From Eledone cirrhosa (Eukaryota), in contig OZ024745.1 of NCBI GenBank assembly GCA_964016885.1, positions 48,484,001 through 48,548,000 of the forward strand: a stretch of 64,000 bases of DNA. The letters are read 5' to 3'. Both the position numbers and the translations under genes were made by a program. The first letter of the stretch is position 1, and every line of letters starts with the position of its first letter. The notes under the pieces are model-generated. The model saw nothing but the letters and a program-made list of their open reading frames with translations. It made no database searches and was not told the origin of the DNA. This document shows positions 1 to 64,000 of the stretch, in pieces.

Positions 1-2272
1 TGATCTCTTTACAGTGTAGGCTGAGTGCTTTTTGTTGTGACTCCTACATGATCTCTTTACAATGTAGGCTGAGTACTTTTTGTTGTGACTCCTACATTAT
101 CTCTATACAGTGTAGGCTGAGTACTTTTTGTTGTGACTCCTACATTATCTCTATACAATGTAGGCTGAGTGCTTTTTGTTGTGACTCCTACATGATCTCT
201 TTACAGTGTAGGCTGAGTGCTTTTTGTTGTGACTCCTACATGATCTCTTTACAGTGTAGGCTGAGTGCTTTTTGTTGTGACTCCTACATCATCACTTTAC
301 AATGTAGGCTGAGTGCTTTTTGTTGTGACTCCTACATGATCTCTATACAGTGTAGGCTGAGTGCTTTTTGTTGTGACTCCTACATTATCTCTATACAGTG
401 TAGGCTGAGTGCTTTTTGTTGTGACTCCTACATGATCTCTTTACAGTGTAGGCTGAGTGCTTTTTGTTGTGACTCCTACATGACCTCTTTACAGTGTAGG
501 CTGAGTACTTTTTGTTGTGACTCCTACATGATCTCTATACAGTGTAGGCTGAGTGCTTTTTGTTGTGACTCCTACATTATCTCTATACAGTGTAGGCTGA
601 GTGCTTTTTGTTGTGACTCCTACATGATCTCTTTACAGTGTAGGCTGAGTGCTTTTTGTTGTGACTCCTACATGATCTCTTTACAATGTAGGCTGAGTAC
701 TTTTTGTTGTGACTCCTACATTATCTCTATACAGTGTAGGCTGAGTACTTTTTGTTGTGACTCCTACATTATCTCTATACAATGTAGGCTGAGTGCTTTT
801 TGTTGTGACTCCTACATGATCTCTTTACAGTGTAGGCTGAGTGCTTTTTGTTGTGACTCCTACATGATCTCTTTACAGTGTAGGCTGAGTGCTTTTTGTT
901 GTGACTCCTACATGATCTCTTTACAATGTAGGCTGAGTGCTTTTTGTTGTGACTCCTACATGATCTCTATACAGTGTAGGCTGAGTGCTTTTTGTTGTGA
1001 CTCCTACATGATCTCTTTACAGTGTAGGATGAGTGCTTTTTGTTGTGACTCCTACATTATCTCTTTACAGTGTAGGCTGAGTGCTTTTTGTTGTGACTCC
1101 TACATGATCACTTTACAGTGTAGGCTGAGTACTTTTTGTTGTGACTCCTACATGATCTCTATACAGTGTAGGCTGAGTGCTTTTTGTTGTGACTCCTACA
1201 TTATCTCTTTACAGTGTAGGCTGAGTGCTTTTTGTTGTGACTCCTACATGACCTCTTTACAGTGTAGGCTGAGTCCTTTTTGTTGTGACTCCTACATGAT
1301 CTCTTTACAGTGTAGGCTGAGTGCTTTTTGTTGTGACTCCTACATGATCTCTATACAGTGTAGGCTGAGTGCTTTTTGTTGTGACTCCTACATGATCTCT
1401 TTACAATGTAGGCTGGGTGCTTTTTGTTGTGACTCCTACATGATCACTTTACAGTGTAGGCTGAGTACTTTTTGTTGTGACTCCTACATGATCTCTTTAC
1501 AGTGTAGGCTGAGTACTTTTTGTTGTGACTCCTACATGATCACTTTACAGTGTAGGCTGAGTGCTTTTTGTTGTGACTCCTACATGATCTCTTTACAGTG
1601 TAGGCTGAGTGCTTTTTGTTGTGACTCCTACATGATCTCTTTACAATGTAGGCTGAGTGTTTTTTGTTGTGACTCCTACATGATCTCTTTACAATGTAGG
1701 CTGAGTGCTTTTTGTTGTGACTCCTACATGATCTCTTTACAATGTAGGCTGAGTGCTTTTTGTTGTGACTCCTACATGATCTCTTTACAATGTAGGCTGA
1801 GTGCTTTTTGTTGTGACTCCTACATTATCTCTTTACAATGTAGGCTGAGTGCTTTTTGTTGTGACTCCTACATGATCTCTTTACAATGTAGGCTGAGTGT
1901 TTTTTGTTGTGACTCCTACATGATCTCTTTACAATGTAGGCTGAGTGCTTTTTGTTGTGACTCCTACATGATCTCTTTACAATGTAGGCTGAGTGTTTTT
2001 TGTTGTGACTCCTACATGATCTCTTTACAATGTAGGCTGAGTGCTTTTTGTTGTGACTCCTACATGATCTCTTTACAATGTAGGCTGAGTGCTTTTTGTT
2101 GTGACTCCTACATGATCTCTTTACAATGTAGGCTGAGTGCTTTTTGTTGTGACTCCTACATGATCTCTTTACAATGTAGGCTGAGTGCTTTTTGTTGTGA
2201 CTCCTACATGATCACTTTACAGTGTAGGCTGAGTGCTTTTTGTTGTGACACCTACATGACCACTTTACAGTG
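1..2272. repeat. 48-bp tandem satellite (~47 copies visible, continues off the left edge)
   Basis: Unit TGATCTCTTTACAGTGTAGGCTGAGTGCTTTTTGTTGTGACTCCTACA repeats with few substitutions. The 754-aa ORF is a 16-aa translation of this unit. Confidence 0.98.
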
Positions 2273-3232
2273 GGTTGGGTGGTTTTTGTCTGAACTTGCT
2301 TTACTTATATAATTCACTTTTAATAAACAAATATCCAATCATGTATTCCACTATTATAGTTCACTGTTTTTAATCAAATGTTCAATGACCTATCAGGTTT
2401 ATTGCAGTTAATTAAGTGTTGTAAGCTCAGTACTTTTATAATTACAAAATAAAAACACAAACAAAAATAAACAACTAATGATGATGATGGTGATGATGGT
2501 GGTGGTGATGATACATATGTTCTGTTGTATTTCAAGGGGCTAGCCTTGTATCACATATTGTGATATGCTGAATCTCCCTGAGAACTATATTAAGGATGCA
2601 CATGACTGAGGAATGCTCATCTACTTACCTATTTATTTCATAAGCAGTCAGTTCCATTGATTAAATCAACCAGAGCATTTGGAAATGACAGAGGTTCAAC
2701 AACATAACTTTCAGCCTTGGCAATGCCAGGTAGTCTACTAGTGTACATATATGTGTGTGTGTGAGTTTTTCACATGCACCTTTTTATTGATATTTAAAAG
2801 AAGCTGTGATGTTTGTCTTGTAAACCACATCCTGCAGCAGCTTAGCAGATTGTCAAAGATGAGTGATATATGTCAAAATAATTAACTGTTTTCTTCAACC
2901 AAATGTTTTTGCCTGTGCCTCTGTACAAAAATAATATAAATGTAATTTTAAGTGAGAAAGAAGAGACAAAGAATGAGAGAAAGAGGAAGAGGTAAGTGAG
3001 TGGAAATAAAAAGGCTTTAATAGTGACAGGAAAAGAAAGAATGACAGTAAGAGGAAGAGTGGTAAAATACATTATTTCAGTACTGTGGTGACAATGGAGA
3101 AATAGGCGATAGCTACATACAACAGAAAGCAGATGATGGTCACATACAAAAGATAGAGAAGAGATGATGAAAATGATATGTAGTCAAATGAGATGCTTAT
3201 TAGAGAGTAGATATGATATACACGCAAACAAA

Positions 3233-3896
3233 TCAGCAAGACCTTTGTTAGCCGCTCTCCAGCCATCTATTTAAAGCTGTATACAGCTATGGTACGACCA
3301 CACTTGGAATTCGCATCATCAGTCTGGAACCCCTATCTTGCTCAGAACATTGACCTCCTGGAAACTGTTCAGAGACGTGCAACCAAGCGCATACCCTCCA
3401 TCAGACACCTACCATACTCTGAACGCCTTGCTTCCCTGGGCATCGATTCATTGAAACTCCGACGTCTGGCAATGGACTTGGTAAACACCCACAAAGTTAT
3501 TAACCATCTCGCCAACAACAACCCTGAGCACCTTTTTGATCTCCATGTGTCTAACACACGTGGACATGCTTACAAAATCAGAAAACAGCACAGCTCCCAT
3601 GACTTTCGTAGACATTTTTTCACGCTCAGAGTTACTGAAGCATGGAACAAACTGCCTGCGTCAGTTGTTAGCTGCCGAGACACTGCATCCTTTAAAACTC
3701 TCATGCTTCCCGAAATACGCCAAAACTACACCTGATGTACCCCTTCCATACACATGCACACATGTGTATATCATGACTCATGCACTGTTCATTTTCCTGA
3801 CATTTGTACATTACCCTATGTACTATACATACACTTTTTGATGAGTTGTAGTGCACCTGAGCACTGTACACAATATTTCATTATTATTATTATTAT
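3233..3896 (+). mobile_element. 5'-truncated CR1-clade LINE (ORF2 C-terminus, 3' UTR, (ATT)n tail)
   Basis: ORF 3289-3735 (VRPHLEFASSVWNPY...VQRRATK...TRGH...WNKLP) is nearly identical to the end of ORF 51763-53589. It ends in ATTATTATT. Confidence 0.93.
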
Positions 3897-4016
3897 AAAC
3901 ATTTAGAAATATATAATGGATCACTGATCTATTTTTGAGCTCCTAATATATTTGAAAAAACAAAAACAAAAAATCCAAAAATGCTAAGGAGAGACATAAT
4001 ACAATAATACAATATA

Positions 4017-4967
4017 TCTATATATCTAAAACAGATGTAGACACCATCCCCAGGCCGAGGTATTCCATACTTCACTGTACTGTTTCAGAAAGGAGGGATA
4101 AACATGCCAATCTATGTTTAGAATCCCAAGCAACGCCGGGCCATTCTGTTAGTCTATATATCTAAAACAGAGAATGTCTGTCTGTCTATCTGTCTGTATG
4201 TATGTCTGGCTGTCTGCATTACGGCATTATGACATTATCTGTGTGTGTATATATATGTATGTATGGTGTGTGTGTATATATATATATAGAGAGTGTAACG
4301 TTTTTCGAAATATTTACTTCTGCGTTCACATATTGATTTTTTTAGTTTCAGAAGATCCGTTAAGGGTGAAAGCAGCGATTCTTTGCTTAAACTTTAATCT
4401 GTTATTTTAATATATATATAATTATATATTCGTGTACAGATATTTTTTGCATACACAAAAAAACAAAATATAAACAGCAGCAAAAACAACAAAAAAGAGA
4501 GGGAACGCAATTACATGCTTTTGAAAAATCGTAATGGAAAATTATTTGCCTATTCACCCAAGGTGACTTCGCTTTTTATTAGGACTTCTGCATCAATTGG
4601 TGAACATATGACGAAACATTGAAAGGAGTAAGACCACATCACGCTCCACCACTGCAGTCCCACATGTTTACTGCTCTGTAACTATTGCTTTCATTATGTC
4701 ATAGCACAACAAATACATGTTCGGTTTGTCGAATGCCTTTTTACTTAACCCTATCATCTTGGCTTTCATGGGTTGAACATTTTACTCTCAGGCACCCAAT
4801 TAAGTTAAACCCCTGGTAATCTACGACAAATTTTTTTTATAAGCACAAAATGTAGACACCATCCCCAGGCCGAGGTATTCCATACTTCTCTGTACTGTTT
4901 CAGAAAGGAGGGATAAATATGCCAATCTATGTTTAGAATCCCGAGCAATGCCGGGCCATTCTGCTAG
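4017..4967 (+). mobile_element. Two tandem non-autonomous Helitron-like elements (4017-4152, 4153-4967)
   Basis: Both start TCTATATATCTAAAACAG and share a ~120-bp 3' end with a short GC hairpin (CCCGAGCAATGCCGGG) just before TTAG/CTAG followed by T. Confidence 0.65.
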
Positions 4968-5016
4968 TATAATATACAACATATAGTATACAATATAAAA
5001 TATAAAATATAATATA

Positions 5017-5612
5017 CTAGTAGTGGTTCCCGGCGTTGCACGGGATAAGGTGTTTTGGAAGGCGGGCCGCCAACAGACCTAATCGTGGAAAAACTGCATG
5101 CCTGGACAATATGTAAAGAAAATAAACCGAATACTCTGATGGCTGGATAATCTTTAAGATTTTCCTCGATGAAGCAGGAAAAATGCAGGTTTTCACCTAA
5201 TGCGGGCCCTAGGGGATCAAGGAAATGAATTATTTTATATGCATAATATGCCTTGAAATTTCGGGAAAATCGGCTTGGCGTAACGCCTCCAAAAAAGCCC
5301 TAAAAAGCTGGAAAAATGAAGTTTTTCACCTAATGCCCTAGGCCATAAAAAAGTTGGATTTTCTTTGCTCACTGTATGAAGAAGAAACTGACTAATACAT
5401 AGTTACAATTTCAAGGAAATCGGTCTGACGTAACGCCTCAAAAAACCTTAAAAAGCTTTAAAAAAACGCAGTTTTTCACCTAACGCGAGCCCTAGGAGAT
5501 CAAAAAGTTGAATTTTTTATGTGCATAACACTCCCTGAAACATAAGTAATACACATGTAAAGTTTGAAAAAAATCGGTTGGGTACTTCTCGAGTTTTAGA
5601 TTCAAACTCACA

Positions 5613-5687
<75 letters not shown>

Positions 5688-5986
5688 CCTCAGGGAAGTG
5701 ACGTAATGCAGACAGTCAGACATACAGACATATATTATAAGGGCGCGACGTTATATGTATGTATCTATCTAAAAAGAGAAAGACTAAAAATTATAGAGAG
5801 ATCGCTAAATCACCTAATGTGGTCGCTAGGGCATTGAAAATTTGAAACTTTCTTGCTCAGAACACTCCCTGAAACATAAGTATTACATATGTAAAGTTTG
5901 AAAACAGTCGGTTGGGTGGTTCACGAGTTTTAGGGATTTAAACTCACACACACACAGACAGACATCCTCAGTTTTATATATATAGA
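5017..5986 (-). mobile_element. Non-autonomous Helitron-like element with internal ~140-bp subrepeats and (CA)n
   Basis: CTAG at 5017-5020 lies next to hairpin CCCGGCGTTGCACGGG. The minus-strand 5' end reads TCTATATATATAAAACTG. TTTTCACCTAA(T/C)GC recurs internally. Confidence 0.65.
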
Positions 5987-6491
5987 CTAGCAGAAAACCA
6001 CCCGGTGGGCGGTTTTCTGCTAGCAAATCTAGTGTATATACTGATATTGTTGAGATTTGGATGAGAAATGTTTTCGGCACCACATGTTCACCGTCTCTCG
6101 GTGTGTCTTTTATGCATGTATAAATATATATGTTATCTATACGGTGAAATCTTTGAAATAAATATATGTTAAAACGAAAAAGGAGAAAAAGAGATTAGTG
6201 ACGGAAATATAAACGTTATGATACATAAACGTTATGATATAACGATGGAAATATATCTTCAAATGGTCCTTGGCATGGTGTCAAGTCAGAACCGCCTCGA
6301 ACTGGTTACTTCTGGCTTGTGCAAGGTGTCTCTATAGCAACCAGCTATTCCCTTGGCCTCAGTGACCAAAGTCAGTGGAGAGGGGAAGGTAATGTTTCTA
6401 TAGTGACAGTGTTTCTCTTGGTAGTACCAAAGTGGAGAAAGGAAGGGGAAGGTAATATTTCTGTAGCACCTACATTTGAGTTTTAGGGAAG

Positions 6492-6529
<38 letters not shown>

Positions 6530-6539
6530 GAAATGCCCA

Positions 6540-6975
6540 TATATTTCTGTGTGTGTATATATATATATATAATGGAAAAATTTGAACAGGAACAAAACAG
6601 AGAGGCAGTACAACGAATGTTTATTATATATATATATATTATATATATATATATATTATATATATATATTACACACACAGAAATGTATATATATTTCTGT
6701 GTGTGTATATATATATATATTACACACACAGAAATGTATATATATTTCTGTGTGTATATATATATTACACACACAGAAATGTATATATATTTCTGTGTGT
6801 ATATATATATATATTTCTCTGTGTGTATATATATATATATTACACACACAGAAATGTATATATATTTCTGTGTGTATATACATATATTACACACACAGAA
6901 ATGTATATATATTTCTGTATGTATATATATATATATATATATATATTACACACACAGAAATGTATATATATTTCT
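6540..6975. repeat. Compound (TA)/(CA) minisatellite with a palindromic unit
   Basis: Repeated ACACACAGAAATGTATATATATTTCTGTGTGT separated by (TA)n. Confidence 0.9.
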
Positions 6976-7096
6976 TAGAACAAAATTATTATTAATGTTT
7001 TGCTGTTCATAACAATTGGAATTGAAAACTTACTTTTGAAATTATTAGTTATTTTACTAATGCTTAGATATGTAAAAATGAAGCAATGTTTCTATT

Positions 7097-7286
7097 AATT
7101 GTTTCTACTTTTGGCACAAGGCCAGCAATTACCCAGTACATTACTGGTACTTTATTTTATCGACCCCGTGAGGATGAAAGGCAAAGTTAACCTCGGCGGT
7201 ATTTGAACTCAGACCGTAAAGGGACGTAACTCCATGCTATGAAGCATGGTGTCCGACTCTCTACAGATTCTGCCAATCCACCGCCC
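7097..7286 (-). mobile_element. tRNA-derived SINE, family 1
   Basis: Reverse complement reads GGCGGTGGATTGGCAG...GAGTTCAAAT (A/B-box-like)...TTTCATCCT..GGGGTCGATAAAATAAAGTACCAG...GTAGAAACAATT. More than 10 copies occur in the window. Confidence 0.85.
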
Positions 7287-7605
7287 TAATGTCTGTACGT
7301 AATGAGGGAGTGAGAGGGGAGAGAAAGAAAGGCAGAGGTGAAGTGACGAAGTGACTCTCTCCTCCTCCTCCTCCTCCTCCTCCATCTCCCCATTCGTCAC
7401 AGCGATAGAGGGGAGGAATGTTAGTGTGTTACAAAGAGAAAGAGTGAGAGTGAGAGAAACAGACAGACTAAAAGAGAGGGATAGCTGGAGAGAGAGAGAT
7501 AGCAACAACGCGCGCACGTGTTTCCACTCTCGAACAGACAGACAGACAGAGAAATTGCTGGTTATATATTATAAGGAGATAATACAAAATATATAATATA
7601 CAATT

Positions 7606-8450
7606 TTTTTTTTTTTTGTGACGCTTAACTCCACCAGTTGCAGACCGCGCATTGACATGTGATATCTCTCTCCACAAAGTTCGATCACCAGCAGCAGAGT
7701 TCAAAGAGCAAAGATCAAGTCCAGTTCATAAGTTGACATTATCAAGCCATGGTTTTGGCTGCCGGCCTCTGTCTGTTTCTCTTACCAGCCAACCTTCTTT
7801 CCAGGCATAACCTACTCACACCACAAGTTGATCTTTTTATATGACCATATAGTTTGAGTAAGCTTGACTTGACAATTGATGTAATTGGTCTAAGTTTGGT
7901 AATGTTGAGCAGCTCACTGATACAGATACAGTCACTGAGCTGCTTACCAGTCATAAGTCTCATGATGTGGTTCTGGAATGTAGAGAGCTTCTGAAGAGAC
8001 CTTGTTGTCCAATTAATACAGTCAAGACCATATAACACAACTGGTAGGTTGTAAGTATAAAATATTTAGCCTTCAAACGATAGGAAACTCGTTTTGATGT
8101 TAGCACTTCCTTGTTCTTGTTGAAAACTGCCCAACCTACAACAATTCGATATTGCGCAGCAACCATTCCAAACTGAAGAACAATGCTCCTCTGGCTATCA
8201 AATAGGAGGTAAAATCCTATCAAATCTTAGCTATGCAGATGATCTGGCCATCATGTATTACTCTAAGAACTGATCTGCAAGACTTTCTGAATATACTGGT
8301 CAAACATTCGCTGGAGTCTGGCTTACACATTAACAAAATATATGACAACTGATAAAAACAATGCCAATCTCCAACACACAATCTACAAACAGCAAATTGC
8401 TCAAGTTACAGAGTTTGTATATCTCGGTCACAAACTATCATCACAATGAT
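7606..8450 (-). mobile_element. Degenerate RTE-clade LINE with an inverted 5' segment
   Basis: 7606-8170 (-) encodes the ORF2 C-terminus (YG..C..W, YGHIKR, GKRNRQRP) and ends in poly(A). 8171-8450 (+) encodes GYQIGGKILSNLSYADDLAI...EFVYLGHKLSS. Confidence 0.85.
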
Positions 8451-8714
8451 ATACAATATACAATATATAATACAAAATATATACTATACAATATATAATA
8501 AAATATGAAATAAACAACTAATTTTACAAATTTAAAGAAACCAAATTCCATATAAAATATTCAACATGATTAATTAAAAGAGCAATGCTTGTACATAGTT
8601 TATTAAGGGATAAAAGGGCTTATATAAATAATTAAATATTCTGAAATTATATGATGACATATTAAAATTAGATTTATCTAAGAGCTGAAACAATTATTCC
8701 TATCCCAACTTGGC

Positions 8715-8817
8715 ATACCCTACTACACCCTACCTCACCTTACTACACTCTACTACACCCTACTTCACCCTACAACACCCTACCTCACCCTACTACATCC
8801 TACCCAACCCTACACCA
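8715..8817. repeat. 10-bp CTACTACACC-type minisatellite
   Basis: Degenerate repeats of CCTAC(TA/CT)CAC. Confidence 0.85.
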
Positions 8818-8944
8818 CAGATTTATATTTATCTGCACAGTCACTGGCTCCCTTCTCGGTGATATATTTAGATGAAAAAGGGGACAGGACATATCTCCAG
8901 TGGTTTGAATTCAACTGTTTGCTGATGAAAGCAGTCTGTCAAGA

Positions 8945-9075
8945 TAACAAACAACACGAATAGCAGAGTTTCAACTGCAACATGTATATAGGAAGTTATT
9001 TCCAATGAGTTGCATAATAAAAAAAAATAGCAGCTTCCTCATGTAGTTTTTCTCCTGCTATTTTCTTTTGTTTCT
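8945..9075. repeat. Unclassified dispersed repeat; inverted copy at ~16795-16925
   Basis: AATAGCAGAGTTTCAACTGCAACATG..ATAGGAAGTTATTTC..ATGAGTTGCATAA..AATAGCAGCTTCCTC matches the reverse complement of 16795-16925. Confidence 0.8.
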
Positions 9076-9219
9076 TTTTGTATGAAATGCTCGTAACAAA
9101 AATATCCATACACAAATAATTTTTTACTTAAATTTTAAAGATCTCTTGAATTTTCCTTTTTTCTTTTTAATTAAATAACTAATTTGAGTTATTGACCAGT
9201 ATCATTAAACATGGAAGAA

Positions 9220-9290
<71 letters not shown>

Positions 9291-9490
9291 TTAGAAATGT
9301 AAGCTATCGCCGTATTTTGACTATACTCATCTTTTTCCATTTCTCCGAGGGTTCTTAACCCCACTATCAGGCTAAATAATTTCTTTAATTTCTTTAGTCA
9401 AAATACGGCGATAGCTTACATTTCTAATAATTTCAAACCCACTCGCTGTTTCGAAAATATTCTTACTTGATATATATATATATATATATA

Positions 9491-9915
9491 CAGGGTGTCC
9501 CAAAAAATGTATACACACTTTGATTACCTTTACAGGCATTATTTATAAGAATGCACAGCCGTTTCCAAAAATAAAATGATCTGTAGACATAATTCAATTG
9601 TATGTAAACACCCAAAAATGTTTACATAATTTAAATAATTGTTTCTACTTTAGGCACAAGGCCAGCAATTACCCAGTACATTACTGGTACTTTATTTTAT
9701 CGACCCCGTAAGGATGAAAGGCAAAGTTAACCTCGGCCGGATTTGAACTCAGATCATAAAGGGACGTAACTATGCTGGAAAGCATGGCGTCTGACCCTCT
9801 ACCGATACTGCCAATTCACCGCCCTACATAATTTAAATAATGCATATAAAACAGAATTTATTTTAATGCCTTTTTTAAAAATTTTGTTGTGTATACATTT
9901 TGGGGTGACACCCTG
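9491..9915. mobile_element. Tc1/mariner-type MITE interrupted by a family-1 SINE
   Basis: TA|CAGGGTGTC...GACACCCTG|TA termini. The SINE (~9640-9824, -) is flanked by a 17-bp duplication TACATAATTTAAATAAT (9623-9639 and 9825-9841). Confidence 0.85.
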
Positions 9916-9939
9916 TAATCTATCTTATTTCTCATTCCT

Positions 9940-9975
9940 TCTTCTGATGAAGGACTAGCGTCCGAAACGTTAAGA
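9940..9975 (+). ncRNA. Minimal type I hammerhead ribozyme motif (Penelope-like)
   Basis: TCTT-CTGATGA-A-GGAC(TAGC)GTCC-GAAA-CG-TT-AAGA: core boxes, 4-bp stem II, palindromic ACGT stem III, 4-bp stem I. Confidence 0.7.
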
Positions 9976-10311
9976 CCCTCTTCCTGCTATATCAAGCGTT
10001 AACCTAATCTACTGTACCGATTGTGTTATTATTTCTGTTTAACTTTTACATACATATACATATATATATATATATATACAGACAAATATATACACATATA
10101 TAAACAGGTGAAACTCCACAAGTTAAAACTTCATTAAATTTTTTTAAATAGCCTAAATAATAGTTAATACATATATATAGCTTTAAAACAATTAATGGGT
10201 TGAAGTCCTGCAGATGCTAATGTCCATTTTGGTTCCGTTAAGTGGGCTTATATACTCCATTATTTAGACACTATTTTTAGATAATAAAAAATTGTATGAA
10301 GCTTTAACTTT

Positions 10312-10369
<58 letters not shown>

Positions 10370-11151
10370 CTTGTCTCACTCGCTTTACCCGTTTCACTTG
10401 TCCCAATAGCTTATTTTAGTTATTGCTCGCACCAACGTGAGGTATATGATTTTTAATGCGATGAAATACCAATGATGGTTGGCAAATCACTGATGAGGGA
10501 CTAATTTTATAATATGTATTCCATGTGCAACCATGCAGTATTCTTCTCCCCATGTTTTTCATATATATATATATACAAAAATGAGAAAACTCATCGCTAG
10601 AACAGCCGTCAAAGCAGCCATATGCTGTCAAAAACAACAATGGGTAAAAATGCTTCTGAGGACAGCGGCCAGCAGTCAACAGAGAGACAATCTACAAGGT
10701 GGGGGAGAGGCGGATGAAATATAGAAAAAACTATTTATATTCATTCATTATTTCTAACTCATTGAGAACAGTTGTTAATATGGAATCAGAATTATGATAC
10801 TCAGAAACTTGTGTTGTGATAAAATATTTGTAACTAAAGCACAAATGTCTCAACAACAATGTTACATTTTTTTGTTTAATGTTTGATCACAGCCAATACA
10901 GATCAATTTGGACCCCAGATTGGCTGAATTTCCTCCCTTAGTTGGAAACAATCAACTATTCTGTGATTTTGTGGCTTTCTCCAAGCTAATGACCATCTAC
11001 AATGGAGTACTGCTCCCGTATATAGGGTGATGCTGCTGTTGGTCACCCAAGTATCCTAGACTTCACCCAGATGAAAGCTACTTGGCTAATTAGTTTAAAG
11101 TTTCCTGCTGACACACCCCCAGCCTCTGGCCTACAGACATGCTTTTACCAT

Positions 11152-11330
11152 TAATTGTTTCTACTTTTGGCACAAGGCCAGCAATTATCCCAGTGCATTG
11201 CTGGTACTGTATTTTATCGACCCCGTAAGGATGAAAGGCAAAGTTAACCTCGGCGGGATTTGAACTCAGAATGGCAAGGGACGTAACTCTATGCATCAAA
11301 GCATGGCGTCCGATCCTCTACCGATACTGA
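11152..11330 (-). mobile_element. tRNA-derived SINE, family 1
   Basis: Same sequence family as 7097-7286. Confidence 0.85.
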
Positions 11331-12884
11331 CACTGGTTTCTGCTCTTCAGATCTTGCTGAACTCATACTACCTCCACTCAGACCCCCCTGACTCACATAT
11401 CTCTCCTTTCATCACCCATGTTGTGCCCAACTCCCCTACTCCAAACACACCCACCCTATATCAACCACTATGCACCAACCTTCCTACCCAGATCACTGGC
11501 ACTCTGGAACTCTCCCCTGTTCAAGCTTTGGGCACTGATCTGTTCTTCAGATCTACCAAGTTCCTTACATATATTTGATTCATCAACAATCAGAAAGTGA
11601 AGCATTATTGTTATTTCATTATGGTTTAGTCAATTATTTCAGCTCAACACAAATATCCAGAAGGTTCTGTTAGTTTTTAATAAATAGGTTATCTCCCTTA
11701 CATCTGCCAGCCAGCAAGAGCTTCAGGGTTAGTTATTTTTTTAATTTTTCTCTAGTTCCTAATTCCTGATAGAGTTATAGGGGCATTGTCTTGACACATG
11801 CCAAACAAATGTACCATGAGCAGTGGTTGAAGATATCTGAGCTTGATGGTGCATTCATATCTTCAATCATAACCCAACTTTGTCATTCAACCTTTCAAGG
11901 TAGATAAATCAAGTATCGATTTGTTTTAGTATATTTTAACATAATTTCTATTTTGTTCACATTCTTTATATTTTATTATAACTTGTATTACTTAGTAGCA
12001 ATCGCTTTTCAAATATTCCAATTTAGTAGTTTACAGAAAAATTCATCCCAATTCATTATGTAAGGTGGTGGTGCTAGTGACATGATAACATACACCCAGT
12101 ACACCTAGTAAAGTGGCAGTGGTGGTGCTATGATAAATTGTACTCTATCACACACTGCAAAGTGGTAGTGCTGGTGCTATGATAAAATGCTCCCAGTACA
12201 CACTGCAAAGACATTCAGCCACAGAAACCATGTGAAAATGTCATGCATGAGCAAGACGTGACAATGTGACAACCCATCAAATCCACCCAAGTATGGAAAA
12301 GAGACATAAAATGATGATGATGATGATATTGATGATCCAGTTGCAACCATATCATCAGTATGTGCATATGTAAAGTCAAAAAGGAAATACATTTTCTCCC
12401 CTTGCTTTTGTCTTGTAACCATTGTTTCAACTGAAGGCTTACCAACCCAAAACCTCTATGTGGTTGTTTGACCTGCTAGAAACAGACATTAAATCTCTCT
12501 CAAATCACAATCTATATTGTCTTTAAAAAATAGGACACATTAGATAAAGTAATCCTAAATATCTTTTACCAGCTGAAACAAGCTATTTATTTTAAAGTGT
12601 TTATATTTATCTAAAAACCTTCTGTCATAATTTTGTGTAAGAGCTGCCATTAAGTTATACTCTAAACACCAGCTTAATACATACTTAGAAACTTAGTTAT
12701 CCCCTCAAATTCTTGATTAATTGAAAACCTATAGGAAATGTATATCATTAGAAATATGGTACCAAAAGGGTTAAAAGAAAGGATAATCATGAATATAGGG
12801 CTTTTGGCCATCATCATCATTACCATCCCTATCAACAACAATAACAATAACAACAAATCATATATTAATAAACATATTTGTCAA

Positions 12885-13100
12885 CTCTTAACATCCTCTA
12901 TTGATTTAGCAGAAAATATCTAAAAACAGGTTTGTAAATTCAAATGTTTGTAGTATCTTTATTAGTGGACAGATACTTGTGAAAATTTGCAGTAAACTAA
13001 CATGCAGACTATTTTTTAATGTGATGCAATAATAGTGCTGTTTTATATTTTTCAACAACATTTTCTTAATGCCGTTTTATGTGGTACATGATGTTAAGAG
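12885..13100 (-). mobile_element. 216-bp MITE with 11-bp TIRs and degenerate TTAA flanks (piggyBac-like target site)
   Basis: TCAA|CTCTTAACATC...GATGTTAAGAG|TTTA. Its reverse complement aligns along its full length with one 47-bp satellite unit plus 34616-34789. Confidence 0.85.
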
Positions 13101-15201
13101 TTTATGTTTGTCGACATTTGCCTTAATGTTTCCTGATACATTTTAAAATATGATTTTGATTTTTCCCTCATCTTGTGAATTTGATACTTTTCTTTACTGA
13201 GCTATTTCCTCATTTCATAATTAAGGATGTTGATGCAACTGTAGAAGTGTGTTAACATAGAGCTTTACATTGCAATTTCAGCTTCACTGCTGACTTTTTA
13301 TGGCTTTAAAAAACAAAGCTCACCAGGTCCAAAATCTGTGTGGTAATAAATCCTGAGAAATCAAAACTTCCCTACACTAAGAGACGCCATAGTACCAGCC
13401 TTATATTTCAGATGTCATCATTATGTTGGTACTAAACTAGGCAATGTATTAAGTGTTGAAGCAAACAGCTATTTTCAGCATGATACTGAGTTTTCAGAAG
13501 ATAGTTGGCTGCTTGTAGTATATAATACATGGTTTAACACCACCACTTGACTCTTAAGTGCTCTATCTGTTACAAGCATTCAGATCAATTCTCAGGTTTG
13601 ATGTTAAATCAATTGAACCAGGGTTTACTCCAACCCCTACAATTAGTTTCCAAGGCCCTGCAAAATTCATCGGTGCTGCCTTTTCTCCAGCTGCTTAGAG
13701 CATAAAAAATAACTTCTGATTCATTTAGAGCAATGCTTCCTAACCAGGACTCCTTTTTATTGAACCCCTTCATTATCATATTTCTAATGAAATACACTGC
13801 CTATGTGTTTTAAGTAATTTTGAAAATTTGAAGAATTTAATGAGATAACTAAATTTTTTATTAGTAAGCTGATGTTTGACACATTATTTGACAAACATTT
13901 CTCAAACAAAATTATGCTGGAAGGTTTCAATATAAGTATAGACATTTTAATATGAGCAGTTTTGTATCGTAAATTCAGGGTGGTTTCAAGTAGGTTGGTA
14001 TCAAAACAGTTCATCAAGTTTTCATGGATCCCTCCAGGCTTTTGAAAATTTATCTATTAATATATATGAATCGAATGTTGTTTTCTAACAACAAACTTTA
14101 GTCAGTTTCATCTCTCAATTCAAAGATATATGTATCTGAATAATTGACTAAAAACGTCTAAAGTCTGTCTCAAGCTCGGAGGCTCAACAGGCTGGTGCTT
14201 ATTTTGGTTTCTATGGTGTTAAGTGACTGAGAGTACAAGACTTACCCCTGGACAGGACACTGGTCCATCACAGGGTTAACCCCCCCCCCCCAGCTATTGC
14301 TGGTACTCATTTTCAGGTGAGTAACATGAAATGAAATGTTTTGCTCCAGAACACAACACACAACCCAATCCAGGAACTGAACTCATGACATTATGATCCA
14401 ACACTCTAGGTCACATACCTCCACCTGAATAATTGGCAGTATTGAAAAGACAACAAAAAAAACAAAAAACAAAAACAAAACAAGAATAACCCCAAAAAAC
14501 AAACCTTTGTTTAATGAGATGGGTGATACAGCTTTGTTGATACTATGTTCCATATTCCAGGTTCAATGGTAGATAGTTTTAAATGTGAACTAGGTTTTAA
14601 AAAACATCTAAAAGTAGATTATTTCCAATGATCTGGAAACGATTTTGAAATTTTTAAAAGTATATTTTAATAGCCTTAGCGTGAGTGCTTATACTATTTA
14701 GAACGTCTAGAAATTTTGAACTTTGTAATACTATTTTTGAACCTCAAGAGGTTCTGAGAGCAACCAGGAGTTTATGGATGTCAGGTTAATAATCACTGCT
14801 TTAGAGAATTAGCTGTAAGGTGGGAAAAGGTCATCACATTAATACACATGATCTTTGACTGTATACCACAAAGTCAGGCATTGAGCTATGCTCTTTGGAT
14901 AGGTTCATTACTCTTCCTACTTCTGACTGACTGACTATTAACATGATTTACTCCTACATGGTAGCTGTAGGAAGAGCATCCAGCTGTAAAACGACATTCT
15001 GCTTTAACAATATACAGATGTTTGTAACTGCCAACGTAACCATGCTATTATGTAGAATGAGAAATAGATGTAAAATAGACTATCTATTCATCTCTATACA
15101 CACTCAAACATACATACACACACACACACACACACATCACATACATCACACATGTTTCTCCCCCTCATATATATATATACATATATATATGTATATATAT
15201 A

Positions 15202-15232
<31 letters not shown>

Positions 15233-15504
15233 CCACACACACATATATATATATATACACACACACATATATATATAAAGTAGTAGGCATGCTTAGCTTA
15301 TACAAACAAAGAAGAGAGTATTCAATACTAAGATAATAGAGTGTGCTTACGTTTCTAGTTGAGAAATTCTCATCTTTATATATATATATAAATAAAATTA
15401 GCAAAGACATATACCCCAAAAATTCTCCACTCATGTGTGTATATATATATACAAATATAGTGACGAAACATAAGTCAATTGCATGAACTCATAATCCTTT
15501 ATTT

Positions 15505-15560
15505 ACTGCTATATATATTTCGATGATAGCCATTGAATGGCTATGACCTCATCAGGCAGT
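15505..15560 (-). ncRNA. Type I hammerhead ribozyme motif (Penelope-like)
   Basis: Minus strand reads ACTGC-CTGATGA-GGTCATAGCCATTCAATGGCTATCATC-GAAA-TATATA-TA-GCAGT: intact core, 5-bp stem I, long stem II, palindromic AU stem III. Confidence 0.8.
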
Positions 15561-15984
15561 TAGTCAGTTCTTAGATATGCCAGCTCTGTGTTTATAGTGT
15601 TGATGGTATCAGAGCCTTGGGACATATCAAATATATATATAAATATATATATAAATATATATATTTTATTTTTATACAAATATATATATATAAATATATA
15701 TATTTTATTTTTAGAGAAACAACTTTTGAGTACATATGCTCTTATTGATGTCACATAACATCCTTTAATTTTAGACATTCTTTTCACTTCTACATGATGT
15801 GACATTGTCACTGTAATCTTGTGATTGCAGGCTAAAATATAATATATAAGACATCGCAGAGTTCTAATATGCAAGCCCAACCATACCTTGTATATGGCTT
15901 GGCACTTATCAGTCTAGATCCTATATATTAGTGTTGGAGAACTTTTTTGAGAGCTTGTACCCTCATTAGTGATAGAGCTGTTCT

Positions 15985-16230
15985 GCTAGAGAATGGGTCG
16001 CAGGTGGTGGATAGTTATACGACTACCGGATATGATGGTTAGTTGCAATATATGTGGGCTTCTGCCAGATGAATAAACATCCCTGGACCAAACAGCATTA
16101 AGCTACTTGAGGAAATGGAATAATGGGTGACAGTGTTAGCTCTCAAGAAAACTCTCACAACCCTAGCAATGTAGTTACGATGAAGCGAGTAAAGGCCGCC
16201 TCTAAAAAGGCCTAGTCTGCGTGGGTCTTA
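15985..16230 (+). mobile_element. Possible decayed RTE-type LINE 5' UTR fragment
   Basis: GGTCGCAGGTGGTGGATAG...CCGGATATGATGGTTAGTTGCAAT resembles my recollection of RTE 5' UTRs. This cannot be verified within the window. Confidence 0.3.
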
Positions 16231-16485
16231 GAAATTAGTCTTCAAGAAAAAAATAAAATTCCCTCAGAAGCCTAGGGAAATTTTCAAGCAGATTATAATT
16301 TTTAATATATTTATATTTTACAAATTATTTTATGGGAAAAGAGAATACAAGGTTAGAAAACATTTTTAAACAAGTATGTTTAAAGAAGTATGATTTACCT
16401 CCTGATATCCTGGTTTCTACTAATTTCTAAAAGTCTTTTAGGAATAAAAATATTTCAAGACTAAAAGATAAGATATTATGCTTAA

Positions 16486-16681
16486 CCTTTTATCATTTAA
16501 ACTAGCCATATCCGGCCAGAATTCGTTCACCTCTTTCTGTTCAAACCGGCTGTAACCAACCTCTCATACTAAATAATATCAAAATCTCATAGATTCGATA
16601 TTATGTGAGATAATTATGTAAGGTAAAGCCTTTACCGTGAAAATATAATTGTAAATATAGAGTAATGTAAATGCTAAAAGG
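16486..16681. mobile_element. TTAA-flanked MITE (piggyBac-like)
   Basis: TTAA|CCTTTTATCATTTA...TAAATGCTAAAAGG|TTAA: 14-bp TIR with one mismatch and a perfect TTAA on both sides. Confidence 0.85.
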
Positions 16682-16930
16682 TTAATAATAGTTTCAAACT
16701 AATTAAAACTGTTTTCACATTCATTTAATTTAACATGTATGAGTTCAGTATATAGTATTTACAAAATTACATTATGTATGTTATTCAAGAATGGTGAAAA
16801 GAAAATAGCAGGAGGAGGAAAACTACACGAGGAAGCTGCTATTTTCTTGTTATGCAACTCATTTGAAATAACTTCCTATATTCATGTTGCAGTTGAAATT
16901 CTGCTATTTGTGTTGTTTGTTGTTTATATA

Positions 16931-17142
16931 CAGGGTGGCCACAAAAACACTCCTTGATTTCAAATACTTATAATATCAAAACTTAAATGAATATTCTTAT
17001 AATATTAGTGGTTACAATTGCATAAACTAATAAAGTTTCTTTCCTCATTTGCAGAATTGACTTAGTCCACTAGATGGCAGTGTAATTCAAGATGGTGTTC
17101 ACTCTACAACAATGTAGCTGGTGTCTTTTTGTGGTCACCCTG
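16931..17142. mobile_element. Tc1/mariner-type MITE
   Basis: TA|CAGGGTGGCCACAAAAACAC...GTGTCTTTTTGTGGTCACCCTG|TA. Confidence 0.85.
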
Positions 17143-17590
17143 TATAATGGCAGTGTCATTAGAATGTTGGATAAAAGCTGAGCAGTTATAGTTCCAGCTT
17201 TTTAAGTTCTAAGTTAAAATCCTGTAGAGATCAATTTTGCTTTTCATCCTCTTGAGATCAATAAAATAAAGTACCACTCAAGTACTGGGGTCGATATAAT
17301 CAAATGTCCTCTCCCCGAAATCGCTGTCTTTGTGTCTAAATTAGAAATTATGATTCATATTGAGTGTATATCTATAGCACAGGGAATTAAACATCAGAAC
17401 ACTGTAAACACTTTAGAAGAAAGGTTTAATTTCTTATATGAATTTCTTTTCCTTCCTTCAACTCATAACTCTTGGTGGAGTCAGAGGAGCACCACAGGGA
17501 CATACAGCATTTCTTGAGCCTTTTTTTAAAACCTGGTGTAGCCCATCTTCTCTTCAGGTCTGGACACAGCTGATTTCTTCCAGGAAGGAC

Positions 17591-19313
17591 AGAGCGTGAT
17601 AGAGATCCAGAGTGATATAGATCCAGGGTGATAGAGAGTGATAGAGATCCAGAGTGACAGAGAGTGATAGAGATCTAGAGTGATACAGAGTGTTACAGAG
17701 TGATAGAGATCTAGCGTGATAGAGAGTGATAAAGATCCAGAGTGACAGAGAGTGATAGAGATCCAGAGTGATAGAGAGTGATAGAGATCCAGAGTGATAA
17801 AGAGTGATAGAGAGTGATAGAGATCCAGAGTGATAGAGAGTGATAGAGATCAAGAGTGATAGAGAGTGATAAAGATCCAGAGTGACAGAGAGTGATAGAG
17901 ATCCAGAGTGATAGAGTGTGATAGAGATCCAGAGTGATAGAGAGTGATAAAGATCCAGAGTGACAGAGAGTGATAGAGATCCAGAGTGATAGAGAGTGAT
18001 AGAGATCCAGAGTGATAGAGAGTGATAGAGATCCAGAGTGATAAAGAGTGATAGAGAGTGATAGAGATCCAGAGTGATAGAGAGTGATAGAGATCCAGAG
18101 TGATAGAGAGTGATAAAGATCCAGAGTGATAGAGATCCAGAGTGATAAAGAGTGATAGAGAGTGATAGAGATCCAGAGTGATAGAGAGTGATAGAGATCA
18201 AGAGTGATAGAGAGTGATAGAGATCCAGAGTGATAAAGAGTGATAGAGAGTGATAGAGATCCAGAGTGATAGAGAGTGATAGAGATCCAGAGTGATAGAG
18301 AGTGATAAAGATCCAGAGTGACAGAGAGTGATAGAGATCCAGAGTGATAGAGAGTGATAGAGATCCAGAGTGATAGAGAGTGATAGAGATCCAGAGTGAT
18401 AAAGAGTGATAGAGAGTGATAGAGATCCAGAGTGATAGAGAGTGATAGAGATCCAGAGTGATAGAGAGTGATAAAGATCCAGAGTGATAGAGATCCAGAG
18501 TGATAAAGAGTGATAGAGAGTGATAGAGATCCAGAGTGATAGAGAGTGATAAAGATCCAGAGTGACAGAGAGTGATAGAGATCCAGAGTGATAGAGAGTG
18601 ATAGAGATCCAGAGTGATAGAGAGTGATAGAGATCCAGAGTGATAGAGAGTGATAATGATCCAGAGTGACAGAGAGTGATAGAGATCCAGAGTTATAGAG
18701 TGTGATAGAGATCCAGAGTGATAGAGTGTGATAGAGATCCAGAGTGATAGAGAGTGATAGAGATCCAGAGTGATAGAGTGTGATAGAGATCCAGAGTGAT
18801 AGAGAGTGATAGAGATCCAGAGTGATAGAGAGTGATATAGAGTGATAGAGATCCAGAGTGATAGAAATCCAGAGTGATAGAGAGTGATAGAGATCCAGAG
18901 TGATACAGAGTGATAGAGATCAAGAGTGACAGAGAGTGATAGAGAGTGATAGAGAGTGATAGAGATCCAGAATGATAGAGACTGATAGAGATCCAGATTG
19001 ATAGAGAGTGATAAAGATCCAGAGTGATAGAGAGTGATAGAGATCCAGAGTGATAGAGAGTGATACAGATCCAGAGTGATAGAGAGTGATAAAGATCCAG
19101 AGTGATAGAAAGTGATTAAGATCCAGAGTGATAGAGAGTGATAGAGAGTGATAGAGATCCAGAGTGATACAGAGTGATACAGAGTGATAGAGATCAAGAG
19201 TGATAGAGAGTGATAGAGATCTAGAATGATAGAGAATGATAGAGAGTGATAGAGAGTGATAGAGATCCAGAGTGATAGAGCATGATAGAGATCCAGAGTG
19301 ATAGAGATCCAGA
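17591..19313. repeat. Purine-rich compound minisatellite built from AGAGTGATAG (10 bp) and AGATCC (6 bp)
   Basis: Irregular 16/26/36-bp combinations of the two modules. This array is the source of the spurious 547-aa minus-strand ORF. Confidence 0.97.
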
Positions 19314-21320
19314 GGAAGCAAGAAAGAGATATAGAGGAAGAATCTACGCCAGTACTGGACTGTACATTTTAATCAACCTCAAAAGGATGCAGAGGCAAAG
19401 TTGACCTTGGTGGGATTTGAACTCGCAGAGCACAGAGAGCTGGAATAAATACTACAAAGCATTCTATCTGATGCTCTAATGGTTCTGCTAAGTCACCACC
19501 TTCCTGCATGAAACTTTTAATTAGAAAATCTCTACAGAGATTGTTGATAGATAATAAATGGGATAAGAGAATGGGAATAGTAAGTGATAGAGAAATCCAG
19601 TAGTTTTCTATTAAACTTAATATACCTTCATTTATAGATTGTGTCCTTGAGCAAGACATTTTACTTCACATTACTTCAGTCCACTTAGCTAGCAAAGATT
19701 AGCTGTACCTGTAATTCAAGGGGCTAGCCTTGTATCATACATTGTGACATGCTGAATCTCCCTGAGATGCACATGTCTGCAGAATGCTCAGCTACTTACC
19801 TATTTATTTCATAAGCAGTCAGTTCCATTTATTAAATCAACTGGAGCACTTGTTGGAAATGACAGAGGTTCAACAACAACAACACAACTTTCAACCTTGG
19901 CAACACCAGGTTTTCTATTAGTATACATATATATGTGTCTGTGTGTGGTATCTAATTGTTAATTTGATCTTTGCTACACAGCAGCAGTACCTCAAAAGTC
20001 AGCTATTGTTGATGTCTGATATTTTCTGTTGAAGTCTATGAGAAACATTATTCCCTGCTATCAGTCTCATAGGGGAACCTGGTTTCACTTCTATCTGAGG
20101 TGGTCTTTGATCAAGTGAAAACAAAACGGAATGTTGGTTTTTATAGTCATAAAAAGTCTGTTGGATATAAATACTGAGCTGATTTCTACCACATGTTGTA
20201 TAATTTTCATTACATTACACACCTGTTCATCCACAGGTTACATCATATATTTATCTGCCAATTCTGTGATGATGATATATTCTACAATGGTAATAAAGAG
20301 GTGATTTTATTATCAGCTAATTCACTGCCAAATTGGTTGAGTTGATAGAACGTCAGATTAATTGCCTCGATAATTTGTTCCAGCTCTCTGCACTCTGAAT
20401 TCAAATCTTGTTGAGAGTAACTGTATCTTTGAACTTTTCAGGGTCAATAAATAAAGTACCAGTCCAGGGTCAGTGGGTTGGCAGAATTATTAAAGAGTTG
20501 CAGTATGTTTTCTGGCTCTGTACTTTCTGAGTTCAAATCCAACCTCCTTCTACCAGGAATGACTAGCAGATAGTATCTGCAATAGTAAAATCAGTGGAAA
20601 CATGGGTTCCTTTGTCCAATCTGCTGATCAGCTCTTTTCTTTTCCTTTGTACTTTTAAAACAGTTGCTTAAATTCTTGACAGAATGACATATGGTTCTTT
20701 TTTAGTTCTAGGTCAACATTGAGCGAAACTTTGATCCAAGTCATTCCAGACATGACTATTCCCACAGTTTAGAGGTACCTAGAACTACATTATCTAATAT
20801 ATATGTCCTTTTTTAGTGAGTGGGATGATGACAATTTGGCTGCTATCTTCAGCAGATTGAAAAGCCATACAGAAGGTCTCTTGTTGGCTTATTTTTCAAA
20901 AAGATACAATACCTGGAAATAGAATGGAATGGTCATAACTGAAATGTCTTTAATTATATGTCTGCTCAATCTGATCTCACCTGGGGCTAAACAACAACAC
21001 CATATGTATGTCCTGATTAAAGTAAAATAAGAACTTCTTAAAATGTGTTCATGTTTTCTTTATATATAAATTAGAGCATGTGTGCACTCGATGAATTAGA
21101 GCACTCGATGAAGTACGCAGGTGGGTCTGTTTACACAGGAGTATATTCATAAACATGAAGTACAAGTGAACAGGTCAAAATTAACTTTGTTTATTCATAA
21201 TCATTCTTATATATATTTCGGTGATAACCATTATGCAACAGCTATGACCTCAAGAATTTGAACAGAAAAAACATAAAACCATAAAGATGAAATAAAGCTA
21301 ACTTCTGTTGTTTCGATTGA

Positions 21321-21627
21321 GGCAACACGGTAAAAACCTCCCAGCCCCACACTGTAAATGTGGTTGGTGTTAGGAAGGGCATCCAGCTGTAGAAAACCCG
21401 CCAGACAGTCCACACTGTAATGTGGCCGTGTAGGCAACACGGTAAAAACCTCCCAGCCCCACACTGTAAATGTGGTTGGTGTTAGGAAGGGCATCCAACT
21501 GTAGAAAACCCGCCAGACAGTCCTATGCGAGCAAGACAACCACTCTTGCCTCAAGTGGGAAAACCCCCGTCCAAACCCATGCAAGCGTGGAACACGGACG
21601 CTAAACCTGATGATGATGATGATGATA
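21321..21627 (+). mobile_element. RTE 3' UTR-only insertion with (GAT)n tail and an internal ~112-bp duplication
   Basis: Matches the 3' UTRs at 45870-46068 and 57056-57270. The same internal duplication occurs at 49880-50100. Confidence 0.85.
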
Positions 21628-21904
21628 TGCTCCTGGCTGAAATTTGATGTTGCTTTCTCAAGGCTCTGCGCATATGCTACATCGATTATGAATAAATGAA
21701 GTTAATTTTAACCTGTTGTCTTGTACTTCATGTTTATATATATATCATTATCATCATCATCATTTTTATACCTGTCACCACCATGCTGACATGGGTTAGA
21801 TGGGACTTTTTGAAGCAGTGTTTTGTGGCTGGAAGCCCTTCCTTCCTTATGGCACACAAGATATGATGCATCTATTGTAAAAACTGGGATATATATATAT
21901 TACT

Positions 21905-22447
21905 GCATAATGCCAGAGATCTTGATTGTGTCATCGCCTTTGAGAGGTGCAATTGTGCAACGTCAGCTTTTATCACCTCATCCCATGTCATCCTAGGTCT
22001 TCCTACACCATAGCATCCATCAACTTTGAATGCCCTGCACCTTTTTATACACCTGTTATTCTTCATATGCATCACCTGTCTGTACCAATTCATTCTCCTC
22101 TCCAGCACACTGCATCTGATCCCTATTAAGCCAAGTTTCTCTTGCAGTTCATTTATGCTTTACCATTCCTGTATATTACTATTACACATCCATTGAAGCA
22201 TGGAAGTTTCATTTCTTTCCAATCTTCGTAGTTCCTCTGAACACAGTACCCAACTCTCATTGCCATGCAACATTGCTGTTTGTAGACATGCATCATAGAA
22301 TCTTCCCTTCATTTTGAGAAAACCTTTTGTGGTTAGCAGTGGTTGTAGCTTCCTGAACTTTCTTCATCCTGATCCTGTTCTCATTCTGGCTACAGTACTT
22401 TCAGAACACCCACCTCCACTGTTAATTTGGTCACACAGGTAATGGAA
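21905..22447 (-). mobile_element. Old degenerate RTE ORF2 C-terminal fragment
   Basis: Fragments FHYLCDQINSGGGCSESTVARMRTG and LERRMNWY...GVGRPRMTWDEVI are homologous to ORF 57450-58460. Confidence 0.88.
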
Positions 22448-22987
22448 ATTAACAGGGAGCATTTTGAAGGTGATTAAATAAAATTTGTGAAATGTAAAAT
22501 ATTGTTTATTTTTTAATGCACCTAATATATTATATGGTAGCCAGGATGGTTCTATTATCACTATTATTAATGCTGCTACAACCATTGTTACTGATCTCTA
22601 CTTCCTTCTATTTAACTGAGATGGTGGTGTTGCTGCTGTTGTTGTGGGGATAATTAACTTTATTGCTCCCCCACTCCCACAATCAAAGGCTAGCTATCAT
22701 GCAACCCCCTACTGACCTGATACCAGAGTGAGTGGAGCTTGGTAGGAAGGCAAAGAGGATGTAGTGTTAGAACTATCTTCAACCAATAGTTAGGTGTTGT
22801 TTACACCCTTTATGATGGTGCTGTGAGGTTGTTTGCACTAATTTATATGTTAGCAGGGATTTGGAGGAATAACACCAATAACCTGCCAAGGGAATATCAC
22901 AGAATGGCAACTGCATGAGTAATTTTATTTTTGTTCATGTCATTTTATTCATGTAATTTTTATTTATGCAACTTTCTGTTCATGTAA

Positions 22988-23051
22988 TAGCTGTCTGATG
23001 AAGTTGTAGCTGTTACATAATGGCTGCCATCAAAATATGTATAACAGCGAT
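22988..23051 (+). ncRNA. Decayed type I hammerhead motif
   Basis: GCTGT-CTGATGA-[stem II]-C-AAAA (GAAA mutated)-TATGTA-TA-ACAGC. Same layout as 15505-15560. Confidence 0.55.
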
Positions 23052-23196
23052 TGTGTAACAAGTAAATTCTAAGCTACTGACTTCTACTTTATTGTAATAC
23101 CAATACTCTGGAGTACACAGACCTACATATATACTTCGTCAAGTCCTCTATCCTGCATACACTAGTGTCGGTTGATTATAACACAAAATATACCAA

Positions 23197-23254
<58 letters not shown>

Positions 23255-23385
23255 TCAGCAGCTGTTGAGAGTTTAGATGTAGAAATGTAATCTGTAAAAC
23301 ATGAGAATGCTATTCTGGTGGAGATTCAATAATTTCTCCTCATCTGTCAAATACTATTTATTATTATCAGGTACAAGATACAATG

Positions 23386-23575
23386 GCGGTGGATTGGCAG
23401 TATCAGTAGAGGGTCAGACGCCATGCATTGATGCATAGAGTTACGGCCCTTGCCATTCTGAGTTCAAATCCCGCCGAGGTTAACTTTGCCTTTCATCCTT
23501 ACGGGGGTCGATAAAATAAAGTACCAGTAATGTACTGGGTAATTGCTGGCCTTGGGCCAAACGTAGAAACAATTA
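23386..23575 (+). mobile_element. tRNA-derived SINE, family 1, with target-site duplication
   Basis: Full-length copy. ATTATTATCAGGTACAAG occurs just upstream (~23360) and again directly after the tail (~23572). Confidence 0.85.
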
Positions 23576-24532
23576 TTATCAGGTACAAGTTTGGCTATAG
23601 GTGTAGGTATGGATGTGTGGTTAAGAAGTTAACTTTGCAGCCATGAATATTTAGGTTCAATCCCACTGCATCACAGTTGAAGCAAGTGTCTTCTAATATA
23701 TCCTTAGACCGACAATACATTCTGAATGAAAATGGTTCACAGAATCTCTACAGAAGAGAGAGAGAGAGACACACACACATGCAGAAACACTCCCCGTCTC
23801 TCTCTCTCTCTCTCTCTCTCTTTGCTCTCTCCTCCGCTCTCTGAGCATGGACAGCCAGTGTCATTTGTTATTTTCTGCACAAACAGTATAGAGTTCTCTA
23901 ATAAATTTTTCTTTCATTCCATCATTTATAATATTTAATCATCATCATCATCATCACTTTACGTCCATTTTTTCATTCCAGCATGGGTTATACAAGTTGT
24001 TCTGTTGTAGGCAAAGGTGACCATGTCTTGCTTATACAGAACTGATTTTGGCTTGGTTTCTACAGCTGGATGCCCTTCCTAACACCAACCTCATTTACAG
24101 TGAGTACTGGGTGCTTGTTGTCAAGACGCATATATAACTACTTTACAGTGAAAGGGTGGGGTGGGGCATACTGTATATTTGCTTCAGCTTCGGCCTGTGC
24201 CAGTGAAAAGACAATCCTTTCATTATTTCTGTTCTGTCTATGAAATTTCTCAAAATTCTAATATATGCCTACAATTTAATGTTATCTAATCGATATCAAA
24301 ATACTTTTGTTACAGTCCATAGTTTAGTTACATACAATGATGTAGATCATACATAACACTTTAATGAAAACTAAATAATATAGACGTAGGCATTGGTTAA
24401 AGATTTCCCTTCACAACCATGGGGGTTGATGTTCACTACCACTCAAAGCTCCTTAGGGTTTTCTACTAGAGCCGAGAGTTAACCAATGCCTTGACAGTAA
24501 AATTTGGTAGATGGAAATTGCAGAAGACCACT

Positions 24533-24590
<58 letters not shown>

Positions 24591-25969
24591 ACACATATGC
24601 GAAAAATAAATGGAAAACAACACAGCAAAGGATACAGTACAATGAAGATATATAGTAATTTATCACTTAGTCCTTCATCTAAAGATAAAAAGATAAATAA
24701 AAGATAAATAGAAAGATAGAGAGTGAGAAGAGGGAAAAAAATGTTTTGAGTAAAAAGCATGTGTGTGTTCAATTTGCCAATATATATATGTGTGTGTATG
24801 TGTCTGTGTGTGTGTCTGTGTGTGTGTATAAGCTGTGATTTGGTAGAGTCATTAGAATGTTGAGTAGAATCCTTTGCAGTATTCATTCTAGTTTTCTGCA
24901 CTCCGAATACAAATCCTGCTGAGGTCAACTTTCTCGGTTGATAAAAAGAGTACCTGTTATGTATTGGAGGTTGATTCTTCATCTATATTTCTTTCTCACT
25001 TCCTCTCTGTCACTCTTTCTCCTTCTCTAGAAGAAATTATCTGTGTTCAGACATGGAGAGGCGATAGGCTCCATTAGGTTTAAAATGCAGAACATCACTG
25101 TCAAATTTCACTACAGCATTCCTATGGCTCCCTGAGGAATTACAGGTACATTCATATATAAGTGTGTGTGTGTGTGTGTGTGTGTGGTTTCATGCATAGA
25201 ATTAATATATGCAGGGTGGGTCATAAGAATCGCTGGACAGATTTTACAGGCAAAACCAATCAGCAAGGGACCCAGGGGTAGACCCTAAGCAAGATGGTTG
25301 GATAACATCCATGAGCTTGGGTGGCTAAGCTTGGGGATCCAGCTGGATCAGTTGGAGACGGTTGCTTCTGGCAGAACCCACTGAAAGAAGTGTTTGAAGA
25401 CACTGCTCTCATGACCCTCCCAGGAATAAGTGGGCAAAGAAGAAGAAGGGTCATAATCAGCTTTCTACCATACTGATAAGAAAAATGAATAAAACCTACT
25501 TATTGGGTAATAAACTCATTAGCTGACCTTTGGATGTCTTTAGCAAAGTCCATAATGCTGCAAGCACTGGCCTGTCACTAAGCATTGGCCCTGGGCGAAT
25601 AGAGGGGGCAGGGTTGGGAGGCAGGTATTACCTTCTGAACATTCTTGGTGAGCTCTTTTTTGGAAGGAATATATTTTAGGACTTTTTTTTTACAATAAAC
25701 TTTATTTTCTAAATCTGAATGTGCACCATTGAAAAGTATAGGGGGTGATGTGGAGGGTGGTGGGGTGGTGGTAATATAGTAGTGCCATCCTGTGCTGTCT
25801 TTTGTTGCAAGATAACTAAATGCCCTGTTTTACTGCTTCCTCCCGTACCAACTTATCAGTTTTGGTTTTTCCCTCTTTCCTCCCATCAGTCCCACCAGAT
25901 TTTTACTACTGCTTTTAATCCTCTTGTTATGTTCTAAATAAATTATATTTGAATGTGTTGCATTAAATT

Positions 25970-28900
25970 AACTCTTCACATTCTCTACAACATGAAACTG
26001 TATTAGCAAGACGTTTAACTCTTAACATTCTCTACAACATGAAACTGTATTAGCAAGACATTCCACTTTTAACATTCTCTACCACATGAAACTGTATTAG
26101 CAAGACATTCAACTCTTAACATTCTCTACAACATGAAACTGTATTAGCAAGACATTCCACTCTTAACATTCTCTACCACATGAAACTGTATTAGCAAGAC
26201 ATTCAACTCTTAACATTCTCTACCATATGATACTGTATTAGCAAGACATTCAACTCTTAACATTCTCTATCACATGAAACTGTATTAGCAAGACATTCAA
26301 CTCTTAACATTCTCTACCACATGAAACTGTATTAACAAGATCTTCAACTCTTAACATTCTCTACCACATGAAACTGTATTAGCAAGACATTTAACTCTTA
26401 ACATTCTCTACCACATGAAACTGTATTTGCAAGACATTCAACTCTTAACATTCTCTACCACATGAAATTGTATTAGCAAGACATTCAACTCTTAACATTC
26501 TGTATCACATGAAACTGTATTAGCAAGACATTCAACTCTTAACATTCTCTATCACATGAAACTGTATTAGCAAGACATTCAACTCTTAACATTCTGTATC
26601 ACATGAAACTGTATTAGCAAGACATTCAACTCTTAACATTCTCTACCACATGAAACTGTATTATCAAGACATTCAACTCTTAACATTCTCTACCACAACC
26701 ACATGAAACTGTATTAGCAAGACATTCAACTTTTAACATTCTCTACCACATGAAACTGTATTAGCAAGACATTTAACTCTTAACATTCTCTACCACATGA
26801 AACTGTATTAGCAAGACATTCAACTCTTAACATTCTCTACCACATGAAACTGTATTAGCAAGACATTCAACTCTTAACATTCTCTATCACATGAAACTGT
26901 ATTAGCAAGACATTCAACTCTTAACATTCTCTATCACATGAAACTGTATTAGCAAGACATTCAACTCTTAACATTCTCTACCACATGATACTGTATTAGC
27001 AAGACATTTAACACTTAACATTCTCTACCACATGAAACTATATTAGCAAGACATTCAACTCTTAACATTCTCTACCACATGAAACTGTATTAACAAGATC
27101 TTCGACTCTTAACATTCTCTACCACATGAAACTGTATTAGCAAGACATTTAACTCTTAACATTCTCTACCGCATGACACTGTATTAGCAAGACATTCAAC
27201 TCTTAACATTCTCTACCACATGAAACTGTATTAGCAAGACATTCAACTCTTAACATTCTCTACCACATGATACTGTATTAGCAAGACATTTAACTCTTAA
27301 CATTCTCTACCACATTAAACTGTATTAGCAAGACATTCAACTCTTAACATTCTCTACCACATGAAACTGTATTAGCAAGACATTCCACACTTAACATTCT
27401 CTACCACATGAAACTGTATTAGCAAGACATTCAACTCTTAACATTCTCTACCACATGAAACTGTATTAACAAGATCTTCAACTGTTAACATTCTCTACCA
27501 CATGAAACTGTATTAGCAAGACATTCAACTCTTAACATTCTGTACCACATCAAACTGTATTAGCAAGACATTCAACTCTTAACATTCTCTACCACATGAA
27601 ACTGTATTAGCAAGATATTCAACTCTTAACATTCTCTACCACATGAAACTGTATTAGCAAGACATTCAACTCTTAACATTCTCTACCACATGAAACTGTA
27701 TTAACAAGATCTTCGACTCTTAACATTCTCTACCACATGAAACTGTATTAGCAAGACATTTAACTCTTAACATTCTCTGCCACATGACACTGTATTAGCA
27801 AGACATTCAACTCTTAACATTCTCTACCACATGAAACTGTATTAGCAAGACATTCAACTCTTAACATTCTCTACCACATGATACTGTATTAGCAAGACAT
27901 TTAACTCTTAACATTCTCTACCACATTAAACTGTATTAGCAAGACATTCAACACTTAACATTCTCTACCACATGAAACTGTATTAGCAAGACATTCAACA
28001 CTTAACATTCTCTACCACATGAAACTGTATTAGCAAGACATTCAACTCTTAACATTCTCTATCACATGAAACTGTATTAGCAAGACATTCAACTCTTAAT
28101 ATTCTCTATCACATGAAACTGTATTAGCAAGACATTCAACTCTTAACATTCTCTACCACATGAAACTGTATTAGCAAGACATTCAACGCTTAACATTCTC
28201 TACTACATGAAACTGTATTAGCAAGACATTTAACTCTTAACATTCTCTACCACATGAAACTGTATTAGCAAGACATTCAACTCATAAATTCTCTACCACA
28301 TGAAACTGTATTAGCAAGACATTCAACTCTTAACATTCTCTACCACATGAAACCCTATTAGCAAGACATTCAACTCTTAACATTCTCTACCACATGAAAC
28401 TGTATTAGCAAGACATTCAACTCTTAACATTCTCTACCACATGAAACTGTATTAGCAAGACATTCAACTCTTAACATTCTCTACCACATGAAACTGTATT
28501 AGCAAGAGATTCAACTCTTAACATTCTCTACCACATGAAACTGTATTAGCAAGACATTCAACTCTTAACATTCTCTACCACATGAAACTGTATTAGCAAG
28601 ACATTTAACTCTTAACATTCTCTACCACATGAAACTGTATTAGCAAGACATTCAACTCGTAAATTCTCTACCACATGAAACTGTATTAGCAAGACATTCA
28701 ACTCTTAACATTCTGTATCACATAAACTGTATTAGCAAGACATTCAACTCTTAACATTCTCTATCACATGAAACTGTATTATCAAGACATTCAACTCTTA
28801 ACATTCTCTACCACATGAAACTGTATTAGCAAGACATTCAACTCTTAACATTCTCTACAACATGAAACTGTATTAGCAAGACATTTAACTCTTAACATTC

Positions 28901-31900
28901 TCTACCACATGAAACTGTATTAGCAAGATATTCAACTCTTAACATTCTCTACCACATGAAACTGTATTAGCAAGTCATTCAACTCTTAACATGCTCTACC
29001 ACATGAAACTGTATTAGCAAGACATTTAACTCTTAACATTCTCTACCACATGAAACTGTATTAGCAAGACATTCAACTCTTAACATTCTCTACCACATGA
29101 AACTGTATTAGCAAGACATTCAACTCTTAACATTCTCTACCACATGAAACTGTATTAGCAAGACATTCAACTCTTAACATTCTTTATCACATGAAACTGT
29201 ATTAGGAAGACATTCAACTCTTAACATTCTCTACCACATGAAACTGTATTAGCAAGACATTCAACTCTTAACATTCTCTACCACATGAAACTGTATTAGC
29301 AAGACATTCAACTCTTAACATTCTCTACCACATGAAACTGTATTAGCAAGACATTCAACTCTTAACATTCTTTACCACATGAAACTCTATTAGCAAGACA
29401 TTCAACTCTTAACATTCTCTATCACATGAAACTGTATTAGCAAGACATTCAACTCTTAACATTCTCTACCACATGAAACTGTATTAGCAAGACATTCAAC
29501 TCTTAACATTCTCTACCACATGAAACTGCATTAGCAAGACATTCAACTCTTAACATTCTCTACCACACGAAACTGTATTAGGAAGACATTTAACGCTTAA
29601 CATTCTCTACCACATGAAACTGTATTAGCAAGACATTCAACTCTTAACATTCTCTACCACATGAAACTGTATTAGGAAGACATTCAACGCTTAACATTCT
29701 CTACCATATGAAACTGTATTAGCAAGACATTTAACTCTTAACATTCTCTACCACATGAAACTGTATTAGCAAGACATTCAACTCATAAATTCTCTACCAC
29801 ATGAAACTGTATTAGCAAGACATTTAACACTTAACATTCTCTACCACATGAAACTGTATTAGCAAGACATTTAACTCTTAACATTCTCTACCACATGAAA
29901 CTGTATTAGCAAGACATTTAACTCTTAACATTCTCTACCACATGAAACTGTATTAGCAAGACATTCAACTCTTAACATTCTCTACCACATGAAACTGTAT
30001 TAGCAAGACATTCAACTCTTAACATTCTCTACCACATGAAACTGTATTAGCAAGACATTCAACTCTTAACATTCTCTACCACACGAAACTGTATTAGGAA
30101 GACATTCAACGCTTAACATTCTCTACCACATGAAACTGTATTAGCAAGACATTCAACTCTTAACATTCTCTACCACATGAAACTGTATTAGGAAGACATT
30201 CAACGCTTAACATTCTCTACCACATGAAACTGTATTAGCAAGACATTTAACTCTTAACATTCTCTACCACATGAAACTGTATTAGCAAGACATTCAACTC
30301 ATAAATTCTCTACCACATGAAACTGTATTAGCAAGACATTTAACTCTTAACATTCTCTACCACATGAAACTGTATTAGCAAGACATTTAACTCTTAACAT
30401 GCTCTACCACATGAAACTGTATTAGCAAGACATTTAACTCTTAACATTCTCTACCACATGAAACTGTATTAGCAAGACATTCAACTCATAAATTCTCTAC
30501 CACATGAAACTGTATTAGCAAGACATTTAACTCTTAACATTCTCTACCACATGGAACTGTATTAGCAAGACATTTAACTCTTAACATTCTCTACCACATG
30601 GAACGGTATTAGCAAGACATTCAACTCTTAACATTCTCTACCACATGAAACTGTATTAGCAAGACATTCAACTCTTAACATTCTCTACCACATGAAACTG
30701 TATTAGCAAGACATTCAACTCTTAACATTCTCTACCACATGAAACTGTATTAGCAAGACATTTAACTCTTAACATTCTCTACCACATGAAACTGTATTAG
30801 CAAGACATTCAACTCTTAACATTCTCTACCACATGAAACTGTATTAGCAAGACATTCAACTCTTAACATTCTCTACCACATGAAACTGTATTAGCAAGAC
30901 ATTCAACTCTTAATATTCTCTACCACATGAAACTGTATTAGCAAGACATTTAACTCTTAACATTCTCTACCACATGAAACTGTATTAGCAAGACATTCAA
31001 CTCATAAATTCTCTACCACATGGAACTGTATTAGCAAGACATTCAACTCTTAACATTCTCTACCACATGAAACTGTATTAGCAAGACATTTAACTCTTAA
31101 CATTCTCTACCACATGAAACTGTATTAGCAAGACATTCAACTCTTAACATTCTCTACCACATGAAACTGTATTAGCAAGACATTCAACACTTAACATTCT
31201 CTACCACATGAAACTGTATTAGCAAGACATTCAACTCTTAACATTCTCTACCACATGAAACTGTATTAGCAAGACATTCAACTCTTAACATTCTCTACCA
31301 CACGAAACTGTATTAGCAAGACATTCAACTCTTAACATTCTCTACCACATGAAACTCTATTAGCAAGACATTTAACTCTTAACATTCTCTACCACATGAA
31401 ACTGTATTAGCAAGACATTTAACTCTTAACATTCTCTACCACATGAAACTGTATTAGCAAGACATTCAACTCTTAACATTCTCTACCACATGAAACTGTA
31501 TTAGCAAGACATTCAACTCTTAACATTCTCTACCACATGAAACTGCATTAGCAAGACATTCAACTCTTAACATTCTCTACCACATGAAACTGTATTAGCA
31601 AGACATTCAATTCTTAACATTCTCTACCACATGAAACTGTATTAGCAAGACATTCAACTCTTAACATTCTCTACCACATGAAACTGTATTAGCAAGACAT
31701 TCAACTCTTAACATTCTCTACCACACGAAACTGTATTAGGAAGACATTCAACGCTTAACATTCTCTACCACATGAAACTGTATTAGCAAGACATTCAACT
31801 CTTAACATTCTCTACCACATGAAACTGTATTAGGAAGACATTCAACGCTTAACATTCTCTACCACATGAAACTGTATTAGCAAGACATTTAACTCTTAAC

Positions 31901-34615
31901 ATTCTCTACCACATGAAACTGTATTAGCAAGACATTCAACTCATAAATTCTCTACCACATGAAACTGTATTAGCAAGACATTTAACTCTTAACATTCTCT
32001 ACCACATGAAACTGTATTAGCAAGACATTTAACTCTTAACATTCTCTACCACATGAAACTGTATTAGCAAGACATTTAACTCTTAACATTCTCTACCACA
32101 TGAAACTGTATTAGCAAGACATTCAACTCTTAACATTCTCTACCACATGAAACTGTATTAGCAAGATATTCAACTCTTAACATTCTCTACCACATGAAAC
32201 TGTATTAGCAAGACATTCAACTCTTAACATGCTCTACCACATGAAACTGTATTAGCAAGACATTCAACTCTTAACATTCTCTACCACATGAAACTGTATT
32301 AGCAAGACATTCAACTCTTAACATTCTCTACCACATGAAACTGTATTAGCAAGACATTTAACTCTTAACATTCTCTACCACATGAAACTGTATTAGCAAG
32401 ACATTCAACACTTAACATTCTCTACCACATGAAACTGTATTAGCAAGACATTCAACTCTTAACATTCTCTACCACATGAAACTGTATTAGCAAGACATTC
32501 AACTCTTAACATTCTCTACCACACGAAACTGTATTAGGAAGACATTCAACGCTTAACATTCTCTACCACATGAAACTGTATTAGCAAGACATTCAACTCT
32601 TAACATTCTCTACCACATGAAACTGTATTAGCAAGATATTCAACTCTTAACATTCTCTACCACATGAAACTGTATTAGCAAGACATTCAACTCTTAACAT
32701 GCTCTACCACATGAAACTGTATTAGCAAGACATTTAACTCTTAACATTCTCTATCACATGAAACTGTATTAGCAAGACATTCAACTCTTAACATTCTCTA
32801 CCACATGAAACTGTATTAGCAAGACATTCAACTCTTAACATTCTCTACCAATATGAAACTGTATTAGCAAGACATTCAACTCTTAACATTCTCTACCACA
32901 TGAAACTGTATTAACAAGACATTCAACTCTTAACATTCTCTACCACATGAAACTGTATTAGCAAGACATTTAACTCTTAACATTCTCTACCACATGAAAC
33001 CGTATTAGCAAGACATTCAACTCTTAACATTCTCTACCACATGAAACTGTATTAGCAAGACATTCAACTCTTAACATTCTCTACCACACGAAACTGTATT
33101 AGGAAGACATTCAACGCTTAACATTCTCTACCACATGAAACTGTATTAGCAAGACATTCAACTCTTAACATTCTCTACCACATGAAACTGTATTAGGAAG
33201 ACATTCAACGCTTAACATTCTCTACCACATGAAACTGTATTAGCAAGACATTTAACTCTTAACATTCTCTACCACATGAAACTGTATTAGCAAGACATTC
33301 AACTCATAAATTCTGTACCACATGAAACTGTATTAGCAAGACATTTAACTCTTAACATTCTCTACCACATGAAACTGTATTAGCAAGACATTTAACTCTT
33401 AACATTCTCTACCACATGAAACTGTATTAGCAAGACATTCAACTCTTAACATTCTCTACCACATGAAACTGTATTAGCAAGATATTCAACTCTTAACATT
33501 CTCTACCACATGAAACTGTATTAGCAAGACATTCAACTCTTAACATGCTCTACCACATGAAACTGTATTAGCAAGACATTTTACTCTTAACATTCTCTAC
33601 CACATGAAACTGTATTAGCAAGACATTCAACTCTTAACATTCTCTACCACATGAAACTGTATTAGCAAGACATTCAACTCTTAACATTCTCTACCACATG
33701 AAACTGTATTAGCAAGACATTCAACTCTTAACATTCTCTACCACATGAAACTGTATTAGCAAGACATTCAACTCTTAACATTCTCTACCACATGAAACTG
33801 TATTAGCAAGACATTTAACTCTTAACATTCTCTACCACATGAAACTGTATTAGCAAGACATTCAACTCTTAACATTCTCTACCACATGAAACTGTATTAG
33901 CAAGACATTCAACTCTTAACATTCTCTACCACATGAAACTGTATTAGCAAGACATTCAACTCTTAACATTCTCTACCACATGAAACTGTATTAGCAAGAC
34001 ATTCAACTCTTAACATTCTCTACCACATGAAACTGCATTAGCAAGACATTCAACTCTTAACATTCTCTACCACATGAAACTGTATTAGCAAGACATTCAA
34101 CTCTTAACATTCTCTACCACATGAAACTGTATTAGCAAGACATTCAACTCTTAACATTCTCTACCACATGAAACTGTATTAGCAAGACATTCAACTCTTA
34201 ACATTCTCTACCACATGAAACTGTATTAGCAAGACATTCAACTCTTAACATTCTCTACCACACGAAACTGTATTAGCAAGACATTCAACTCTTAACATTC
34301 TCTACCACATGAAACTGTATTAGCAAGACATTTAACTCTTAACATTCTCTACCACATGAAACTGTATTAGCAAGACATTTAACTCTTAACATTCTCTACC
34401 ACATGAAACTGTATTAGCAAGACATTCAACTCTTAACATTCTCTACCACATGAAACTGTATTAGCAAGACATTCAACTCTTAACATTCTCTACCACATGA
34501 AACTGTATTAGCAAGACATTCAACTCTTAACATTCTCTATCACATGAAACTGTATTAGCAAGACATTCAACTCTTAACATTCTCTACCACATGAAACTGT
34601 ATTAGCAAGACATTC
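25970..34615. repeat. 47-bp tandem satellite, ~184 copies, 8.6 kb
   Basis: Unit AACTCTTAACATTCTCTACCACATGAAACTGTATTAGCAAGACATTC is highly homogeneous, with recurring variant units. Confidence 0.99.
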
Positions 34616-34789
34616 ATGAAAAATACAAAACAACACTATGAATACATCACATTAAAAAATATGGTCTTTAATTTAGCTTTTTCGTGAATGTTCACAATGA
34701 TTTGTCCACTAGCAAAGATACTACAAACATTTGAATTAACCAACCAGTTTTTAGATATTTTCTCCAAAATCATTGCAGGATGTTAAAAG
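25972..34789 (+). mobile_element. TTAA-flanked MITE whose left 47 bp are tandemly amplified
   Basis: TTAA (25968-71)|CTCTTCACAT...[array]...unique 174-bp body...GATGTTAAAAG|TTAA (34790-93). Homologous to 12885-13100. Confidence 0.85.
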
Positions 34790-34851
34790 TTAAACAGACA
34801 TTCATACATCCAAGTGACATTGGTAATCTTTAGTTTCTCCTTTCTTTCAAC

Positions 34852-35120
34852 CAGAGTTGCTGAAACATGGAACAAACTAACTGCATCAATTGTTAGCAGT
34901 TGGGACACTGCATCCTTCAAAACGTCCATGCTTCCCAAAATTCGCCAACACTACACCTGATAATTTCCCCTCCATACACACGCACGCATGTATCCGTGTG
35001 TATATCATGACTCATACACTGTTCACTTTCCTGACATTTGTACCTTATTCTATGTACACCTTTGATGAGTTGAAGTGCACCTGAGTACAGTACAAAATAA
35101 TTTTCATTATTATCATTATT
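34852..35120 (+). mobile_element. Short CR1 3' fragment
   Basis: CAGAGTTGCTGAAACATGGAACAAAC...ACTACACCTGA, then the 3' UTR and ATT tail as at 53480-53750. Confidence 0.88.
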
Positions 35121-35127
35121 TAATTAA

Positions 35128-35322
35128 GGGCGGTGGATTGGAGGTATCGGGGGAGTGTCAGACACCATGCTTTGCAGCATAGAGTTACAGTCCTTTACGT
35201 TCTGAGTTCAAATCTCGCTGAGGTTAGCTTTGCCTTTCATACTTACGGGGTCGATAAAATAAAGCACCAGTAATGCACTGGGGTAATTGCTGGCCTTGTA
35301 CCAAAAGTAGAAACAATTATTA
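35128..35322 (+). mobile_element. tRNA-derived SINE, family 1
   Basis: Same family as 23386-23575. Confidence 0.85.
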
Positions 35323-36153
35323 TCAATATTTATACTAAGAATTAGAAAATATGAATAGTAATACTTATAAACATACATAAAAACACATATGTATATTATA
35401 TGGCATACTATAAATGTTAATGTCAACTGCATGTGTGCATGTGTGAGAGTGTGTGTGTGTGCGTGTGCGCATGTGTGTGTGTGTGTGTGTGTGTGCGCCC
35501 GCATACATGCAATGGTAGATTTCAACATTTATTTCATAATATGTGACACTATTACTATATTGATAATATTAATATAGTTTATAATGATAATAAAGATGCT
35601 GATGATGGTTTAAATTAAGGCTGTTCCTTTGATATTAATGGGATGACTAATTTTAATCTAGTAACCTTTGCTTCTGGCAACCTGCATATTATAGAAATAA
35701 TAGGCAGGTTACCAGTATTTGGCAAGATCTACCTTTAATCAAAATGTAGCAGGTGTAAGAATAGTAAATATTTTGATAGTTTGGATGATTTTTGTGATAT
35801 TAATCAAAGGTCTGTGAAAGTAGTGCTAATGTTTTTTCAAAGAGACTATAAAACAGAGTAATAAACCAAATTTACACAACTTGACTGCTTCTTCTTCTTC
35901 TCTGCCAGTAGAATTTAGCCCTGCAGCTTCCCATCCCATAAAAAGCCCCAACTGTATTTCTTTTAACTAAAGAGAGCAAGGGAGAGAGAAAGTTCTTCAA
36001 CCAATAGTCAGTATATCTCCCTGTTGCTGCTGCTAGCAGCCACTGGTTTTAACAACCCAGCCTAGGAACATAGAAATTAGCTTACACAGAGATGAAGGAA
36101 AAACATATATAATTATATAAATATAAACATAAAGATATATATATATATATAAA

Positions 36154-36186
<33 letters not shown>

Positions 36187-36381
36187 AATACACATATACA
36201 TATATCATTGTGTGAAAAAGTGTTATTTTCAGATTATATCACTGAAAATACTTTTTTTCATATAGATTCATTCAGAATATAAAAGCAAAATCTTATGTCA
36301 AAAGATATACACATACACACACACATATAAATAGATATTTATTTTAATTACATCTTTAAAAAACCCAGTTAAACTTCAAAA

Positions 36382-36658
36382 ATGAAATTAAAAGAAAATA
36401 TACTTATAATTTTAGTATTTCTTAACTTTTTCCTACTAATGAGAGATGGAAAATGTAGTAGTGAAGAGACTAATGACCAATTCAGTGGAGAAATACCCCT
36501 TGGAGCTGCCACCTTGGCATTTGTGTTTGATAATACTGGTTCTATGATGGATGACCTTAGGCAGGTAATTGAAGGAGCAGCAAAAATATTAGCCACAACT
36601 CTTGATCGGGGAGAGAAACTTTTGTACAACTACGTCCTGGTACCTTTTCAAGATCCAA
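36382..36658 (+). CDS. HMCN1: Hemicentin-like gene, first coding exon (signal peptide plus N-terminal VWA domain); later exons not identified in this window
   Basis: [19 protein letters not shown] (hydrophobic leader)...[34 protein letters not shown]...[12 protein letters not shown] matches the hemicentin N-terminus (TLAFVFDxTGSMxDDLxQVxEGA...LVPFxDP). ATG context is AAAAATGA. The phase-1 donor GTAAGT at 36659 is where I recall the first intron of vertebrate HMCN1. Confidence 0.92.
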
Positions 36659-37258
36659 GTAAGTGACACTTTATAATTTCATCTTTGGTCAGTTTTATTT
36701 TGCCTCTCTTTCAACCATTCTATTAATTAGAAAATATAAATATATCTACTTTCTTATATATACACAAACACATATGCTGACACTAAAACAGATATGTATT
36801 TATGTATACATGCATATACCTAGACACACAAGCATATACACACAAACACACACACACACACATATGCATACAATCAAACACATGCATTCACTCAAATACA
36901 TATGTGTATATGCATACACCCAAATGCATATGTACACACCCAAACACACATTTATACACCCAAACACATGCATGCACACACATTCACTCATATATAAAAA
37001 TATACACCTAAACACAGGCATACACATACACACACATATATATGTATAAACCCAAACACATATGCATACAATCAAGCACATATGCATACATCCAGAAACA
37101 CATGCCTACACCCAAACATGTGCATACAAAGACACACTCATATATACCTGTCTGTGTCCATATAACATTTCATTAATGAATAAAGACCTTTTTAAAATAT
37201 ATTTTAAATGAGAAGTTATTTATAGAAATAGAGTTTGTAGATCTAAAGATGTTGGACA

Positions 37259-37911
37259 CAGTGCCGGATTTAATTATAAGTTAAACCAGTCATATCCTAG
37301 GGTCTCATAATCCACAGCAGCCTCTAAATAATTAATAGGTGTATATGTTTTCAAATTTTGTGAGGTCTTCTGGTGTAATATTCTTACAAACGATCCCCAA
37401 GCTTTACAAAGCTGTGGTCCTTACCATCTAGAGGGGCCTCAGAATAATTAAAAGGTGTATATGTTATCAATTTTGTGAGACCTTCTGGTTTGATATTTTT
37501 ACAAAAGATCCCAGGCTTTATATTGCTGTGGTCCTTACTATGTGAAGGGGCCTCTAAATAATTAAAAGGTGTATATGTTATCAATTTTGTGAGACCTTCT
37601 GGTTTGATATTTTTACAAAAGATCCCAGGCTTTATATTGCTGTGGTCCTTACTATGTGAAGAGGCCTCTAAATAATTAAAAGGTGTATATGTTGTCAATG
37701 TTTGTGAGACCTTCTAGTATAATTTTTTTACATGGGATCACCCCAATCTTTAGATAGCTGAGGGTCTCCCCATCTGAAGGGGCTTCAAAATAATTAAAGG
37801 CCATATATGTTTTCAATTTTTGTGAAACCTCCCAGTGTAATTTTTTTACAAGGGACTCCCAAGCTTTGAATAGATAAGAATCTCAACTATCTCGATTAGG
37901 ATCCAGCACTG
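37259..37911. mobile_element. MITE-like element (possibly hAT) filled with ~5 copies of a ~114-bp repeat
   Basis: Termini CAGTGCCGGAT...ATCCAGCACTG. The 8-bp flanks GTTGGACA/TTTGAACT are 5/8 identical. AGGTGTATATGTT recurs at 37337, 37453, 37567 and 37681. Confidence 0.65.
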
Positions 37912-38149
37912 TTTGAACTCGTCTACATCTAGATAACTCAAAGTAATGACCATATAATTAACCACCACCACTGTCACAACAACAACAACTACAATAACAA
38001 CAACAATATCAATAACAAGTGATATCCAAATATATTACAATAACAAGTGATATCCAAATATATTACAATAACAAGTGATTTTACCATAACACTACTTGCT
38101 GGTCATCAAAGGTCCACTTTCAATTAAAACTGTCTCAATGTACCTTTAG

Positions 38150-38885
38150 CCAGACACTTTATTTCACATTGCTCCAGTTTACTCAGCTGTAGAAATGAGA
38201 TGATAGAGACTGGGGTCCCTATCATTCCACTGCAAAGTGGTCGTGGAGGTGCCATGGCAAAAAAGCACCCAGCACTCACTGTAAATGAGGTTGGTGTTAG
38301 GAAGGGCATCCAGCTGTAGAAATCAAGCCAGAATCAGTTCTCGTCCCACCCTTGCAAGCAGGGAAAAGCGGATGCAAAATGATGATGATGATGATGATGA
38401 TGATATATATATAAATATATATATAAATATATATATAAATATATAAATAAATATATATATATATATATATATACAGGGTGTTCCTCAAAAATGTATACAT
38501 ACTTCGACAGCATTCTAATAAATATTGCCTGTACAGTTAATCAAAGTGTGTGTACATTTTTTTGGGACACCTTGTATATATATATATATATATGAGTTCA
38601 ATTCTCAGACCGGGTGATGTGTTGTTTCCTTGAGCAAGACACTTTATTTCACATTGCTCCAGTTGACTCAGCTGTAGAAATGAGATGATAGGGACTGGGG
38701 TCCATATCATTCCACTGCAAAGTGGTCGTGGAGGTGCCATGGCAAAAAAGCACCCAGCACTCACTGTAAATGAGGTTGGTGTTAGGAAGGGCATCCACCT
38801 GTAGAAATCAAGCCAGCATCAGTTCCTGTCCCACCCTTGCAAGCAGGGAAAAGCGGATGTAAAATGATGATGATGATGATGATAT
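38150..38885 (+). mobile_element. Two 5'-truncated family-2 SINE copies (38150-38404, 38593-38884) flanking a small Tc1/mariner MITE (38474-38574)
   Basis: Near-identical bodies end in AAGCAGGGAAAAGCGGATG.AAAA(TGA)n. The MITE reads TA|CAGGGTGTT...GACACCTTG|TA. Confidence 0.85.
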
Positions 38886-39594
38886 ATATATACCGTCTAA
38901 ACCCATGATGATGATATATATGTTTAGAAATACCCAAGCAGCAACATGTAACCTGACCTACCCCTATGACCCCACCTCCACAAGCACTCACCAACAGTTA
39001 GCCTCAACATCACCACTTCAAACCCACCATGCATGCCCCCCATTTCTAGCAGCTGACCTTGGTCTTGTGAAGCGGTTGATGATGGGAAGGGCATGGAAGG
39101 CTAAACAAACAAAGGGTTGGAAGGACCCTTCAGTCCTGTCAAGGACATAACAGCCTCCCTAGTGTAAGTGATCTACATGATAAACACCCCCAGTACACGT
39201 TGTAAAGTGGTTGGTGATAGGGAGGGCATACAGCCATAGAGAGCTTGCCAAACAAAAGGACCATCAGTTGTATAAAAAATCATGACAACCTCTCCTGTGC
39301 ACTCTGTGGAGCATTGACTATACATAAAGCAAGACACTGATCCCTGGCCTGGCTGAGAAATCTGTGGCTTTGCTTCAGTACTGAATTGGTCTATGTAGAC
39401 CCATCCAACCCTTGCTAGCAGGGAAAACAGACATTAAAACAACGATGATGATGATGATGATGATGATATATATATATGAGGATATCGTTCTCATAATAAC
39501 AACAAATGCATGAATTATATCTTGATTGCATGAAAGAACTGCTAAAATAATTATAACGAATAAACGATTTATGTAACATCAGCATCTTTATTAA

Positions 39595-39643
<49 letters not shown>

Positions 39644-39876
39644 GTACAAACACATATGCATATACATACACATACACCCATATATACATACATGCAGACA
39701 CACACATATAGTCACCATATCTACACCTCTACAAACAAAATTACAGATATATATATATATAAATAAATAGATCTGCACACATCCTGGGCTCATGTTTATT
39801 TTATCTATCAGATTATATATAATTTATAAAAACATTTTGTAAATTTATAGAAGAAAAAAAAGTATCCATCAGTGAT

Positions 39877-40003
39877 TTAAACTTCAAAAATGAAAATATA
39901 TGAAAATATATGAAAATATACTAAAATAATTTAGTATTTCTTAACTCTTTCCTATTAATGAGAGATGGGTGTTATAGTGAAGTCACTGATGACAAATTCA
40001 GTG
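39877..40003 (+). pseudogene. Degenerate duplicate of the hemicentin start-codon/signal-peptide segment
   Basis: Aligns to 36369-36487 (TTAAACTTCAAAAATGAAA...TTTAGTATTTCTTAACT.TTTCCTA.TAATGAGAGATGG...TGAC.AATTCAGTG). All three ATGs at its start hit stops within 10 codons. Confidence 0.85.
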
Positions 40004-40626
40004 AATTAAAAACCAAAATACACACAGTCAGTGTTGGACAATCATTTTACTATAAAAAAAAGTTATGAATGAATTTATGCTGTTACCAAATGACAATCTT
40101 ACATTCATATGTAAATATAAAGGATTAATACCCAAACATTTTGATATCTATCTACCTGACTACTTTTCTATTTGTCTAGCTGTCTATCTGTCTATCTGTC
40201 TATCTGAATCTATCTATCTGACACCTTTCTCTCCAGCCAACAACTGGTTCTTTTTTTCAAATACCACTTTGGAAGAAGAATCAGGATGGAGAGAGAGGTG
40301 CTGTACCCCAGCAAGTTTTATGAAAGGTGGGTGAAAGTGGCGAGAATGGCCCGAGTGAATGGGCCTTCTCTCTATATCAGCCTGTAGGTTGAGGAAAAGG
40401 AGGAAGAGAGGAAAGGAGTACAAACTCTTCGTACTCCTGGAGATGAGGGTTTCACATTTTTTCGGGGGTATGTGTTACCCATATAAACTGTCTCTCCCTA
40501 TTGGGGAAAATCGACTAACTTTTTAAATTGCATTTGTGATAACATTTTACACGTTTTTATTGTATGTAAACTTCCCCCTTTGTATTTGTCCCCTTCTTTT
40601 GTGCCCCTGTGGCTAATAAAGAAACA

Positions 40627-40665
<39 letters not shown>

Positions 40666-40815
40666 GCATGTATGTATATTTTGGAGTTGTACTTGTTTGG
40701 CAAATGACTTGATCTAAGACTTCACCTTGGAAGGGTCATTTTACCCATTTAAGAAGATACAGAAACTATTGCATTCACATTTCATTTATTTCTCAATAAC
40801 AGAACCATGAAAACA

Positions 40816-42249
40816 CCTTCATACAAATCTATTACACCTCATTCAATATGACCTGACCTTCATACAAATCTATTACACCTCATTCAGTATGACCTGACCT
40901 TCATACAAATCTATTACACCTCATTCAATATGACCTGACCTTCATACAAATCTATTACACCTCATTCAGTATGACCTGACCTTCATACAAATCTATTACA
41001 CCTCATTCAATATGACCTGACCTTCATACAAATCTATTACACCCCATTCAATATGACCTGACCTTCATACAAATCTATTACACCTCATTCAATATGACCT
41101 GACCTTCATACAAATCTATTACACCTCATTCAATATGACCTGACCTTCATACAAATCTATTACACCTCATTCAGTATGACCTGACCTTCATACAAATCTA
41201 TTACACCTCATTCAATATGACCTGACCTTCATACAAATCTATTACACCTCATTCAGTATGACCTGACCTTCATACAAATCTATTACACCCCATTCAATAT
41301 GACCTGACCTTCATACAAATCTATTACACCTCATTCAATATGACCTGACCTTCATACAAATCTATTACACCTCATTCAGTATGACCTGACCTTCATACAA
41401 ATCTATTACACCTCATTCAGTATGACCTGACCTTCATACAAATCTATTACACCTCATTCAGTATGACCTGACCTTCATACAAATCTATTACACCTCATTC
41501 AATATGACCTGACCTTCATACAAATCTATTACACCTCATTCAGTATGACCTGACCTTCATACAAATCTATTACACCTCATTCAATATGACCTGACCTTCA
41601 TACAAATCTATTACACCTCATTCAGTATGACCTGACCTTCATACAAATCTATTACACCTCATTCAATATGACCTGACCTTCATACAAATCTATTACACCT
41701 CATTCAATATTACCTGACCTTCATACAAATCTATTACACCTCATTCAATATGACCTGACCTTCATACAAATCTATTACACCTCATTCAATATGACCTGAC
41801 CTTCATACAAATCTATTACACCTCATTCAATATGACCTGACCTTCATACAAATCTATTACACCTCATTCAATATGACCTGACCTTCATACAAATCTATTA
41901 CACCTCATTCAATATGACCTGACCTTCATACAAATCTATTACACCTCATTCAATATGACCTGACCTTCATACAAATCTATTACACCTCATTCAGTATGAC
42001 CTGACCTTCATACAAATCTATTACACCTCATTCAATATGACCTGACCTTCATACAAATCTATTACACCTCATTCAGTATGACCTGACCTTCATACAAATC
42101 TATTACACCTCATTCAATATTACCTGACCTTCATACAAATCTATTACACCTCATTCAATATTACCTGACCTTCATACAAATCTATTACACCTCATTCAAT
42201 ATGACCTGACCTTCATACAAATCTATTACACCTCATTCAATATGACCTG
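40816..42249. repeat. 41-bp tandem satellite, ~35 copies
   Basis: Unit CCTTCATACAAATCTATTACACCTCATTCA(A/G)TATGACCTGA is almost invariant. Confidence 0.98.
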
Positions 42250-42366
42250 GTCGTGTGAATCTTGTTTGCCACCATGGAAAAGTTGACATAAAAATGATGA
42301 TGATCATACATGAGCCTATATAGCAAAATATCACATTCTGTGACAAATACTACATAGCCTATAATT

Positions 42367-42457
42367 TCTTCTTCTTCTTCTTCTTCTTCTTCTTCTTCTT
42401 CTTCTTCTTCTTCTTCTTCTTCTTCTTCTTCTTCTTCTTCTTCTTCTTCTTCTTCTT
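42367..42457. repeat. (CTT)n microsatellite
   Basis: Pure trinucleotide run. Confidence 0.98.
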
Positions 42458-42814
42458 TTCCCTGAGAAGGTCATGGGAGCAGAGTCTTCTGACATGCTTT
42501 CCCTATCATTTTGTACTTTCAATTTGATTGGCCATGTAAGATATTGTTAATGCTATCAAAATAAAAAGTATGTTTATGAAAGAACATAACTGTACTGAAG
42601 TAGAAATTAAAAAAAAATATGAGAACAACATTAAAAAAAATCCTACTACAGACAACCAAGTATTTTTCTAGACAGAAAAACAACATAAGCTACTGCACAT
42701 GTGCACATGTGGTACCCATGTGCATATTTGCAGGTATGTATTTGGGTACATTGACAAGTCTTAAGTACATACACACAGCTTTTTTTTCCACAATTAAATA
42801 AATACACACACACA

Positions 42815-42848
<34 letters not shown>

Positions 42849-43894
42849 TATCTATTTCACTCTCTGTCTTTCTCTCTCCCCCACTATATATAAGGCTTCT
42901 CACTACGAAGGAAAGGCTGATTGTATGACGCCTGTGTGCAATGTGTGATGCTGTATGATGCTGTATGCTAATGAGACATGTACAGTGAATGCAGAAAATA
43001 TGCAACGGCCAGAGAGGAATGAAGTTAGCATGCTTCTATAAATGTGTAATGTTAATGTGTGTGAACAATAAAGCATGAATTGAGAGAAAAACTAGGTATA
43101 AGAGGGATCAGAAGTAGTGTACAAGAGAGATGACTATGCTGGTATGGACCTGTGATGTGCATGGATGATGCCTTTCATCTTTATGGGGTCAATAAAATAA
43201 AGCACCAGTAATGCACTGGGGTCAATTTAATCCTCCCCCTTCAAATTGCTGGCCTTGTTCTTAAAGTAGAAGTTATTATTATTATTATTGGTGGATTGAC
43301 TCATCATCATTTGACGGCTGTTCTTCATGCTAGCCTAGCAAGTGTTCGATGGGTCATCACAAACTAAGTCAGTACTTAATCAGAGCTACTGACCTCTCAG
43401 ATGGGCTGGGGCCACATCTCACCTACATATGTTCTTGTACTTTCTCTCTTCACAGAGTGCAGCAACTGCATTTTATCATGGCACCAGTATTAGGGAGGTT
43501 GTCATATTTTTGACACAACTAAAGAGTAATTTTGAGCATTTTTTTCTAGCAGGATGTTAAGGGTTCATTTTTATAGCACCAGCACTAAAGAATTTGTTGT
43601 GCCCTTGACACAACTGAAAATTCTTCTCAACTCTTTGTTTAGCATGATTTCTACAGCTGGAAGCCTTTCCTAATACCAATCATGTTACAGAGTGTACTGG
43701 GTGTGTTTTATTGTGGCATCACAGTCAGGGAGATTGCTGGTCCTTAACTCAACTGAAGAACTTTTTCTCACCTATGGGGAGGGATTAGAAAATATGTCAT
43801 AGGTGTATCATAGATGTGGTGAAATTTAACAAAGTGATGAGAGGGTTTGGGGGTTTATCTCAGGTAGAGAATTGGGGTACAGTGAGGATACAGT

Positions 43895-44620
43895 TAGCAT
43901 TACAGGCCTTAGCCAATACAATCTTCTCTCTTGCACACTACATCAGATTCCTCTTATGCCTAGCTTACCTCCTAGTTCATTTATGCTGTGATATTCATGA
44001 ACACTAATGTTACACATTCTCTAGGACATACAAGCCTCATTTAATTCTAGCCTTTGCAAATCTCTTATAGTCAAGACCCAATGTAACATTGTAGTTTGCA
44101 TGTTGGTATTATAAAATCTACCCTTCACTCTGAAAGAGAAGCACTTTGTTGTTAACAGTGATACTAGCTATCTGAACTTTTTCCTGCCTGTCCTTACTCT
44201 GGATACAACACTTTCAGAGCAATCTCTCCCACTGCTGATTAGGTCACCTGGATAAGAAAAGTTGTCCTCAAATTCTAGTGAGTCACCATGGAAATCAAGG
44301 AAATCTATTTCATGAGTGTTCTTAGTGCTTATTTCTCATTTTCATCTGCTGCATTAAAAGTCTATCTTCTCTGTTAATTTGCCTGTAAACCCACTGCAGC
44401 TCTTGTGCATCTATAGATTTCCTAACCCTTTTCGAAATATAGAACAAGGCCATTTCTCAGATTGTATCAATGTCCTGTTTTTTCCTACTTATATTAAGAT
44501 TTCAGTCTTTACTCAATTTAATGTTAGTCCTTTGGAATCTAAATTTTTCTTCTATATCTAGAATTTTATCTTTAACTCGCCCATGGATTTAGTTATAAGG
44601 ACTAGATCTTCAGCACACAT
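43895..44620 (-). mobile_element. Old, heavily decayed RTE fragment
   Basis: The minus strand gives remnants CAEDLVLITKSMGEL, DSKGLTLN, KWPCSI, GLQVN, YPGDLISSG..CSESVVSRVRTGRKKFR, homologous to ORF 44752-45675. Confidence 0.75.
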
Positions 44621-44728
44621 GGTGCCAATGGAAACTTCTTTTTCTGTCTTTTGAGAGTTTCAGCCTATTTTGTAGGCTATTTTATAGCAGCTCTGAACAT
44701 GAGCACACCATCCTTTGCACACACACAT

Positions 44729-46068
44729 ATCTAACGCTCATAGCTGAATCAATGGCTGAACTAGAGAAGATATTCCAAACATGGAAGCATGGCCTAGAAT
44801 CAAAAGACCTTAAAGTTAACTTGTCTAAGACTAAAGTCCTAATATGTAGGAAGGAGAATAGGGCACTGGTCCCATCTGGGAAATGGCCATGCTCAGTGTG
44901 TAGGAAAGGAGTAGGCAGAAACTCCATTTTATGTCCCAAATGCAAAGTATGGGTGCATAAAAGATGTAGTGGGATCACAGGTAAGCTAACTAAGAATATA
45001 GATTTTATATGTGGCCAGTGCTCTGGTGCAATAAGTAGCAGTAAATGCCCACAGAATACTAGTTCATTCCATTGCCCAGATGGTTCTATAGAAATAGTGG
45101 ACACCTTCCGTTACCTGGGTGATAAAATCAGCAGTGGTGGAGGGTGCTCCAAAAGTACTGTAGCTAGAGTCCGAATGGGATGGAAAGAGTTCAGAGAGCT
45201 TATACCACTATTGGCTGCTAAAGGTTTCTCTCTAAAAATAAAAGGCAGGCTGTATGATGCCTGCATACGAATAGCGATGTTACATGGCAGTGAGACATGG
45301 GCCTTGTGTGCAGAGGATCTACGCAGACTGGAGAGGAATGAAGCTTGCATGCTCCATTGGATGTGTAATAGTAATATATGTGAACGGCAAAGCATAAATG
45401 AACTAAGTGAGAAATTAGGAATAAGAGGGATCAGATGCTGTTTACTCGAGAGAAGACTACGTTGGTATGATCACGTGATGCGCATGAAAGATGACAGCTG
45501 TATAAAAAAGTGCAGGGCGATCAAAATAGACGGTAGCTACGGAGTAGGCAGACCCAGAAAAACCTGGGACGACTTGATAAAATCTGACCTCACACACTTA
45601 CACCTCTCCAAGACAATGTCACTGGACCGAGATCTTTGGCACTACGTAGTAATACAGAAGACCCGCCTTGCCTAAGTACAAAGCGAAACCTACAGTCAGT
45701 AGGCACCTCTTAACCAAAATACACCCCCGTCCCACTACTCCCACCCCATCCACACCACCCCTTTCGATGTAAAGCTATGTTGGTACCACAACATCCAGTC
45801 CTAAATAAATGAGGTCATGTAGGTGTCACGACAAAAAAACACACAGTCCACGCTGCAATGTGGTTGTGTAGGTAACACGGTAAAAACCTCCCAATCCACA
45901 CTGTAAACATGGTTGGTGTTAGGAAGGGCATCCAGCCGTAGAAAACCCGCCAGATAGTCCTGAGCAAGACAACCAATCTTGGCTCAAGTGGGACAATTCC
46001 CGTCCAGACCCATGCTAGCGTGGAAGATGGAGGTTAAACGATGATGATGATGATGATGATGATGATGA
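44729..46068 (+). mobile_element. 5'-truncated RTE-clade LINE (ORF2 C-terminal part, 3' UTR, (GAT)n tail)
   Basis: ORF 44752-45675 has LKVNLSKTKV, FRYLG, ARVRMGW..FREL, LHGSETW, RRLRWY.HVMR and GRPRKTW motifs typical of RTE. Confidence 0.95.
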
Positions 46069-46139
46069 TATATATACATATATATACATATGGTTTGGAA
46101 CTAGCTGCTGAAACAGCAAGAGCTCAGCCGTTGGGGTAC

Positions 46140-47613
46140 CAACTCTTTCAAAAAGGGTGACCGCACATAACCTGTGAACTATCGTCCAGTCAGTCTTACT
46201 AGTTGCATTGCCAAACTGATGGAATCCTGTGTCAGAGAAACACTTTGGAACTTCTGGAACTCTCACAGTCTTATCTGGCTCTCGCAATTTGGATTTATCC
46301 CAACTCCAGCTGCTGTGATCAACTTATCGAGTTTCTTGAAGATATCACCCGGATCACTGATGGCGGCTCATGGGTGGATGTTGTTTACCTTGACTTTGCG
46401 AAAGCTTTCAATTCTGTGCCACACAAAAGGCTTATGGCAAAACTCTCTGCAATGGGTGTGAAGGATGATCTTTCTAACTGGTTGAAGTCCTTCATTCTCA
46501 GTCGAAGAGAGGTAGTCACGGTTCTGGGACATTATTCCTCACCATATGAGATGTCATCTGGTGTACCATAGGGATCTGTTCTTGGCCCCCTTTTGTTTGT
46601 GGCATATATTAATGACATAGATGCCAACTTAAAGAATGCCACAGTTCTAAAGTATGCAGATGACACCAAGCTGTACCTTGAGATAAAAAGACAGATCCTG
46701 AACACTATAGATCTTGCTTGCAGTCTGACCTGGACACAATGCAACAATGGATCTCAGACTGGCAACTCAAGCTAGCTGTGGACAAGTGCACCATCATGCA
46801 TTTTGGGAGTAAAAACCCAGCGTCCACATACTCCCTCCACAGCACTAATATCAAGAAGTCTTCTTGTGAACGTGACCTGGGCATTATGGTCAGCAGCGAT
46901 TTGCGTTGGATGAAGCACGTCTCTAAAATTGTCATGAAGTCCGAGGGTCTCTTAGCATCACTCAGCAAGAACTATGTCAGCCGCTCTCCAGCTATCTATA
47001 TAAAGCTGTATATAGCTATGATGTGGCCACACTTAGAATTTGCATCACCAGTCTGGTACCCCTATCTTGCTCAGAACATTGACCGCCTGGAAACTGTTCA
47101 AAGATGTGCAACCAAGCGAATACCCTCCATCAGGCATCTACCATACTCTGAGTGCCTTGCTTCCCTGGGCATGGATACATTGAAGCTCTGATGCCTGGCA
47201 ACTGACTTGGTAAACACCCACAAAATTGTTAACCATTTTGCCAACAACAACCCTGAGTACCTTTTTGATTTCCATGTGTCTAACACACGTGGGCATGCCC
47301 ACAAAGTTAGAAAATAGTACAGTTCCCATGACTTTCGGAAACATTTTTTCATGCTCAGAGTTGCTGAAGCATGGAACAAACTACCTGCATCGGTTGTTAG
47401 CTGTCGAGACACTGCATCCTTTAAGGCCTCCATGCTTCACGAGATTCGCCAACACTACACCTAATGTTCCCCCTCCATACACACATGTATATCATGACTC
47501 ATACACTATTCACTTCCCTGACATTTGTGTATTATTCTATGTACTATACATGCACCTTTGACGAGTTGTAGTGCACCTGAGCACTTTACACAATAATTTC
47601 ATTATTATTATTA
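46140..47613 (+). mobile_element. Frameshifted CR1-clade LINE copy
   Basis: NYRPVSLTS, YLDFAKAFNSVPH, SGVP*GSVLGP and KYADD are spread over several frames. It is homologous to 52265-53750 and has an ATT tail. Confidence 0.95.
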
Positions 47614-47674
47614 CATATCATTATCATCACCATTTTACATCCATTTTCCACACCAGCATATATATATATATGTC

Positions 47675-48022
47675 AATGTGTGTGAACGACGAAGCATAGA
47701 TGAGTTGAGAGAGAAACTGTGTATAAGAGGGATAAGTTGTAGTGTGCGGGAGAGAAGACTGCAATGGTATGGACATTTGATGTGCATGGAGGATGACCGC
47801 TGGGTAAAGAAGTGTCAGGAAATCCCAGTAGAAGGAAGACGCAGTCAAGGAAGACCACGAAAAACATGGGTGGAGATGGTGAGAGCAGACCTCAGATCGC
47901 TGAAGCTCACGGAGGAGATGACAAAGGGCCATGACAAGTGGAGAGTTGCTGTGTTAAATAGGACCCGTCCCACCCTTTCAAGCAGGGAAAAGCGGACGTA
48001 AAAGGATGATGATGATGATGAT
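47675..48022 (+). mobile_element. 3' end of a second RTE subfamily
   Basis: ORF RERRLQWYGHLMCME...GRPRKTW, then a very short UTR CCCACCCTTTCAAGCAGGGAAAAGCGGACGTAAAA and a (GAT)n tail. Confidence 0.9.
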
Positions 48023-48595
48023 GAGATATATATATATATATTCATTTTATTAAAACTATATAGTGAGTCTATTAGCCTTAATAAAATGAATATTAAAACT
48101 CTACTCCGATATTGAGTACTCTTTTCTTGCTCAGCCATCAACTACACATGGATATGTGTGTGTGTAGATTTGTGAAATTTTAAGTCTCTGTGGAAACAAA
48201 TGATACAAAATGAATAAGTGTAAGGAAATAAATAAGTTTCTTTTGTTTTCTATTTGATAACTAGTATATGGATTTTCTTCTATATACTAGAATCTTACTA
48301 AAATGATAATTTTTAACTATCCCTATCATATCATCATCATCATCATCATCATCATCATTTAACGTCCATTTTTCCATGCTTGCATGGGTTAGACGGGTTG
48401 TCTATGTTGAGAGACAAGTCTGGCCAAGATGGGCCATGCTGTACCTTGCTTTGACTGGACTATAAATTTGGCCGTGGTTTTTACAGCTGGATGCCCTTCC
48501 TAACACCTACCACATGCAAGTGTATGTATATATATATTCACAGTGTATGTATATATATATATACATTCACAGTGTATGTATATATACATATATAA

Positions 48596-48626
<31 letters not shown>

Positions 48627-49151
48627 TCCATATGTAGAAACAAAGCCTACAAGCCTGCATCCATATATAGAAACAAAAACATATATTTACATGCAGACAA
48701 GCAGGGAATTGTGTATTTATTCTAAAATCTGGGATGCACATCAACAAATGTATGCATGTATATGTGTCAGTACTCATCTGTGTATGTATACTTCTCTAGC
48801 ATGGTATATGGACGTTAACTGATGATTACGATGATGTGTATATATATATGTATATATATATTTATATGTATGTATGTATATAAGTGTATGCATATGTATA
48901 TATGTAATTTTTATGTATGATTTCTTGGTGATTTATTTATGTTTTACTTCAAAGAATTTAAGCCAGTCTCCACCAAAGTGACAAAACATGTTTCAATTTA
49001 GACCTTTCCAGGGATTTGTAAATATGTGAGTTAGTGTGTGTATATATGTAGGTGTGTGTATTTTGCACTCATGTTTTCAGCAGACTTGTCTCTTGTGTAC
49101 ACATGTGCGTATGTATGTGTATTCCATATATATGCATGAATGTATACATGT

Positions 49152-49525
49152 TCATCATCATCATCATCATCATCATTTTACGTCCGCTTTTCCCTGCTTG
49201 TAAGGGTGAGACGGGAACTGATTCTGCCTTGATTTCTACAGCTGGATGCCCTTCCTAACACCAACCTCATTTACAGCGAGTGCTGGGTGCTTTTTTCCCG
49301 TGGCGCCTACACGTCCACTTTACAGTGAGTGCTGGGTGCTTTTTTGCCGTGGCACCTCCACGACCACTTTGCAGTGGAATGATAGGGACCCCAGTCCTAT
49401 CATCTCATTTCTACAGCTGAGTAAACTGGAGCAATGTGAAACAACACACCACCCGGTCCGAGAATTGAACTCACAACCTTTCGATTGCAAGCCCAATGAT
49501 CTAACTACTAAGCCATGTGCCTCCA
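49152..49525 (-). mobile_element. Family-2 tRNA-derived SINE with RTE-type tail
   Basis: Minus-strand head GGAGGCACATGGCTTAGTAGTTAG...GAGTTCAATTC (A/B boxes); the tail matches 47965-48022. Confidence 0.88.
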
Positions 49526-49774
49526 TATATATATATACACACACACATATATACATACATACACACACTTATACATATATATGTAATGTATGCATGTGGC
49601 TATGTATGAATATTTCCATCTAAATATATGTGCGTATATTTGTAGCTGCTATCCCTTGAGGGAAAGAAGAATGTAGAGAAAGTACATTTTGGTTTCAATA
49701 TAGGTATGCACATACACACTGATATGCATACATACATTTATACATGCAAACTTATATATATATATATATATATA

Positions 49775-50205
49775 CACCGCCCCTTTCAATGTAAAGTTAT
49801 GTTGGTGCCACAACATCCAGGCTGAAACAAATGAGATCGTGTAGGTGTCACGACAAAAAAAACACACAGTCCATGCTGTAAATGTGGCCGTGTAGGCAAC
49901 ACGGTAAAAACCTCCCAGCCCCACACTGTAAATGTGGTTGGTGTTAGGAAGGGCATCCAGCTGTAGAAAACCCGCCAGACAGTCCACGCTGTAATGTGGC
50001 CGTGTAGGCAACACGGTAAAAACCTCCCAGCCCCACACTGTAAATGTGGTTGGTGTTAGGAAGGGCATCCAGCTGTAGAAAACCCGCCAGACGGTCCTAT
50101 GCGAGCAATGACAACCACTCTTGCCTCAAGTGGGAAAACCCCCGTCCAAACCCATGCAAGCGTGGAACACGGACGCTAAACCTTGATGATGATGATGATG
50201 ATGAT
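49775..50205 (+). mobile_element. RTE 3' UTR-only insertion
   Basis: Matches the reverse complement of 57056-57372 and 45755-46068. Confidence 0.88.
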
Positions 50206-51762
50206 ATACACACACATGCACACATACTTGTGTACATACATATACAGTTAAAAATTCACGTACATATGTATAAGGAGTGAGACATGGTCACCTAACCTGG
50301 CATTGCTCACACCGTGATAACTCACCTAACCCATGCCAGTAGGGAAAAAAATGGACGTTAAAAAATGGATGATCAACATCATATTTACATATAGTCAAAC
50401 ACGGATGAAGTGTACCTGTTCTAAAAACTGGTATATAGGCAGGAATATATGTCATAGAATACACATCCTATAATCTATAGAAAATGCACATTGCATTTTC
50501 TACTATGATAGCACATATGGAGCTCTTCAAGAATCTAAATGTAACACATGGATGTGAGATTCCAACAGCTGTACTTCCTGCCACTGTCATTGATCCCATG
50601 CCTCTCACACTTGCTGATCTTAGGGAAAGACATATTTCTCTAGAACTTGTGTGGAAGTGTGTCCCAGATTTACATTCAACTTTTTCAGAGCCATAGGCCA
50701 GGATGCCTGGGATTTTCCATATATAGTTTATTTTGAAATTCTTGTTTCTAACTCTTACTTTGTTGATATCATCTATGACCACACCAAACTACAAATTATG
50801 GAATCCTATCAAAGACCTTCTCTAGGTTAATGAATGCTAGGTAAAGTGGCTTGATCTTAATTAAAAAAATATTCTGCTGTTGTCTCCCTAAGAACATTGG
50901 TGGTACCACATCATTTCATAAATTCAAACTGCATCTCAGCTAAGATAATTCTTTTCCAAATTAGTTGTACTTTTGCTATTTATATAAACTGCTCCATTAG
51001 TTTGGTGTCTCTAGAGTTGTTTTACTCTAGATTAATTTCTTTCTTCTTGTAGCTATGAACCATGATATTACAATACCAATCATTAGAGATGACAGCTTCT
51101 TTTACTACTTAGATGACAACAAGTCAACAGAACCTCCTATATAGGTTTATTTGACTTGCTAGAAATAGCTGCTAAACTTTTCTCAAATTGTCATCTTAAA
51201 AATGGAAGATGCTATCAAATGTGCATTATACCCCAAAACAAATAATAGGATGGTCACATCTGGAATGCTTTTCTTAATTGAGGCTGGCCTAAGGCTAAAG
51301 ATCAACACCAAGTAAGCATGGAAAAATAGACATTAAAAGGTAATGATGACTGGATAATTAGCTGGTGACTGGTAAAATTCAGATACCAGTTAACCAAGAT
51401 ACATTAAATAAAGACAAAAAATCACTGCATCAGTAAATATTTGTTGATTTATATACCTATAAATCTACAATCCAAATGACAAGAGCTCAGCTGTCAGGCT
51501 CTGACTCTCTATTATATTATATCTGCTTTCCTTGCTAGAAGGGTGATATATATATATATGTATATATGTATGTATATTAAGAAGTGCACTAGCAGCTGAA
51601 GCATATGATAAAGTTATATCTGTATAAATACAGAATGTGTATATAAATATACACATTTTTAATATATAAACATGTAAACGTGCCAGAAAAAACGAATTTC
51701 CCTATAATTGAACAGGAAAGAACGTCGGAACGCTGAACGGGAATATAAACTGCATAAATCAG

Positions 51763-53589
51763 ATGCCAACAGAAAAAAGAGGAAATAAATCTTCTAACCA
51801 TCTCAAGCAAGTGACAAAGAAGGCAGTGCTTGAATTTGAACAGTGCATTGCAACCAATCCTGACAGTAAGGTGTTCTGGAAATATGTTCATTCAAAGCAG
51901 AGACCTCACTCTCCAGTTGGTCCTCTTCGCAATCCCCACACAAGCCAGATCACTGACGATCCCAAGGAATGCGCAGAACTCATTGCTGAGTGCTATGCAA
52001 GTATTTTTACTGTTGAAAACCAGAATGTACCATCTCCACCATCTCTAACATCAAATTCCATAACAACTATGGAATTTACACCTGCAATGTTGCGACGTCA
52101 CCTTAAGAATAAGCGCAACTATGCCTCCCCTGGTCTTGATGGTGTGACATACCTGCTTCTCAAACGTGGCGGGTATTTCCTTTTGCGCCAGCTTTCTTTC
52201 TTCTTTCAATACTGTCTCAACAATGGTGCTACTCCGGAGCAGTGGAAAACTGCCAGTGTCATTCCCCTGTTCAAAAAGGGCAACCGCATGTCACCTGTCA
52301 ACTATCGTCCAGTCAGTCTTACTAGCTGTATGGCCAAACTGATGGAATCCTGTGTCAGAGAAACACTTTGGAACTTCTGGAGCTCTCACAGCCTCATCCG
52401 GCCCTCACAGTTTGGATTTATCCCTAATTCCAGCTGCTGTGATCAGCTTATCGAGTTCCTTGAGGACATCACCCGGATCACTGACAGCGGCTCATGGGTG
52501 GATGTTGTTTACCTTGACTTTGCTAAGGCTTTTAATTCTGTGCCACACAAAAGACTTATGGCAAAACTCTCTGCAATGGGTGTGAGGGATGATCTTTTCG
52601 ACTGGTTGAAATCCTTCATTCTCAGCCGAAAAGAAGTAGTCACGGTTCTAGGACAGCATTCTTCACCATATGAGATGTCATCTGGTGTACCACAGGGATC
52701 TGTTCTTGGTCCTCTTTTGTTTGTGGCATATATTAATGACATAGGTGCCAACTTACAGAATGCCACGGTACTGAAATATGCAGATGACATCAAGCTGTAC
52801 CTTGAAATCAAAAGGACTGATCCTGAAATTTACAACTCTTTCCTACAATCAGGCCTGGACACAATGCAGCAATGGATCACAGACTGGCAACTGAAGCTGG
52901 CTGTGGACAAGTGTACCACCATGCATTTTGGAAGGAAAAATCCAGCGTCCACATACTCCCTCCACAACACTGATATCAAAAAGTCCTCTTGTGAACGTGA
53001 CCTGGGCATTACTGTCAGCAACGATTTGCGTTGGACAAAGCATGTCTCTAAGATTGTCAAGAAGGCCGAGGGTGTCTTGGCATCACTCAGCAAGACCTTT
53101 GTTAGCTGCTCTCCAGCCATCTATTTAAAACTGTATACAGCTATGGTACGACCACACTTGGAATTCGCATCATCAGTCTGGAACCCCTATCTTGCTCAGA
53201 ACATTGACCTCCTGGAAACTGTTCAGAGACGTGCAACCAAGCGCATACCCTCCATCAGACACCTACCATACTCTGAACGCCTTGCTTCCCTGGGCATGGA
53301 TTCATTGAAGCTCCGACATCTGGCAATGGACTTGGTGAATACCCACAAAGTTTTTAACCATCTCGCCAATTGCAACCCTGAGCGCCTCTTTGATCTCCAT
53401 GTGTCTAACACACATGGACATGCCTACAAGATCAGAAAACAGCACAGCTCCCATGACTTTCGTAGACATTTTTTCACGCTCAGAGTTGCTGAAGCATGGA
53501 ACAAACTGCCTCCGTCAGTTGTTAGCTGCCGAGACACTGCATCCTTTAAGACACTCATGCTTCCTGAAATACGCCAAAACTACACCTGA
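51763..53589 (+). CDS. CR1-clade LINE ORF2, 5'-truncated: uninterrupted reverse transcriptase and C-terminal domain, no endonuclease
   Basis: 608 aa with SPGLDG, WK.A.VIPLFKKG, NYRPVSLTS, QFGF, YLDFAKAF..VPH, SGVPQGSVLGPLLF, YADD, E.DLG and VRPHLE. The first ~10 aa probably derive from flanking DNA. Confidence 0.95.
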   Translation: MPTEKRGNKSSNHLKQVTKKAVLEFEQCIATNPDSKVFWKYVHSKQRPHSPVGPLRNPHTSQITDDPKECAELIAECYASIFTVENQNVPSPPSLTSNSITTMEFTPAMLRRHLKNKRNYASPGLDGVTYLLLKRGGYFLLRQLSFFFQYCLNNGATPEQWKTASVIPLFKKGNRMSPVNYRPVSLTSCMAKLMESCVRETLWNFWSSHSLIRPSQFGFIPNSSCCDQLIEFLEDITRITDSGSWVDVVYLDFAKAFNSVPHKRLMAKLSAMGVRDDLFDWLKSFILSRKEVVTVLGQHSSPYEMSSGVPQGSVLGPLLFVAYINDIGANLQNATVLKYADDIKLYLEIKRTDPEIYNSFLQSGLDTMQQWITDWQLKLAVDKCTTMHFGRKNPASTYSLHNTDIKKSSCERDLGITVSNDLRWTKHVSKIVKKAEGVLASLSKTFVSCSPAIYLKLYTAMVRPHLEFASSVWNPYLAQNIDLLETVQRRATKRIPSIRHLPYSERLASLGMDSLKLRHLAMDLVNTHKVFNHLANCNPERLFDLHVSNTHGHAYKIRKQHSSHDFRRHFFTLRVAEAWNKLPPSVVSCRDTASFKTLMLPEIRQNYT

Positions 53590-53880
53590 TGTACCCCTTC
53601 CATACACATGCACACATGTGTGTATCATGACTCGTGCACTGTTCATTTTACTGATGTTTGTGCATTGTCCTATGTACTATACATGCACTTTTTTGATGAG
53701 TTGTGGTGCACCTGGGCACTGTACACAATATTTCATTATTGTTATTATTATTATATCATGACTCATACACTGTTCATTTTCCTGATATTTGTACATTATT
53801 CTATGTACTATACATGCACCTTTGATGAGTTGTAGTGCACCTGAGCACTGTACACAATAATTTCATTATTATTATTATAA
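51790..53880 (+). mobile_element. CR1-clade LINE insertion including two successive 3' UTR/(ATT)n ends
   Basis: ORF above; the UTR runs to ~53752 and a second UTR copy spans 53753-53880. Confidence 0.92.
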
Positions 53881-54172
53881 TAAACACGTTTAATTGATAT
53901 TTAGATCTCATCAATATATATATCATCCAATCAACCACAAGGAAACATGTATTTGATGGGTATATATACCCATTCACTCTTAGTATTATTCTGAAATGGG
54001 ATATACTAATTTGCATATAATTAGCAATCATGCTGGTAATTAATTAGGATATATATCTAGAAGTACGTTTGCATATTTACATATTAGATATGTGTACATT
54101 TATATACACATTCTTGCTCTCTTGGTTATGCACTTTGTGTTTATACAGATATAACTTTATATATATATATAT

Positions 54173-54319
54173 ATATTTATTAAAATAACAGATTAAAGTT
54201 TAAGCAAAGAATAGCTGCTTTCACCCTTAACGGGATCTTCTGAAACTGTCAGAAGATCCTGTTAAGGGTGAAAGCAGCGATTCTTTGCTTAAACTTTAAT
54301 CTGTTATTTTAATAAATAT
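54173..54319. repeat. Near-perfect hairpin with ~71-bp arms and a 5-nt loop
   Basis: 54173-54243 is the reverse complement of 54249-54319 with 2 mismatches. One arm also occurs at ~4345-4412. Confidence 0.93.
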
Positions 54320-54411
54320 TTGCTCTACAGTTCTTATATATTTGATATATATTTATCCTTATCGAGCCCTCTTTGGATTTTAGTCTTCAAATTTATTATT
54401 ATTATTTATTC

Positions 54412-54594
54412 TGGATTGGCAGTATCGGTAGAGGGTCGGACGCCATGCTTTCCAGCATAGTTACGTCCCTTTACGATCTGAGTTCAAATCCCACCGAGGT
54501 TGACTTTGCCTTTCATCCTTACGGGGTCGATAAAATAAAGTACCAGTAATGCACTGGGTAATTGCTGGCCTTGTGCCTAAAGTAGAAACAATTA
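54412..54594 (+). mobile_element. tRNA-derived SINE, family 1
   Basis: Same family as 23386-23575. Confidence 0.85.
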
Positions 54595-54613
54595 TTTATT
54601 ATATATATATAGT

Positions 54614-55193
54614 GAAGGCGTGTGGCTGAGTAGTAAGAGAATTGGATTCGCAATCGTAAGGTTGTGAGTTCGATTCCTGGACCGGGCGATGCGTTATGTC
54701 CTTGAGCAAGACACTTTATTTCACGTTGCTCCTTCTACCTGGAGTTGCGACCGATAGATAGTATTAGCATTTGGAAAGACCAACGGAAACATTGTTCCCT
54801 CGGTCCGATTTGACGGAAGTCGATCGTTAAAATATATATATATACATATATAGGGTAAGAGTAAAGACACCCTTTGGTCACAAATGACCATGGGATTTGA
54901 ACCTAGAAAGTTCGCCTTCCAAGACCCAAGTCCAGGCAAGGTTGTTTATGGAAGACCAGCACTCACCCTTGCATACCAGTCTCCTCATGCCACCGATGTT
55001 GTCCAAGAGAAAGGCAATGGCTTATACAGCTTGGCACCAGTGACACCGCATCTCATTTATACAACTGAGTAAACTGGAGCAACATGAAATAAAGTGTCTT
55101 GCTCAAGGACATAACACATCACTTAGTCCAGGAATCAAACTCACAACCTTATGATTGCAATACCAACACTCTAACCACTAAGCCATGCACCTT
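54614..55193. mobile_element. Convergent pair of family-2-like SINE heads (54614-54735 +; ~54850-55193 -)
   Basis: GTGGCTGAGTAGTAAG...GAGTTCGATTCC...CTTGAGCAAGACACTTTATTTCAC and its reverse complement at 55075-55193. Confidence 0.75.
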
Positions 55194-55316
55194 TACATAC
55201 ACACACACACACACATATATATATACACACATACACACACACACATATATATATACATACATACACACACACACATATATATATATACAAACATGCACAC
55301 ACACACACTTATATAT

Positions 55317-55388
55317 TCCCATGTGGTCTAGTGGTTAGGATTCCTGGCTTTCACCCAGGTGGCCCGGGTTTGATTTCTGACATGGGCA
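55317..55388 (+). pseudogene. tRNA-Glu(TTC) pseudogene
   Basis: TCCCATGTGGTCTAGTGGTTAGGATTCCTGGCTTTCACCCAGGTGGCCCGGGTTTGATTTCTGACATGGGCA. The anticodon arm CCTGG-CT-TTC-AC-CCAGG is intact. The T-loop is changed TTCG>TTTG, the T-stem is disrupted and the 1:72 pair is mismatched. Confidence 0.85.
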
Positions 55389-55483
55389 CGTTTATTTTCC
55401 GTCTAACCCATGCTAGCGTGGAAAGTGGACGTTAAACGAGGATGATGATGATGATGATGATATATATATATATATATATACAT

Positions 55484-55538
<55 letters not shown>

Positions 55539-55877
55539 CACACACACATACATACATATATATATATATACACACCCACACACACATACATATATATACC
55601 CATGCTAGCGTGGAAGATGGACGTTAAACGATGATGATGATGATGATTATATATATATATACACACATACATATATATAAACAATGATATTAAATAAATA
55701 GAAACTATATTTATAAAACCATATTTATTCTATTATATATATATGGTTTTATAAATATAGTTTCCATTTATTTAATATCATTGTATATTATACTCCAGAA
55801 AACTTGTTGAGTGCTCTGAATCAGTTATAAACATTTATATTTGTTGAATTACCAACAAATTGAATATCCCTTCTGCT

Positions 55878-56250
55878 TATCATCATCATCATTTCATTTT
55901 TACGTCCACTTTTTCCCTGCTTGCAAGGGTGGGACGGGAACTGATTCTGGCTTGATTTCTACAGCTGGATGCCCTTCCTAACACCAACCTCATTTACAGT
56001 GAGTGCTGGGTGCTTTTTTTTTCGTGATGCCTACACGGCCACTTTACAGTGTGGGTGTGGGCTGGGTGCACTTTGCAGTGGAATGATAGGGACCCCAGTC
56101 CTATCATCTCATTTCTACAGCTGAGTAAACTGGAGCAATGTGAAATAAAGTGTCTTGCTCAAAGAAACAACACATCACCCGATCTGAGAATTGAACTCAC
56201 AACCTTTCGATTGCAAGGCCAATGCTCTAACCACTAAGCCATGTGCCTCC
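55878..56250 (-). mobile_element. Full-length family-2 SINE with RTE-type tail
   Basis: Same structure as 49152-49525. Confidence 0.88.
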
Positions 56251-56321
56251 ATCAGTTTATTTATATATATATATGTATGTGTGTGTGCGTGTGTGTGTGT
56301 GTGTGTGTGTGCGTGTGTGTG

Positions 56322-56353
<32 letters not shown>

Positions 56354-56382
56354 TACATACATATATATATATATGCACACAC

Positions 56383-56449
<67 letters not shown>

Positions 56450-56458
56450 TATATATAT

Positions 56459-56491
<33 letters not shown>

Positions 56492-56568
56492 ACGAAGGAA
56501 ATGTGGTAAAGAACCAGGTGGACCATAACGCACCAAAGTACTCAATACTTAGGGTAGTAGAGTGGGTA

Positions 56569-56745
56569 ATAGGAACGAGTAGGACCCCGACGGCTGAGCT
56601 CAAGCCGTTTCGACGGCTAATTCTGGACTAAAATATCAAAGTTAGTTTTACGTGTAGACGGCGTGTGTGTGTGTTACCCGCCGCCGATTAGTCCAGAATT
56701 AGCCGTCGAAACGGCTTGAGCTCAGCTGTCGGAGTCCTACTCGTT

Positions 56746-56750
<5 letters not shown>
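56569..56750. repeat. 63-bp inverted repeat with a 56-bp spacer, within (TA)n
   Basis: 56569-56631 versus 56688-56750, 2 mismatches. Confidence 0.92.
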
Positions 56751-56780
<30 letters not shown>

Positions 56781-56822
56781 GAAAAAATAGAAATTATTGT
56801 AGCAAGAAGCCAACAGTATTCC

Positions 56823-56861
<39 letters not shown>

Positions 56862-57055
56862 CATAATATATATATATATGGATGTATATATAATGTATTT
56901 TGCAATACACTTTATGCTTAATTAAAAGCATTTTGAAGACCGTATGCTATTGTTTTAGAGTAGTGACAAATTCACTTACTTTAATCTCAGCAAACAGGGG
57001 AGATAAGCCGACAAGGGCCTTGTTTCGCTTTTGTTGAAGCTTAAAAAAAAGTTGT

Positions 57056-58400
57056 CATCATCATCATCATCATCATCATTGTTTAACGTCCGTGTTCCAT
57101 GCTTGCATGGGTTTGGACGGGGGTTTTCCCACTTGAAGCAAGAGTGGTTATCTTGCTCGCATAGGACTATCTGGCGGGTTTTCTACAGCTGGATGCCCTT
57201 CCTAACACCAACCACATTTACAGTGTGGGGCTGGGAGGTTTTTACCGTGTTGCCTACACGGCCACATTACAGCGTGAACTGTGTGTTTTTTGACGTGACA
57301 CCTACATGATCTCATTTGATTCGGCCTGGATGTTGTGGCACCAACATAACTTTACATTGAAAGGGGCGGTGTGGATGGGGTGGGGGTGGTGGGACGGGGG
57401 TGTATTTTGTTAGAGATGCCTATTGACTGTAGTAGGTTTTACTTTGTATTTAGGTAAGGCGGGTCTTCTCTATTACTGAGTACCGCCAAAGGTCTCGGTC
57501 CAGTGACATTGTCTTGGTGAGGTGTAACTGTGTGAGGTCGGAATTTATCAGCTCGTCCCAGGTTTTTCTGGGTCTGCCTATTCCGTGGCTACCGTCTATC
57601 CTTATTGCCCTGCACTTTGTTATACAGCTATCGTCCTTCATGCGCATCACGTGACCATACCAACGTAGCCTTCTCTCGAGTAAACAACATCTGATCCCTC
57701 TTATTTCTAATTTTTTCCTTAGTTCGTTTATGCTTTGCCGTTTACGTATATTACTATTACACATCCAGCGGAGCATGCAAGCTTCGTTTCTCTCTAGTCT
57801 GTGTATATCCTCTGCACACAATGCCCAGGTCTCACTGCCATGCAACATTGCTGTTCGTATGCAGGCATCGTACAACCTGCCTTTCATTTTTAGGGAGAAC
57901 CCTTTAGCGGCTAATAGCGGTATAAGCTCTCTGAACTTTTTCCATCCAGTTCTGACTCTAGCTACTGTACTTTCAGAGCACCCTCCCCCACTGCTGATTT
58001 TGTCACCCAGGTAACGGAAGCTGTCCACTATTTCTATAGAACCATCTGCGCAGTTGAAAGAGCTAGTATTTAATGGGCATATGCTGCTACTTATTGCCCC
58101 AGAGCACCGGCCACATGTAAAATCTATGTTCTTAGTTAGCTTACCTGTGAACCCACTACATCTTTTATGCACCCATACTTTGCATTTGGGACACAAAATG
58201 GAGTTTCTACCTACGCCTTTCCTACACACTGAGCATGGCCACTTCCCGGAGGGGACCACTGCCTTATTTTCTTTCTTACAAACTAGAACTTTAGTCTTAG
58301 CCAGGTTAATTTTAAGGCCTTTTGATTCTAGGCCGTGCTTCCATGTTTGGAATTTCTTCTCTAGTTCGGCCATTGATTCAGCTATGAGCGTTAGATCATC
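57056..58400 (-). mobile_element. 5'-truncated RTE-clade LINE, same family as 44729-46068
   Basis: Open frame from DDLTLIAES to the stop at 57450, followed by the 3' UTR and (GAT)n tail. The first 20 aa of the listed ORF come from the adjacent SINE/flank. Confidence 0.95.
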
Positions 58401-58437
58401 TGGTACCAGCACTACAACCTTATACATTGTGTTTATA

Positions 58438-58795
58438 ATAATTGTTTCTACTTTTGGCACAAGACCAGCAATTATCCCAGTACATTACTGGTACTTTATT
58501 TTATCGACCCCGTAAGTATGAAAGGCAAAGTGAACCTCGGCGGGATTTGAACTCAGATCATAAAGGGCCGTAACTCTATGCGACAAAGCATGGCATCCGA
58601 CCCTCTACCCATACTGCCAATCCACCGTGTTTATAATAATTGTTTCTACTTTTGACACAATGCCAGTAATTACCCAGTACATTACTGGTACTTTATTTTA
58701 TAGATCCCGTAAGGATGAAAGGCAAAGTTAACCTCGGCGGGATTTGAACTCAGACCGTAAAGGGACGTAACTATGCTGCAAAGCATGGCGTCCGA
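58438..58795 (-). mobile_element. Two tandem family-1 SINEs
   Basis: 58438-58627 and 58637-58795. GTGTTTATAAT precedes both, consistent with one inserting at the tail of the other. Confidence 0.85.
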
Positions 58796-58934
58796 TATAC
58801 AATATTATGAATACATTTTTACCATGGTGTAGCTAGACTTTGTACCATTACCATCGTCATCACCATTGTCTCTACATTCATGCCCACTTTGATGTATATG
58901 TATGTATGTTTCTCTCTCTCTACCTCTCTTATAG

Positions 58935-59205
58935 GATGCTTTTTGTCATGGTACCAGCACTACAACCTTATAATGTGAACTGGGTGCTTTTTGTCATGGC
59001 ACCAGCACTACCACCTTACAGGGTGGAGTGGGTGATTTTTGTCATGACACCAGTACTACCACTTTACAGGGTGAACTGAGTGCTTTTTGTGGTGGCACAA
59101 GCACAACCACCTTACAGAATGGACTCTGTGCTTTTCCTCATGGTACTAGCACTATCACTTTACAGGGTGGGCTGAGTGCACTTTATTGTTGCACCAGCAC
59201 TACCT
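58935..59205. repeat. Degenerate ~48-bp tandem array related to the RTE/SINE UTR subrepeat
   Basis: About 6 units of (C/T)TTACAG.GTG..CTG.GTGCTTTTTGTCATGGCACCAGCACTACCAC. Confidence 0.8.
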
Positions 59206-61057
59206 CATTACAACACTAGGGTGCTCAGTGTCCTTGGGCTGGCTCCGGAAACACAAACAACTCACTGTGGGAGGAGGGATCTGTCAGTTTATGGGGATAG
59301 CTTTAAAGGAAGTGGATGGTGTCTAGCTTCCCTAGTTAATGTGTGTGTGTGTGTGTGCGGAAGGGACGTTTATATGCTACTTGCAGGGAAGGGGGCACTG
59401 TATCAAGTGGGTGGATGGGTGGGTTGAGTTAGACATTGTAAGGTATGCCTGGCTTTCTGTGGTGGGCTGAGTTGGACATGGGAAGTATGTCAAGTGTGAG
59501 GCAGGCAAGTGTTCAGCATAGAAGGGAAAATCTCTCTCTCTCTCTCTATCTTTATATATATATACGTATATATACATATATATCATCATCATCCTCATCA
59601 TCACCATTGAATGTCAACTTTTCCTGCTAGCGAGGGCTGGACAGGTCTACATAGACCAAGTCAGTATTGAAGCGAGACTACTGACCTTCCAGACAAGCCA
59701 GGTGTTTGCATCTTGCTTGTCTTATGGTCTATCAAGTGCACAGAGAAGGTTGTTTCTGGGTGCATGTACTGGGTGTGTAGAGTTGTTGTCCTGCCATGAC
59801 ATGACTGAAGGGTCCGCTCAACCACCTTTTACTTTCTTTTTCTCGCCATTAAACGCCACCCAAAACAAACAATTAGGAGTTTAAACTTTTGTGCAGCTAT
59901 GTAAAATTACCAGCCAGCCAGCCACTCACAGTATGTAGCTTACTATAGAAAACCCACTCACAAATGTAATCCTAAATACATGTAAACTCATTTTTCTCAT
60001 TTCAGCATATCAAATGTGAAAATCATATTTTTGTAAAAGCGCAAAAATTTTATTCTATTGTGTAAATGTGTAGACTATATGTAAATATGTATTTCGAGTT
60101 TGTTTCCTTAAACTAATCCCTGTTCTCTCAATTGTTAGTAATCTTATTTCCTAGAACTAGTGAATATTTTAAAACCCCAAACTCTTTTGCTCATTCAAGC
60201 ATATCAAATATGTAAATCATATTTTTGTGAAAGTATAAATTTTATTGCATAGAGCAATTTACCATGTAAACATATTGTGTAAATGCATCCCTCCCATATA
60301 CTTATACATTTGTTGAAAGAAGAAATGAAAGAGTTAGTGTCAGAAAGGGCATCCAGCTGTAAAACATAAAACATTGCCTCAAAAAGTCCTGTCTAAATCA
60401 TTCCAAGATGGAAAAGTCCACATAAAAACGATGGTGATGATTTATTGAAAGCAGGAGATTCTTTCCATCGCTCCTCTGAGTTTCTCACTTCTATTCTCTT
60501 ATTTGATGACTCTAATAGTTGTTATATTAGACACACAACTACTACACTTTTACAGGGATTAACTATGCATATTCAATGAATAACTATTGCTACATATTAT
60601 ATTACATTAAACTTAGTTGATGCAACAATTGTTTTATTTAGAATATCCATTACTCACCTAAAAAAAGGTAAAAATAAATGCAAGTTAAAAGAGTCATCAA
60701 GGAAGCTATTTTAACAGAATATAACACAAAACTGAAACACTAGATACTATGCATCAATGACTTTTTGTTTGCTGATATCAGTAGCCAGAAACCAATGATA
60801 ACAAATGAAAAGCAAACAACATTGTCCCATGATATTCTCTTAAAAATGCCAATAAAACCCATGACTGGAAATCATATCATCCAAAAGATAAGACTGAAAA
60901 GAACTGAATATTTGTACATGAACCACAGATATATATTTTATAGTTAAAAACCAAATAGAAAGAATGAAACATTTTTAATGAAAAAAGATAAAAAGGCTGA
61001 ACAAAATCACATAAAAATAAAACTGTTTCTTAAATATTTGTACATACATACATACAT

Positions 61058-61265
61058 CTTGTTGGCACTCTGCCAGTTATGACGATGAGTATTCTAGTTG
61101 ATCCAATCAACGGAACAGTCTGCAAGTGAAAATTAAAGTGCATGAGGCTGAGCATTCAACAAACACACGTACCCTTAACGTAGTTCTCAGGGAGGTTCAT
61201 CATGTCACAGAATATGACAAAGCTGGCCCTTCAAATTACAGGCACAACTCATTTTTGTCAGCCGA
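61058..61265 (-). mobile_element. SINE family-3 body (also 2525-2705 + and 19645-19880 +)
   Basis: Reverse complement reads CTGTAATTTGAAGGGCCAGCTTTGTCATATTCTGTGACATGATGAACCTCCCTGAGAACTACGTTAAGGG..., ending CCAACAA. Confidence 0.75.
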
Positions 61266-61807
61266 GTGAACACTGAAGCAAGGTTAGTGATTTTGGGAGA
61301 GAGGAAGTCGATTACATTGACCCTAGTAGTTAACTGGTACTTTATTTTATTAACCCTGGAAGGAGGAAAGGGAAAGTTAACCTCAGGGAGATTTAAAACC
61401 AGAAAGGCTGTAATTAAATGCCACAATTCATTTTGTCCAATGCTTCACCAAAACTGTCAATTCATTGCCCTTAAAAGGTAATAACAGATCTGACAAACGA
61501 TTATGTATCTCTAAAAGAAATGGAAAAATTATCCAAATATAAAGATATAGAAATACAAATAAACAGAAGCAGGTGGATTTTAAATAAAAACAATCCCTAT
61601 AATAGTCATTTCTAATTCAGGCACAAGCCCAGCCTTTTGGGGGAAGAGAAAAGTTGATTATATTGATCCCTATACTTAAGTGGTATTATTTCAACCCCAG
61701 AAGAACGAAAGACAAAGTTGACCAAAACAGGATTTGAATTCAGAATGTAGAAAATCTTAACTAAATGCCACAAAAAAATTTGGACATTCTGACAACCTTT
61801 ATAATAA

Positions 61808-62005
61808 TGATTTCTACTATAGGCACAAGGCCAGCAATTTTGGGTAGAGGGAAAGTCGATTAAATCAGCCCCAGTGCATTACTGGTACTTTATTTTATCA
61901 ACCCTGTAAGGATGAAAGGCAAAGGGAGGGATTTGAACTTAGAACGTAAAGGGCCGTAACTCTATGCTGCAAAGCATGTCGTCCAATGCTCTACCAATAC
62001 TGCCA
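61808..62005 (-). mobile_element. tRNA-derived SINE, family 1 (older copies also near 61300-61440 and 61610-61790)
   Basis: Shares CTGGTACTTTATTTTATC..CCC.GTAAGGATGAAAGGCAAAG and ATTTGAACT.AGAA. Confidence 0.8.
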
Positions 62006-62100
62006 AATAATAATAATAATAATAATAATAGGTGGATCTTGCCTCAAGTGGGACAATTCCCGTCCCAGACCTATGCTAGCGTGGAAGATGGACGTTAAAC

Positions 62101-62131
<31 letters not shown>

Positions 62132-62561
62132 CAGACAAATACATAACCAAAACACTAGAAAATACACGCATAAGATGATGAAAATGATGATGAAGATGAT
62201 GATGATGGTGATGATGATGATGATGATGATGATACACAACCAGTGGCATGTCTTGAGAAATATGTTTAGGTAAGCAAATGGAATGTTGCATATTTGAGGG
62301 GCAGTGGCATCAGACAGTGATACCACCTCTTTCAAAACAAAATCTAATAGATTAAAAAAAAAAGGTTTATACTATTATTAATTCATTACATGATTCCAAA
62401 CTGTTTGTGTCATTATTTAAATATTATGATAATGAGTTTAGTAGCCTATGAAAGTGTGAAAAGAAAAGAAAGTTGAATAATTAAACAAATTATTATTTTT
62501 ATAGACTAAGCAATGTTTACCTTGCATCTCAGGAATTCACACTTCTGTGCACAATATTAAA

Positions 62562-62582
62562 AGTAGTAGTAGTAGTAGTAGC

Positions 62583-62644
<62 letters not shown>

Positions 62645-62746
62645 CAGTAGTAGTAGTAGCAGCAGTAGTAGTAGTAGTAGTAACTGCAGCAGCAGCAGTA
62701 TTAGTATTAGTATTAGTAGTAGTAGTAACAGCAGCAGCAGCAGCAG
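62562..62746. repeat. (AGT)n/(AGC)n microsatellite
   Basis: Trinucleotide run that produces the poly-Ser pseudo-ORF. Confidence 0.97.
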
Positions 62747-62845
62747 TTATTTCTAATTTATATATAGGGCTAGCAATTTGGGACGCAGGCGATAAATGAA
62801 TACCAGTTTTTGACTGGTACTTTATTTTATTGGACCTGGAAGTAT

Positions 62846-63472
62846 AACTAAACCCTATAAAACCAACAGTAACTAACCCCTATTAAACCAACAGAAACTA
62901 AACTCTATAAAACCAACAGGAACTAAAGCCTACAAAACCAACAGGAACTAAAGCCTATAACTTCATCTGGAACTAAACCCTATAAAACCAACAGAAACTA
63001 AATCCTATAAAACCAACAGAAACTAAACCCTATAAAACCAACAGGAACTAAAGCCTACAAAACCAACAGAAACTAAACCCTACAAAACCAACAGGAACTA
63101 AAGCCTATAACTTCATCTGGAACTAAACCCTATAAAACCAACAGAAACTAAACCCTATAAAACCAACCGAAACTAAATCCTACAAAACCAACAGGAACTA
63201 AAGCCTATAGAACCAACCAAAAAATAAACCCTATAAAACCAACAGCAATTAAACCCTATATAACCAACAGAAACTAAGCCCTATAAAACCAACAGTGACT
63301 AACGCCTATAACTTCATCTGGAACTAAACCCTATAAAACCAACAGAAACTAAACCCTATAAAACCAACAGAAACTAAACCCTATAAAACCAACAGAAACT
63401 AAACCCTATAAAACCAACAGGGACTAAACCCTATAAGTTCATCTGGAACTTAATCCTATAAAACCAACAGAA
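62846..63472. repeat. 25-bp tandem minisatellite, ~25 copies
   Basis: Unit AACTAAACCCTATAAAACCAACAG(A/G), with a recurring variant carrying CTTCATCTGG. Confidence 0.95.
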
Positions 63473-64000
63473 TACTGATCAATGAAAAATAGAACCCGAA
63501 CAGCACTACAAATATATAAATATAAGGGAATATGAGGAAGATTTGAGAACAGGAAATTTCAGCGGTGGAGGAAATCATAAACATGACAATCTAAAGAGGG
63601 AAATAGTTGAAGAATTGAAAATAATAGATCTTCTGAAACAATGAAAGTACCATGAAAGAATAAAACTAAATGATTAAATAGCAACTATGATAAAAGAAAA
63701 TGCAAACCTGGCCATCACAGTTTTAATGAAAACAATTGCAAACATAAATATGAGCAGGTTAAATGGAATGATATATGTAGCAACCTTTATAGTTATAAAG
63801 GTAAGTAGATACTCCCTGAGATCTACTTATATTTGAATATAAAAACCCAAGAAAACAATAGGGAAAATATATAATAAAAAGGCAAAAAAAAAAAAAGAAA
63901 ACAGAGAATAGAGAACAGAAAGGAGAAGATCATACAATTCTTCATGAAATTGATAACAGGAAAATCTTACAATACTTACTTTGCCTCTTAGGAATTCACA

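Follow-up and report, generated by a model that had tools for sequence, protein, structure and literature searches.

The window, i.e., the whole stretch of 64,000 nucleotides of Eledone cirrhosa DNA analysed here, carries an element of 8,818 bp (25972-34789), of which 8.6 kb are a tandem array, upstream of the first coding exon of a hemicentin gene. A second, single-unit member of the same MITE family was found further upstream. The features are as follows (TIR, terminal inverted repeat).

12885..13100, minus strand: second member of the MITE family, 216 bp with a single unit, flanks decayed to TAAA and TTGA
25968..25971, plus strand: left TTAA target-site duplication, read from the letters; family copies likewise have TTAA here
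25972..34617, plus strand: 184 head-to-tail copies of MITE positions 1-47 (left TIR and 31 bp), from TRF and alignment
34571-34617, plus strand: last array unit, continuing into the MITE body
34618..34789, plus strand: unamplified MITE body, positions 48-218, with the right TIR at its end, 14% from the family consensus
34790..34793, plus strand: right TTAA target-site duplication, read from the letters
36382..36660, plus strand: first coding exon of hemicentin, with hydrophobic leader, start of the VWA domain and a GT donor after 36660; not part of the element

The exon at 36382-36660 matched domain PF25106 (E 1.9e-12), is single copy in the genome, and its peptide was 62-80% identical to named hemicentin-1 proteins. 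It is the one exon of this gene that was identified. No PDB match was found for this peptide, and the ESM Atlas gave generic VWA matches only, under 0.9. The ATG at 36382 lies 1.59 kb from the right TTAA of the element and 1.77 kb from the last unit, in agreement with the approximately 1.8 kb given in a preliminary description of this DNA. Using TRF, tandem arrays were also found in the first intron of the gene (37320-37867 and 40815-42249). No Rfam match was obtained in 34400-36700.

TRF analysis of the 64-kb window yielded a period of 47 with 184.0 copies and 95% matches at 25970-34616. The left end of the element reads TTAA (25968-25971) followed by CTCTTCACAT, the right end GATGTTAAAAG followed by TTAA (34790-34793), and the 172 unique bases after the last unit end in an inverted copy of the unit start. 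Thus, the inverted terminal repeat and the TTAA duplication around the whole element, both proposed in the preliminary description, were recovered. As TTAA-CTCTTAA ends occur at many family loci, the ends of the array are not due to chance. In front of the 183 anchored units the four letters were TCAA in 135 cases, TTAA in 42 (one of them the true left end) and others in 6; the first internal junction belongs to the 41 internal junctions reading TTAA. Compared to the 16-bp family TIR, the typical array unit is mismatched at positions 11 and 14. The proposal that units preceded by TTTAA regenerate TTAA plus TIR was not supported: 36 units combine TTAA with a TIR carrying two mismatches, and among all array units none combines TTAA with an intact family TIR. 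With 184 head-to-tail units in 8.6 kb the locus has the long array typical of satellite DNA; spread to several loci, the further mark of a satellite, was not seen, the 47-bp junction being found at the window locus only. According to the size scale given in PMC6947457, an array of 8.6 kb is placed between minisatellites and satellites.

The array is no assembly artefact, since in one sample (X4-X6) the left junction is bridged by short-read contigs (303 bases, 3 differences) that also contain both junction types at high depth; this holds for that one sample, from which the assembly may itself derive, so that it is not independent of the individual. In X4, a depth of 785 was obtained for the TCAA junction, 300 for the TTAA junction and 6-11 for the unique flank, and the TCAA to TTAA ratio of about 3:1 matches the assembly. 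Short-read runs of other organisms (X1-X3) left the unique flank uncovered (depth 0 at 34804-34832, for X1 also over 25789-25992) and are uninformative on the presence of the array.

Using the tail as query against the 3.0-Gb genome (1,796 contigs), the matches among the best 40 of 2,904 candidates scored were 80-84% identical, self excluded. From 29 genome copies, with which the window element is colinear, a consensus of 218 bp was obtained, which has a TIR of 16 bp beginning with CTCTTAA and is flanked by TTAA on both sides. The 47-mer corresponds to positions 1-47 of this consensus, confirming the earlier view that the unit is the left end of a MITE, TIR included. The family is short, bounded by TIRs, non-coding (as judged by length alone) and dispersed in high copy number, as expected of MITEs. 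A 20-mer from the body gave 2,157 exact genome matches (control 0) and was present in 6 of 28 copies chosen without using it; from both values a family size of roughly 10,000 copies was calculated, which is a rough figure. A tree of 97 near-full-length copies was star-like, with the closest pair 9.7% apart. Distances to the majority ranged from 7 to 29% (median 13%), no young copy was found among the 97, and by these divergences the family looks long dead. TTAA was found beside 29 left and 27 right ends of 47 full-length matches, some of which lie within composites. For copy L011, the sequence obtained by joining both flanks matches 5 paralogous repeats having a single TTAA, which demonstrates a true duplication in this one case. 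For the window locus no match spanning an empty site was found in 1.1 Mb of fetched genome DNA. Another copy (L176) harbors an autonomous piggyBac inside an internal TTAA.

The TTAA duplication and the 16-bp TIR starting with C agree with piggyBac elements, whose TIRs are described as 12-19 bp long and beginning with C (PMC5381638). Kolobok elements and T2-MITEs are described as having a TTAA target and an RR (AG) terminus (PMC6004289). Since the termini of the family start with CT, i.e., with a C, membership in the latter group was ruled out, and of the two element types named in the preliminary description for the TTAA duplication, piggyBac and Kolobok, only piggyBac was retained. Non-autonomous Helitron/Helentron elements are not known to make a 4-bp duplication, possess subterminal rather than terminal inverted repeats and carry their tandem repeats centrally; with terminal inverted repeats, a TTAA duplication and repeats at the element end, the window element does not belong there. 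The genome contains 125 PF13843 transposase matches. At the 50 of these 125 loci that were read, no transposase with the TIR of the MITE was found; the ends were of the CCCTTTAG or CCCTTTCG type, and several loci were without a detectable TIR pair. We infer the piggyBac parentage of the family from its ends alone.

The copy at 12885-13100 was the only full-length match outside the array within the window and has CTCTTAACATC at both ends. Its reverse complement, as proposed for a check of the preliminary description, was aligned with the last unit plus tail and gave 79.7% identity over 222 columns (E 1.6e-51). There it had been taken for the unamplified ancestor type. It is indeed a one-unit family member with a TIR at both ends; its role as ancestor or closest relative was rejected on tail similarity, shared variants and tree position. 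It ranked 17th for tail similarity among the best 40 of 2,904 candidates scored and 30th of 96 for variants in common with the copy hosting the array, and was not the sister of the host copy in the tree of 97 copies. Its distance was 13.4% from the family consensus and 19.4% from the host copy. Judged by these comparisons, it is a relative showing the one-unit form of the family, like thousands of others. A density of about one copy per 300 kb corresponds to a roughly one-in-six chance of a second copy in the window, and for a family of about 10,000 members such a neighbor within 64 kb is nothing unusual.

The 47-bp junction pattern gave 134 matches in the 3.0-Gb genome, and all 134 lie inside this array. 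Using four units as query, no other array with a 47-bp period was found in the best 40 of 360 candidates scored. Mobilised 47-bp pieces were found neither there nor in the genome-wide junction search, and copies with two or more 47-bp units and their own TTAA duplication, for which the preliminary description had suggested a search, did not turn up. Three alleles common to the array majority and the last unit were rare in the family, namely T at position 11 (14/91), C at position 14 (9/98) and A at position 46 (4/109). As array majority and last unit share these rare alleles, the expansion began from this copy, after its divergence. The uniqueness of the junction and the shared variants argue for the in-situ amplification claimed before, and the copy number of 184.0 agrees with the approximately 184 units given there.

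Array units differ by 2.0% from the array majority and by 3.7% pairwise; the distance of the host copy to the family consensus was 14.2% (JC 0.158). Since the units differ by 2% and the host copy by 14%, the expansion is much younger than the insertion. With the rate of Octopus vulgaris, for which a JC distance of 0.09 is given as 25 My (PMC13282606), an age of about 40 My would result for the insertion and of at most a few My for the expansion, both to be taken as orders of magnitude only. Only 16 variants were private to one unit, the divergence per unit was 1.45 differences in the left quarter and 0.64 in the right, and variant patterns recur at lags of 13, 29 and 35 units, as expected of block duplication.

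Taken together, it is very probable that the 8.8-kb element represents one old MITE insertion, the first 47 bp of which were multiplied in situ, by slippage and unequal exchange in the host, long after transposition had ended. The MITE would have been inserted by a piggyBac-type transposase in an old burst; the resulting structure is directly visible, with the unit equal to family positions 1-47, the remainder present once and TTAA at both outer ends. Internal positions 44-47 read TCAT and the flank reads TTAA. One duplication may have joined this internal TCAT to the left end, leaving a mosaic junction with the TTAA flank; TCAA and TTAA junctions could both be derived from TCAT and TTAA parents by crossover in one shared base, and no new mutation would be needed. 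Further growth would have proceeded by duplication of multi-unit blocks, with the lags of 13, 29 and 35 units as its trace. As a transposon, the array is inert. The first duplication could date back to the active period, as homogenisation would erase its age. The slippage model is described as expecting 5-10 bp of microhomology (PMC6947457). The 47-bp junction has 1 bp, less than expected, and this counts against slippage.

The four-unit query (best 40 of 360 candidates scored) also led to sister left-end arrays of the same MITE.

C22: 85 bp, 35 units, left-end array
C28: 85 bp, 125 units, 10.6 kb, in an element with TTAA at its left end and with body and right end
C28: 85 bp, 336 units, 28.5 kb, without element ends
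Further left-end arrays: 26 bp with 58 units, 33 bp with 16, 48 bp with 9.5, 51 bp with 5.5, 42 bp with 3 and 45 bp with 2

The 85-bp unit extends from the left end to an internal TTAA and constitutes the commonest left-end satellite of this family. More than 20 fetched loci contain it, in arrays that range from 2 units up to hundreds, and several of these loci are bounded by TTAA on both outer sides. Its junctions read TTAA in 806 of 875 cases at the fetched loci; thus, this sister repeat has spread to several loci in the manner of a satellite. The exact 85-bp junction gave 543 genome matches, a count inflated by long arrays; the first 100 listed fall on at least 8 contigs, and on C5 matches spaced 76 bp apart extend over at least 19 kb. 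Both C28 arrays have common variants absent from the C22 array; ages of the 85-bp loci are biased, as these were picked by similarity.

For a 114-bp right-end repeat, 47 exact junction matches at 40 loci on 15 contigs were found, reading ATAA in 40 and TTAA in 7. The assumption that both common junctions are TTAA-to-TTAA joins was rejected, as the right-end repeat mostly shows ATAA. Divergence between its units was 0.147 within and 0.168 between loci, and these similar values date the right-end duplicates to the active period. A composite with a 45-bp spacer, common to its copies, between two right halves occurs at 5 loci at least. Partial tandem duplications, classed by eye, were seen in 15 of 57 consecutive C1 loci, none with more than 4 units; these loci were chosen by the body 20-mer alone, duplicated right halves are over-sampled, and the set excludes 3 stretches picked for clustered matches and 1 already sampled locus. 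The recurrence of identical junctions at many unlinked loci suggests that entire composites were moved during the active period of the family. Such end-duplicated versions may then have served as seeds for long arrays. Nested self-insertion was rejected as the source of the duplicated ends, as its predicted partner junctions were found 0 and 1 times versus 47 and 543 for the junctions observed. In 104 kb around the locus, 7 arrays of at least 500 bp with a period of at least 20 were counted, one of 19 kb, and two C28 regions contained several more. Tandem expansion is routine in this genome, and since long arrays are common around the locus, no particular cause is required for the involvement of a MITE copy in one of them.

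The TTAA junctions of the 85-bp arrays invite the alternative that transposase made the first duplication, with a cut left end plus TTAA attacking an internal site of the sister copy in a single-ended transfer, and that the host merely expanded the product. In its favor are the exact join at an internal TTAA in the commonest left-end satellite (806/875; 543 exact matches), the same kind of join in a 48-bp duplication at C5:80.4 Mb, the autonomous piggyBac in an internal TTAA of L176, the origin of the right-end duplicates in the active period (0.147 versus 0.168) and the 41 internal TTAA junctions of the 47-bp array, including its first. However, the internal site of the 47-bp array is TCAT and most of its junctions are TCAA, the predominance of ATAA at the 114-bp junction (40/47) speaks for descent from a single master and not for repeated targeting of TTAA, and the partner junctions of nested insertions are virtually missing (0 and 1). 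Arrays of 26, 33, 42, 45 and 51 bp are without such a junction or include flank, and TTAA microhomology would equally favor plain recombination. We therefore regard this origin of the first duplication as quite unlikely. The wider reading, in which the family acts as a transposase-driven satellite factory, cut ends being joined to internal TTAA sites of sister copies, giving 85-bp left-end and 114-bp right-end composites that were mobilised whole and seeded arrays of up to 28.5 kb, with the 47-bp array as one such event at a non-canonical site, is unlikely as well.

That the 8.8-kb element, or pieces of TTAA plus TIR, are or once were mobile, the array providing multiple transposase ends, is very improbable. 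The intact TTAA at both outer ends, the 41 internal TTAA junctions, the dispersed composites with duplicated ends in this family and the ability of piggyBac to be excised without flanking TTAA (PMC7351741) would fit. Against this stand 134 of 134 junction matches inside this array, the lack of units with an intact TIR, the lack of young copies among 97 and the absence of this TIR from the 50 of 125 transposase loci read; mobility was largely refuted. With no unit carrying TTAA and the intact TIR, the mismatches at positions 11 and 14, no matching transposase at the 50 loci read and no 47-bp piece moved, the array of potential transposase-binding ends envisaged in the preliminary description was not supported. 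A satellite that came first, with the MITE forming around it or capturing it, has a described precedent in miDNA4 (PMC12628747); since the 47-mer contains the TIR, occurs once at the left end of single-unit copies genome-wide and is tandem nowhere else in the genome, this model was refuted by the single-unit structure of the family and is given practically no credence. Finally, the array might have been retained through an effect on the expression of hemicentin, a single-copy gene whose first coding exon begins 1.6-1.8 kb downstream. Yet long arrays occur about every 15 kb in the region, also within the first intron, and 34400-36700 is free of Rfam matches, and we hold retention for this reason to be highly doubtful. 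Expansion in place by the host is preferred to all these readings.

MITE-derived tandem repeats are well documented, among others Xmix/Xstir, miDNA4, Tetris TIR-220 and DTC84 (PMC12628747, PMC9659126, PMC6947457, PMC6004289, PMC3879986, PMC4079207), and reviews already name terminal repeats as favored sources of tandem repeats (PMC9659126). Xmix, a T2-A1 MITE of Xenopus, and Xstir are described as Kolobok-type with AGGRR ends and an internal amplified piece (PMC6004289, PMC12628747, PMC9659126). As here, a TTAA-targeting MITE occurs there as single element, element-plus-array composite and free array with a MITE piece as unit; the Eledone MITE ends, however, start with C (piggyBac-type), the unit includes the left TIR and the 47-bp array is confined to a single locus. 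The Tc1/mariner MITE miDNA4 of Xenopus tropicalis contains a monomer or an array of variable length, and its arrays can lose the element ends like the 28.5-kb 85-bp array; its repeat is described as probably captured, whereas the Eledone repeat is cut from the element's own end in several independent unit lengths (PMC12628747). TIR-220 of Tetris in Drosophila virilis likewise forms kb-size arrays of terminal-region repeats inside a non-autonomous DNA transposon, which is, however, a foldback element with TIRs already holding tandem repeats, whereas the ancestral Eledone element has one copy (PMC4079207). DTC84 of Donax trunculus, also a molluscan MITE, shows variable tandem unit numbers and composite spread, but with up to five central core repeats and an AA target site instead of up to hundreds of terminal units and TTAA (PMC3879986). 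By mechanism, the 47-bp array is probably matched best by Alu- and B1-derived minisatellites, which are single-locus minisatellites from part of one dead interspersed-repeat copy; their hosts are described as retroelements with internal direct repeats of 5-10 bp, compared to the 1-bp microhomology of the Eledone junction (PMC6947457). A published description of this MITE was not found in literature listings; the supplementary repeat library of PMC13282606 may hold it.

On present evidence the locus reveals no new mechanism and is a clean, fresh example of a known satellite origin. It is textbook-clean, since the ends of the element, its target duplication and the family it came from can all still be read around 184 units. 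In the family all stages are represented, namely one duplicated end, dispersed composites and free arrays tens of kb long, in at least 9 unit lengths; this natural series could be used to ask which part of a transposon turns into satellite and whether transposase makes the first duplication. If the transposase-driven factory were true, a dozen datable satellite births would be present in one genome, and the first step of satellite origin would become directly testable.

In the genome assembly of Eledone cirrhosa (G000), two arrays of the 85-bp repeat, a left-end satellite of the 218-bp MITE family running from the left end to an internal TTAA, were found 4 Mb apart on contig C28 (G000:C28:95.35-95.36 Mb, read as L062/L081, and 99.40-99.43 Mb, read as L063/L064/L088/L092). 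They are oriented in opposite directions and have their majority unit in common. Many further 85-bp arrays were observed at 93-106 Mb of this contig. In the 28.5-kb array of this pair both borders are located mid-unit, and neither element ends nor a clear target duplication were present, indicating that this array spread without transposase.

Other arrangements of the MITE family were also observed. Left-end repeats with a spacing of 76 bp cover at least 19 kb at G000:C5:1640107-1659208, as judged from pattern matches only. At L132:1296-2774 a left-end array with a longer, two-part unit is followed by the body, the unamplified rest of the element, and one right-end duplicate. Five further loci (L256, L264, L265, L231, and L010) carry a MITE composite in which two right halves are separated by a common 45-bp spacer.

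The start of the window (1-2272) belongs, together with the stretches L099/L100, to a 19-kb array of approximately 404 copies of a 48-bp unit. This unit is 69-78% similar to a dispersed repeat present at many window positions, and the array is probably another one grown out of an interspersed repeat. In the first intron of the hemicentin gene, a 114-bp tandem repeat (4.7 copies) with short inverted ends CAGTG...CACTG on either side occupies 37258-37912; it looks like a second MITE with internal repeats, unrelated to the 218-bp family. The same intron contains, approximately 3.5 kb downstream of exon 1, a partial and decayed copy of the 5' part of this exon (39877-40003; 79% over 130 columns).

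Autonomous piggyBac elements of other families were found nested within copies of the 218-bp MITE at L176 (G000:C3:199.28 Mb) and L172, at L176 in an internal TTAA of the MITE copy with a clean duplication. The top match to the piggyBac transposase domain profile PF13843, L162 (G000:C2:234.41 Mb), has an open frame of 597 aa, and no TIR pair was found within 1.5 kb; this locus is a candidate domesticated piggyBac gene. At L163-L171 lie several piggyBac copies of approximately 2.57 kb whose ends are almost identical and whose open frames span 500-561 aa; they probably represent a family that was active recently.
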